From Paramecium tetraurelia (taxonomy: Eukaryota), in the NCBI GenBank assembly GCA_000165425.1, contig CT868017.1:1-64000 (forward strand): a stretch of 64,000 bases of DNA, read 5' to 3'. The notes beneath the pieces are model-generated. The model did not search any database. It saw nothing but the letters and a program-made list of their open reading frames with translations, and was not told the DNA's origin. Position numbers and translations under genes: made by a program. This document shows positions 1-64,000 of this stretch, piece by piece. Positions within the stretch are counted from its first letter, which is position 1; each line of letters opens with the position of its first letter.

Positions 1-1399
1 GCTTTAGAATCAGTTACCATACTTTTCTATTCGAAAATAATCTAAACGAAAATTTGCAGAAAGATATTATTTCACTTCTCCAACTCTATAATTCCAGAAA
101 CTTTCACAATTAAGTTATCTAATTAGGTTAATTTAATTTTTGCAGCCTTAAATTCTGATAGATACAATGATCTGGATTATAAATATCATTTTTATGGTAA
201 AAAACAATATTAACTTGGAATTGTTAGCAAATGGGCTTAATACTAAAAATTCCAAATTAAACAATAGTGTGATAACTAAAGAAACAACAATCATGTTGAA
301 GATGGAATAAAGTCATTATTATTTTGAACATTAAGAAATTTATAATTGGAGTAATGATCTGGAGTTTTAAAAAAAGAATGATTTAAACATTGATTTCATC
401 AATAGGATAAAAGGAGAAATGATTCAATAGAAATTATATTATGAATCGAGTATTAATGAATAAGAAATAATCTTATATATAGTATTTTATGTAAACTCTA
501 AGGTTGCGAAAGTCTAAAATCTTGCTAATCTTCTTTAATCCATTCTTTTACATTAATAGTAAAATTAAAAGCTAAAGACAATTTAATTAAATTTCTTCAA
601 TAAAATTTAAAAGTAATAGGTCGGCTTTGAAATTATTGATGACGAAACTTTTTATTGCCTTTTATTAGACTTCACATTTATCTCCTAAGTTTGCAAATCT
701 GAAATACATTCTTAGCTCCAATTATAATATTAATTTTCAATGCAGAAACTGTAGATAAAATAGGTATAGATTGTGTTATGCGTACATCTGATCCTAAATT
801 GAGGATATCAAATATGTGAATCAGGTTTTGCAAGACTAATTCAGATATTAGTAGTACTTATTTCTATGATATTGACACTTACAAATCTAATTCATAATGC
901 CTTCATTGCTCACACTCAAGATTCAAATTCGTTTGATTGTACTTCTTGAACAAGAGAGCAGTCAATTTTTAATTAATTGCAATGTTGAATATTATGATGA
1001 AATTATCAAATTAATTTTACAATTTTGATGCATTTCTTTTTTATAAGGTTCAATTGTTTATCTGGCTATTTATGCTGATTATCAAACGAGTTGACTTAAA
1101 ATGATATTTTGAATAGAGTAGGACTCACTACTCATGTTTTATTGATAATAAATAAATATCACTTTTTATAAACCTAATTGAAGCCTTAAATACAACTAGT
1201 ATTTCGTTGTAAATTAAAGGGATATTTAGATAAAGAATATAATGATAGGATCATCATTAGCTTAGATTCTGAATAGTGCAAAAGTAACAAAATAATCTAG
1301 AAGAAGGTGCAGTTGGAGCAAGGTTGGCTAGTACGTAGAAGGATATAACTATCAGATTAAGATGTTCCAAATCAATTGGAAAAGAACTTCAATTATATG

Positions 1400-3420
1400 A
1401 AAATCTATGTATTTTGACCTGAATGATGTAGAGAATTAGATGATAGAGTTACTACTGAAAAAGTAAGCCCTATTTGAAAAAAAATTAGATGACAAGGTGT
1501 GTAATGAATAAGAGAAATAACTGGTTACAGAATGAGATTTTCCCTATTAGACTAAAAATTAATAAAAAAAAATGGAGGTGAAATAAACTATGAGGGATGC
1601 TTTAAATACATCAAATTTATAGTAGAACAGGTGAATGGTGATGAATCTTCCAGATCTAAATAGATGGAGTTTTTCTGCTATTTGATTTTATTACCTTTTA
1701 AGGAAATAGATGTACTAAAACAGTTATTCTACCTATGTCCTTCCTTACATATTCTGTCAAATCTACTCCCTCCATAAAAATTAGAGATAATTGAGAGAAG
1801 TATATAGGGAAAGAAAATAATCATCTCATCATCATATTATTAATATTACCATTAATTATTTTCTTTTTGAATTCATTTTTAACTGCACCTTAATAACATT
1901 AATTCTTACTCCATAATTTATGCAACATTTCCACCAAATTCCTGAAATTAAATATTTAATACAAAAGGACAATCTGTTTTCATCAAATTCCACATCCGAT
2001 TACAAAAACCATTCTATTTTTGTTTCTGCTCAACTTAAGAATAAAAGAATTAGAACTGCAATAAAATCAAAATTCACTCCATATGTAAATTAAATATATA
2101 TGGGGTAGTTTGGTGGTTGGTTAAGGAAGATAAATTTATTTAGACCTACAACCTTCCCTTCTAAGTAAATATCTCCTTATTCATTTTTAATTCCACCCCA
2201 TAAAAGTTGAACTCCTTTAAATTGAATTTCAATGACAATACCATAGTTCTTCCATTATTTGAAAGCCCAATCCATTTTATAACATTATGTAATTTTCATG
2301 GCTTCTTCCAAGAGTCCATATCTAAAGTTTAAGGATCAAAGTTTTTTCAGTCTCATTTAGGAAGAAGGCATATCTCTATTTTTGTAGATCAACATAATTT
2401 TAGATTGGTTTTGTGAAATTTCCATCATCTATGATATTTATATACCTCCAGAACTACACATCATATAAGTAAATCACCACCTTGATGATACAGTGATTAT
2501 TTAAATTAATGAGAATTCAAGAATCTAAGTACCTTTTTTATTTTTATTATTGAGTCTCACTTTCCATTCTGTTTAGTATTGATGAAAAGTACATATTCTT
2601 AGAATTCTTTCTTCTATTTAAGAACCTTAAAAGAAGGAGTCGGATTCACTTAATCTATTAGTATGTTCTCAAGAGTATTTCTAATTTCACTCCTTTATTC
2701 ATTATCTCACTAAATACTTTGTCTAATGTTACTCTCCAATTCACTTAGTTCACGAGTTAGGAATCTAGTTCTATCTCATAGGCCTCCTTAAGTTAGTCTA
2801 TAAATTTTCTCTTCATATTAACCAGAATAAGATTGCCATTCCATCTCAAAAATGCAATAGAGAATTACTATGGGGATGGACAATGTCGGGGATTAACTTG
2901 AAAAAATATCATTCTTATAATATAAATACCATTCTCCAGCTCTTTATAATTCCTAGATAAGTTGCTCAACAACTTTATTGAAAGAAAATATTAAATATTA
3001 AAGTCTGTTTTATTTAAAATATTTCTGATTGACTCTGATCTTAAATTAATCTAAGACGGGTTATTATTATTTTCTATCATAAATTACAAATTAAACAATT
3101 TTAAATGAAGATTTAATTTTTTAACTATTTTTCCTTTCAACACTCTCTTCCCTAAAGATTCTTGTCTTTCTGGCTAAGTAGTGGATCTGTAAAAAATGTT
3201 ATTCTCTTCCTTAAAATCAATGTTATGGGGGATTTAAAAGGGGCACTATCAATTGTTTAAAATTGGACTAACTAATTTCTATTCAAAAGGATGAAGGCAT
3301 AGCCTAAACCATGCCTAAGCATTAATCCTTTGTATTCATATTGTAAATAGTAGTTTCCACAATTTATTCCCAAGACTCCTTATTGTCACCATCAAATCCA
3401 TATTTATTCTGGCCATTTTA
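1400..3420 (-). pseudogene. Decayed protein-coding remnant, family not recognised
   Basis: Long coding-like minus-strand stretches (e.g. GQNKYGFDGDNKESWEQIVETTIY, ELQRAGEWYLYYKNDIF) broken by scattered TGA stops and frame changes; boundaries approximate. Confidence 0.3.
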
Positions 3421-4712
3421 ATTTCAATCAGGTTATGCCTCTTTATGTCAACCATTAAAAAGAAAAATCAAATCCTAATTACGGTGAGTCATAATTAGCT
3501 GGATCTGATTAATTTTTTTTCTTAAAAAAATTTTTAACAAAAAAAAACTACAAACAAATATTATTTTAATAGGTAGAAACATTATATTATCAAAAAAAAT
3601 TACACCCCTTTCAGGGTATTTATTAGAATAATTAAAGATACTTCCTATCTGGGTCTAAAATTAATAATCAAAAAAAACAGCTTTATCCATAAAACATTAC
3701 AAAAATACAACTTATTTCTACAACAATAAGAGATAATGAAACTTATTCAAAATGTGCATATGAAAATTGTGTCAGATTCAACCACCTAAACTTTGTAAGT
3801 CGAAAATCCAAAGATATATGAATTAGTTAAATAAGGGAAAAGATCACAGCATAATGCTGTTTTAGATTTTCGAAACAAAATCCAACTTCATTTTCTTAAT
3901 TGAATAACCAGAAATACTAATAAAGAATTTTGGGGATTATCATTTAACTTATAAATGAAATCAAATTTTCTTTTGTTTATGAATAATAATAAATACTCGA
4001 TTTAATACTTACAAAAATGGAATTAATTGATTCTTGGGAGTTTATTTTTTATAAATAAGCTTTTTTATGTATGTGCTGTATTTAAACTACCAATTTAATG
4101 ATTAAATAAAAATAATAACAATTGACTTCAATTATAATTAGATGAAACACATTTAGACTTTAAATTTTTGTGCATAAGTGATTAATTCTCAGATTATTTA
4201 ATATATTTCCTATGACCTTAAAAATTCAGGTAAGATAAGATCCAAAACTTTAACCTTCAAAAAATTCTGATTAAAATTCAAATACTCTAAAAAATTCTAA
4301 TTCTGCCTAAAACTGCAGAGTTAAACTATTTTATTGAGATAAGAACAATTAATTTCTTATAAATGATTGAGCCAAAAAATACCAAAGGATAACTAAATAT
4401 CTTTTGAGAATGCAAGCAATCTCAGGTTTTAGAAAAATACCCAAGTATTAATTGTTAAGACACTAAATTAGTTAATGTAAAAGAAATAATTCCTTAAATA
4501 TGGATTAGAATCTTTAAACTTCAGTCTAATGTAGTTCTTATTGGTATGAAATTAGCAAGAGTACTTAATATTGTTTTATATAATAACTAAAACATAATAA
4601 AATTCTAAATTTAAGTATGATTTAGATTTTATTTTTGAAACAATCTTATTTAAAGATTAAATTAATTTTTTCATTAATAAATTTTTCCCTATATATAATA
4701 TGAAAATCAAAA

Positions 4713-7700
4713 TCATGCCATTAATCCCAAAAGACCGAGTGAAATAACTGACAAGATGTAAGCACTGTCGGTGGTAGTTGTTCCATTATCTGTGTTGTTG
4801 TTAGTTCCATTTGAATTGTTTGGATTGACAGATCCTGAAATACAACTTTCACATTTATTAGTAGCGGCATTCCAACTATAAGTGTAAGCTGATTTAGTGT
4901 AGCAAATCTTGGAGTCAGTCATGGTTCCTGGATCAGCAGCAGCGCATTTTCCGCTTTAGAGAACACAAACAGTGGATGAGGCTCCATCGAAGCTTGGAAT
5001 TGGTTGACAATCAGTTCCTGTCGCAAAGGTATCACAAGCGTGATTAGCACAAGTTGTTCCTGTTGAGTTTTTCAGTCCATCTGCATGTTTTGTTGGTTGT
5101 GCAAGCCAATTTGTCTTTGGTAGCATCGGCACATGCGGTGAAGGTCTTGCATGTTCCATTAACTTTGTCAGTTCCAGTAGGAGTGAAAGCACAAACAGTT
5201 GATTTATTGTTTTCTAAACCACCTCCGTTACATGATGTGATGGTCTTATAAGTTGAGCAAGCAGCCTTGGCAATGCAACTAGTTCCATTGGAAACACAAT
5301 TCTTTCCTGCAATAACACCCATACAATTAGCATTTGATGTTCCTCCAGTGATATCTTCACATTGCTTTTATCTGCATGTCTTTGTTCCTGTAGTAGCTCC
5401 AACTGGTAATGCGAAAGTACATTCTCCGTCAGTTCCTGTGAAACATCCAGCTTCAACATAACTTGAGCAAGCAGCCAATGGAATACATTTTGTTCCATCA
5501 GTTGTGCATGATCCTCCAGTTACTGAGATAAGTTTGCATTAGTCGTTTGTACCCTTTTATTCATCTCCACATTCCTTCAATTTGCAAGTATTAGCAGTGG
5601 CGTTCCAATAGCAGATACCATCAGTTCCAAGATTATTGCAAGCTGTTTATGTCTTGTAGGTACCACAAGCTGCTTTAGCAATACAAGCAGTTCCATCAGT
5701 AATACAGGTTGGTCCATATGAGAGACATTCATCATTGGTGGCAGCAACGGCATCAGTACATTATCCGAACTTCTAGCATTTTCCAGTTGGTAACCATCCG
5801 CAAGCTCCATCAGTTCCGACGACGCATGAGGCCTTCAATGTTGTGCTGGCACAGTTGGTAATTGGAATACATGTGTCTCCATTGGTTGTGCATAATGGTG
5901 AGAAACCTTAGCATTCAGTGTGTGTCTTCTTGATAGCATCTTCACATCTGTCATAATCATAGCATTATCCATTAACCCAAAGGCATGGTCCAAAGTTGGA
6001 TTTAATACAGAACAATTTATTAGAGAATTCAGTACATGAGGTTCCAGCAACACAACTTGATCCATTGGTCTTGCAACCAGAGAGGAAAGTGTTACATTCA
6101 TCATCTGTTAAACCGTTCTTGTCGCCGCAAACTCTAGATCTGCATTTATTTGTTGCAGTATCCCAACCACATCTTCCTACTCCGTCCTTGGTTGTTGAGG
6201 CAGCAATACAGATTGATTAAGTCTTGTATGATGGACATGTTGTAATGGTCAAGCAACCAGCTCCAGATGTAGTACAATTATCAGCAAAGCTTTAACATTA
6301 GGCATGAGAAGCGATTGTTGCTGGTTAATCTTCACAAACTTAGGCTCTGCATGTTGAGTTAGATTCAGTCCAAGCACAGAATTTACCATTGACTTTAGAA
6401 TTGGTACATTATGAGTAACTGGTGTTATTATAAGTGGCACAAGTGGTAATAGAAGCTGTACATTAATTGGGCCCCATGTGCATTCTGGTCTCTTAATTTA
6501 CAAGCAGCTTATGATGTCAAATTACTGCAGTTCTTAGTAGCTGTACATCCATAACCTGTTGTTACACAATCCTTATGATATTTCTAGCAATCAGCGTCAG
6601 TTGCAAGTGTATTTGGTGCTTCTGTGCATACTCTCTTAGCGCATGCTCCCTTGATTGTTCCTACTGTGGTAGCTTTGCATGGTCCATCTTTAGCCAAATA
6701 ATTTGGACATGTTTCTTCAGTTCCATTGAAGGTACTGCAATTCTTTCCATAATCAATGCAACCAGTTCCATCGAAGACGCAGAAAGGATCATCTGTAGTC
6801 TTGAATGGTAACATTCCGTCATTACAATCCTTATTGTTTTTACCAGCAATATCACTGCATTTCTTCTTTGCACAAGTAGCTGTAGCTAATGCGGTTGAAG
6901 TATTCCAACAATAATCTTTTCCTGAGCTTCCCAAGAATTTTGCACAAGTAGCTTAATCTCCTTTAAATCCACCACATTACGATGTTGCATCTATACATCC
7001 TGTACCCTTTGTAATACATCCTTTCAGATAAGCAGCACAATCGGTATCTGATGAGGCTGTAGTGTTATCAGCACAAGTTCTTGGTTTACATTTTGCAGTA
7101 GCTGTATTGGTAGCATCACCAGAACAATATTCATAAATTGGATTTTTATTTGCATCTAATCCAATGTATTTTTTGAATTATTCACATTACTATTTAGTTC
7201 CTCTGTATGATGTGCATGGTTCTGAATTTGGAATACATCCTGTTCCACGTGTGACACATCCGCTCAAATAAGAATCACATTCAGAATCAGATGTTGCTGT
7301 AACATTATCATAGCATTTTTTATTTGTACATGCTGCAGGTGTAGTAGAAACAGTAGCTGTTAGTTTACATTTATCTTTTCCTGAACCATCTAATAAGAGA
7401 TTGCAAAATTCTGTGGAACCATTAATTGTATTACATGCAGTAGTTGCAGCAACGCATGCTTAACCGTTTGTCTTGCAAGATTTGAGGTAACTTGAACAAT
7501 CAAAGTCAGTATAGAATGTTTTATCACCGCATGTTCTGTCTTTACATTTTCCGGCTCCAGCGTCCCAAGCACATAAATCTCCTGATGAATTCAAAACTCC
7601 TTCACACCATGCTTATTTGGCTGTATCATCAGCACCTTATACTGCGTAAGCTCCACAAGTAGTTTTAGCGATGCATTTACTTGAATAATAGAGACAATTA

Positions 7701-10700
7701 GCTGCATTATTAACACAATCTGTAGCACTGGCATCATTATCAGTACATACTTAGGCCTAACATTTTTAAGCAGCAGAGGAATCTACAATACATGGATAAT
7801 CATCATTAGATTTAACAGATTTACATTAAGTTGCTTCAGAACCAGCTGCTGGTGTATATGAAGAACAAGCACCAACAACAGCACACTTAGTACCGTTAAC
7901 AAATGTGCATTATTTATCAGATGCGTCAGCTAATGCTTTGCATGCAGCTAATTTATCTGTTGCATCTGTCACATCATATGTACTGCATGCATCTTCCTTC
8001 ACACAGTAAGCACCAACTGCATAAGTACATGCTTCTGAAACTGTTATGTTTGAACAGTATGATCTTTTATCATCTGCTGTAGTTCCAACAGCTGGAACTT
8101 TTGCACAAGCAAGCTCCTTATTTACACAGGTTCCTTTGAAATAAATACATTTTAATTTATTTGATGAAATGTCACAATCAACTTAAGATGTTGGACTTGA
8201 AATATCTTTACAATCAAAATCTCTACATTTTGAGTCTCCGGCTGTAAAAGTACATTTCTTACCAGTGGCATTTATTTTACTATTACAATAAGTTGATCTA
8301 GCTGCATCGCCATCTGGCACAGTATATGAATCACAGTTTCCTGCAGCTACGCAAGCTGTTTAAGTTGTTGCATGGAATTCATCATATGTGCAGAATACAC
8401 TTGCTCCATCTTATGAAAAAACTTAGCAATAAGCTGTTTTTGCACTACCTGCCAAACTTGCAACGTCACTAAAAGGAACTTTAGCTAAGCTAGCACAGTC
8501 TCCTGCACCAGTAACAACACCTTTTGGTGTTCTGCATTTATTAGCTGAGAATACACATCCAATTAAATGTATATCACAATCTCCTTAACTAGCTGCACCT
8601 GTAATGTCTTCACAAGTACCATCTTTACATTTTGCATTATCATCTTTGATACAATATTTCGTTTTATTTTTAATTGATTGTGTAATACAAAATGTATCGG
8701 TTGTTTTAGCTGCTCCATCAAAATTAGATCCAGACCAAGAAGTAGCTATTGCAACAGAAGCACAAGCAGTAACTGTTCCAGCTTGGCAACCTGAGCCATC
8801 AGGTTTTATTTCGCAATATGCATCTCCAGTTTTGAAAATTGACTTACAATAAATAGCCTTTTTTGTATCTGTGTCTAAATCAGCTGGGAAACTTGTTGGA
8901 CAAGCGGCAACTGATGCATAACATTTTCCGGAATAATAATAACATCCTGCTGTTTTGCTGTCGCAATCTTTCTAACTTGTAGCTGAGGTGATAGCAGAGC
9001 AAGCCAATGCTGCACATGTATTACCAGTTGACCATGTACATCCAGTATATGTAGCAGTTCCTGCACCAAAATTACTTATATTATTAACAACTTTCAACGA
9101 TTCGCAAGCAGTCTTTTTATTAGCATCACTTAGTGATGAATCTAAGGTGTAACTTGTACAAGCAGCAACAGTTGATAAGCAACCTGTATTACTCGCTTTT
9201 TAGCATATTCCACTACCATAAGCTAAAACATCATTACAGGCTTAAGCAGTTGTTTAAGAAACTACTTTTTCACAAGTACTCTATTAAGTACAAGTTGCTT
9301 CTCCAGTTTTGAATGAACAAAATACTCCATCTGTATTCACATATTTCTAACATTGTGTTAATTTTTTAGCATCTGTATCAATTCCAGTGGGGAATGCATA
9401 GGTGCAATCTGATTTATTTGGTAAATAACAAAATGTTCCTGCTAATTTGCATGTATCAGTTGATGCAGCACTTGAAACACCCTTTTATAAATAAGCAACG
9501 CATGTTAATGATGTAGTAAATGTGCTCAAGAATTAATCACAAGTTCTAACCGCACACTTTGTTCCTGAGGCCCAACCACAAACATACCCAGTGCTATCTT
9601 TGATAGTTGTACAATAATCAAACTTTTATTAATCAGATGTGGCAGTATCAGGGGTAGAGTAACTAGTACAAACACCTGCATCAATGCATGGAGATCCAGC
9701 CTTTAAGAATCTACAAGTTGATTATATAATCTGTGCAATCAGAAGCTTACTAAGGACTTGCTTTGTCTGAACATACTCTATCTGCACAGGTATCGTATCT
9801 TGTGCACCCAACTTTTGTCCAAGATGGAGATAATCCACCGCTAAAATTGGGACAAGTAGCAACAGTTCCTTATTACGCAGAACACACTCTTGCAGATTTA
9901 GCAGCACAACCTCCTTCAGATTTTGCTATACATCCTGTCAAGAAAGCCTCACAATCTTCGTCTTTTGTGGCTGTTGTATTATCTGTGCAAGCTCTAGTTG
10001 TGCAAGCACCTGATGTTGATGTTCCAAAGCAATATTTTGAACTATTGCTTCCTACAATTGCTGACTCACAGAATGCAGCAACACCTGTGTAACTTCCACA
10101 AGTTGTGTCTCCAGCTTTAGGATCGACACAACCTCCATTGCCATTATAGACACAACCATCTAAAAATGATCCACATGAACCATCAGTCTAGTTTTCTGCC
10201 AATTTGCATGTTTTAACTTTGCAAAAATCACTATCAGTTGCACTTGCACTATTGTAGCATTAATTTGTTGTAAAGTTAGTACTTGATCCGTTCTTATAAG
10301 CAAATAGTTTATTGCAATTTTCCTAAGTTCCTTTCATTGATGAGCATGGAGTATTGTAATCAACACAACCTTTTCCACTACTAATACATCCAGGTAAGAA
10401 AGTAGCACATGTAGCATTATCTGTTGCATCTGTATTATCTGCGCATTTTCTTGACACACAAGGAGTTGTATCTGTTGCTGAGGCGACATTGGTACAGTAT
10501 CCTGGATAACTCAAACATGTAGATTATGTTCCAACAAGTTTGCCACAGTCATATTTGGTTATGCAAGCATCAACTCTATTACTAATACATGTTGATAGTT
10601 CTGCTGCACAATTTGCATCAGTGTTGTAATAGGCTCCGGTTAAATCTGAACAAGCCAAATCTTTGCAAGCATTATTCAACCAACCACATTTTCCTGTTAC

Positions 10701-12314
10701 ATAAATGTATAATGGATTTCCGTTTTCATCATTTTTATCGAATGTTTTAATTCTTGCTTAATTTGCTAAACAAATTGATTTTTTCTTAAAATCAGAGCAT
10801 TATGTATTACTAGTACATATTGGTTACCATGAGCAATTATTTGTACCTTCACAACTTTATTATTTGACAGTTGCATCACATGTAGTTTATGAAACACATC
10901 CAGATCCAGTTGTAACACAATTAGTGAAATAATTAGCACAAAGTGGGTTGGTATTTACATTACTTGCTGCAGAAGCACAATCTCTAGCGACACATTTGGT
11001 TCCACTCTTCCATGTACATTTTCCTTCAGTTCCTACTCTAGATTAGCAACTTGTGGTATCTCCATCATAAGTAGTACAAGATTTCAAGTTAGTCTTTGTA
11101 ACACATCCTTTTCCTGTAGTAACACATCCAACTTAATATTTGGCACATGCATCGTCTGTTGTAGTTGTATCTGGAGCTTCGTCACAAACCTTTGGTGCAC
11201 AAGCAGCTTCAGTAGTTGTACTTGTTCCTTTGCAATATCCATCAGTACCAATATAGACGGCACAAGTGGTGGGCAGTTCCTTTATATGTATTACAAGCTG
11301 ATAAAGCTGACACACATGCTTTTCCGTTTGTTTTACAACTGCTTTAATATTATTTGCAAAGATCATCAGTATTGAATGCACCATTTTCACATTTTCTTGC
11401 TCTACATTTAGAACCTCCAGCATCACCTTCACAAACTCCATCTGATCCAATATATCCAACACATGTAGTGTTATCACCTGAATAGGTTGAACATAATGGT
11501 TTTGTTGTTGCCAAAAACACATCCTTTTTCCTGTAGTGATACATCCTCTTTAATAGGCCTTACAGTCATCATCAGAAGCTAATGATGTTGGTGCATTTGC
11601 ACATTCCTTTGCTTTACAGTTAGTTGTTCCGGTTGCTAATTCACAATTTCCATCTGATCCAATGAATGATTAACAAGCAGCATCATCTCCAGTGTATGTA
11701 GCACATGCAGGTCTTGGAGCATTAACACAACCTTAACCTTTAGTCACACAACCAGCTAACCAGCTTGAACATTTAGCATCAGTATTTAAGGTAACATCAG
11801 CCTCTGAGCAAGCATAATCTCTGCAAGCTCCAGCAGTTGTATCCCATTTACATTTCAAAATTCCTGAGATACTTGGAGTAGACTCACATTATTATTATGT
11901 GTAAGCTTTACACTCTTTAGCCTCAATACATGAATTTCCGTCACTAACACAAAAATAAGATATAGCTTAGCAATCTGTTGTCGTAGTTTTAACATATGCT
12001 GGGCATCCAGTAAAATGAGTACATTTGGATTCAACGTAAGCACATCCCAAAGTTTTAGCACAGTTGGTTTCAGGCTTATCAACAAGTTCGCAATAAGGTT
12101 TGAATGAAGCAACTGGATCAACTGTTGTTTTCTTTTAGCATTTTGCTGCTGTTGTTCCTGAAGCAGCTACCCATTCACAAGCTCCTGTTACTGAAACTTC
12201 TTATTCACAATCATTCTGTGATTTTAGTTATCCACAATCATTACATCTGTTTGTGTATTAAACTTGCTATGCTAAGACCATAGCTAATAAGCAAATGAGG
12301 AATAAATTCTTCAT
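4713..12314 (-). CDS. Variant surface (immobilization) antigen, D-type/51D-like, ~2530 aa, GPI-anchored; reading frame interrupted by several +1 insertions in this sequence
   Basis: Code-6 translation starts MKNLFLICLLAMVLAQQVQYTNRCNDCGQLKSQNDCE (signal peptide), continues with Cys/Thr/Ala-rich periodic repeats and ends in a GPI-signal-like tail TTTTDSAYILSVISLGLLGLMA-TGA. No introns and no near-identical central tandem repeats were seen. Frameshifts at ~11527, ~11515, ~11272, ~9722, ~6470-6492 and ~5070. The D-type assignment rests on size and recollection. Confidence 0.93.
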
Positions 12315-14499
12315 TAAAAGTATTGATATAACTTTTATAATTAAGGCTGATTAAATAGTTTTTTAGATATTAATTTTATTTAAATTTAGAAAGATGTAAT
12401 TTTTTTATTTTTATAATTCTATAGAATTCAATTTTCAAATTAATTCTGATAATTAATATTAATATTTAAATTCTCAAAACAGGTTCTGAACATTAGATGT
12501 GATTGATGTTCATGAAAATAACTTAGATACCCAATCAACCAATTATTATATCAAAATATAAATGCTATGAACGAAATTAGATGAGATTCTGTAGACTAAT
12601 TATTGATAGAACTAACATAATTTAGGGAGAAAGAAAAAATAAGTTAGTAGCATGTGTCTTCCTTGGTTTTCTTTCTTATCACACCAGGATTAGAACAAAA
12701 AATACTAAATTCAAGAGAATTGAGGAAATCAACAATTTTTAATAAATGCCAATTATGAATAAATAGTAAAAGAGCAGAGAAGATTTTATACTAAAATGAA
12801 AGACCTTAGGCTTAAGATAGAAACCTGAAAATTTTATAAGAAGTATTTACAACACTTAAAACAATTTTTTTAATTCTATCTGTTATTTAATTACGTGATG
12901 ATATTACAAAAGCTGCATCTTAATATAGTTTTTGATGTTGGAGTCTATTATATGAATAAACAGTCATTTAAGCATCTAATCTAATATTATTAAGTTAAAT
13001 TATAAATATCCATGCATAATCAAAATTAGAAATAAAATGTTTTTAATATTATTTATAAATATTGTAATTATTGTTAGCCGAAAGATACGAGTACACAATT
13101 ATGCCTGATATCACTTCAACAAGGAAGGATAGCCCAAAAAAATATCAAAAATTAATCATCAAGTTCGAAACATCAATCAAAAATTTTATAGTCCTATAAA
13201 TCATTAGAATTGAGTTTTTAATGAAGAAACTTGATTTCAATTTCCATAATTATTGGTTTAGAGTTAAAAGAATTATAATATGTATAAATTCGTTTTATTT
13301 TTTTCCTTACATAAATAATAATTATTATATTTTTCCTTCTTTAATAGCAATCATACTAATAATTCTTTTGTATTTTCTTCTAACCGTATTATTTTCAGCT
13401 TATACTTATAATAGGAATTTCAGAAAATTCATTTTGTTTCTAATTTGAATTATTTTATTAAGTGTAATTAAATTATATTTAAATTAATTAAATTTGCATG
13501 ACCCATTTACTTTATATAGTGAAATTAAAGAGTCTGAATTAAAGACGATAAGATAGTCTCTAAAAAGGCAGGAAGAGTTAGAATCAATTATTCATTCAAT
13601 TATTGGGAATAAAATCAAATAAAAGACGATTATCCAAAGGTCAGAAAGAAAATTAAAAATGGATTATTTCAATTAGATTTTTGGTTAATATTGCAAGGAG
13701 AGTTTATAAAACTGAATATCTATAATAATATTCGCACATTATCTCTGATACCTCAATTCAGAGTTTAGTTTACAAGATTATAATAATCTGTTTGTTAATA
13801 TATAATCAACAAATCCCCAATAGTTAGCCAACCATCCAAATATGCATATTCTAAACCTTCTTTGATTAGATGAAAATTATCTTCATTTATCATACTAAGT
13901 TAATTACGTTATTGAGTATATCGATTTCTGTGGTTTCATCAACTTTTATTTGACATTTTTATATTGATTACAACTCAGAATTGAACGAGATCATTTATGA
14001 TCTATTATTTGAAATCAATAGAGTTATTTTAAATAATTTCTAATTTTTAACAACCAGATTTTTAGTTTGATCTTTTGTTTTTAGAATTAATTATTTTATG
14101 TTATCATTGAAAATTATTTCAACAATATAGTAAAGCATTCCACCACCCCGAATATAATAATTATAAAAAAATCAATTCAAAGAGATGTATTTTTAGACTA
14201 TTTTTCTTATTTCTAATATAAACTATAGACCCCATTTTAATTTAAATGAGTACCAATTATACAATATTGAATGGCCAATAACATTATCAATATATATGAA
14301 TGATATTAATTCAACTAAATACCGGCTTAATCTAGATGGGACCATATTTTACAATTCTAAAGCAAGTTTAATATTTGCTTAAATTGGTGCTTTATTGGGT
14401 TTCATATTGCTTTAGACATATTAATTCACTTATAGAAACCAACAGAAAAAGACCTTAAGAATCTTAGAAGCTAAATTGTTTTAGCATCAAGATGAATTC

Positions 14500-15650
14500 T
14501 TGCTTTAAATGTTGATTGTTATTATCTACATAAGTGTACAACATAATCTGAAAAAATGCTTTAATATGATCTTTTTCTGGATTCAGTCTTAATGGAGGCC
14601 CAGTTGTTACTCTACCTTTGTTGTTCTTGATTTAACACATCTACTAGAACTCAATATCCAGGAGGAGCTATATCATCATACTCTATGTATCTGCATATGG
14701 ATGCAATGTTAATTTTGTTTGTATTGTAACTTAAAATAATTGAAGATTGTAAGAAGCCTGACCCAATGAAATGGAAACTCTACCTTTAGACAGTGCAACA
14801 AATTTATAAGTGCTGCTAGTAAATGCTAGGATTAAAAGAACCCTTACTATGAAAAATGGAGATCTCAATTTATGATGTGCAGGAAAAGGTAAATGTTACA
14901 GAACAATGCTAAGAAATTATAATTAGAAATTGTATATATGTTGGCTGCAAACTTTGCTGCTCAACCTCTCCCTTTGTTTTAAGTATCATAACAATCATTA
15001 CCAACATTAAAAGTGTCTTGGAGGCCACAATATTAACAATAGTGATTTGTCAATTGAATAGTAATACAGCATTTTTTCAAAAACAGTTGTAGCTGGCAAC
15101 CGCAAACATTACTATTCAAATGGATAACCAGAATACTGTGCAACAGAGTTATGTGAATTTGTAGAGTATTCTTAACCTTATGTAAATGTTAATAGGATCA
15201 CGCGAAGTATCTTAAAAGTAGGACAGAATACAAAAATTTCAACCAATAACATGTATTCTTAAATCCATCAGTAAATGTTTACGTTAAAGTACTTCAATTT
15301 GCTAACCGAACTTAATTTCCTTATCAAAATTTGAACTACTAATATATTTTAATACGTGCAGTTAAATTTGTTCCCTCTTAGCATTTTATGTATTATACCT
15401 GAGCTTCTACATCATAACTTGATTACATTATTGCATAAAGGTAGCGATGCATCATTTACAATTTTTACCATAAGAAACTTCTGCTAACTATTAAAAGAAC
15501 AAAATGCATACGAACTGGAATAACTAATTGTAGAGGATGTACAAATTAATTTAGGATGTTGGTGTTCTGAGATGATTTATTGTATTCAAGATAAATAACT
15601 TGTCCTGTCAGAACATGTTATGTAATTACAGCAGATGATTTTGGTTTCGA
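14500..15650 (+). pseudogene. Possible heavily decayed Cys-rich surface-protein remnant
   Basis: Scattered antigen-like peptides in different frames (RQCNKFISAASKCQD, KCIRTGITNCRGCT, ITCPVRTC) with many stops. Confidence 0.25.
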
Positions 15651-18600
15651 ATAAAATATAGGAAGAAAATTTATCATATTCAGTATCAGTACTTGGATCA
15701 AAAGTTCTCCTCTCTACCTACAAGTTACTCTAAGTACCAAAAATATGAGCTTTTTTTCAACAACTTAAAGTATAGAATTGTAAGGGCTGAGTTAAGTTTG
15801 ATAAACCTGTACGAGCCCTATAAGAAAGTAATTAATAAGGATATTTTGTCCGAGCTACTCTATATATAATAGGAAAGGGTAACTCTAATACATAATTCCA
15901 CTGTTAAGTCCAAAGAATGTTTAACTTATTGGAGTTCAAAAAGTAATAGACAACGAGCTAAAACGCCTTAATTCTTTATAAAATCTGACACAGATGTAAT
16001 ATATCCAGAGCAACTTCGAATACTACCAGTAGCATTTGGAGATATGAATGAGAGATGGGAGGCAAATGTTTAAACTATTTTAATATCAGCTCTACACAAA
16101 AAATAGTGATTTGAGATATTAGAGCTTTTGTTATATGTAGTCATTAGGCAGATCTCAAGACAATTCAGCACATTAAGTGCATATGAGGGGAAATCGTTTG
16201 AAGAATGTTCCCAGGATTTACAGAGTCAGCCATGAAAAATAAACAAAAGTATTTTACGAGTTCTGATCACAATTTCAAGATATATTTTATAATAATTATT
16301 CAATCAACCTGCCCAAATATTGAAAAGTAAGCATGGAGAAATGTTGGGTCGCATATTTTTAAATCTGAATAATATTTTAAGGGCTTCCTATTTTAACTAT
16401 GAATTTGTATCCATTTGCCCATCTAAAACGATAAGCACCCAATCTATCTTTACAAACCTCGCGTTTTTCACACCTTGTTAACCCATTATTCTGTCTTATA
16501 AAAGGAGATTATCATTAATTTATTCTGTTACTTTCAATATCAGTTAGATTGAGGTAATTTTAGTTATACACTCTCGAATAGATGCCTTTGTCATCTGTTA
16601 CTTGATTTTCGTTTGAAAATATAGCCAAAAACTAATTTGTCATAAAAATTTAGAGAATTGCAAATGGATGTAATACAAATTGAGATGAAAGAAATTAAGC
16701 TATGATCAATTTGAAGAAGGCATTTGAAGTTCTCCCAATATATGTATTATGTATTTATAACAGATAAGGTTCTTCATCAACTAGAAATCCATCCTGGATA
16801 TCACACATGTTGTATGTCTTTTCTACTTATCTATCAGCATAATCAATTCAGTTAACAATGTATTAAAGTTTGAGTTGTCACTTTTATAATTTATATGAAC
16901 ACCTAATTTTAACAAAGTTTGATTTACAGAAAGTTTCAAGAAAATTATAGAGTAGGATTGCATTTTTTGAAATTAAGCAGGGTTGCAAAATGCAGTTATA
17001 TTTTCTATGCTTGCCACTTATTTATGTATCATTTTAATGGTTTTGATTTTAAATATTGAGTATTTTTTGATACCACCAACATTTTGAATTTTTAAAGCTA
17101 TTAAATCTGAGAGTCTCCCGAGTATAACATTTATCATACTCTCAGTATTTCAAGTTATTTAATTTTAAACTTCTTAGTCATTAAAATTCATTGTCTACTT
17201 AAACTTCAGTTCAAATAGTAACTATTACATTTTTCTTCTCGTTACCCAAATGACATTATCTGATTGAATAATATCATACTTGAAATACTACAAAAAAATA
17301 TGAATCCCTTAAAATAATTCCAAAAAACAATAAAATAATTACAATTTTTAAGATTTTAGAGTCTACTGTATTTAAAATTTCATCCTTCTTTTTTTCATAA
17401 AACAAGAATGCAAAAGAATTGTATCTGCGGTTGATTTTTTAATCATATGAAATATTGATGATATTTACCATCTAATTATTTAAAACTGAATAATGTTAAT
17501 ATAGATAATATATTTAATACATTTTTAATAAATCAAAAGGAATTGAAAGTGAAACTATTATTATAAGACATATAAATCATTTTGGTTTGGTTATTGCTGA
17601 CCAAAAAAGTTTGATGATTTAAATTCGCTTTATAATTATTATCTTTAGCTTAATGAAATAATTATTCAAATAATTACATAAAATTAAATACTTTAGAAGA
17701 TTTGTGTATAAGTATTGTGATTCAACAATATATTCCTGAATAATTCATTTAATTCTTTTTCTAATCGTTTTTGCTATTAATTAATATAAAGTTAACTCCA
17801 AAGTTTTTCTGTAAAGCTACTTGGATAAAAATAGAAGTATTTACTTCCTTCCTTTTTCTTTGATAAATAACTCTTCGAATTATATTTTACTTCATAAACT
17901 AAAACAAAAGTGTGAGACTTAATAAATCAAAATTATGTAAACTTTATAATCATATATCGTTCGAAAAACATCACATATACGGAGGGGGATTGAAATAACT
18001 AGCCATCTACTAGAAATATGGATAATTTTCGCCACTTAAAATAAAAGAATAATAATATAAACAAACTCAAAAATTTTAGTGAACAATTTTCTTCCAAAAG
18101 GAATAAAATCATGTAAACCTGTTACCCAATAAAGCTTCTAAGAATATTTATCTAATATTTTCAGAAGTTTGCGTTTAGAAATTAAATTGATCATACAACT
18201 CCTAATATCGAAAATCCCCTATTCAAATTAGAATCTTCAAATCAGTATAACTTAAAAGAAAAATGAGACTTTCTTTTGATGTTTAAGACATTTTCACCGT
18301 TATTCTTTTATTCATTATTCACCTAAGCTTGTCTCCGAGAAGCGATTAAAACTTCCTTAACCGATTCCTCACCTAAAGTTTTCTTTTTATCTTATCCCTT
18401 TATACTAAATAATGAGATGAATATCAATTGATAGTTTATTAGCTTTTTTAAATTATTAAATATATAAATCATATATAAGATCTCATTAAAGTATGTTGTA
18501 ATTATAATCAGTCCAATTCTTTCAAATTAAGAGTAGTTCCCGAATGGATTTTTGTATATTCTAGTAATTTATATCAACTTCTTTATTAATCAAGGGTGAT

Positions 18601-19060
18601 TTTTGAATGATCATTATGTATTTTATAAAGTAATTATTTATTTAACATATTAGAGATTGTTTCTACAAGCACTTTTAAATTAATATTCTATTTCATTTTC
18701 AATGGATTTATTGAAAAAGTTTAAACAAATAAAAGAGTTATAACTGAAAATGTATGAGTTTTATAAATTCCTCTCAATATGATTGATATAAAGATATTGA
18801 TTTCCCTTTTAATGGGAAAGTTTATTTGTTAAATGTCTAACTTTTAAGTGCTAGAGCTTAATAATTTCTTATCTTAAATGTATGACATAAGGATAATAGG
18901 ATATTTTCCATAATATCAAACAATGAATTAATTTCAATTGTTGAATGGAAAAAATGATTGTCTATGGTTAGTATTATATATGAAATGATATTCTAATTCT
19001 ATAACAATGAACCTAATAATAATTTTATAATGATTGCAAAATAATCATTTGTTAATAACA

Positions 19061-20692
19061 ATGTATAAACCATAGATGATAGAAAATGAGAAGGATGTTG
19101 ATTGTTCCATGAAACATTAAACTCCAATTAGTATGGTAGTTCTAGATCCTAAAGTTGAAAAAAATAAAAGATTCTTATGCCAAAAATGTCTTGATTATTT
19201 TGAATCTGATGTGAAGATGATTGGATTTAAGAAACTTATCTAAATAATCGAGGAGAATAAGAAAAAATAATTAGAACATTTGGAAAATGCAATTAAACCA
19301 ATGATATAAAAAGTGTAGTTATTTTAAGGTCATATCCATAATTTGAAGTCATATATTGTTTCATAATTAGATCAATTGATTGATAGCACACAAGATTGGA
19401 TAACAAATTTATAATCTATAGGGTTAAAGTATTCAGATTATAGTCTCTATCAAGAATTAGATTTCATGATTATGAATTAAGATTCAACTGAAAATGAATA
19501 GATTAATTAAGTAAATTAAATTAGATTATTAAATGATTCTTGGTCCGTGAAAATTAATAATAAATTATATTCATTCACATAATTTTAAGAATATCAAAAA
19601 TGCCAACAAATTTTAGAAGAATTATCATCTCAATTATTATAGAAATTCAATTTAAATTAAATTAAATAAGAAAATCAAGAAAATACATCATTAGTAAGTA
19701 ATAAGATATAATAATAATTAAATCCATATCGATCGTAATTAATGAACAATTCAGTTGAAGAAGATGAACTCTGTAAAACAATAGTATTCGACCCAACAGG
19801 GAAGATTATGATTTCTGCTAGTTCAAAGAACATTAAAATATGGAGTTTTGAAAATGCAAACATCAAATTAATACAAACACTTCAAGGACATTAAAAGAAC
19901 ATTAACTGTCTCGTCTTTAGTTAAATTGAACAGTATTTTATTTCTGGATCAGAAGATCATTCCATTATATTTTGGAAATGTTCAAATAATAATGGATGGT
20001 AAAGTTCTCAACCATATTGTGAACATAAGGGTATCGTATATTGTCTTATCTTAACATAAATTGAGAATTAATTAATCTCAGGTAGTGAAGATAAAACAAT
20101 TAAAGTATGGATGATAGATTATAAAAACCATAAATTATAATTCCTTTATGCTTTATAGAAACATAATAAACCGATTTTGTCATTAAGTTTAAATGAATCG
20201 GAAAGAGTTTTAGCTTCAGGAGTGTAAGATTCAATTATAATTTGGTAGAAAGGAGCAAATAATTAATGGGTATTTTCGTATGATATTAATTTGTCGAAAC
20301 AATAATTTGGGAAGCATATTAAATTTATAGGTGAAGAGTAATTCTTATGGCTAAATGACAGCAGTAATAGTCTCTGTGTATTTGAAATTCAAGATGGCTT
20401 TTATTAAGAAATTATACAAAAGAGAGTATTATTAAAGAAAATTTATGAAGGCTATGGAAACATTCCACTTTTCCCAATAATTTATAATAAACTTAAGAAT
20501 TTAATATGCTTAAGACATTAATTAGACATATACATAATTAACATATAATATAATGATTAATTGTCAATTATTGAGGAATTAAATTGCAATGACTTTATGA
20601 TATATGGAACAATAACAAATGATGGATAACATTTAATATTTTGGAGTAATACTAAAAAGAAATACCAAATACATGAGATATAATATAAATGA
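19061..20692 (+). CDS. WD40-repeat protein of an expanded Paramecium family (N-terminal C/H knuckle, coiled coil, beta-propeller), 543 aa
   Basis: Uninterrupted code-6 ORF of 1632 nt starting MYKPQMIENEKDVDCSMKHQTP...RFLCQKC; WD motifs QGHQKNINCLVF..FISGSEDHSIIFW and EHKGIVYCLIL..LISGSEDKTIKVW. Confidence 0.9.
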
Positions 20693-21818
20693 TTTTAGTT
20701 TGTTAGAATTTGTATAATATATAGAAAAATTGTGTATACTCTCTAATTATTGCCAAGATTTCTTTATTTGTTTCAATATTATGAGAAATAATATTAATGA
20801 TTCTCTTAAAATTGCTACCTTTTGAGAGAGTTTTGTAACAAAAAATTACTAGTATTTTTGTTATTCAATTTATAAGTCAACGCTTAATATCATTCCTCTA
20901 TTATAATTAATTAAAGTCTCAATAATCATAATTAATTTGAAAATATTTTTTATTGAAATTAATATTCTCATTATTAAATAAATACTCACAATATAATGTT
21001 ATTCTAAGAAAAATCTAAAATAAAACGAACATCCCATTGTACTATCGTTATTTATTGTTATTCAAACCTTTTTCATTCTAGTGAGATTAGAGAAAGGTCA
21101 AAATAATATGCTTTATGAATTTATATTCCATCAATTTATATGCAATAGGAAAAATACTGAGTTTACGAAACTAATAATTAATTTAATTAGAATTATTATA
21201 ATTTTGTTCTAAATCATTTACTCTCGAGTTAATTAATTTGTGCTAGAATTTTAACATCTTTTAATTTTGCAAAATCAAAATCTTTTGAATATTTTAAGTT
21301 TTTCTAATAATTAAATCAAAATTAATGATATATGTATTTGCATATTAAATTGTAAAATGGCAATTAACTGACCTTATTAATGGCACTAAAAGATTCTAGA
21401 ATGTTAGAAATTTTTTCAAATTAGATTGAAAAGATTCATACCCTTTTAAGAACTAAATTATCATAATTATAATATTCTTTAAACCATTTTTCATAAGGGA
21501 ATGCATTTGCAAATCACAAAACTGTAAAATTATATTAAATTTTATAAAAATATCACTACACTTTATATTTTAGGTTTTATACTCCAGGATAACACATTTT
21601 GCTCACTCTTTAATTAATAAAATTCCTTTAATATAACAAATGAAAATAATTGTAATTGTGGAATGCAATTAAATTTGTTTAATTATAAGATAGTTAATTT
21701 TTGAGAAAATATTAAACTAGATAATTTTCTGATTTCCAATAATAAAATTAGAAACTTGATAGTTTTCATTGTATTTGTAATAATGATGTTGCGTAAATTT
21801 TAGAATTGTTTGATATCA

Positions 21819-23330
21819 TCAAATTGCAATTAACTATCTAGTCTGTATAGCTTTTGATTCATCATCCCAGGTAATAATATATTCTCCATCTCTGCTGACG
21901 GTTCCAAATATCCAATGTTAGTCAAAATTTATTGTTTATACTAATCTACATTCCCAATCTGCCAGAGTTTAATTCGATTAGGTAAATCTTATCAAATTGA
22001 TGTAATATCCATTTTTGGATAGGATCATTTATTTAGAAGGAATATACAGCTACGGAAAATAAGCCCTGCAGTATTGGCCTTTTCCTTTAATGGGAACATT
22101 ACCAGTTCTAACATACAAATCAGTAGAGACATCGAATTAATATAGATCGAGGTTGCTTGATCCTCTTTAATCTTTATGTGGTTAAGATGCAAAAGAATCA
22201 TTGTTAATGAAGCTCAATCTGAATCCGCCATTCTCTACATACACTTTTTATTTTACAATCCACTAATGTTTGTTTGTACGTTCAATTATTAAGATTAGCT
22301 TATCTTCTCCACAAGAGATTAATTTATTTTCATCTTCATTAATTGATAATCCCCAAACGGTGCTTGTATGTTCTGTGATTGTCTAAGATTAAAACCAACA
22401 GTATGGGGAGACAGTTTATGATGTGGAGTAGGACCAAAATTTGATGGAGTGATCATGAGATCCACTAATTACTAGATCTTCTGAAGAAAGTACTGCAAGA
22501 CACCTAACAAAATGATATTTTTCTTATAATTTAGTTATATATTTTGGTGTGGATGTTAGATTCATGGGCCATATGATAATAGATGAATCGAATGATCCAG
22601 CAATGAAGTTTGAATTATGTTCAAAAAAATTTAATGTGGAGATAGCTTCAGAAGCCTTTTTAATCTGAGTAAGTTTTTTCAAAAATGCTTTTTAGAATTG
22701 GAATATTTAAATATCATTATCTGTTGCCCACAGTTAAAAGGGTGTTATTAGGGTTAATTGATATGGCCAAACAACATTAGGATTATTTTTATTTATATGA
22801 AGATGTAAGTTCATAATTAAAGGATTTTTCAACCTAGGTTTCTGAAATATTTTGAGATTTTGAAGTAGATTATCCCATTTGTCTTTGAAAGAATTGTATA
22901 TTATTGGATTATATTTAAATATATAAAAATATATTTTTATGATAACTCAATATTTGGTTAGAATCACAACATTAGATCATATTATCCTAGATAAATATAA
23001 TGAATAAGTTTTAATTAATAAAATGTTGAATTTTGAATATTTAGTTTTTTACTTAAGATTATATCTAGGTTGTGATTTAAGACTGTATCTATGTTTTTAT
23101 TTACTAATCTATCATTAGATTAAATTAATTTAAAGGCTTATTAAATAATTCTTCATTATTATTTTAAGCTCCTTGTCTAATTGATCCAATAGAAATATCT
23201 AAAATGATTTTGCAAATTTTAATTTTAACCTTAAAAATTCCATTTATAGTTTACTCTTAATAATGCTGCTGTTTTTGTATTTGGACAATAGCACATCTTC
23301 TTTTGTAATTTGGTGAAATAGAGAAACAAA
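21819..23330 (-). pseudogene. WD40-repeat protein of the same family; frameshifted with unclear 5' end (pseudogene or sequence error)
   Basis: WD motifs LVISGSHDHSIKFW, EHTSTVWGLSIN..LISCGEDK and IFGTVSRDGEYIITWD; stop TGA at 21821-21819; +1 frameshift at ~22724; start not resolved. Confidence 0.6.
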
Positions 23331-25096
23331 AGGAATAAGATATTCAATCTTGAGATAACATGGGAGTAGCAGAAAAAGGAAGTAACTTCAAAAAAAAACA
23401 ATCCAAACCGTGCTTATATAATTCGATTAAGGATATAAGAAAATTTTCAGAAGTGTCAAAAGTGTTTTGCTGATCATTAATATTCAATAATTAATTGAAT
23501 AATAAACCTATTCATATTTTTTTAAAGCTATTCTTATGAGCTCTTTGATTTAGGTAAGATTAAGGACCTACTTATGATACATAATTATAAATACCCTTAA
23601 TCCTTACACTATTATTTGATACTTGAATCTAATAAAAAAAATTCCTTGTGTTAATAGGTTAGTAATTATTTTAATTCCTTATTTTTTAAAATTTCAATTA
23701 GATAATCATACAATTTTGGTTAGTCAATTTTAATTGTATTTTCAAATTTCATTTCTCACTTTTGTCTTTTATTTTTCAATTTCTTATAATTTTCAGTATC
23801 AGTAGGGATTAGCCAACGAGAAGACTATCCTCAAAAACATTAAGCAGTTTTGCCAAGTTACAACCTTAAGAAAAATATAGATAATACCTAACTCCATGTT
23901 TCCTTTAATTGTACTGTTTCCTGGAAAAAGGGTTTACAGATTAATGAATTCGTAAATACACTCTAAACTATATTTTATATTTAATATATACGCCATTCTC
24001 AATATTCTGCATAACTCAAAAGCCTAGTAGATTTTACTACTGGACACTTGTGTTCGATTACAGATAGGATCTTACAAATCTTCTCCAGATTGCTTTACTA
24101 ATCATTATGTTATTGTTGTTTGAAATTTAACAAAACTCTATTACTCTGTTCTACAAATTAACATATTAATAACTTCCTTATTAGTAAAATATGTTAATTA
24201 AATTGTAAAGAAAAAATTGTATTAATTGTTGTAAAAACCCTTCAGAAGAAGAGGGAAATTAATTAATGATTTTAAATTTTGTTTATAATATTTAGAATAG
24301 TATTTTTTCATCAAATAAAATGAACCAATCGTACCTCAAAACTGTAATAATTATATTATTGAATTATCATAAGGTTAAAGTACTATAATCATTTATCTAT
24401 AATTGGGATTTTTATATAAGTTTAATACAATATGTCAGAAACTTTCTATCAGCTATTAATTTTCAGGTCAAATCATTTCAATAAATTTTGTTAACCTATT
24501 TCAGATTCTATTGATAATAATGTAGGGAATTGATGATTAAATGGGATAATTTAAAGAAATTTCGTTGAATTGGATTTTCTCTTTATTTTTAGGTGAATAA
24601 ATGTTGTAAAAACTAGATAATAAAAATATACTATTGATATTGATAAATTAGCATTAATAATTTGAAGCTATTTCCAGTGTTTCTTAATTCATTCATAATA
24701 GAGAGTAAACTCATGATCTTTCTGGAGAGTAAGAGAACTTTAATTGGCCAAAAATTCTGCATATTTTTTTAGTTTATTAAAATTACAAATTGTTTATGCA
24801 AATTAATCAAGTTAGAAAGTATATTTTATGTTTATTAGTATGATGCTCATTTGAATCACGAATGAAAACTGATATCATTAGTAATTATTGTGATAGAAGC
24901 AAAAATTTAGTATTCTCAATTTTTCTTAGATTAATTGGAAAAGTAATATAGATCAATTTTTTTCTGATAGCTTAACTACTCGCACTGAAAAACAATTATT
25001 GAAATTAAGGCATTTCAAAATAAGGAGATCTATTAGAACTGTCTTGAAGATGATTTATTTTATTATTTCATCTAATTCATATTTATAATATAAAAA

Positions 25097-28000
25097 ATGA
25101 TCACAATCTCTATATTAATTATGACTTTCTAACTTATAGGGGCAAAATTGATATCAGCAGAAGATTATAACTTAATTAATGATAGTAATAAACAAATTTC
25201 TACTTAGATTGGTGTGTTTTAAGAGGAAATAAAGTGACTAATAATAATTATTTAGGAGAAGGTTATCTTGGAGGATTAAATGCGTTCAAATAGGATACAT
25301 TACTACAAAATTATTATAATCTGCCGCCTCATTCTTAAGTAACTATTTAGATAAAAGCAATATTCTCTTGTATATAATCTTTTCATGCTTACTTGGATGA
25401 CGCAATATAAACGATTGATAACAGTTCGTTTTCCACATCTTAACCTTCTTATTTAGTAGTAGCTAGCTACTTTCACTCCAGCAAATCTGCATTTTTTTCT
25501 CTGAATGTTACTGAGGATACAAGATGTCCTAATAATGATATATGGTGGGGTGTTTTTGCAATAGAAATCCAAGTTTAAGATTGTTAAGAAAATAATGATT
25601 ATTGTTAACCAGGATCAAATATTTTATGGAAAATCCTAAATTCAAACCTGAATTTCAAACCTATGGATTGGAATTATCAAGGAGGACCTGGGTCAATTAA
25701 CTCGTACACTTTTACTTTTAGTGGTATAATAAAATATAAACTAATTTAGATTTTTAGATAGAATCTCTTCATTATAGTAATATCAAGCTTTAAAAATATT
25801 TCCAAATACCATATCCAACTAAAGTCAAATTCAAATTCAAGCTCCTTTTTTACAATATTCCCTCTTCAATAAAAATACACATAAATGATCTTATAGTAGG
25901 GCCAATAATTAAATGTTTTTAATACAATTTTGGTTGCAATAATGGTGGCTCTCAGATGATTTACAACTTAGAAATAGATATTCACCAGCATAAAAGTGAT
26001 ATATTATCTTTCGTTATACTGTTGTAAGAAAATTCTGGGAGTAATTAGGTAAGTATATTTGATTTCGTTGTATATTATTAAGAATAATACATTGTACAGC
26101 TTCCAAGTTTGGGATGCCTAAATTGGATAGGATCATAATGTGTTTCTTGCGAATAAGATTGGTAATACGATGGTTTGAATTAATGCAGCCCAATTTGTGG
26201 TAACGGAATAATATAAGGATATGAAGAATGTGATGATGGAAATGGAACTTCTAATGATAGTTGTTATAACTGTAAATTTCAATGTTCGCTAGGTTGCTTA
26301 AAATGTAAATTTGGGGAATGTTTATAATGGTCCGATTCTTATAATCTAGATTAGTATAATACTATTTCAAAGATATAAGATTGTAGCCATGCTTAGGGTT
26401 ACTATTTTGATTACTTATTAAATGAGTGTTTATCTATCTGTGGTGATGGTATTATAACATTAAAAGAGGAATGTGATGATGGTAATACCTTATTAAATGA
26501 CGGATGTTATAATTGTTAATTGATATGTTCTGATAACTGTTTAGATTGTTAATTTGGAAAATGTTATCAATGTAATTAAGGATATAAAATAAAATAATTC
26601 AAATGTATTTCAGATTGTGGAGATCAAATAACTAATATTGATGAAACATGTGACGATGGAAATAACATTAGATTTGATGGATGCCATCAATGTTAAAGCA
26701 GCTGCTAATTATAATGCATGGACTGTTAAAATTTTTACTGCATTAAATGTTTATAAGGTTGGAATCTAATTAACGGTAAATGCGAAGAACAATGTGGAGA
26801 TGGGCAAGTGGCTCTAATGTCTAATGAATAATGTGATGATCCCACTAATACCAAGTGCATTGATTGTTTATTTTAATAATGTCAAGATAATTGCCTAGTA
26901 TGTAATTAACATCAGTGTGTCACTTGCTTTTTTCCATATCAATTGATCAATGGTGTTTGTTAACCCATATGTGGTGATTCGATTGTTACAATTGAATTCG
27001 AGCAATGCGACGATGGTAATGATATCCCTTTTGATGGATGTCATTAATGTCAGTATTCTTGCTAATATGGATGTTAATAATGCGAACAGGACAATATTTG
27101 TACATAGTGTGAATAAAATTTATTTTATATGGATATCTAAACTGGTAAGTGTAAAGAAATTGTTAAATTAACAGATAATGAAATGTTTTCATTGAATGAG
27201 ACTAATAATCAAACTATTTAATGCAATCCAAATTATTTATTAATTGAAAATACTTGTGTTAATTAATGTGGAAATGGAATGCTAAGTAGCCCTTATGAAG
27301 AATGCGATGATGGTAATAACTATGGAGGTGATGGTTGTTCTTCGTTATGCAATCTTGAAAATTTCTTTTAATGTCAAAATGGCGAAAACTTATTATCAAT
27401 ATGCTCGTTTATACAACCCCCTGATTTCAACTTAAATAGTCTTTCTGATAAAAAAAATCAAATTTAAATTGTTGAATTCACTTTCACTCAATAAGTTAAA
27501 TTAAATTCTCCATCTAATTTAGAAGACATTGCAATTCTCAGGATAACTCCATAAGTGCAACATGATCTAAGTATCATTCCTAAAGAAAATCTGACAACTT
27601 ATTTGAATAACCCTGCATATCAGATCATTATTTAATTTTATAACTCTATAGAAAATCCAAAGCTGGAGATTGAGATTTCTAAATTTGTCATAACTAATTA
27701 GTTTGATTTAGAATTATTAAACTTTAATAAGATTATAAATCTGGGTACTCCTTTTGTAATGTCAAAATCAACAAAACAATAGGTAACGTCAGTTGTAAAA
27801 TTCAATGATGCTATGATTTATTCTATGGTAAGCATTGCAGGTTTAGCTATGGTAACAGGAAACGTGTTGATGCTTCTGAATCTTTTAGAACTGTTGTAAT
27901 CTTTATCATATATTCGATATATGCAATATCAGTTTCCACCAAATTTAAGAGAGTTTCTTGAGACATACACTAAGGTCTCTATGTAACCCATATTAGATTA

Positions 28001-29012
28001 TTTTCAAGTTGATAAACTAATTGCACAACTAAACGGTGGTTTCTTACCATATAAAAGAAAAGATTCATCAAAATAAAGCTCAAACTTTGAATTAAATTAA
28101 ATTTATATTATGAATGCCAAGAGCTGTTACTTTTCTCTCTTGGCTTCATCCATTACATATGTAATTTACTCTATACTAGCTTCAGAATATGTAAATGTAA
28201 AATTGTTCAAAATTTACTCAAAGTAGATGGAAAAAATGAATTATTTGAAATATATAAAGATATTTCAATCAAAGATTTAGTAACAATGTCAAAAAATGAA
28301 AAATAACTACTTTTCATAAGGAATATTTTAACTCTATTTTACAATACTGCATCAATTAGCATTTAGTGCATTTTTACAGTTTCCAGATTACACCTTCGAA
28401 ACTCTATTTGAATCTCTTAATTCTTTGAATGCGATGCTTGGATTGTTATTGATAATATTTGTCTCCTTTAAAGTACTCTCAATTACATCATCCCCAATTA
28501 GAAACATGTCTAGATGGAAATATTTCTATTTAGGATCTCGATGTTAATATTGGTCACTTCATTACAAGTCCTTGTAGATACTTAAAGTTAAGTTTTATAT
28601 TTTTGTTATTGTAATCTGCATGAATTATCCAGAAATTCAATCAATCCTATTGTCAATGCAATCATTATGCTATTTGATTTACTTATTCAAATTTAGACCC
28701 ATTACTTCAAACTTTGATTTAGTTAAACTGATGATCAGGGAATCCTTTTTAATGGCAATATTCTGCTCATTCTTGCTATATAGTTTGGATTCGACCAATG
28801 ATTAACAGTTACTTTATGGATGGATGCATATCATCCTATTTTCGATTATATTGTCTACAAGTCTAGTAGCGGATATGATAGAATACTGTTATAAGTTGTA
28901 TTAAAAATATCTAAAAAAGAAAATGAAAGAATTAGAAAAAGAAAATAATAAATATTATGATAACCCACTCTAAAGATTTATATTGATTGAGTAGCAAAAT
29001 ATTGTGATTTGA
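25097..29012 (+). CDS. Signal peptide + six Myxococcus cysteine-rich (DUF4215-type) repeats + multi-pass TM C-terminus; receptor-like surface protein
   Basis: N-terminus MITISILIMTFQLIGA; repeats CG(N/D)(G/Q/S)x5-7ECDD(GN) six times between ~26190 and 27320; several hydrophobic helices from ~27810 to 28880; two short introns near the 5' end. Confidence 0.88.
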
Positions 29013-29501
29013 CATTTTTATTAATTTACATTAAAATTCTATAAAAAAATTCTACATAGATTAATTTAATCGCTTATCTTTCATTAACCAAATAGTTTTA
29101 TTATTAAATCCATAACTATTAATTTAAAAATCAAAAACTATTTTAGAGATTTCCTGTTTATGTAGATTTCGTATATGTATTAATATCAATTAAATATTTA
29201 CATAATAAACAATTCATTCTTTTAATGTTGTTCATTCTCCTTAGGTTTGTTAGATATTTAAAAAATTAATAAAATTTGTATTATAATGAGAAATTTTATT
29301 TAAATTTTATTATTCTATTTTAATGATAAACAATGTAGACTAGCTCTTAAGAAAATAAATAAATTTTCAAGAAATAAAACACTCAAACATTCTATAAAAT
29401 GTTATTAATATATTGAACTTACAGATTTGATCATAATAAAACTAGTTTAACTTGATTTTTTAAACAGAATATTTTAAAAATCTTATTATTTTTTTTTGTA
29501 A

Positions 29502-31986
29502 ATGAAAAAAGAAAGTGAATGTGTGAAGGTTGTGGTTAGAGTGAGGCCCTTTAATCAGAAAGAGAAAGAAAATAATAGTAAACCTTGTGTGAACGTGGAT
29601 GAAAAATAAAATGTAGTTGAACTATTGAAGGTATGATAAAAGGATAATAAATAGCTTACTGATAATGAGACGAAGTAGTTTTCTTATGATTATGTTTTTG
29701 GAATGAATGCTAAATAATCATACATATACGAAAAGACGGCATTCAATTTAGTAGAATCTGTGATTGATGGGTATAATGGGACAATATTCGCCTATGGTTA
29801 AACAGGTACTTTATATAGTAATTTAAGGGTGTGGAAAGACCTTCACTATGACTGGAGTTCCTGAGAATGTAACTATTTGATTTTAAGCTTTTAGGAAGAA
29901 CTTAAGGGTATCATCCCGAGAACATTCACTCAAATATAGACGATTATCGATACAAACACAGACACAAAGAAGAAATTCTTGGTCAGATGTTCTTTTCTTG
30001 AGATATACAACGAGGAAATTCGGGACTTATTGGGAAAAGATCATAAAGCAAGATTAGAATTAAAAGAGTCTCAAGGTTCTGTCTCAGTAAAGGACTTAAC
30101 CATGGTTACAGTGAAAACTGCTTAGGATATGGATAAATACATGACTCTTGGTTAGAGTAACAGATCTGTTGGAGCCACAGCTATGAATGCACAATCAAGT
30201 AGATCTCACTGCATTTTTACTGTGTATGTTGAAAGTTAGATAGTAGATGCTAAGGGGAGTGAGTTTATCAGAGTAGGAAAACTTAATTTAGTAGATTTAG
30301 CTGGAAGTGAAAGATAGTCTAAGACTCAAGCCACTGGAGACAGACTTAAGGAAGCAACTAAGATTAATTTGTCCTTATCTGCATTGGGCAATGTGATTTC
30401 AGCATTAGTAGATGGGAAAACTCAGCATATTCCTTATAGGGATTCAAAATTAACCAGATTATTGTAAGACTCTTTGGGTGGTAATACTAAAACAGTTATG
30501 ATCACTGCTTTAAGTCCTGCCGATTACAATTATGATGAAACTCTATCTAGTTTAAGGTATGCATCTAGAGCCAAAATGATCAAAAATCAACCTAAGATCA
30601 ATGAGGATCCAAAGGATGCTTTGTTGAAATAATAGGCAGATGAAATTTCAAAATTAAAAGAATAATTATCTAAATTACACAAGAATGGGGGTGGAGGAGG
30701 CTCAGAGAAAGAGATTTAAAATAATAGTAATGCTAATCAGAGTTTTTATGCAAATTTGAAGAAATAATAAGAGAATCTTGAAATTGAAAAGATTAAAACT
30801 GATGAAGTGTAGAAGGAACTTCAAAAACTGAAATAAGATAATGAGAGGTTAATGAAGGAAAGGATGGAAAAAGAGGAATAGATGTCCAGACAAAAATAAA
30901 GAGAGCTTGAGTAATTGATAAAAGATAATGAAAAGTTATAAAAGGAAAAAGAAAAGGTATTAGAACAAATAGCAGAAAAGGAGTAAAAAGCTGTAGAGGA
31001 ATAAAATTTAAGGTAGAAATTGGAAGAGTTAATGCAAGCAAAAGAGAAGATGGTTGTTACAGGAGGAAAAGCAAGTGAAGAAGAAAAAAAGAAGTATCGT
31101 TTATAATAGAAGAAGTTGAAATAATAAAGTCAAGAACATGAGCAATTATTGGAAGAAAGAGAGAAACAGAAGGATGAATTGTATGAGATTGAACAAAAAT
31201 ATCAATCAGTCTAAGAAGAAATTGAAGCCTTAAGGAAAAAAAATTTGAGATTGAGGAAAGCCCATAAAGAGGCAATGGTAGAAATAAAGGATATTCAAAA
31301 AGAAAATGAGCAGGATAAAGAAGAATTACTTGAAAGTATTAGAGGTTTGGAAAGAGAAAATACATTATATTTACGAATATTGTTAACTTTGTTTAAAGAG
31401 GATGAATTATAGAGTCTTAAGGGCGATTGTGTTTATGATGAAGAAAAGAAAGATTATAAGGTCCCTCCTTTTATCTTTAAGTAGAATAAGGTGTCCTATC
31501 CTTCCTTGCCTTACAAAGAAGGTATTTTTTTAATTTATTTTTTAACTAGCTCAGGAGTATATTGAAAATCTTAAAGATTAAAGACAATTACAAATTAACC
31601 CTAAGCAGGATATGCTTGAGAATCCTATTAGAAACAATAGTAAGGTGCGTTCTGAGGAAGTCTAATTAAGATCAAATAGTCAAGGGTTTGATTAAAAAGC
31701 CAGATAAAATCAAATGTTGTTATAACAGAAGTAATAGGTGTAAGAATTAGAGAAAATGTATCCAGCCTCATAAACACCTTAGTTGGAGAAAAAACAAAAA
31801 GTATAGCTGAGTCCTATTGAAAATAAATCTGACCGGCCTCCTTCTACTCAACATAGTGATAAAAACATTTTCAAATAATCTCCTTTAACAAAATAGAAAG
31901 AACTTCAAGTTCCCTAGAAACCACTTAGCAAAATTCCTTTAGGAAAACTACCGCCAGATATTGATAGAAAGAATTATCATTATTGA
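29502..31986 (+). CDS. Kinesin-2 family motor (KIF3/KIF17/OSM-3-like)
   Basis: [12 protein letters not shown]-loop GQTGCGKT, switch I NAQSSRSH, switch [34 protein letters not shown], neck [14 protein letters not shown], coiled-coil stalk; four 22-28 nt introns. Confidence 0.95.
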
Positions 31987-32035
31987 GAGGAGATTTAATT
32001 TGGTATGTCTAAATATTAACAATAATATAAATTGA

Positions 32036-33336
32036 TCAATTCTTTTAAACAGAAGTTTATGCTTAGCTTTTCTCAACATATTCCACTTCATTCTTATTGG
32101 GGTATTTTTTGGTTTTTTCAATTTTTGTTCTTTTTTATAATTACTAATTATTTATTTAGAATCTTTAGTCCAATGAAAAGTTTTAGACCTCTCCATTAGA
32201 TTCGGGATTTTGCTATTGTTCAAATCCTTAATTTTGAGAGTATTATTGTTATTAATTTTATCTAGCAGGTTTTTCGTAATTTTGCTGCTTGCCATATTGT
32301 TGTTTATTGCTGTTTTATTATTGATAATATTGATTCTAATAAAATCCGTTGTTTTGTTACCAATATTGAGGAGTCTATTGAAATTAATAACCTAAAATAA
32401 TTAAATTTTATATACCAACTTATTATTATTAATAATAATAAGGTTAGTAAGGTTATTAATAATAATATTATTAGCCATAAGGAGGTTAATAGTATCCCCC
32501 TTAAGACTTTCGATTGTTTTTTTTCCTCTCGTAGGATGCAACTGAGAAGGAGAATGGGATAGTTTCAAAGACAGAGGAGAGTTCCTTGAATTTCTTCTCA
32601 AATCTTTGGTTGTTTGTTCTTTCCTCTCTATTTTCAAACTGTTGAATTATAAAATAACAATACTTCCAATTTATCTAGTTGAGGAAATTCTTCAAATAAG
32701 CTTTTATTGGAGACTTCATTTTGAAATATTTTTGTCATTTTGATGCCATTTTCATTTGATAATTCTGTGCAATCTATCAAATCATAAACTGATTTCAAGG
32801 TTTCTTCACTACCTTCTAACTTTTGAATTTGCTTGATATTTTCGAATAGCTTAAATGAAAGATCCTTAATATACAACTAAATGATAAATGATGCTCATAC
32901 CCATTCTATTGAAAATGTGCCAAACCATTTATTTTCAATTAACCAAAACTTAAAGTGGAATTTAGGATTGAATGCAGAAGTTAGCTTTGCCATTCCGCTA
33001 AAGCACATACTATTAATTTCTGTAAAGAACAGATAAACTTCTTATTTCTTATTTGTGAATGCTTCGTGTAATCGTTCGTTTTTACGAGATGAGCTATTAT
33101 CTTATTAATCATTTACCTCGTCCAAATGCCGTACTTCATAGCTCTATGGACATTGTCTTCTCCTTATGTTCTTATAATAAAGAATTTGCATTCTTCTAAA
33201 TTGTTAAATTCGTGATTAAGGTTGATTTTTGCTAAAGAGGGAAATTTCTTTCGGATCTAGTTGATATCGTCATAACTTTCTAATGATATGAAGGGAGGCT
33301 AAGAATATGGAAATGCTATACTTGATCGTTCATCAT
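32036..33336 (-). CDS. YTH-domain (m6A reader) protein with Q/N/P-rich C-terminal tail
   Basis: FFIIRTQGEDNVHRAMKYGIWTSS..VYLFFTEINSMCFSGMAKL..KFWLIENKWFGTFSIEWLYIKDL matches the YTHDF-type consensus, including three cage tryptophans. Confidence 0.88.
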
Positions 33337-33408
33337 TTGCTTAAATAAAAATAAAAGATTTAAATAATTTCTGAAATATATTTAATTGATCATCATTATG
33401 AAACCAAA

Positions 33409-34411
33409 TCAATCGACAGCAGTGTTTATTTTCTCAAATCTTTTCTCCGTATTACTCCATATCACCCCATTCGAAGGCAATTGTCTAAAGCTAGGCAGCA
33501 AAATTTAAAATAAATATTTGAAATCACCAAACACTTATTTTAAATTTTCAATTATTTCCTCTCTCTCATAGGTAGTTTTTCTGTTTCTGTCCATAAATTC
33601 AATTGCAGTAAACCCCCTGAGAACTAAGAACCAATTCCACCCTCCAAAACATCCCATCGACCAAGATAATGCAAGTTCAAGGACCCACAAAGTGGAAAAC
33701 AAAGAACTTCTTTTATTTTTAAAATCTTCAAAATCTGTGGAAAAAACAATATTTAAATTTAATAAAGTAAAAAAGGAAGTACCTAAGAATATGTAAGTGA
33801 GAAATAGAACAAAGTATCTATGATTTTAGTGACCAACACAATTATCAATCCAAGGACAATGGTGATCCATTTTCAATACACATTTGTTACATATGCTGCA
33901 ATGATGAGTTCTTTTAGGTTTAGGCAATAAACACGAATTACAAAATCCTAAAGTAGATTGATCCAAAGTGTTGGCTTGTTAGGCATTATTAGCTTCTAAT
34001 TTTGGTGTGTAGTTAAATTTTAGATATCTTAAATTAGGATTAGGATTGTTCTCTAGTTAGTTTTCATTATTTTCTATGTCATTTTAAATAGGGATAAAAT
34101 ACTAATTTGTAGTACCTGGAGAAACTTAAATTACAAAGGTGTAGTTTAGGATTACATTGAAGCCTACGATAAAAAATAATTGTACTTAATAGTAGTCCAA
34201 CAAGGAGAATTGCAATAGTTAGATAGGTATTCGAATAAACCAAATGATATTGCATTGCGGTGTCAAATATGAAGGAATAAATGATGGTTGAAATGAGCAG
34301 ATAGCAAAATACGATTAGGAGTTTACTAAAGCAGGAGAGTATTTTATTCAAAGAGTATTTTTTTTGTGCTTTATTTAAATTAGATTAGTAATCCTCTTGT
34401 AATTGTTACAT
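33409..34411 (-). CDS. DHHC palmitoyltransferase
   Basis: [45 protein letters not shown] plus flanking TM helices. Confidence 0.95.
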
Positions 34412-34682
34412 TAATTTAATTATTTAGTATTAAATACATATAATTCTCTCTTATTTATAAAATTATATAACGACTATATTGTGATAAGATTTTAGCTGAC
34501 ATCAGTTGGAGGAATTTAAATTCAAGTATGCTCGATTTAGAAAAGGCAGAATCGAATTGACTTGGCTTTCTAGGAGCTAAGAATATTTAAGGAGGTTTAA
34601 AATTCTTCAAAAAATATCTTTTAGAAGAATAATAAATATGTTTAAACAAATATGTTAAATATGTTAAATCGTAACAAAAATA

Positions 34683-35021
34683 TCATTTAATACAAATAAA
34701 AGATTAATTTACTATCTAGAGAGCCCTACAAATGTGACATTTTAAGGTTTATGAATGTTATATCGAGATAATTTGATTTAAATCATCTTAACACAAGACA
34801 TGTCCACATAATAATTTAACTGTATTTTCTTCATTTAGATGACAAAAACATATGGGACACTCCTCCTCCTTGTATGAAGAATCCGTTTAAGTTGTAAGTA
34901 TGAATTATGGAGTCTCTTCTTCTTCTTCAATGAATGCATTTTAACGAATCAATGTCGGAGGAGGTAACATCAATTCATCTAGATCCATTTCATCATAATT
35001 ATAACTATCGGTGCCTTCCAT
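34683..35021 (-). CDS. Small RING-finger protein (112 aa)
   Basis: Intronless ORF MEGTDSYNYDEMDLDELMLPPPTLIRQNAF...CPICFCHLNEENTVKLLCGHVLCQDD...KCHICRA. Confidence 0.8.
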
Positions 35022-35306
35022 CGATTTCTTTTGCTTTTTAAATAAGCTTTATTTTTTTAATTTTTATTAAACATCTCATTGTGTTCCCATATAAATAGGG
35101 AATTCAAGATTTAAAAGTTTATCCTGTCCTATATGGCTTCAGAACATTCCAATAAAAGTTGGTAATTGTTATTCTAACTTAATGGAAACCCAATTCGCAT
35201 TTAAAAAAGGGAAAAGCTTTTCCTTCTCATACCCTAAGATTAATTCTAAATATTAATCATAAATTCATCAATTAAATTAAAATAGTTTATAATTCTTGAA
35301 AAATAA

Positions 35307-35813
35307 ATGTGGAAAATAATGTTATTGTCTTGTTTGATTATGTTTGGGTAATCGGCCCTCTAGCCCTCCGTATTGAATTTTATGCAAGGATATGCCTTCG
35401 GAGTGGGAATGGGAGACGAAGTTCCAGAGATTATGGATTGCGTATTGGATGTCATTCTAGTCAAGCCTTAATGGGATATAATACTGAAATAATTCAAATA
35501 AGGCGGTGCTATCAATATTTGGAATGGTTTGACTGACATATTATTCTCTTTTGATCAGTTTGCTCAATAATGTGGAAACACAACTATTGGGTTGAACAAA
35601 ATTCAGAAACAAATAAGAAAGATTTTCACAAGTTTATATTTCGGTTACTTTTTAGCTCCTAAGTTATTCAAGTAGGTGATAGAGAATCTGAGTCAAGAAA
35701 GTGAGAAAGTATCAGAATTATCTTGTTAATTTGTAGAATTAATGACGGAAAAAGATACATACTAAAGTGGCTATGTAATTGGATAACTGGTTTCAATAGT
35801 ATTTGAAATTTGA
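35307..35813 (+). CDS. Small putative secreted protein (168 aa), function unknown
   Basis: Open code-6 ORF with signal-peptide-like start MWKIMLLSCLIMFGQS and end YQSGYVIGQLVSIVFEI-TGA. Confidence 0.75.
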
Positions 35814-35877
35814 GATTATAGCTAGCATTACATAATTAAATATTTATTAATATTATCAAAGAACACAGAATTATCCA

Positions 35878-37309
35878 ATGAAGAAATTTCACGCATTTTT
35901 AATCTTCTCTACATGCAATATGTTCGTTTCTATGTGTGGATCTCTCATTACTCCCTTCTTTCCCCCTTACGCCGATAAAAAAGGAATATCCTAGACCACT
36001 TTGGGATTGATAATAGCTGCTGGTCCCTTCGGTGGATTATTAGCTTCAATTATAATTGCTAAAACTTTGAATCACGTAAAATTTTATACCATATTTCTAG
36101 AGAAACAGGAACAAATACATATTAATTGGAGTGTTGGGAGAACCTCTAAGTTTACTGTTTTTTTCCTTGACTGACCTTTTTGAAGATAAAGTTCCGATCA
36201 TCATAATTGCATCTATAGGGAGATTTATAGGAGGAATTGTATTAAAAATATAATATATAAAGGGAACATCCTTATTTTTGACACCTTTCTTTGGGTATAT
36301 TCCAATTTTATACCCCAAAGATGTTGAAAAAAAAGTGAGCATTAGTGAAGCATTTAGTAGCGTAGGATTTTTTGCTGGGCCTGCATTGGGATCAGCTCTG
36401 TATGCTTTGGGAGGTTACTTGACTCCGTTCCTAGTATTTAGTTCGTTTGGATTCCTCTCGTTGCCATTTTTATATGCAGCATTGTAATCTGTGGGGCCAA
36501 AAAAATATTAAGTGGAAGTGTAAAGATAGATTGCAGAAATCGAGGAAACAAAGAAGTTGACAGAAATTTAGCAAACTCTTTTGGCAACTCAATAATTAGA
36601 TGGGGAACAACGATTAACTTTCCTTTCTTTGGTTCAACATTACCCAGTTGTTGTTATTTTTTGGGTTATAACCCTAGTAAACATTTGCATGACATACTTC
36701 CAACCAATCTTATCAATCTACTTTACAAAGCAATACGATTTTGACGAGGGCTAAATCGGCTTCATCATGACGATAGTATCCTTGGCTTACACTTTAGGAT
36801 GTTATCTTTGCGGATATAATAGAAACTATAAACGAGAAGTAATTTAAAATTGTTATAATATTCTAGATGGCTTGCATTTGTTTGTTTTTCTTTGGTTGTT
36901 CCTATTTCTTGGCTGGTCCTGACACTGAACTCATTCAAGTTCCCCATAAATTGTGGATTGCTCTGATGGCACAGTTCTTATTGGGAGTTTTGAGTGGTCC
37001 TGCTTATGTTCCTTCTCTGCCTGTGTTGAATGAATTCTTGTTGTTCCATTATCCAATTCAGACCATCAGAGTGGCCACTTATTCTTCTGCTTTGTAAATA
37101 TAGGGAATTAATTTCATTTTAGATTGACTAGTGGAATGTTTATTGGTCAGTTAACTGGACCCATAATTGCAGGTATTTTGGGGGATGAATATGGATTTGA
37201 ACGAGCTTGCAGTATTTTGGGAGTCATCATTATTGTCACGTCGTTTATCTATGTTCCAATCATATTTATGAAGTCTAAAAAAGAAAATAAATAAGCATTA
37301 TTATCATGA
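35878..37309 (+). CDS. Major facilitator superfamily transporter (SLC18B1-like)
   Basis: SLITPFFPPYADKKGIS, GFFAGPALGSALYALGGYLTPF, GQLTGPIIAGILGDEYGFERA; multiple TM segments; short introns. Confidence 0.9.
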
Positions 37310-37390
37310 TCATTTGTATATAAAAATTGACATCAATAATTTAATATTTTTGTTCATTTTTTTCTGTTTTCCTCACTTTAACCTTTCAAT

Positions 37391-37399
37391 TTTTGGCGC
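37391..37399 (+). promoter_or_regulatory. E2F-type motif TTTTGGCGC upstream of Cdt1
   Basis: Matches TTTSSCGC about 80 nt upstream of the Cdt1 ATG in otherwise very AT-rich intergenic DNA; related GCCAAAA and GCGCAA nearby. Confidence 0.45.
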
Positions 37400-37479
37400 T
37401 ATTAATTTAATGCCAAAATGTGGGGTTTATAGCTTCAGAAGCGCAATTTCGGAACATAATAATTAATAATAACAAGAGA

Positions 37480-38406
37480 ATGAGTAGCAACAAACTAATA
37501 AAAACTTAGTCAGAACAATAAACCAATGGTGAAGATGAATCCACAAGACATCTAAACGATATCATAGGTGTGAAACCTACTCAAATCGAATAACTTCCTT
37601 CTTACTCCATCAATTTTAGAAGTCTGAGACAAAGGTATGGCTCAATTTAAGATTAATATCCATTACCACTTAAATTTGAATAATTATTATAAACTATGAA
37701 AATCATAGAACAGACTTATTGGAAAAAGAAGAAGCCAATCATTTATGAAATTAAAACCAATGCTTTCAAAATCTTATAAATTGGATAATTATTAAAACTC
37801 GATTAAGAACTTTACGACATTAAAATTGTTGAAAAATCTGTGCAAATCACTCCCAACGATGTCCCTATTGAGAATTTGCCTGCATTTCAGCCTTTTGCTC
37901 AACAATTAGCTCCTATCTTCGAGAACAGGATAGCTGGAGTCAGAAGCAAACTGGATCGATTAGTATAATAAGTTCATGAAAAATATCTAGATGTGATAGG
38001 TGAATCGGATTTCAATGAGCAATCAATGAAATTCAAAGTCTATCATCCTACATTTGACCTTAATTTGGTCCCTGACATCATCCCATAACAATTACCCTTC
38101 TAAATTTATTCAGAAGAACAGAGAGTTCAACTGTAGTAGATCATCGAGAATACAATTCAATACTTCACTAAGAGAACGGTCTCCTTTATGTTCTATCCCA
38201 ACCTGGTTAATTATTTGTTGACAAAGATCGAGATGAATAAAGAGCAGATGGAAAAATATATACAGTTTTTGATGAAGGTTCAACCTGATTTTCTGTAGAT
38301 TACTAATTAAAAGAAGGAGTAACTAAAAGCGAAATGGATAATCTAAATTAATAAGTCAAGTACTGTAGAAAATCAAATTCAATAATTGAGAACTTATTTT
38401 TATTGA
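37480..38406 (+). CDS. CDT1: DNA replication licensing factor Cdt1-like (308 aa)
   Basis: YPLPLKFEQLL; FENRIAGVRSKLDRLVQQVHEKYL; VYHPTFDLNLVPDIIPQQLP (cf. WHPRFNVDEVPDIEPAALP); C-terminal EQMEKYIQFLMKVQPDFL; intronless. Confidence 0.78.
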
Positions 38407-38638
38407 TTGGATATATGTATATTTCTTTAGTTTTGAGCATTGTTACATTTTCTATTGATTAAAATAAGTATGAATTTAGTTTAAAAATAATAACCCAATT
38501 TCTCTACAATAACTCAATAAGATTAATTAATCCTGGAGGGTGGAGTGTCCTAAGATATAGTATTGAAGGCATGAGTGTGAAATTCGAGTCGATTAATTTA
38601 CATAATATAAATAATTATTTTAAAAATTAGTGAAATTA

Positions 38639-39886
38639 ATGATAAAGAAATAACCAACAAAACAAGCCACTAGGATGCAAACCTAAGCTAATGATTAATA
38701 AGAAGTTATAGCAGTAAATTAATTTTGTAATGATTAAAGCAAAGTCAACAGGCAGCTAAATACACTTTAAATTAAATTGTCGGTAATGGAACATTTGGAA
38801 TGGTTTATTTGGTATGTGTCATCACTATAGCATAGGCAACAAACAGTTAGAGCAACGAAAAGGTGGCGATTAAAAAGGTGTTTCAAGACAAAAGATATAA
38901 GAATAGGGAACACTTGATAATTTAGGAGTTGAATCATCCCTGTGTTATAAAATTGAAGGAAGCCTTTTTCACCCAAGGAGACAAGGTAAAACAGTATATC
39001 CATAGGAAAGGGCGATGACGTGTATTTGAATTTGGTCATGGATTACATTCCTGATACGCTGAGCAAGGTTATTAGATATTACAAAAAGGCAAAACAACCA
39101 TTTCCTGCTGTTCTATTAAAAATTTATAGTTACTAGATGTTTCGAGCATTAGCCTATTTAGAAGGTAAGCACCATGAGTATCAAATAGGGATTGGCATTT
39201 GCCATCGAGATATAAAACCATAGAATATTCTTGTGGATCCGAATTCGCATGTTTTGAAAATATGCGATTTCGGATCAGCCAAAAGACTGCAGAAGGGTGA
39301 GCCAAATGTGGCTTACATATGTTCACGTTATTATAGAGCCCCCGAATTGATATTCGGAGCCACAGAATACAGCACAGCGATAGACACTTGGTCGATTGGT
39401 TGTGTGATAGCTGAGATGCTGATTGGAGAACCTTTGTTCCCTGGAGAAAGTGCCACTGATTAACTGGTCGAGATCATCAAAATATTGGGCACTCCCACTG
39501 TTGAGCAGGTCAAACAGATGAACCCTATGCACAAGGAATTTAAATTCCCTCAGATCAAGAATCACCCATGGAATAAAGTACATGAGTCTCATTCATTCGA
39601 TGTAGGTGTTCCAGAAGTTCAAGCCTGATCCGTTGTTTGTCGATTTGATATCGAAAATAATGTTGTATCCTCCCAGAGAGAGGTTGAGACCATTGGAGGC
39701 GTTGTCTCATCCATTTTTCAATGAAATAAGAGACGAAAAGTTTGGAATCCCTAATGTAAAGTTACCAAACTTTTTTGATTTCACCAAAGGTATGAAATGA
39801 TATTGAAATTCGTAGAGGAATTGGGAATACAGCCTGAAATAGCATTTAAATTAACTCCGTAGTGGTATTAGTAAAAGAGGATATGA
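38639..39886 (+). CDS. GSK3: Glycogen synthase kinase-3 / shaggy-like kinase
   Basis: [64 protein letters not shown]; six tiny introns. Confidence 0.96.
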
Positions 39887-39904
39887 ACTTAATTATTTTA
39901 ATAA

Positions 39905-41695
39905 ATGAATCCCATTCGTGTCTATCCACTCAAATTTAATAACCAAGATTCTCTTGCCATTTCTCCTGGTCTCAAAAAGAAGCAACAACCTTCTGAACGC
40001 ACTCATACTTTGCAATTAAAGTAAGGGGATGCTTGTATTTTAGTCCTTAACAAACCCCTTAGTAAAGTCGAAGCAATCAAAAAAGACATCCGACCACTGG
40101 GTTGACTTCTTAGGAAGATAAAATAAAGCTTGTATGTCTATAAATTGCATAGGTTCTATTAGGTTACTTAAAAGAAATTATAATTGCTATAGCCATCGAG
40201 TTATTCGCCCAAAAAGAGAGTAATCAGCAGCAACAATGAGAAACCTGAACTTTCTAAATTCTCCTATCAATCAAGTGAAGTATGAATGAGATTTTAATGC
40301 AAGCCTCAGTCTCCAACCAAATTACCAAATTTAAAAAGAAGCGAATCATCTACAACAACACAAGAAATCTTAGCTAAAATTGATTTGAGTTTGGCTCAAA
40401 AGAGAAGCAAACGTACTGATACTAGCAATGCCGACAATACACCTCAGGTATGAATGAATCTTACACTCTTTAGAACAAGACCTCATTTCTAAAAATGTAT
40501 CAAGATACATCTCCTAAAATTCGTTAAATTTAAAGTCGAGTCAGCTCTTAGGTTATAGAACAGGATCTCAAAATCAAACCTAGAATGCCCTCTCAAGTGA
40601 TAATGCTGCATGGAAGATCAACAAGTCAAGCAGCCTTAGTAAATTCCAATCCTACAGAAAATGAGGAATTGCAAGATTATGTCTAACTGTTTTTATCAAA
40701 GTAAAATGTGAATGTCATCATCTCTAGATCTCAAGCAGGACAAAATGGAAACAAGTAAACTAAAACCAATTAGGATTCAGTAATCATCTCGAATAATTTT
40801 TGTGGAATGAAAAATAGGTACATTAATATCATTACTGTCTATTAAGATATTTATTTTCGGTCTGTGATGGACATGGCGTGTATGGACATTATGTTTCGTA
40901 ATTAATAAAAAGAGTATTGCCAACAATAATTGAAACATAATTGAAGACCTTCATTGGAAAACAAGAAATTGACATCGGTGAAGAATACTACACTGAAGTG
41001 GTCAAATGTTTTAACAGTAGTTTCTAAAAGATGACCAAAGATCTAGTAATTTATTGTTGTTTATACTTTAAGTAAAATTGCGGAATCGACATCAATTTCA
41101 GTGGTAGTACCTGTTCTACAGTGTTCGTTTCTGGTAACAATTTATGGTGCTCGAATATTGGCGATTCAAGATCTGTATTTCTATATACTCATCTTAGATA
41201 TTTATAGAACAACACAGAGACTCTAATAAGTGGAAGATTGTTGAATTGAGCAATGATCATAAACCTGATCTGCCAACAGAGAAGAAGAGAATCATAGCAA
41301 GCAAAGGAAGAGTACAGCCATTTGTGACTGAAAATGGGTAAAATATTGGTCCTGCCAGAGTGTGGCTTTTGCATGAACAAATACCTGGATTGGCTATGAG
41401 CAGATCTTTTGGAGATTATGTTGCTTCTACTGTTGGTGTCATCTCTGAACCAGAGGTCATTTATCATAAATTAAGTCAAAAATGCGGGTTTTTGGTTGTG
41501 GCTAGTGATGGGGTTTGGGAGTTCTTGAGCAATGAGGAAATTCAATAAATCATTTGCCGTTATTGGAGTCCTCAGATGAATGCCAAGAAGATAGATGAGA
41601 TGGTTGAAAATATTGTTAGAGAGTCTATTAAGAGATGGTAAGAGGAGGACGAAGTAATTGATGATATTTCAGTCATTATTGCATATCTCTCGTGA
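39905..41695 (+). CDS. Protein phosphatase 2C (PPM) with low-complexity N-terminus
   Basis: KTNQDS, SVCDGHG, SGSTC, NIGDSRS, DHKPD, GLAMSRSFGD, VVASDGVWEF, DDISVII. Confidence 0.94.
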
Positions 41696-41802
41696 ATATC
41701 ATTAAAATAATCAATTAAGAATTAAGAATTAAGAAATTCAATCCATATTTATTATAAAATTAATTAAGAATAAGATAGAGATGCAGATACAATGATCAGA
41801 AA

Positions 41803-42691
41803 TCATAATGGGAATACCATTATGGTTACGTTGTCTCTAATGTAATCGTTCTCGATTGATTAATATAACTATTTGGCAACATTTTTTGATGGGTCCACCT
41901 TCTACAAAATTTGTTGAATGGCAGTTTCAGAAAGTTCCTAACATTTACAAATTATATGTACATTCCAAAATCCATCACTTGCCATTACTATGTATCTATC
42001 GTTGTCTTTAATTTGATATTTTGAGATCTCAGGCTCGCTGATTACAAACTTCTTAAGATGAAAGTCTCCGAAAGATCTAGTCACCGTCAACTAACCAGAA
42101 ACTCTACATATATTTTGTCTCTTTGTGATTAAACTAATAATAGAAATTATTTCTTACCCTCCTTATTTATGAATTCTTTAATTTTCTTCCTTTGATTGAG
42201 GAATATGGATGGAGTTTAACTATTGGTGAGAATCTTCTCTGAATACAACTGCCTTGCAATCCCCTAAATTTGTAATTGTAACAGTTTTATTTTAAATAGA
42301 TAACAGGATGGCAACTGATCCTGATTGTGTATACTGACTCAAATTGCTGTCAGTCTCCTTAAATACTATAAAATAAATGGTGAACTTCATACATTATTTG
42401 TAATCTTGATCTGACATCTCATTTTAGATTTTCTATAATAAATTCTAAGTCAAATAATCGGCCACATGGGAAGAACCATGACCATCAAAAATTGCATAAT
42501 GGTTGTTCAAAATCTAGTACTAAACATTAGTAAATTATAAATACTCTATCTAGCATTTCCCGACGGAATCCTCTGTTCATGTAAAGATGATATTTTTCAG
42601 TTTATTACTCAAACTCATCAAATTGTTCAATCAATTCTTGAACTGCAAAGTCTTTGTACTCATGATCTATCACTATTTCCAAATCCATCAT
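41803..42691 (-). CDS. Protein phosphatase 2C (PPM)
   Basis: GFRREMLDR, AIFDGHGS, NLGDCKAV, LTVTRSFGD, VMASDGFW, RDNVTIMV. Confidence 0.92.
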
Positions 42692-42773
42692 TAAATAAGT
42701 TATTTTTTTTTATTATAATTATTTAATCAAAAACATTTCCATAAATAGTTGGAATATTTGATAGATAATATAT

Positions 42774-43964
42774 TCATTATTATTAAAATTGTTGTTGTAC
42801 TTTTTGATCCTTCAATAAAATCCATTATTGAATATATTGCTAATTCTATGCATTCTTCACAATCCAATTGTGTTATAACAACGTCTACGCATCCAAACGT
42901 TTGTTCTGATCTTTATTAAGACTAAATAAATCACAACACTATACCAGATATTCAAAAAGTCTTTCATCTCTATACTGTAGGCATGGTTGTCCAATTTTGG
43001 AGAATCCGATTTCAGAATATTCTGAATCATCTGTATGTAAGTCATTTATTTGTTTTAAAATGCATAAGGATGTTTCCCTGTGGCCAATTCATATATTATC
43101 AAGCCCAATGACCATATATCTGAAGCATAAGAGTAATTCTTTCCTTCAGTCCTCTCTGGAGACCTAGTAAATTAATACATTTTAAATTAAATGCTAGTTA
43201 CATGTACATTAGAGTGCCAACAAATGTCCTCGCTATTGCAATCGTATTTTCCAGCTGCTTGCTTATTCCAAAATCTGTCAGTTTGATTTATCCTTAACTA
43301 TTGATGAGAATGTTTTCGGGTTTAATATCTCTGTGAAGTTGATGTTTTTATTAGTGTAGGTATTATAACCCTAGGAGAATATTGTAAGTAATTGTTGCTA
43401 TTATTTGTTCGTTTATCAATTCAACTAAGTTATTTTTATATATCTATTGAATTATGCTCCTCAAAGATCCCTAATCCATGTATTCTAGCACTAATCGTAT
43501 AGTTCCTGAATTTGTTGTTTAATGAGATACCTTCCTCGTAATAGGCGCCATAAAATTTTATCAACTGTTCGCATTCTATACCATTTAACAATGTACTAAG
43601 ATCATTCAGCATCTAATGTCGTTTATCCTTGTCAAAAACGTTGATTATCTTGATATTAAGAATATACATCAACTTTTAATGCTACTTGGCAATTATATGG
43701 TATATAGAGTCCTCTGCAAACATAGCTTGACACTCCTTAACCAATGACATCCCCAATTTTTATTTGCAAATGTGTTATGGCATCCTTAGTTGTTTGTATT
43801 TATTCTCCATTGGTGGATGTTAATCCCTCATTATTAATCTTTATTCCTGCCTTTGGAAATCTTACACTATTGTGTCCTCTATGATTTTATATAAATTCAA
43901 ACATTTCAAATGTCATTGAACTATTTTATTCAAAATTAACTTCGATATCAAATTCATCTTACAT
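42774..43964 (-). CDS. MAP kinase kinase (STE7/MEK-like)
   Basis: [66 protein letters not shown]. Confidence 0.9.
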
Positions 43965-44236
43965 GTTATATAATAATAAATTAAATATACACTATTTATA
44001 TTTTAACACCCACAGACATACCTTCCAATAGCTGATTTCTGCCCTGACACTTCAATTTAACTAACCAAATGCATTATATTTTGACTCACTCTCCTCACCG
44101 TTTTCAAAGATAACAATTTGTCAGACTACCACAGTTCCTTCTTATTTCTCAATCATACTCTCAAAATATAGATGTCAAAATAGTCTTTAAAAATGAAATA
44201 ATTTGCTTGAAAAATTACAATCAATTTCATCAAATG

Positions 44237-45643
44237 TCAATTTTTATATATTCTAATAGTTTCTAAGATTTTAACTCTACAAAGTGGACAAACAGAGAGA
44301 TTCTTACAACATTTTAAACAGGTAGCATTATGTTTACAAGGCAAGATCAAACAATCCCTCTCTCTTTCAAAACAAATTATGCAAAGATTTTCCCCTTGTA
44401 TTTCATTAACCTTCATCTTATTCTATTAACATATATATTGATTTGTCGTTCCAATTCTTATAACAGCCTCCTCAACTGGTTCCAGATAATACAAATTACT
44501 CATTTTTCCTTCTCCAGACAATCTCAACCATGATCTTTGATTTAATTAAATAAGATACCCGTTTGTTGATCCGTGATCTTCTAGTTAAATACTAGAATCT
44601 ACTTATAAATAGAATTTAGCATGTTGATTTGATAGATGATGATCCTCTGGAAATGAAATATCGGCAGTGGATTTTCTACCTAATGTAACTGATTGCTTAT
44701 CTTTATTTAACTAGATAACAATTGTATCTTCTAGGTTTGGTCCTTCTATTACCTGAAGAGAAAACTTTGATAAAAGTTAAATAAATAACTATACTTCAAG
44801 TCCTCCATTATCCTTTTGGTCAATACTTAATACCTGAAATTAATTGCTGCCCAATTCAATTAACATCCCAGTTTTCAAAGTTAGACTTTTAAGTATTTTA
44901 ATAAATGTTCCTGTAGTGCTTCCAACATCTTTGAGAGCGAACTAAAATTTCTATTTAGAATACCATATGATCTTGAAATATAATTTCAGCATGGAATCTA
45001 CTGATGTTCTCCTCTAAGATTAGGATCTAATTACTAGAGTGTCTTCCTATTTTTGCTCCTGTTTCTCTAACGCAATAAAAATTCGATTGCTAGCCTTCTA
45101 TTGGCTAGAGTATCAATTGATGCTCAAATTTGTTATTTGTTGTTATTTCCTATTTGAGTGCTTGATCCTCAATTCTAGCAACTTAACTTACAAACTGATC
45201 ATTGTGATGATTATTATTGTTATCCTGATTTTCTAGTAACATCTGCTCAAACTGATAATTCGCATTATTTTTTTGAATCGTAAAATCTTCGTCCTATTAT
45301 CGTTTATTGTTAAGACTGGATGACTTAAGCTGCTTAACATATTCACTATATTCTTTTAACCCATGATTCACCCCTAAAACTTTGTATGGCATAGTACAAT
45401 TTAACAATTTTCTCCTAAGTATTCGCTAGGTCACTCCCAATTCCTCTTCCAAGTCCTTTTCAGTCAAGTCCTCCAGTACGGAACCATCTATTGAACTTTC
45501 GACTATTTTCTTACAATGTAATTAATACCGAATCTGGCTTCCATCTGTCCAAGACCTATAAATTTCAACCAATTTACTACATCTTGAGTCAACCACTTTT
45601 TTGGTTCTTTTGGAATCAATTTATATAGGGAATCATAATCCAT
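44237..45643 (-). CDS. SAM-FHA-FHA-RING-HC putative E3 ubiquitin ligase
   Basis: SAM KWLTQDVVNWLKFIGL..IDGSVLEDLTEKDLEEELGV; FHA1 KIGRHSSNQILILEENISRFHAEI..LKDVGSTTGT; FHA2 TLGRKSTADISFPEDHHLSNQHAKF..EDHGSTNG; RING CIICFERERDCLILPCKHNATCLKCCKNLSVCPLCR. Confidence 0.85.
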
Positions 45644-45789
45644 TTTAATTTTATTATATATAAATCACTACTCATAAAGGGATTTTAGTATACCAATCAA
45701 ATACTTTGTATTCGTTCCAAATGCTAATCATCAAAATCTATTAAGCACAAAGTAAATAACAACAAATACATATAAATATTTAGATCAAA

Positions 45790-47300
45790 TCATTTCAAAA
45801 ATGCTATAATGACAGTAATGTCATCAATGACTTCATCCTCCACCTGCCATGCCTCTTTGGCTGCTTGTACCAACTTATTACAAGCTCCTATGCAATCCCC
45901 CTTCTTGTAGAATTCATATACAGTCTCAATAACCCATTCGTTAGACAAAAATCTTGATTAATTAACAACCATACTCCCAAATGCCATCCGAAGCCACTAT
46001 TATGAACTTGTCCGTGGGCAACAATTAATGCTTTATTATTTCTGGTTCGCATATCACTCCAACTAAACTAGCAACGTAATCCCCAAAACTTCGAGACATG
46101 GCCAGCCCAGGCACATCTTCATCAGATTTCCACACTCTGGCTGGTCCAATTGGATTACCCTCCTCATCACTGTATGCTTGAACCCTGCCTCCTCTTTGAA
46201 TTATTCGAGCTTATTCTAAAAAACAATCAGGCTTGTGATCTTTTGATAATTCAACTACAGATAATTTTGTATCGTATCTTCCTATTATCTATATTAGTAT
46301 TAATTATTGATACAGCTCTGCTGTCTCCAATATTAGCACAATAGAGGATGTTCTCAAATGCTATGACTACAACGGTGGTGGCTCCGGAATAGGTGACATC
46401 AATGCCAGAATTCAGTAGATCTTCGTTCGTTTTTAGGAAACTTTCTTTAAAAATATTGGTTATTGTTCTATTTTGAAATAGTGCTATTAAATTACTTATC
46501 TCTGTCATAATAATATGGAGATTACAATACTTCTTATTCAATATATGCTGGTAAAATCTCTTGAACAAATTATGCAACTTAATGTCCGTTTGTCCCATGA
46601 CCGTCGGATACCTAAAGATACCAATCATTTTCCTTGGTTCCAAACTTTTAAATTAGTTTATAGGAGTCCTGGTTAATTTTAGTTTATCCTGTGTAAAGCA
46701 TGCCTGGAATTGATTTGGCATGGGCTTTTAAAATGGCCAATTAGAGAGTAGTGATATCTGGATTACTAATAGAGCGAGGCCCTTTAAAGAGTTTCTATTT
46801 CAATTGCTATTGTTATGATAACTAGTGGTGCTCAGCTTATTTGGATAAGTCAAGCAGTTTTTAATATTATTTTTAAATTAATTGCTAATGATATTGTAAT
46901 ATTTCTTTAGAGGTTTGTATTTATCCTATTTTGCTCTCGGGTCTATCAGCCTTTATTTTTTACAGTAGTTATAATGCTGATTAGGTTAGATTTTACGAAT
47001 TCTCTTTTGTTTCAATAATTTTACTATTTTAACGTACATGTGTTTTTTTTAATAAAACTGTGCTAATATCTTTCATATCTTTCCCACTTGTTGGCCTTTG
47101 TTTTTTCGAATCTATTTTCCCTTAACCAGAACTGCTATTTCTAAAATAAAGAATCCTTTTTACTTTTGTGTATTAATAAAGGGGCTCCCTTAGATATTAG
47201 GAGATTTAACAATTTTTTGCTATTACTCAATTTCATTTTTTTTTTTTAATAAACTAGCATACAATTTATTAGGAGATATTTAAAGTGCTTTTTATTTCAT
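45790..47300 (-). CDS. Protein phosphatase 2C (PPM) with low-complexity N-terminus
   Basis: KTNQDSY, QVSDGHG, SGATT, NIGDSRA, GLAMSRSFGD, IIVASDGIW, DDITVII; start codon tentative. Confidence 0.9.
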
Positions 47301-47356
47301 TCTAATAGTTAATATTTTTATTATTATTTATTTTAATTATCTCTATATAAAATATA

Positions 47357-48314
47357 TCATTTCCTAAGATTTTTTAACTATTCCTTCATTTAGTTAGTAC
47401 AATTTAGATACTTGGATTTCGGTATGTGATCTTGAGATATAGTTCTTTCTAATAGAGATTGCTATTGAAATGTTAGTAATTTGACTTAATCTGAATTTGT
47501 TCCTCCCTCAATCTTCACATTGCTGAATCTTTGTTGATCTATTTGTCATAAGCATTTAAAATACTTTCATTTTCTACTTTGTTTTGCAAAGTGAATTGAT
47601 ATTTATCGATGAGTTTCTAAGTGTCTGTTTTGGTTATTGACTTGATGTTTTTATTCAGGTCGTCTTCCTCTTTTTCTTGCTTCCCTTTTGGATCTTGTCC
47701 TTTGTCCTTCTCAAGTGTGATGGATCTCATTCTGTCTGTTTTCTAGTATGTTTCGATTCGCTAATTCAGCAGAGGAGATTGTAATCGTTCTCCCAATATT
47801 TTGGATTGTCTCAATTCCTATTTCAAGAGCACTTCCGATTATCGAAAGTCCTTTGTTTTTATGTTCTGCATTTCTGTTGAGAGCTCTTTAGATGCAGTGG
47901 ATGCTTTTTTAATGAGATTATGTAATAGTTGGATGTCCTCATTTTTTAACTTATTTATCTTGGAATTGACACTTGTTATTTTATCGTCTTAGGACATTAA
48001 TTTGGCATCGAAATTTTCTTTTAATTTGTCAAAGAGCGTATGCAGTAAATTAATGCGTTCAGCCAATTCATCTATTCTCTCATATATAATGTTGATGGAT
48101 CGAATTCGGTCTTCCAAATGATTGATCTTTTTATTCATAAATTGCTCTTGATGTTCTAATCTGTCTTCGATCGCTTTCAATCGGTAATCGTATTGTTCTT
48201 TCAATAGCATCCCAAACTAACGACTTATTTATTTTTTTATTATAAATATTTCATATATTACTCCTCATCGTCTTGCATGTCCTCCCATTCTAACTGATTT
48301 CCATGCTTAAACAT
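47357..48314 (-). CDS. Hypothetical coiled-coil protein
   Basis: Code-6 ORF with short introns; heptad-rich segment LLKEQYDYRLKAIEDRLEHQEQFMNKKINHLEDRI. Confidence 0.7.
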
Positions 48315-48359
48315 CTTCTAATTAAATAGGATTTGCATAATATTATATTTTATTTTTAA

Positions 48360-50144
48360 ATGGCTTCAGAGGAAGAATAATTGGACACCATTGAGAAGTT
48401 TCAGAAAGCAGTAAAGTTGACGGCCATTTTAAGATAGAAACCAACCTCTGACGAAGAAATGCAACGCGCACAAAAGGCTTTGATCAAGCCTGTATCCATA
48501 AGAAATGCTGAAGATTTCGAGGCTATTGAGAAAGTCATGATAAGAGTTAAGTTCTTCACCAAAGTCAAGTTGAAATACGGACTACTGGTCTTTAAGGAAG
48601 TCTGCAAGCATTTGTATTACAAAAGAGCACAGCCCGGTCACATCATGATCAAGGTGAATAATGAAGGAAAAGCTTTCTATGTAATTTTGAGAGGCAGTGT
48701 CGGAATCAACATATTTTTGCCAAAAGTCTCCCAAAAATAAGCAGAATCCAAATCTACTTTCGGTGTCAATGAAATAGAATTTGAGGATGAACCTTTTGAG
48801 TACCAAGAAGTCAATGTTCTGTCCATCGGTGATTCTTTTGGAGAAGTAGCCCTCTTGGATCCCAATTCCAAAACGACAGCAACTGTAATCACCAAGGACA
48901 TTTGCGAATTCGCCTGTTTGGACAAAGAATAGTACATCAATATTTTGGGAGTTTTGAATCAGGCAGAAATGAATGAAAAAATGTCCTTTGTCAGAGGAAT
49001 CCATTTCTTGCATGGATGGTTCGATAATGACTTGAAGACTTTGAGTTTCCACTTCGAATTGATGTATTATGAGAGGAATGATGTCATTTATCGAGAAAAT
49101 TCAGCCAATGATGGATACATCTACTTCCTAAAGAAGGGAGAGATCTCCTTATTGAAATTATTTTAGAGATAATAAATTTACGTTTGCAACTTGTGTGTAG
49201 GAGAAATATTTGGAGAGGAAATGTACTTAGGTATTAATAATAGATAGCATACTGCTATTTGCAATGTTTAAGATACATAGGTCTACAGATTAGCCAAAAG
49301 TGATTTGGATAAGAGAATGTGGCAGATAGAAAATAGGAATCTCTTCAAAGAAAGTGTTGAAATCAGATGGGAATGGAGAAATCAAAGGTTTGACAATTTA
49401 AAACTCTTTGAAGCAAAGGTTGAATAGGAGGAAAATCTTCAAAAATATTTAAAACCAAAAACTGAATCCATTCTTGAAAGACCTCAAATTTAATAGTCTC
49501 ATTCCACCAAGATCTCCTCCTATACTTGTGTAAAACCATTCAATTTCATGGAACCATTGACAGCAGCAGATGAGTTGTTCGAAAACAATGGAATTTAATC
49601 CAAAATCTTTCAGAACAAAATTAAAGTCAGACAATACAATTCATCCAAACAATCCCTAAGGAATTACACCTATATGAAATAATAGAGTTAGATTGGACTC
49701 ATTAAACAGAATCAATAACGAAAAGAAAACCTCAAAAAAACTAAGCGAGTTAATTCATAACAGTTTAAATCATTTTTATAACAAAAATTTCAATCAGAAG
49801 AGCACAATATTTAAAATTAACTTCCTTTCAATTTTATAAATCAAGAGACTCAAAATGAACCAACTGAATAACAACAATAATAGGTATAATAAAAATTGAC
49901 TTCTTTTGGATAATCACAGCAGAATAGCTTATATGAAGATGTAATTTAGTTTGCAGTTTCTTAGAAATAAAAAACACTTATAAAATTACCTTAAGCCAAT
50001 TCAACAAAATATTCTAGTAAAGAAAACAGCTTTAAAAAGCTTTCTCAAGATCAAATTCATCATCGTAAATCTCCGTCTAATTTATCATATGAATTCTCGG
50101 ATGCTAAAGGTAGCTTCTAATATAAAAGGCTTTTTAAGTATTGA
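48360..50144 (+). CDS. Tandem cyclic-nucleotide-binding domain protein
   Basis: GKAFYVILRGSVGI..GDSFGEVALLDPNSKTTATV; second domain YIYFLKKGEI..GEIFGEE; in-frame 48360-50144. Confidence 0.88.
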
Positions 50145-50176
50145 ATTATTTTTTATCTAATAATATATATATAAAT

Positions 50177-50937
50177 TCAATGATTGTAAAGTCTTTCCAA
50201 CTTTTTTATGTCTCCATCCATTTAATTTAATCTCTTTTCTAATTCTTCCTTTCTACTTATCTATATTTTATTTACTTAAGCTTTGTTTACTGAGTCATAT
50301 CTTTTTTGTGACTATATTGAGCAAATTCTTTTAGTAGTTCCTCTTTCTTTTGGAGAAGCTGTTACATTATTTTGAACACATCTCCCTTCTTAACCTTCTA
50401 TTCATCCTTCTCCTTCTTCTTCCTTCTGATCTCCTCTTCTTCTTCTCTTTATTTTTCTAGTTTTTCATTTTTCATCTTTTCTAAGTATTCAGGAACTTTG
50501 CCGAAAGTATCCTTTTTGAAATAATCAATTTATTTTGGTTTCTGTCCTGCAGACTTAGGACGTTTAGGTTTAGTCTCTAAAAACTCTTTGAATTTATCCA
50601 TATCAACCTTCTGTTTAAAATGATTAGGAATATTTGGTTTTTTGAGAGCACAATTGTCAGGTTTAATGAGACCAAGAGGGAACATCAATTCATCAGTAAC
50701 TTCAAAGTTTTTTGGTTTTCCCCACAATGCATGATGCTTTAAATATCCTTTATGAAGTATTTTATTGCCATTGATATTATTAATGTTAAGTGTAGTATTT
50801 TTTGTGTTAAAAGTAGAGTAGGAAGGAGGGAGGTTTCCTGGATGCTAAGATTTATACCTTTTTTGATTTTGACTGGGTTTTTTTGGTTCCTCAACAAATT
50901 ACTCCTCATTTTACAATCTGTAAATACATTCTGACAT
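50177..50937 (-). CDS. Enkurin-domain protein (ciliary, calmodulin-binding)
   Basis: MSECIYRL..RYKSQHPGNLPPSYSTF; DYFKKDTFGKVPEYLEKMK; RKEELEKRLNQMDGDIKKLER. Confidence 0.8.
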
Positions 50938-51097
50938 CTAAAATATAACTTATTAATTTTTTTGTAATTTTATAACAAATTTGATGTTGTTGATATAAAA
51001 TAACACGGATATACCCACATTTATTTATTGTAAAGTGGCTATTAAATAAGATATTGACGAAGTTTATTAATTTAAAATATCATGCCATATAATTAAT

Positions 51098-51793
51098 TCA
51101 TTTCTTCTCTATTTTTTACGGAGTATCATCTTCAATCATCAAGTCATTCAAAAGGGTTTTCAAGAATGATGTAGTGTATTTCGCCTATCCCAATAAACGC
51201 TGTTAAACTTAAGGAGGAGCTCTTGTAATTATATCAAATAACTGGATTACAAAATACTTTTTCCTTAGTTGCTTATTATCACAGATCATTTGTAAGATTA
51301 AATTTTAAGGAATTTTAATCTTACACACACATAATATGGATACTTGATCGATATCAATATTGCTCTATATTTATTAATATAAACAATCCTTATGATATGA
51401 ATGTAAACAGGGTAAAGAAATGCAATCCTGATTAATTTATCCGGTGCAGTTTTTACAGATCTAAACTGTAGTTTTCATTATTGTTTAATTGAAGGTTTAT
51501 TGATAAATACTTTTATTGTTGAATTAAATCTACTCTAGATTATTTACCTATTAGTTTGAGTAATTTGTTTGATTGAGTGATGAAGGTTATGCTTATTAGA
51601 ATATTTATTCTTATTATTATTAAATAGGTTCTTTTTCATGATTTTGTTATTGACTTACTATTTTTATCTTTGGATTTGAAGTGGATATAAATATCTGGTT
51701 TTTTTCTTACTCTTACATGGTAATTTAGGGATTTTTAGCATAATGACAAGTGTTCAAATATACTTCTCCATCAGTCATTGTCCCTTCTTTCAT
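51098..51793 (-). CDS. RING-H2-like zinc-finger protein (231 aa)
   Basis: Intronless ORF with CKNCTGQINQDCISLPCLHSYHKDCL...ILCVC. Confidence 0.72.
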
Positions 51794-51850
51794 AATTAAT
51801 AATTATATTATATATTATATTCTATTATTTTATAGGATAGGAAATATTTA

Positions 51851-53501
51851 TCAGAGGGTTATGATATTGGCAGTTTTATACTTAGAGGATAGTTGTTCAA
51901 CTTGGCATTCTTGAACTTCATAGAGAGGACATGAAAAATGATTAGTAGATATTTTGGTTAAGAAGCAAGTCTCACAAAATAGGAAATGTTAACAGGGGAA
52001 CTAAATAACATTCCGTTCTGCTTGTTTGCATTGAATGCACAACAATTATTTAATCATTTAAATCTATGTTGAAATAAAAGATTACCCTTTGCTTAGTAGC
52101 AGAAGCCTTGGCCAGTTTTTCATTCGTTTAGTTTTGTTGTACCGCGATTTGGTTCTTCAAACTCTCACATTAATCCACTATTTAATCTTTTTTATTATGT
52201 AATTATTCTTTAGTTTTCGTTAGTTTTCTTATTTTTTGTAGATAGTCTATGCTTTGTTCTTCCCTCCTCATAGAGGACTTGTAAGTTTCAAGTTATCTCT
52301 AATTATTATAGAACCCAGCCAAGTTTGATTCTGCTTGCTCTAATTTTTTGATATTTATAGCATTATATTGTTCTTTGACACTTTCAAAACCTAAGTCCAT
52401 TTCCCTTAATTTTATTTGCAATTAGACTAGCAAAGTTTCATTTTTGTCTTATGCCTATATCATTGTTTAATTGATATCTTTTGCTTACTCTATCTCTTTA
52501 AAACTATTTTGCAATTTCTCTTTCAGTAACACACTTAATTCTTCTTACTTTTAAAGTTACATTTACAATTGTTAAATGATTGGATCTTACTTTTAAGTAG
52601 ACATTTAGATTGAGTCCTAAGTATTTTGATTAGTCGATTAAGTAACAACAATATTGAAAATACACCAGGGTTCGTCAAAACAAAAGTCTTTAACCAAATT
52701 CTATGATTCTGGTATCAAAAGCCAGAATTATTTTTGGCCTTTATTTTAAATGAATTGTAAATAGATTTCTGGATTTTTATCGAGTTTTGATTCACAGAAT
52801 TCTAAGACTCTGGAATCTTCAAGCAATTTTTTGGTTATTTAGAAATTGTGGGTAATTTAGATTTGTTTGAGTTTATCCTATTTAATTTTGAAGGAGTAAT
52901 CTCGATTGACTTATTCTAATTTATAATTATTATGTAGTTTAAAATAGGCTGCTTCCATTTTGGCGTGTCCGCCTAGTAAATTAAAGGAGATCCTATCAAT
53001 TATTGATATGTTTGCGGCTTTTATTTGATTGAATTCAATTTTGGGAATACTCAATCGGGGATCTGCCGTGATCACTACATCTTAATCAAAAATATTATAA
53101 GCATCTTCCTTCATCATAATCATTTACTTTTAGGCATTGGGACGGCTTTTGTATTGCTTGATCAATTCTTAAATCTTCGACGATCCCGTTCTTCCCAATG
53201 GAATTGAGGACTTTGCTGATAATGATTTAAATTACATTGGAATCTTTAAAAATTGGGGTGCGATTCTCCTTTTTACAGATTGAGATGTGATGATCCCTTT
53301 CCGTTTACAATTCGAACACTTGTAGGCAAAAGGCGCAAAAATAATATTCACTATTCTATTTAATGAACATTGATACTTTCTCGTTTCACCATAGGTGGTA
53401 ATTCGCTCGTTTATGATGTGGCATTTTTGCAGATGGTTGAGGTAATCCCAAACTGATGAAAATTTTATTAAATGTTCCTTTTATGGGCATGTGAATTTCA
53501 T
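51851..53501 (-). CDS. Tandem CHHC/C2HC zinc fingers + coiled coil + C-terminal RING-HC protein (~525 aa)
   Basis: FTCPQKEHLIKFSSVWDYLNHLQKC and YFCAFCLQVFELQTERDHHISIC at the N-terminus; LCIQCKQAERNVIQFPCQHFLFCETC..SCPLYEVQEC at the C-terminus; removing inferred introns of 26, 25 and 22 nt gives a continuous frame. Confidence 0.75.
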
Positions 53502-53523
53502 TTACAGTACAATAATTAAATAA

Positions 53524-55759
53524 ATGATCAGATAAAGGTCAGTTAGTCAGAATTCAAAAACCTTAGAGTATGAATAGGTGAGAGACATCAAAACATCTTA
53601 GTTCCATAGAAAGATAGTGGTAATGGGATTTCCTATAATTGTAGCCTTTGCATCAAGAAAATAGCATGCTTAAAGATAGACTGCACAAAATGAAATTCCA
53701 AGTGGAGGACAACTTGCAATTGGTGATAGATGAGTTGGACAAGGATCTGCAATTGAAGGCCAAACTCATAGATTTCCAATAGTTGTTCGGATTGATCAAG
53801 GCCCAAATAAGCAAGGATCATGAGAAGATCGATTCATTACAAGAACAAATAGAAAGACTGCAATTTAACTTGAATCAGAGTGCTCAACAGAGAGAAGACG
53901 AGAGTTAAATGTACCAGCAATCCCAAGCCAACTTAAATGAATAGTTATAAAAGGAAAAGTAACAATTTCGTAGTGAGAGACTCTCGTTGGACGAGCAAAT
54001 CAAAGTGCTTGCCTATTAGAACTACGAGAAAGAGTAGGAATTGGAGTAGATGAAGAAATAACTGCAATGGGAGTTAGATTAGAACCAGGAACTCATTTAA
54101 AAAGTAGAGAGGACAAAGAAGTTTGATTAAGAACTAAAGGACAAATAGGTATAGTATGAGACTACTATCTCTAAACTGAATTCATAGATTGAGACAGACA
54201 ATCAGGTGTTCAAGAATGAGTTGGAATTACAGTAGTAGAAGTTGGAATCCAAATACAGACAGATGATATAGGAAAACAAGTCATTGACATAGTAGGTGTC
54301 AGAGATGAAATAAAATATTCATCAATTGAAATAATAGAAGGAATCCATGGAAAGAACACTCGAATCTAATAATCAGAAAATGAAAGACATGAAAGCTGGA
54401 GTTATCTCAGATAAATAACAGATGTCCAAAAACGAGAAAACTATTGAGGAACTATAAACAGAATTGACATTCTTTAAAAATAAGGTATCCTTAGATGAGA
54501 AGAGAGAGATCAAATTAAAGTAGTAATTGACCCAATAAGAGGACTAAATTCAAGAATTATTGTAAGTCAAGAACCAGTATAATAATTTAAGAAAAGTATT
54601 GTAATAAGAGCATCTAGTTGAAATTGAAAAAATCAACATTCAACATAATTAATAACTGAAAAGTTTGAATGAATAAATGTAAATATAAAGGGTTAAATAT
54701 GAGAAATTACTTGGTAAACAGGTGGATATCAAAGAAATTGCTCAGTATTAACAAAAGGATTTCTCTTAATAATATGAGGATCCAGTTCATGTTTAGTATG
54801 TTGAAAATTTAGAATTAAAGATCGAAAATCAGACTTAACAAATTACACAATTGGAATAAAATATCAAATCTAATAATGAAGAGTACATTAAAGAAAAATA
54901 ACAGATGTACAATTAATTCGCTCAAGAAAAACAAGTTCTTATAACTTAACAGAAGCAGGATTTATAAAGACAATTGGCAGAATTTGAAGAGTTTAAAAAT
55001 AAATTATAAAGTGATTACAATTATAGGACCTAACTGTTAAGTCAACAATTCTCCTTTTAATTAGATTAATAGAAATAGGAATAGAAGCAATTGCAATAGA
55101 TCATAGATTAATCTAAATTAAGTGGAGATGAGAAGACTAAATTGTTAGAGATAGCCTCGGAGGAGATTATGAATTTGAGAAAGAAATACGATCACGATAT
55201 CTATGAGGAAAGGAATACTTAAAGACAAATGAAACATGAATTCGATAATGCTATCTCATAGAATAATTCAGATCATCAGAAACAAATTGATATTCTAAAA
55301 AGAGAAATTGAGAATCTAAAACTCTCATTATCTGACTTCCAAGAGAGAGATCAGGTCAACAAGTAGAAGATATCTGACTTATTGAATGAGCAAAAATAAG
55401 ATCGTTCGAGTATCAATCAATTAGAGTTCTAATTGAATAAAAGATAGATTGAGATCTAGAAACTAAATGAAACCATCAGAGGACTCAATGCTCGTATATC
55501 CACGTTGTTGTTGGAAGTAGAAAATACAAAAAAGACCTATAATATATTTGCTCCTTCTTCTTCAAACTCATCCCACTATAATTTGAAAAAGCTAGAATTA
55601 GAAATACCAGGAGATCTGAGTCAATAACAAAGACATTCCTCTTCTGAATTGAAATTTAAACCTGAACTTTTGGTGCAGGACTTTGGAAAAAAGTCTAATA
55701 GGAATAGATCCTAATAAGGTTCTAGATAATACCAAATAAGGCAGATGCCCCCAGTATGA
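53524..55759 (+). CDS. Long coiled-coil protein, function unknown
   Basis: E/Q/K-rich heptads over ~2 kb in code 6; one 25-nt intron near the 5' end; stop TGA at 55757-55759. Confidence 0.78.
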
Positions 55760-55794
55760 AAAAATCATGATTATATAGACATATAAATATTATA

Positions 55795-57022
55795 TCATTG
55801 TTATAGTAATTCATAAATAAAATACAGAAGATAAATGCTCAGCAACATCACTCCCAATTTGTATGTCAATCTCAGTTTCTGTTATAACATCAAGAAGAAC
55901 GAAGTGAGCACCACCGTCATGATGGCCAACATCGATTATGATATAGTTTCATCATAAAATGTGATATTCCTTTGCCAAATCAACATAGTCAAAACCCAAG
56001 GAAATCCTAAGCAGATTTATAAATTCATTATTTGACTGCCTATGATACTCGAAGTAGCCAACTCAGTTTTTTTATTCTTGGCAGCTAGTGAAGCATTTAA
56101 AATATCTATGATAAAGTATCAAATGTACCTTAGATATTTCCTCCCCAACTTGCTATTGTTAGTCCAACAAAGGCAGGACTCACTGAGAACTGCTCAACAA
56201 ATTCATCAACAACAGTCATCGTAACATTGACAGTAAGAAAACAATAGAATGAAATTATAATAAACGCTAATTCTGGATGCTTTGGAATTGTAAACTTGAA
56301 TAACAATGTAAAGGGCAATAATATTTTGGATGGCTATTATTCTTCTTATACTTGTTCCTACTGATTCTCTTGTCCGATTTCCTTGCCATCCACATCCAAA
56401 TCTTCGGCTTGTTCAGGATGAAAATCGAGGAATTGCAATAGAGTTGGGAAGTGATGCTTTTGGTGTGAGAGTTAGAAATCGTCCTTCTATTCCATTTGAA
56501 CTAAGGAGTATAGCAAGTAGGATGGGTAGAAGAGTGTTAGAATCAAGGCTTCTGTGAGAGAGATCTATTGATATTCATTACATTGTTACTTCGTAATCCC
56601 AAAAGACGAACGTCAAAAATAACAGTGTGAGCAAGTATACATATATGTCTCTCATCAATGCCTTTAGATTCATCCTCAAAGCTCTCTTGTGATAATAGTT
56701 TGAGAACAGTGACATCAAACCAAAACAAACAGTAAAGTCTTGTTGATACTAAACTAAATACCGAAAACTCCGCTTCCCACTATTGCTCCAAATCCATATC
56801 CTATTCTAGACGACTTGAAACAGGACAATATATTAGTTGTCAATTCTGGTATTGACATCCCCAAAGCCATCAAAATGCCCGTTCCTGTCTCACTTAGATG
56901 CCATTTCGTAGATAAAGACTCGAGACAAGCTAGGTTATTAAAGTAGTACGCATCAAGTAATCATTACTCAAGTATGTCTGTCCTGAAAGCACGTAAAAGA
57001 ATAAAGCACTCAATATTATCAT
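55795..57022 (-). CDS. Na+/Ca2+(-K+) exchanger, CaCA/NCKX family
   Basis: alpha-1 repeat GILMALGMSIPELTTN..GAIVGSGVF; alpha-2 repeat VGLTIASWGGN..SSIIGSQIMNLQICLGFPW. Confidence 0.88.
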
Positions 57023-57034
57023 TAAAATTTAATT

Positions 57035-57398
57035 ATGGGTCCTCCACCTAATTATATTATCACTAGGAAGTTGATTCGTCATTTCTTTAGAAAATACCTA
57101 CCATAATAACCTATCACTAAAGGTAACGAAGGAGAAGACTTGGCCTAAGCAGTGGTATTTGAACTTTCATTTTTAGTCAAAATATGGTATTGATCATCCT
57201 TAAACAAAAATCGCCTTGGATCGTTTTGATAGCTCAGAAGCAGAGTCTCTAAAATACAGAAAAAAGTTGGAAGCCATGAAAATTCAATAAAAAGTTATGA
57301 GCACTTTAAAGACACCCTTTTATCATTATCATGAAAAGGGAAGATTTAGAAATGATCTATTTCCTAAGGAATGGACCATTTTCCATGGTGTCAAATGA
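57035..57398 (+). CDS. Small basic protein resembling mitoribosomal mS37 (Mrp10/CHCHD1), 113 aa
   Basis: MGPPPNYIITRKLIRHFFRKYLPQQPITKGNEGEDLAQAVSKYGIDHPQTKIALDRFDSS...; one 22-nt intron; by-eye alignment to yeast Mrp10 (PPxY, LxQxxSxYG, P). Confidence 0.65.
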
Positions 57399-58263
57399 GA
57401 TTGATATATTACAACAATTAGCATATCACATCAAGTATTTTAGCTCATTATAATATTTTTGACTATTAACTGTAGTTTATAAAGTAAATACATGCCAAAA
57501 TTCATATAAATGATTCATAAAAATTAGATAACCATTCATGTTTTCCATCTCCGGTATGAACATTCTATTTTATACTATTATTCAGATTCCCTATGAATAT
57601 TACTTCCTCATATTATTTAATTCACTCTAACTAGATATATTGTAATCATATTATAATTTATGCTAATTTTATTATAATCACAATATTATCATCCTATTTA
57701 GATATATCAATAGGTAAGCCTTTTTTTGGATATAATCCCTTACTTTTACTACCATAAAATATTTTAAATTGACATCAAAATAATTATTATAATTTCTTAT
57801 ATTTTTAAATTTATTGAAGAATATTTTGATTACTCTTTCTATGTTCTATCTTCATTCTAAAGTTCTTCGATATTTAATTTTTTTATTTTTTCTTAAATTA
57901 AAAAGTTCAATTCATTTTAATGAACTAGGGTTGTTAACATGCGTAGTTGGTGTCAATATCCTTTTGTAAATTCAATAACTCTAACCAAGAAGGGTTGAAA
58001 TATATTCAAGTTTACATCTAATAAACTATTAATTTCTTTTTTTTATGATATATATAATTCTTTTTTTTGATAGAATTATATTCTTTTGCTAAAAACAGAA
58101 TCTATTTTAAAACCTTTTGTAGTAAATTTCTCTAATTATAAATCATTATATTATGTTTCAAGTATTTATTTGAAAGCCTTACAATTTTGAATCATTTCAC
58201 ATCAATTTATTTGTATACTTTGATATTTTTGAATATGAAAATAATCTAATTATGTAATAATCA

Positions 58264-59146
58264 TCATCTTTAGCAATGTAGTGGCAATACTACTTAATCA
58301 TTGGGTAGCTAAGTTAAGAATAACACTTTTCTACAGTTGAAGCAATATTTATATTTTTACCCAAGCCTCATTTCAAAATGATCTATTTCGTAAGTACATG
58401 CAGAATTCTTATGATATTATTTTTTACATTTTAAACACCATATTATTTAGCAATTCGAGCAATCAAATATATCCTAACCATAATATAAAAAAGTATTTGA
58501 ACAACCTAACATTGGGCAACAAGATTTAAGTTATTGTGGTAATTTATCAAAGATTGATTTAAGGTATTCAATTTCTAATTGTTCTTAACAAACTGGGCAG
58601 TGATTACCTTAGACAAAAGAGGATATAGTTAAACATAAAAAATGAAATTGATGTTTGCATCTCGAGAGTATTGCTGTTTGATCATTTGATTTTTAATCAA
58701 TAACAAAGTTACACAATTAACACATTTTTGAGTTTTAAAGATTCTATACTCTTTGTGGAGAAACCAAAATTTAATTGTTGAGTTGTTACGAATTGTCTTG
58801 CACCTTCTTTTATGAAGGCGTTGTCTAACATTGTTTTAATTTGGCTGGTTTGCAGAATAATACAAAATTCTTTATAAAGATCAATCATTACATTATCAAC
58901 TAGAAAATTGTTATACTTATCTTCTTTGTAAAAGGGGGTTACCAAAGACTTGTCAATTTATTCGTTTACTTTTAATATCGATTTTATAGCTGATTTTAAG
59001 TCTGCGAAGGTGTGCAATTGTCTAATATATATGAATAATTTATACTTTCGTCCCCAAGCTATGCCAATAATAAAAGCATCCTTTATAAGTTCTTTTCCCT
59101 AGGAACCTGTTTCAATAATTTCTTCTATCAAATCAGAGATCATCAT
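58264..59146 (-). CDS. RING + IBR-like zinc-finger protein (RBR-related)
   Basis: CQLC..RCKHQFHFLC..HCPVC; CCPMLGC..FDCSNCQIIWCLKCKKQYHKNSAC; truncated YCFNC; two short introns. Confidence 0.75.
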
Positions 59147-59581
59147 TTCGCAATATTATAAAAAGATTATTAATAAATTTTAGCAATTAATTGAATTATT
59201 AACAAGAATATTAAGTCATACGTTTGCATTCTAAACGTAAACTTTAATTTTCTGATTCTGAGCATTAAAAAGGATATTCCCTTTGTTCATCTTTTGATAA
59301 TTCACATTGGATTTTAGGTTTAAGTAAATAAGATCAAAATATATTTAGGAGTTAATTGATATCGAAATAAGTGATATTAATAAATGATCAATCCATTTAT
59401 AGATTTAAGGTTAATCATTTTTAATATAGTTAATTTAAATTAAACCTTTTAAAATATATTAAATTTTATAAAAATATAATAGAATTCAATAGTTTGCTTA
59501 TTTTTAATTTATATTACTATATATATCTTATTGTTATTCCTACATATATTTATGAAAATTAGAAATATTTATATCAATACA

Positions 59582-59655
59582 GGTTTCGTAGCTCAGTTGG
59601 TTAGAGCGTCAGTCTAATAAGCTGACGGTCGAGGGTTCGATCCCCTCCGAAACCA
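59582..59655 (+). tRNA. tRNA-Ile(AAT)
   Basis: Cloverleaf: acceptor GGTTTCG/CGAAACC, D arm GCTC/GAGC, anticodon arm TCAGT-CTAATAA-GCTGA, T arm GAGGG-TTCGATC-CCCTC, discriminator A. Confidence 0.97.
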
Positions 59656-59662
59656 TTTTTTT
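59656..59662 (+). terminator. RNA polymerase III T-run terminator
   Basis: T7 immediately after the tRNA 3' end. Confidence 0.8.
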
Positions 59663-60274
59663 GATTAATTTTACTTATAATATAAATCATGAATAAATTT
59701 ATATTGTTAATCCTATTTGTTGTTTAAGTTATTATAAATCCTAATCGCCTTCTAAACACAATATCTTCCTCCTTACCTGTGGTGTTTAAATTTATTCAGT
59801 TAATTCTCATTTAATATATTCTTGAATTAAATACTATATGGACGACCATTTGTGATTTGTATAAGTTTAATACTGACTAAAGGTATTTGAGTTGCCTTTA
59901 ATAAATTAGCTTTAGTAAATGTATTTATATTTTCTGAATTATTTCAATTAGTAATTTTCTTATTTTGAAAATAAGGACATCTGGAGGAATTATATTCTAA
60001 TACTCCATTTAATTCTTATAGTATGATATAATATACTAGAGATTAATTAATGAATCTTTTAAGTATCTTAGTACGTAATACAAAATTTTTGAGTAAATAC
60101 TACATAAAAGTCTTAAATGGCATTCTGTAATAGAATATATAAAATATAAACTAAAGATAATAGAGAGTTAATTGAGGATAGAATATTTCTGGAGATTAGC
60201 ATTCATTTTACTAAAATATAGATATACAATTGCATTGATCCTGCGAATAAAATGGCTATATTTAATGTATTATT

Positions 60275-61875
60275 TCATTAATTATTATATATAAGTTTAT
60301 CACTTGATTTATATTATTTCTTTATTATTAAATTTTCACCCAAATCAATAACGTCTGGTCTACTTTGTTTTTTTGACGGGCTAATAGAAGCCAAGCTCTG
60401 GGTTTTTTGGAAAGTCTTTCTAAATCTTGAATCATTGTTTCTCTTTAGTGCTTAAATCAGCATTTCATTATGGAGAGGAAATCCTTTGGTGTTTTTGCTG
60501 ATAGATTCATCAGTCTTATTAGCTGAAACATTCAAGGCTTATTTTAGCTTTTATTGCATAGGTTTGAGAGTGTTTCTGACATAGTGAGTGATCCTTCTTT
60601 TCCTCTCATCATTGGCTAATCTAGGAGAAAAGCTTATTTGAATAATTACTAAGTTTATTGGCTAGCAATATTATAGATGTTGACAAAGAGTTGATAATAT
60701 GAGGGTTTTCCTTTATATTCACTAGTTGATTAGTGGACCTTCCTTGGAGGCGGTCTCATGAGATAATGAAATTTGTTCTGCTTGCATACTTCCTCAATTG
60801 ATTATCTTCTATGGATGTGTTGATTGAGTTTTGTGAGTTCAAACTTGATTGAGGTCTTATCCATCTGATGGAAATTGAATTTGGCTTCGATGGTTTATTC
60901 TAAGTTTTCTCTGATCAATTGGAAGACGTAGTTTTGAAACAATTAGGCATCGCAAATGAGAACTTCACCTTTTTCTGATTAGCATATCAACGAGAATGGT
61001 CTGGAGTCGATATTGTTGAGGATTTCGTATTCTCCAATGATCTCTCCTTCAGAGATGATGCCAATAGTTTGAACTTCCTGTTCATTTGTTCGCTTGACGA
61101 GGGAATACTAGCCTCTGAGTATGAAAAACACGCAATGTGCTGGATCTCCTTGATTGCATACTTTATCCTTATAACAATGGGACTGTTAGTAAGAATTGAT
61201 GTAGAATTTCCTTAGTGTAATTGAATAATACTTTCAATTCCTTGTATTATATTTCCTTAAATAAGCAGAAATCATACAATCTACTAATTTCAGAGTTCAT
61301 TTTCCGTTATTCTTGTTAGTGAAGGTAGGCATGAAAATATTGATAGTTGAGAGTGGCAACGAATGTTTATTTCTTAGCTTTGATTATCAGACCATACCTA
61401 ATTAGAGATGGTGATTACTATTCAAAGATATCTTCCTTTGCCATACAGAATAGTTGATGTCCAAAGTGTTGATACATTTTAATCGATTAAACCTCCACAA
61501 ACTCTACGTCCTTGAAGTTTTCTGGCAGCAAACCAACGGACAAATAGATTCCTAGTTCTCCTTACAAGATGACATAGAACTTCTTTTAATCCTCAGCAAT
61601 CTAGTCAAACCTCTTGTATATCAATTGATTTGGATGAAGTACTTCATATCTCATTTTCTAGTGTTAAAAGTGCAAAAATTACACTGCAACAATTTCTAAT
61701 GATTTCATCATTGTATCCCTGAAAACATTGGAACTATCTAAAATATTTAGACATGTAAAACACTTCTACGGGAGTTCTCTCATTTCTGTGTTTCTGCAAT
61801 GCTATGATGGCTAACTGAGACTCTAGAAATATTGGTCATTACTTCATCATAATAATTATCTGGAATTTATTGCAT
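60275..61875 (-). CDS. Cyclic-nucleotide-binding domain protein
   Basis: LAIIALQKHRNERTP; KFYVILQGELGI; CNQGDPAHCVFFILRGQY..GEIIGEYE..RPFSLIC; 5' splice model tentative. Confidence 0.8.
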
Positions 61876-61908
61876 GATTAAATAAATTAATACAAAAATA
61901 TAAAATAG

Positions 61909-63225
61909 TCACAAAAGTTATGGTAGCTTTAAAGGCCGATTAGAGAAAAGAGCACTATCATTTGACGGCAAATCATTGGATGCCAAAGTGGTTTGATGAG
62001 GAGTTCGATCAAGTTGGTGGTACTTCAGAGAGGTCGAATCAAAGGATTACTCGTACTTATTGACTCTGATCTGTCTTCTCAGGAACTGTTGAGTAGGCAC
62101 TGACTTTTGTTATTTCAATTGAAATCGCATTCTCGGCACTTCCTCGTCGACTTACTCCAAACTCAAGAGACTGACTTACGATTTGTTGTGATAATCCTTG
62201 CTTCTCTGTGTGATCACCACTTGAGCTTATTGTTTACCATGATTTTGGGCTTTAACTAAGAGTTTCTGCAAATCACTCTCCTTTTATGAGAATTCTTCAT
62301 CAGAGACATCACTCTCATCTAAGATTTACTTGATGCTATTGTATGATTTGATTTCTATTTAAGTTTACAATCTAACTACTTTAGTTAATTGTCTGATGTT
62401 ATCCACATCCCTCATTGACATATTCCTGAATAATTGAGGCTACAATCCAGGCACTGTACTCAATGACATGTTATATCTCGGTTGCTATAATTTGATTTCC
62501 AATTGTTTAAGGGAGGAATTCGATTTCAATTTGGCATTCATCAATTTATATTGAGCCTTTATGTACAAGTCATAGGCGTCATCAACTACGGTCTTCTTCT
62601 CTTTTGTGATTATCAGATTACGAAAAGCCTCGTACTTCTTTTCCGAGTCCATTATGGTTTTATCACATAATATGTTGATGTATTATTCCCTCCTTATCAT
62701 GTATGACAGGAAAGTCAGCATGGCTCCAACACTCAATGGGACGTACTTATTTTCAATTGCATTCAATTGCAGTGTATTTTACATCTTAGTCATCATATTT
62801 CTAAATGCTTTCAAAGCAGACGGATTTTCAGTAAATGCTTTAAACTCCTAGTAATTTAGAGCCCAATCTCTGTCCTAATCAATGTAGGAGTAAATCACTT
62901 TGAGATCATTCTTACTGACTTCGAAACCAAAATGCTTAAACATGAGGAACATTTCAGCAATATCCAAAGTCTTCGAATCATTGTAGTCAAATACCTATAT
63001 AATCATTACACAACTCTTTACATTAAATATTTGTTTCAATTCCATCTGAATTCTTCGCTCCTCTGGGTAAAACAGATATTGTGGTTTCACCTTATCAGAA
63101 TACCTGCTCTTAAACCATTGATTCTAAGGTAGATTATGAAATTTATTTCTCTTATTCAACTTTCTCATCTCCTCGTCATCAAGCTTAGCAATGTCAGGAA
63201 CTTAATTCCAATCAACTTTATACAT
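61909..63225 (-). CDS. EF-hand pair protein with low-complexity C-terminus
   Basis: FDYNDSKTLDIAEM and IDQDRDWALNYQEF; ends LKLPQLL-TGA. Confidence 0.8.
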
Positions 63226-63456
63226 AAAATAATAATCTTAAAATTTACATGCATTATCCAATCAAATAATTAAATCCAGAAATTATATTGAAAGTGTTCA
63301 AGTACGTATTTTCATACAAATTTTGAATTACCAAGGTTACCTCTTAAATTCATGATGATATAATGAATTAAGAACATGTATTTTTAATAGTAAATGAAAT
63401 AGAGTAATTGCAATAAATTCTAGTTAAATTATAATATTGTATGTGCATTTCAAATA

Positions 63457-64000
63457 TCAATTGTGGAAATTCCAAACCATAAAACCGGTGGTTCCCATAA
63501 ATGCTGCCCATCCCCAGAGTTCATAAAAACCTCTAAATCCATCATGATATTAGCGAATCACTTATCTGAAAATTGAAAAAGTGATTACCTATGTGTGCCA
63601 TTGCAAAAAGGAGCATTGGCACTCTATTTGCAATTACACAATTTATAATATCCTGATGTATCAACATTAAATTTAATTGGTCTATTTCTCGTGACAGAGG
63701 CATTGCACATTCCATCACACCATGGATTTGATTAAGAGATACCGCATGAACACCATTAGTAGATCTGAGATAATGCATCACACAATCAATACCTTTCCCT
63801 TTTGGAGATAACAATTGTAGGGATAGAAACCAGCAACATACGGGACTGAAGCGGGTCTATACTTACCTTCTGGATATGGAATGGACTCTGGGAGCAGGAC
63901 AAATTTCTATTCAGGGAAATCAGTAATATCATCCGGTTTTCTTTCCTTCCTGGCTGTTATTATGAAAATTAGGAGAAATTCTTACGTGGTGGAGGAGTGA
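63457..64000 (-). CDS. Double-CDGSH [2Fe-2S] protein with C-terminal TM helix (CISD3-like; probable complex IV-associated subunit); 5' end outside window
   Basis: WCSCGISQSNPWCDGMC and LCNCKQSANAPFCNGTH; C-terminal GFYELWGWAAFMGTTGFMVWNFHN; two short introns. Confidence 0.88.

What the first reader, a model, noticed from the sequence alone, without database searches (positions are those of the whole stretch)
51851..53501. GTSF1/Asterix-like tandem zinc fingers fused to a RING E3 domain: candidate small-RNA-pathway ubiquitin ligase
Seen: finger 1 is C-P-x3-H-x12-H-x3-C (CPQKEH..YLNHLQKC) and finger 2 ends ERDHHISIC, followed by a coiled coil and a C-terminal RING-HC. Established: GTSF1-family PIWI cofactors carry two U11-48K-type CHHC fingers (human, from memory: CPYDKNH..YHLIKC and ..EISHHISSC) but no RING, and Paramecium uses Piwi/scanRNAs with a Gtsf1 for genome rearrangement. 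Inference: this fusion could couple RNA or Piwi recognition to ubiquitination. Spacing differs from canonical CHHC and finger 2 is C2HC, so homology is unproven.
Basis: partly seen in the sequence, partly recalled or inferred. Interest (0 to 1): 0.7.

Follow-up and report, generated by a model that had tools for sequence, protein, structure and literature searches.

The report
Paramecium Rf-family RING-finger protein gene

Summary
Window 53501-51851 (minus strand, ciliate code) is a four-exon, 525-aa gene: two N-terminal zinc fingers, an alpha/beta middle domain, a long coiled coil and a C-terminal RING.

The GTSF1 reading is not supported. Finger 1 is CPx3Hx12Hx3C, against the published CHHC motif CPX4HX9HX3C. 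Finger 2 is Cx2Cx12Hx3C, and it is a canonical C2H2 (Cx2Cx12Hx4H) in 4 of 6 Rf1-type paralogues. None of 11 homologues, nor the window pieces, hit Pfam zf-U11-48K at E<=10. All weak PDB and Atlas neighbours that are zinc fingers are C2H2-type.

The family is Paramecium-only and already published. It matches the "Rf" RING-HC cofactors of PRC2-Ezl1 (Rf1a/b, Rf2, Rf4=Rnf1), described as N-terminal zinc finger(s), coiled coil and C-terminal RING. The P. tetraurelia paralogue (49% identical) fits Rf4/Rnf1 by mass (62.5 kDa) and scaffold size. Rf4 bridges Ptiwi09 to PRC2 and to Gtsf1. By elimination and scaffold size the window gene is most likely RF3 (PTET.51.1.G1280028). RF3 is named only in that paper's Methods, and it evolves about twice as fast as Rf4.

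So the small-RNA-pathway idea is plausible through paralogy, but it is not new. The public 2006 gene model misses two introns and destroys finger 2.

The parts
53377..53501 (-). Exon 1 (M1 to R41 plus 2 nt of codon 42); ATG at 53501-53499
   Evidence: Identical to the start of public model P0024 and 41/41 alignable with P0001.
53418..53489 (-). Finger 1: C5-P-x3-H10-x12-H23-x3-C27-H28. It has a CHHC(H) ligand set with C2H2 spacing (F at +4 and Y at +10 after the second ligand).
   Evidence: C5, P6, H10, F14, H23, C27 and H28 are invariant in 15 of 15 rows. The pattern occurs once in the window's six-frame translation and 0 times in shuffles.
53351..53376 (-). Intron 1, 26 nt, GTA..TAG
   Evidence: Its removal gives ..GETRN|EYYFCAFC.., as in all homologue models. 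The public model P0024 reads through it.
53236..53350 (-). Exon 2 (codon 42 third base to N80)
53275..53337 (-). Finger 2: C47-x2-C50-x12-H63-x3-C67 (C2HC with classical C2H2 spacing)
   Evidence: C47, C50 and H63 are conserved in all 14 correct models. The 4th ligand is Cys in 9 of 9 Rf3/Rf4-type rows, His at +5 in 4 of 6 Rf1-type rows, and missing in 2 of 6. Sub-threshold zf-C2H2 hits occur in 2 of 6 Rf1-type proteins.
53211..53235 (-). Intron 2, 25 nt, GTA..AAG (weak acceptor). An upstream CAG at 53216 would give a 20-nt intron, a frameshift and a 97-aa product.
   Evidence: It is the only GT..AG choice that restores the long frame. It gives KDSN|SSIPLGR, matching KDSK|SAIPLGR of P0001. No junction reads were listed.
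52086..53210 (-). Exon 3 (S81 to R455): linker, middle domain, coiled coil
52635..52985 (-). Middle alpha/beta domain (about residues 156-272): four short helices, then a four-stranded sheet
   Evidence: AlphaFold2 models, (core blocks pLDDT 63-87). No convincing PDB match: Foldseek best E 0.56, VIA best Z 4.6. Weak DUF7634 hit at E 0.006-0.009, below cut-off.
52086..52583 (-). Coiled-coil region (about residues 290-455)
   Evidence: The model shows two long helices, 290-350 and 356-460. The sequence is heptad-rich and Q/K/E-rich.
52064..52085 (-). Intron 3, 22 nt, GTA..TAG
   Evidence: Also spliced in the public model P0024.
51851..52063 (-). Exon 4 (I456 to L525 plus TGA stop at 51853-51851)
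51905..52039 (-). RING-HC: C464-x2-C467-x11-C479-x-H481-x3-C485-x2-C488-x11-C500-P-L-x5-C508
   Evidence: Pfam zf-C3HC4_3 at E 4.4e-7, 30.1 bits against a cut-off of 27, on exon 4 alone. It matches profile positions 2-41 of 49, so the last Cys is not aligned. All 8 ligands are invariant in 15 of 15 rows. The best Foldseek rows are Bre1/RNF20/IDOL/RNF8 RINGs, E >= 0.09.

Best explanation
The locus encodes a 525-aa (62 kDa) member of the Paramecium-specific 'Rf' family of RING-HC proteins. It is most likely RF3 (PTET.51.1.G1280028), the diverged old paralogue (48.9% identity) of Rf4/Rnf1.

Shown here:
- the four-exon gene model;
- minus-strand transcription;
- the domain order: finger 1, finger 2, alpha/beta domain, coiled coil, RING;
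- that the family consists of three Paramecium clades (Rf1-like, Rf3-like, Rf4-like);
- that both fingers have classical C2H2 spacing with swapped ligands (C-H-H-C/H and C-C-H-C) and share one helix register.

Inferred mechanism, by analogy with Rf4:
- The protein is a modular adaptor.
- The finger pair is the most conserved part between Rf3 and Rf4 (70%, against 32-53% for linker, middle domain and coiled coil). It is the docking module for a shared partner (protein or RNA).
- The diverged linker and middle domain give paralogue-specific contacts.
- The coiled coil dimerises the protein, as in Bre1, RNF8 or IDOL.
- The C-terminal RING either recruits an E2 or serves as a structural pairing module.

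The fingers are not GTSF1/U11-48K CHHC domains. I put the odds that this particular paralogue acts in the sexual-cycle scnRNA/PRC2 pathway at about 0.4. The rest is an unrelated or redundant role.
For: Gene model and transcription:
- The spliced CDS is 525 aa and 92.2/80.4/73.0% identical to the P. octaurelia, primaurelia and sonneborni models.
- Stranded oligo-dT RNA reads (175, 110 and 43 reads in 3 runs) cover 51834-53508 with the first mate on the + strand. The neighbouring + strand gene shows the opposite orientation.

Family range:
- A profile search of 1.84 billion representatives gave 16 hits at E<=1e-3. Only 2 were full-length clusters, both Paramecium. The rest were fragments or RING-only hits.
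- The tree has three clades with 100/100 support.

Published Rf proteins (passages read):
- Gene ids, including RF3 = PTET.51.1.G1280028, come.

Identification with named Rf proteins:
- Rnf1 = Rf4 = PTET.51.1.P0570234, 62.5 kDa, in Table S1 of PMC10073204.
- The P. tetraurelia paralogue P0005 computes to 62.50 kDa. The other family members compute to 61.96, 62.77 and 62.70 kDa.
- P0028 and P0029 are 83.9% identical (428/510). The paper gives 84.62% for Rf1a/Rf1b.
- Contig lengths of the four P. tetraurelia members fall in the order of the published scaffold numbers: 454,313 (57), 354,111 (84), 289,312 (117), 268,562 (128).

Fingers:
- The motif comparison uses the review's CPX4HX9HX3C.
- No PF05253 hit anywhere.
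- Finger 2 is canonical C2H2 in 4 of 6 Rf1-type rows, with zf-C2H2 at E 0.23 and 0.61.
- PDB profile hits are C2H2 fingers only. Atlas neighbours are C2H2 clan.
- hhalign of finger 1 against finger 2 puts F-x8-H-x3-C-x3-N in register (P 3.6e-4, probability 37%).
Against: - The equation window gene = RF3 is inferred. It rests on elimination within the family, scaffold-size order and a crude gene count (our gene comes about 24th or later in the window, with obvious undercounting). No paper text or readable supplement gave a sequence or coordinate for G1280028.
- The mass match is only moderately discriminating, because all family members are 62-63 kDa.
- Rf3 is not among the interactors named in the main texts of the Ezl1, Ptiwi09 or Gtsf1 pull-downs; these name Rf1a/b, Rf2 and Rf4. 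No RF3 knock-down result appears in the text I could read.
- Rf3-type proteins evolve about twice as fast as Rf4-type: tetraurelia vs primaurelia 80.4% against 90.9%.
- Developmental expression could not be obtained.
- The C2H2 classification rests on spacing and sub-threshold hits. The review says CHHC fingers structurally resemble their 'C2H2 cousins', so a very distant kinship cannot be excluded.
- The N-terminal AlphaFold2 model was too poor to use (pLDDT 38-58).
- For the related Tetrahymena EZL1 complex, no E3 activity was detected under standard assay conditions. The RING may therefore not be catalytic.
Confidence: 0.8

Rival explanations
1. The two fingers are homologues of the tandem CHHC (zf-U11-48K) fingers of GTSF1/Asterix. 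They are fused to a RING, so that RNA or Piwi recognition of the GTSF1 kind is coupled directly to ubiquitination.
For: - Finger 1 has the CHHC ligand order, the C-P start and the H-x3-C end.
- Finger 2 ends ..HHISIC in the window.
- The paralogue Rf4 sits in the same complexes as Gtsf1 and Ptiwi09. Ptiwi09 is ubiquitylated in a Gtsf1-dependent way by an unidentified E3.
- CHHC and C2H2 folds are described as similar.
Against: - The spacing is CPx3Hx12Hx3C (CPx6Hx12Hx3C in Rf1-type proteins), against CPX4HX9HX3C.
- Finger 2 is C2HC or C2H2, whereas the CHHC ligands of GTSF1 are said to be absolutely conserved in both fingers.
- The first H of 'HH' is not conserved: DYH, DSH and DMH in the homologues.
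- 0 of 11 homologues and 0 of 3 window pieces hit PF05253 at E<=10.
- No GTSF1 or U11-48K chain appeared among the PDB profile hits at E<=10.
- The earlier PSI-BLAST 'GTSF1 homologues' of P. tetraurelia lie on scaffolds 17, 86 and 16, not 128 or 57.
Confidence: 0.06
2. The fingers are ubiquitin-binding (UBZ-type) or TRAF-type C2HC fingers. The protein would then be a ubiquitin-reading RING E3 unrelated to the small-RNA pathway.
For: - Finger 2 has the C2HC ligand set Cx2Cx12Hx3C.
- The overall content (RING plus zinc fingers plus coiled coil) recalls TRAF-like proteins. TRAF6 RING rows appear among the weak Foldseek hits at E 0.36-0.44.
Against: - No UBZ or zf-TRAF Pfam family appeared at E<=10 in any of 11 homologues.
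- In the Rf1-type paralogues the same finger is a plain C2H2.
- The acidic residue before the last Cys that I recall as typical of UBZ4 fingers is absent (H-I-S-I-C, H-Q-H-L-C). That UBZ4 feature is recalled, not tested.
- The domain order is the reverse of TRAFs.
Confidence: 0.06
3. The gene is a decaying or functionally redundant duplicate of RF4. It is still transcribed but under relaxed constraint and without a role of its own.
For: - It evolves about twice as fast as Rf4-type orthologues.
- Intron 2 has a weak AAG acceptor with a competing frame-breaking CAG 5 nt upstream.
- RNA depth is low.
- Rf3 is not named among the interactors, and no RF3 phenotype is reported in the readable text.
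Against: - The frame is intact over 525 codons.
- All 8 RING ligands and all finger ligands are kept in four species.
- 92% identity to P. octaurelia without gaps. Fingers and RING are still 80-90% conserved out to P. sonneborni, against 63-67% for the coiled coil and linker. That is domain-wise purifying selection.
Confidence: 0.12
4. Splicing at the CAG acceptor (20-nt intron 2) makes a 97-aa protein consisting only of the two fingers and a short basic tail. This would be a GTSF1-sized product, either as the main form or as a regulated isoform.
For: The CAG at 53216 is a legitimate acceptor 5 nt upstream of the AAG. The resulting frame ends at a TGA after 17 codons.
Against: - The downstream 445 codons are conserved at protein level in 14 homologues and are transcribed contiguously.
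- All species' gene models use the frame-preserving junction.
- Such a transcript would carry a premature stop and be an NMD target. NMD surveillance of Paramecium splicing is stated in the passages read.
Confidence: 0.05

Closest known systems
Paramecium tetraurelia Rf4 / Rnf1 (PTET.51.1.G0570234), cofactor of PRC2-Ezl1
   Same: - Same length class (527 vs 525 aa).
- Same order of two fingers, middle domain, coiled coil and C-terminal RING with the CPLx5C ending.
- 48.9% identity overall, 70% in the fingers and 60% in the RING.
- Both clades are present in several aurelia species.
   Different: - Rf4 is experimentally tied to Ptiwi09, PRC2 and Gtsf1 and to scnRNA selection. Nothing of the kind is reported in readable text for the window gene.
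- The linker (32%) and coiled coil (39%) have diverged.
- The window clade evolves about twice as fast.
- That P0005 is Rf4 is itself inferred from mass and scaffold size.
Paramecium Rf1a/Rf1b (PTET.51.1.G1170141 / G0840161)
   Same: - Homologous over the full length (E about 1e-49, 31-35% identity).
- Same architecture.
- Finger 1 core ..WDYLxHLQKCH.. and RING core FPCQHFLFC are identical.
   Different: - Finger 1 has a 3-residue longer first knuckle (CPx6H).
- Finger 2 is a canonical C2H2 (4 of 6 rows) or lacks its 4th ligand (2 of 6 rows).
- The paper reports later developmental expression for RF1a/b.
- The assignment of P0028/P0029 to Rf1b/Rf1a is inferred.
GTSF1 / Asterix and the zf-U11-48K CHHC finger (PF05253)
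   Same: - The C-P...H...H-x3-C ligand order of finger 1.
- A tandem pair of small fingers at the N-terminus.
- The functional neighbourhood of the paralogue Rf4 (Piwi, scnRNA selection).
   Different: - Inter-ligand spacing of x12, not x9.
- Finger 2 is not CHHC.
- No HMM or PDB-sequence match.
- A 62-kDa protein with coiled coil and RING, rather than a protein under 20 kDa with a disordered Piwi-binding tail.
- Paramecium has its own bona fide Gtsf1, PTET.51.1.G0490019.
Classical C2H2 (TFIIIA-type, and zf-met/JAZ dsRNA-binding) zinc fingers
   Same: - Both fingers have the spacing (F/Y)-x-C-x2-4-[C/H]-x3-F-x5-hydrophobic-x2-H-x3-4-[C/H].
- Weak PDB and Pfam hits are to this class.
- Atlas neighbours carry zf-met, zf-C2H2_jaz and zf-C2H2.
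   Different: - The second ligand of finger 1 is His, and the last ligand of both fingers is Cys (with an adjacent invariant His in finger 1).
- No Pfam C2H2 model reaches its cut-off.
Coiled-coil dimeric RING E3s (Bre1/RNF20-RNF40, RNF8, IDOL)
   Same: A long helix runs into a C-terminal RING-HC. These are the top Foldseek rows for the full-length model.
   Different: - The matches are not significant (E >= 0.09, TM-score normalised to the target 0.44-0.61).
- There is no sequence homology outside the RING.
- The last zinc knuckle is C-x7-C.
- Dimerisation was not tested.
Tetrahymena EZL1-complex RNF1 and RNF2
   Same: They are RING-finger subunits of a ciliate Polycomb complex needed for RNA-guided DNA elimination.
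   Different: - No full-length non-Paramecium homologue was found at E<=1e-3 in 1.84 billion representatives, so orthology is unproven.
- No E3 activity was detected for that complex.

Membership tests
GTSF1 / zf-U11-48K CHHC finger (PF05253) | Motif CPX4HX9HX3C in each finger (as given in the review PMC9539491) | tested here: not met
   - Finger 1 is CPx3Hx12Hx3C (Rf3/Rf4 types) or CPx6Hx12Hx3C (Rf1 type).
- Finger 2 is Cx2Cx12Hx3C.
- The review motif occurs 0 times in the window's six-frame translation.
GTSF1 / zf-U11-48K CHHC finger (PF05253) | Match to the Pfam profile PF05253 | tested here: not met
   0 of 11 homologues and 0 of 3 window pieces matched at E<=10. HMMER filters can drop matches above about E 0.1, so only a clear match is excluded.
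GTSF1 / zf-U11-48K CHHC finger (PF05253) | Sequence similarity to solved CHHC domains (mouse GTSF1, U11-48K) | tested here: inconclusive
   A profile of the N-terminal 80 residues against 177,635 PDB sequences at E<=10 gave 10 rows. None was GTSF1 or U11-48K, and 8 were C2H2 fingers. I did not verify that those entries are in the copy. No fold comparison was possible, because the N-terminal model had pLDDT 38-58.
GTSF1 / zf-U11-48K CHHC finger (PF05253) | Small protein (<20 kDa) with a disordered C-terminal Piwi-binding tail | tested here: not met
   525 aa, 62.0 kDa, with a folded middle domain, coiled coil and RING.
GTSF1 / zf-U11-48K CHHC finger (PF05253) | Binding to a PIWI protein or structured RNA | not testable with these tools
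   Needs co-IP or in vitro binding.
Paramecium Rf family (RING-HC cofactors of PRC2-Ezl1) | Architecture: one or two N-terminal zinc fingers, coiled coil, C-terminal RING-HC | tested here: met
   compared with the description read.
Paramecium Rf family (RING-HC cofactors of PRC2-Ezl1) | Sequence homology to a named Rf protein | tested here: met
   - 48.9% identity to P0005, which matches Rnf1/Rf4 by mass (62.50 vs 62.5 kDa) and scaffold size.
- 35% identity to P0028, one of a pair that is 83.9% identical, like Rf1a/b at 84.62%.
- The link from protein id to Rf name is inferred, not read from a sequence record.
Paramecium Rf family (RING-HC cofactors of PRC2-Ezl1) | Co-purification with Ezl1, Ptiwi09 or Gtsf1 | not testable with these tools
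   The main texts name Rf1a/b, Rf2 and Rf4 only. The mass-spectrometry supplements of PMC11724296 and PMC12529928 could not be read.
Paramecium Rf family (RING-HC cofactors of PRC2-Ezl1) | Expression induced during autogamy | not tested
   Three oligo-dT runs of unknown stage show low coverage. No expression table with this gene could be read.
RING-HC (C3HC4) E3 ligase domain | Match to a RING Pfam profile at or above the curated cut-off | tested here: met
   zf-C3HC4_3 scored 30.1 bits against a cut-off of 27 on exon 4 alone. It matched at E 2.4e-6 to 2.6e-5 in 5 of 5 and 2.3e-6 to 5.3e-6 in 6 of 6 homologues. Some whole-protein scores were just below 27.
RING-HC (C3HC4) E3 ligase domain | Eight zinc ligands with canonical spacing, ending C-x2-C | tested here: inconclusive
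   Seven ligands are canonical. The eighth Cys lies 7 residues after the seventh (C-P-L-x5-C) and is invariant in 15 of 15 rows. The Pfam alignment stops at profile position 41 of 49.
RING-HC (C3HC4) E3 ligase domain | E2-dependent ubiquitin ligase activity | not testable with these tools
   No activity was detected for the Tetrahymena EZL1 complex under standard conditions.
Classical C2H2-type zinc finger | Spacing C-x2-4-C-x12-H-x3-5-H with hydrophobic residues at +4 and +10 after the second ligand | tested here: met
   Both fingers keep the x12 and x3-4 spacing and F at +4. Finger 2 is fully canonical in 4 of 6 Rf1-type rows. The ligand identities differ: His second in finger 1, Cys last in both.
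Classical C2H2-type zinc finger | Match to a Pfam C2H2 profile at the curated cut-off | tested here: not met
   The best hits were PF00096 at E 0.23 and 0.61 (12.5 and 11.1 bits, against 25.2) in 2 of 6 Rf1-type proteins. There were none in the Rf3/Rf4 types.

The most novel reading that the evidence does not exclude
The Rf3/Rf4 type of RING protein is the missing E3 of scanRNA selection. On this reading the window gene, alone or as a coiled-coil heterodimer with Rf4 (in the manner of RNF20-RNF40), uses its conserved N-terminal finger pair to recognise target-engaged Ptiwi09-Gtsf1. That pair would be a CHHC-ligand variant of a C2H2 finger that converges on, or is very distantly related to, the GTSF1 finger. 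The RING would then ubiquitylate Ptiwi09, so that genome-matching scnRNAs are destroyed. This would be a ciliate counterpart of ZSWIM8-mediated target-directed miRNA decay.
Probability: 0.1. Interest if true: 0.7.

Novelty: already known. Interest (0 to 1): 0.25.

Why it matters
Two groups have shown that Ptiwi09 and its genome-matching scanRNAs are removed by a Gtsf1-dependent, ubiquitin/proteasome-linked process whose E3 ligase is unknown. They have also shown that Rf4 physically links Ptiwi09, PRC2 and Gtsf1. A RING protein of the same family is therefore a reasonable candidate to test.

The family and its architecture are already published, and the gene itself appears to have been named (RF3) and targeted by RNAi. 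This report adds four things:
- A corrected gene model. The 2006 public model reads through two introns and loses finger 2.
- A clear negative on GTSF1 homology.
- The observation that the finger pair is the best conserved module of the family.
- The atypical last RING knuckle.

Tried and rejected
- **Whole-genome search.** No genome is held for this window.
- **RNA evidence.** No listed holder is on record as RNA in the run index. Laying three raw RNA runs and one contig set gave coverage but no joints. Splice junctions, including the AAG/CAG choice, therefore stay unverified. Depth dips in the three bins that contain introns, but it also dips at 52504-52704 and 53040-53106, where I propose no intron. 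The dips are therefore not evidence.
- **Short relatives.** A search for short proteins sharing the finger module (region 1-80, lengths 'shorter') found no candidate.
- **Full-length AlphaFold2 model.** Mean pLDDT was 57 and the N-terminus 38-58, so it was unusable for a fold comparison of the fingers. Foldseek on it gave only non-significant RING rows.
- **Middle-domain model.** Mean pLDDT 63.4. Foldseek gave nothing at E<=0.001 (best 0.56). VIA-align over 48,161 chains gave a best Z of 4.6 and none at 5 or above. No fold assignment is made, which does not show that the fold is new.
- **Complex prediction.** A job to test homodimerisation of the coiled-coil plus RING part never ran, because the queue was full. 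Dimerisation remains an inference.
- **Earlier findings of this scan.** None by place, sequence or words.
- **Expression and proteomics tables.**
  - The supplements of PMC3091696, PMC10711438 and PMC5485702, as held, contain neither gene id.
  - The supplements of PMC11724296 and PMC12529928 were too large to read.
  - bioRxiv supplements are closed.
  - The published Dev Cell version of the Rf paper is not held.
  - RF3 results may sit in any of these.
- **Text searches.** The GenBank locus tag returned 0 papers. The bare number 1280028 returned only unrelated papers among the 10 listed.
- **Gene count.** A crude ORF-based count put the gene about 24th with clear undercounting. It is compatible with 'gene 28 of the scaffold' only if the window starts at the scaffold start, which I could not check.
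Full report
**1. What is in the sequence**

The window is AT-rich (GC 0.22-0.38) and reads as open frames only under the ciliate code. On the minus strand, a 509-aa frame runs from the ATG at 53501. A second frame carries ..EYYFCAFCLQVFELQTERDHHISIC.., and a third carries a RING and ends at the TGA at 51851-51853.

Three short GTA-initiated introns connect these frames:
- 53376-53351, 26 nt, ending TAG
- 53235-53211, 25 nt, ending AAG
- 52085-52064, 22 nt, ending TAG

The spliced CDS is 1578 nt = 525 aa. It aligns without gaps to the 525-aa P. octaurelia protein P0001 at 92.2% identity. Identity is 80.4% to the P. primaurelia model and 73.0% to the P. sonneborni model. The intron sizes fit the 25-nt average stated for P. 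tetraurelia (abstract listed; passages read). The same paper calls GTA the stronger donor and TAG the stronger acceptor. Intron 2 therefore has a strong donor and a weak acceptor.

The public P. tetraurelia protein GSPATT00032176001 (P0024, 542 aa) is letter for letter the window's frame-0 read-through of introns 1 and 2, joined to the RING exon. That model lacks finger 2.

**2. Transcription**

Three raw oligo-dT RNA-seq runs carrying the same species label put 175, 110 and 43 reads on 51700-53700. Reads over 51834-53508 have the first mate on the + strand in X19 and X20. Under the usual library chemistry this means a minus-strand RNA. From 53509 onward the orientation flips, which fits the divergent + strand neighbour. 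X21 shows a few opposite-strand reads at 53174-53508.

No joints were listed (58-nt reads, low depth). Depth dips occur in the intron-bearing bins but also elsewhere. The junctions therefore rest on homology, not on reads.

**3. Are the fingers GTSF1-like?**

The review of Asterix/GTSF1 (passages read) defines CHHC fingers by CPX4HX9HX3C. It says the CHHC ligands are absolutely conserved in both GTSF1 fingers, and that the fold resembles the 'C2H2 cousins'.

- **Spacing.** Finger 1 here is C-P-x3-H-x12-H-x3-C, followed by an invariant His. In the Rf1-type paralogues it is C-P-x6-H-x12-H-x3-C. Finger 2 is C-x2-C-x12-H-x3-C. In 4 of 6 Rf1-type proteins finger 2 is a textbook C-x2-C-x12-H-x4-H, and in the other 2 the fourth ligand is missing. 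Both fingers keep the classical positions: F four residues, and an aromatic or hydrophobic residue ten residues, after the second ligand.
- **Shared register.** hhalign of the two finger profiles against each other aligns F-x8-H-x3-C-x3-N in register (P 3.6e-4, probability 37%).
- **Pfam.** No PF05253 match at E<=10 in 3 window pieces, 5 Rf3/Rf4-type proteins or 6 Rf1-type proteins. The only finger-family signals were zf-MYST (a C2HC finger) at E 0.96, and zf-C2H2 at E 0.23 and 0.61 in 2 of 6 Rf1-type proteins.
- **PDB sequences.** A profile of the N-terminal 80 residues gave 10 rows at E 0.13-7. Eight were classical C2H2 fingers: Miz-1/ZBTB17, CTCF, MP42, Tramtrack, ZFAT, a Zif chimera and two BCL11A entries. 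Two were an unrelated decarboxylase. None was GTSF1 or U11-48K.
- **Protein Atlas.** For residues 1-80 and for residues 1-45 (finger 1 alone), every listed neighbour that carries a family carries C2H2-clan families: zf-met, zf-C2H2_jaz, zf-C2H2. These are leads only.
- **'HH' similarity.** The resemblance of '..HHISIC' to GTSF1 is not conserved. The orthologues have DYH, DSH and DMH at that position.

I conclude that the fingers are C2H2-spaced fingers with unusual ligands. A very remote kinship with CHHC fingers cannot be excluded, because the two classes are said to share a fold and my N-terminal model was too poor to compare (pLDDT 38-58).

**4. The rest of the protein**

- **RING.** Exon 4 matches zf-C3HC4_3 at E 4.4e-7 (30.1 bits; cut-off 27). 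The eight ligands are invariant in 15 of 15 aligned proteins, but the last pair is C-P-L-x5-C rather than C-x2-C.
- **Coiled coil.** The full-length model shows helices 290-350 and 356-460 running into the RING. Its best Foldseek rows are helix-plus-RING dimeric E3s (Bre1, RNF20/40, IDOL, RNF8), none of them significant (E >= 0.09).
- **Middle domain.** Residues 160-271 model as four short helices and a four-stranded sheet (pLDDT 63-87). No convincing match was found in the PDB.

**5. What family is it?**

A profile of five homologues, searched against 1.84 billion representatives, found 16 proteins at E<=1e-3. Only two were full-length clusters, both from Paramecium. The others were gene fragments or RING-only matches. 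Further look-ups gave 15 proteins in three clades, each with 100/100 support:
- the window's clade (tetraurelia, octaurelia, primaurelia, sonneborni);
- a second clade, 49% identical, that includes P. tetraurelia P0005;
- a third clade, 31-35% identical, with two P. tetraurelia members, P0028 and P0029.

The literature supplied the identification.
- The preprint of Miro-Pina et al. (10.1101/2021.08.12.456067; passages read) describes four Ezl1-associated RING-HC proteins: Rf1a, Rf1b, Rf2 and Rf4. [quoted passage not shown] It states that Rf1a and Rf1b are 84.62% identical. It gives the gene ids RF4 = G0570234, RF1b = G0840161, RF1a = G1170141, RF2 = G1190062 and RF3 = G1280028. RF3 appears only in the Methods, as two RNAi fragments.
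- Wang et al. [quoted passage not shown]

These data fit the proteins found here.
- P0005 computes to 62.50 kDa. The other three P. tetraurelia members compute to 61.96, 62.77 and 62.70 kDa.
- P0028 and P0029 are 83.9% identical over 510 aligned positions.
- The contigs of the four proteins measure 454,313, 354,111, 289,312 and 268,562 bp. That is the order of scaffold numbers 57, 84, 117 and 128.

The window gene, on the 268,562-bp contig, is therefore most likely RF3. I put this at about 0.8. It is an inference, because no sequence or coordinate for G1280028 was readable.

**6. What is known about the family's function**

- Rf4 is required for scnRNA selection and for the Ptiwi09-Gtsf1 interaction in the maternal macronucleus. 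The authors' working model ends in Ptiwi09 ubiquitylation and proteasomal degradation (PMC12529928; passages).
- Charmant et al. (PMC11724296; passages) show Gtsf1- and Ema1-dependent ubiquitylation of Ptiwi09 and explicitly leave the E3 open.
- In Tetrahymena, no E3 activity was detected for the EZL1 complex with its RNF1/RNF2 under standard conditions (PMC8191774).
- Rf3 is not named among the interactors in any main text I read. The relevant supplements could not be opened.
- The three earlier PSI-BLAST 'GTSF1 homologues' of P. tetraurelia lie on scaffolds 17, 86 and 16, so they are not this gene or RF4 (PMC11602119).

**7. Evolutionary comparison**

Rf3-type orthologues diverge about twice as fast as Rf4-type ones:

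| Comparison from P. tetraurelia | Rf3-type | Rf4-type |
|---|---|---|
| vs octaurelia | 92.2% | 97.3% |
| vs primaurelia | 80.4% | 90.9% |
| vs sonneborni | 73.0% | 83.1% |

Between Rf3 and Rf4, the fingers are the best conserved part (70%), followed by the RING (60%), the middle domain (53%), the coiled coil (39%) and the linker (32%). Within the Rf3 clade, the fingers and RING remain 80-90% conserved. This argues for a functional protein whose finger pair and RING are the constrained modules, with paralogue-specific linker and coiled-coil surfaces.

**8. Verdict**

The GTSF1 homology is not supported. The 'small-RNA-pathway RING protein' idea is plausible only through paralogy to Rf4, and that family is already in print.

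The mechanism I commit to is a coiled-coil, probably dimeric, adaptor. Its C2H2-like finger pair docks a partner shared with Rf4, and its RING recruits an E2 or acts structurally. The architecture is shown; the mechanism is inferred.

Noticed in passing
window 53211-53376 (introns 1 and 2): The public P. tetraurelia protein GSPATT00032176001 (P0024, 542 aa) reads straight through introns 1 and 2 in frame 0. This replaces finger 2 with unrelated residues. The orthologue models in four other species are spliced.
   Followed up: yes
window 53216 vs 53211: Intron 2 has two possible acceptors 5 nt apart. The CAG (20-nt intron) shifts the frame to a stop after 17 codons and gives a 97-aa two-finger product. 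The AAG (25-nt intron) keeps the 525-aa frame. No junction reads were available to decide usage.
   Followed up: partly
window 51098-51793, minus strand: Only 57 bp downstream of the stop lies another ORF (231 aa). It is Q-rich and has a weak, sub-threshold RING-like motif (zf-C3HC4, zf-RING_2 at E about 0.005). This would make two RING-type genes in tandem.
   Followed up: partly
window 53666-55759, plus strand: A divergently transcribed 697-aa, very Q/E/K-rich coiled-coil ORF with no Pfam match. It starts 165 bp from the start codon of the gene studied. RNA reads of the opposite orientation begin at 53509.
   Followed up: partly
window 48303-50144, plus strand: A 613-aa ORF with two cyclic-nucleotide-binding domains (PF00027, E 8.4e-21).
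   Followed up: partly
window about 5035-12434, minus strand: A block of about 7.4 kb of same-strand open frames. It coincides with the highest GC in the window (0.34-0.38, against 0.22-0.30 around it) and negative GC skew. It is probably one very large gene.
   Followed up: no
P0028 and P0030 (Rf1-type homologues), finger 2: In 2 of 6 Rf1-type proteins the fourth zinc ligand of finger 2 is absent (..LLDHTDSEE.., ..LLDHKDSEQ..). Finger 2 may be dispensable or degenerate in that clade, or these gene models are imperfect.
   Followed up: no
window 52504-52704 and 53040-53106: RNA-seq depth drops to 1.5-2.6 (X19) in bins where no intron is proposed. This shows that the depth dips at the intron bins are not specific evidence.
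   Followed up: no
P0008 (144 aa, from the representative library): A fragment of unknown origin with a coiled coil and a RING ending C-P-L-x5-C, like this family (E 1.8e-16). It may be a member from another Paramecium or a related ciliate.
   Followed up: no
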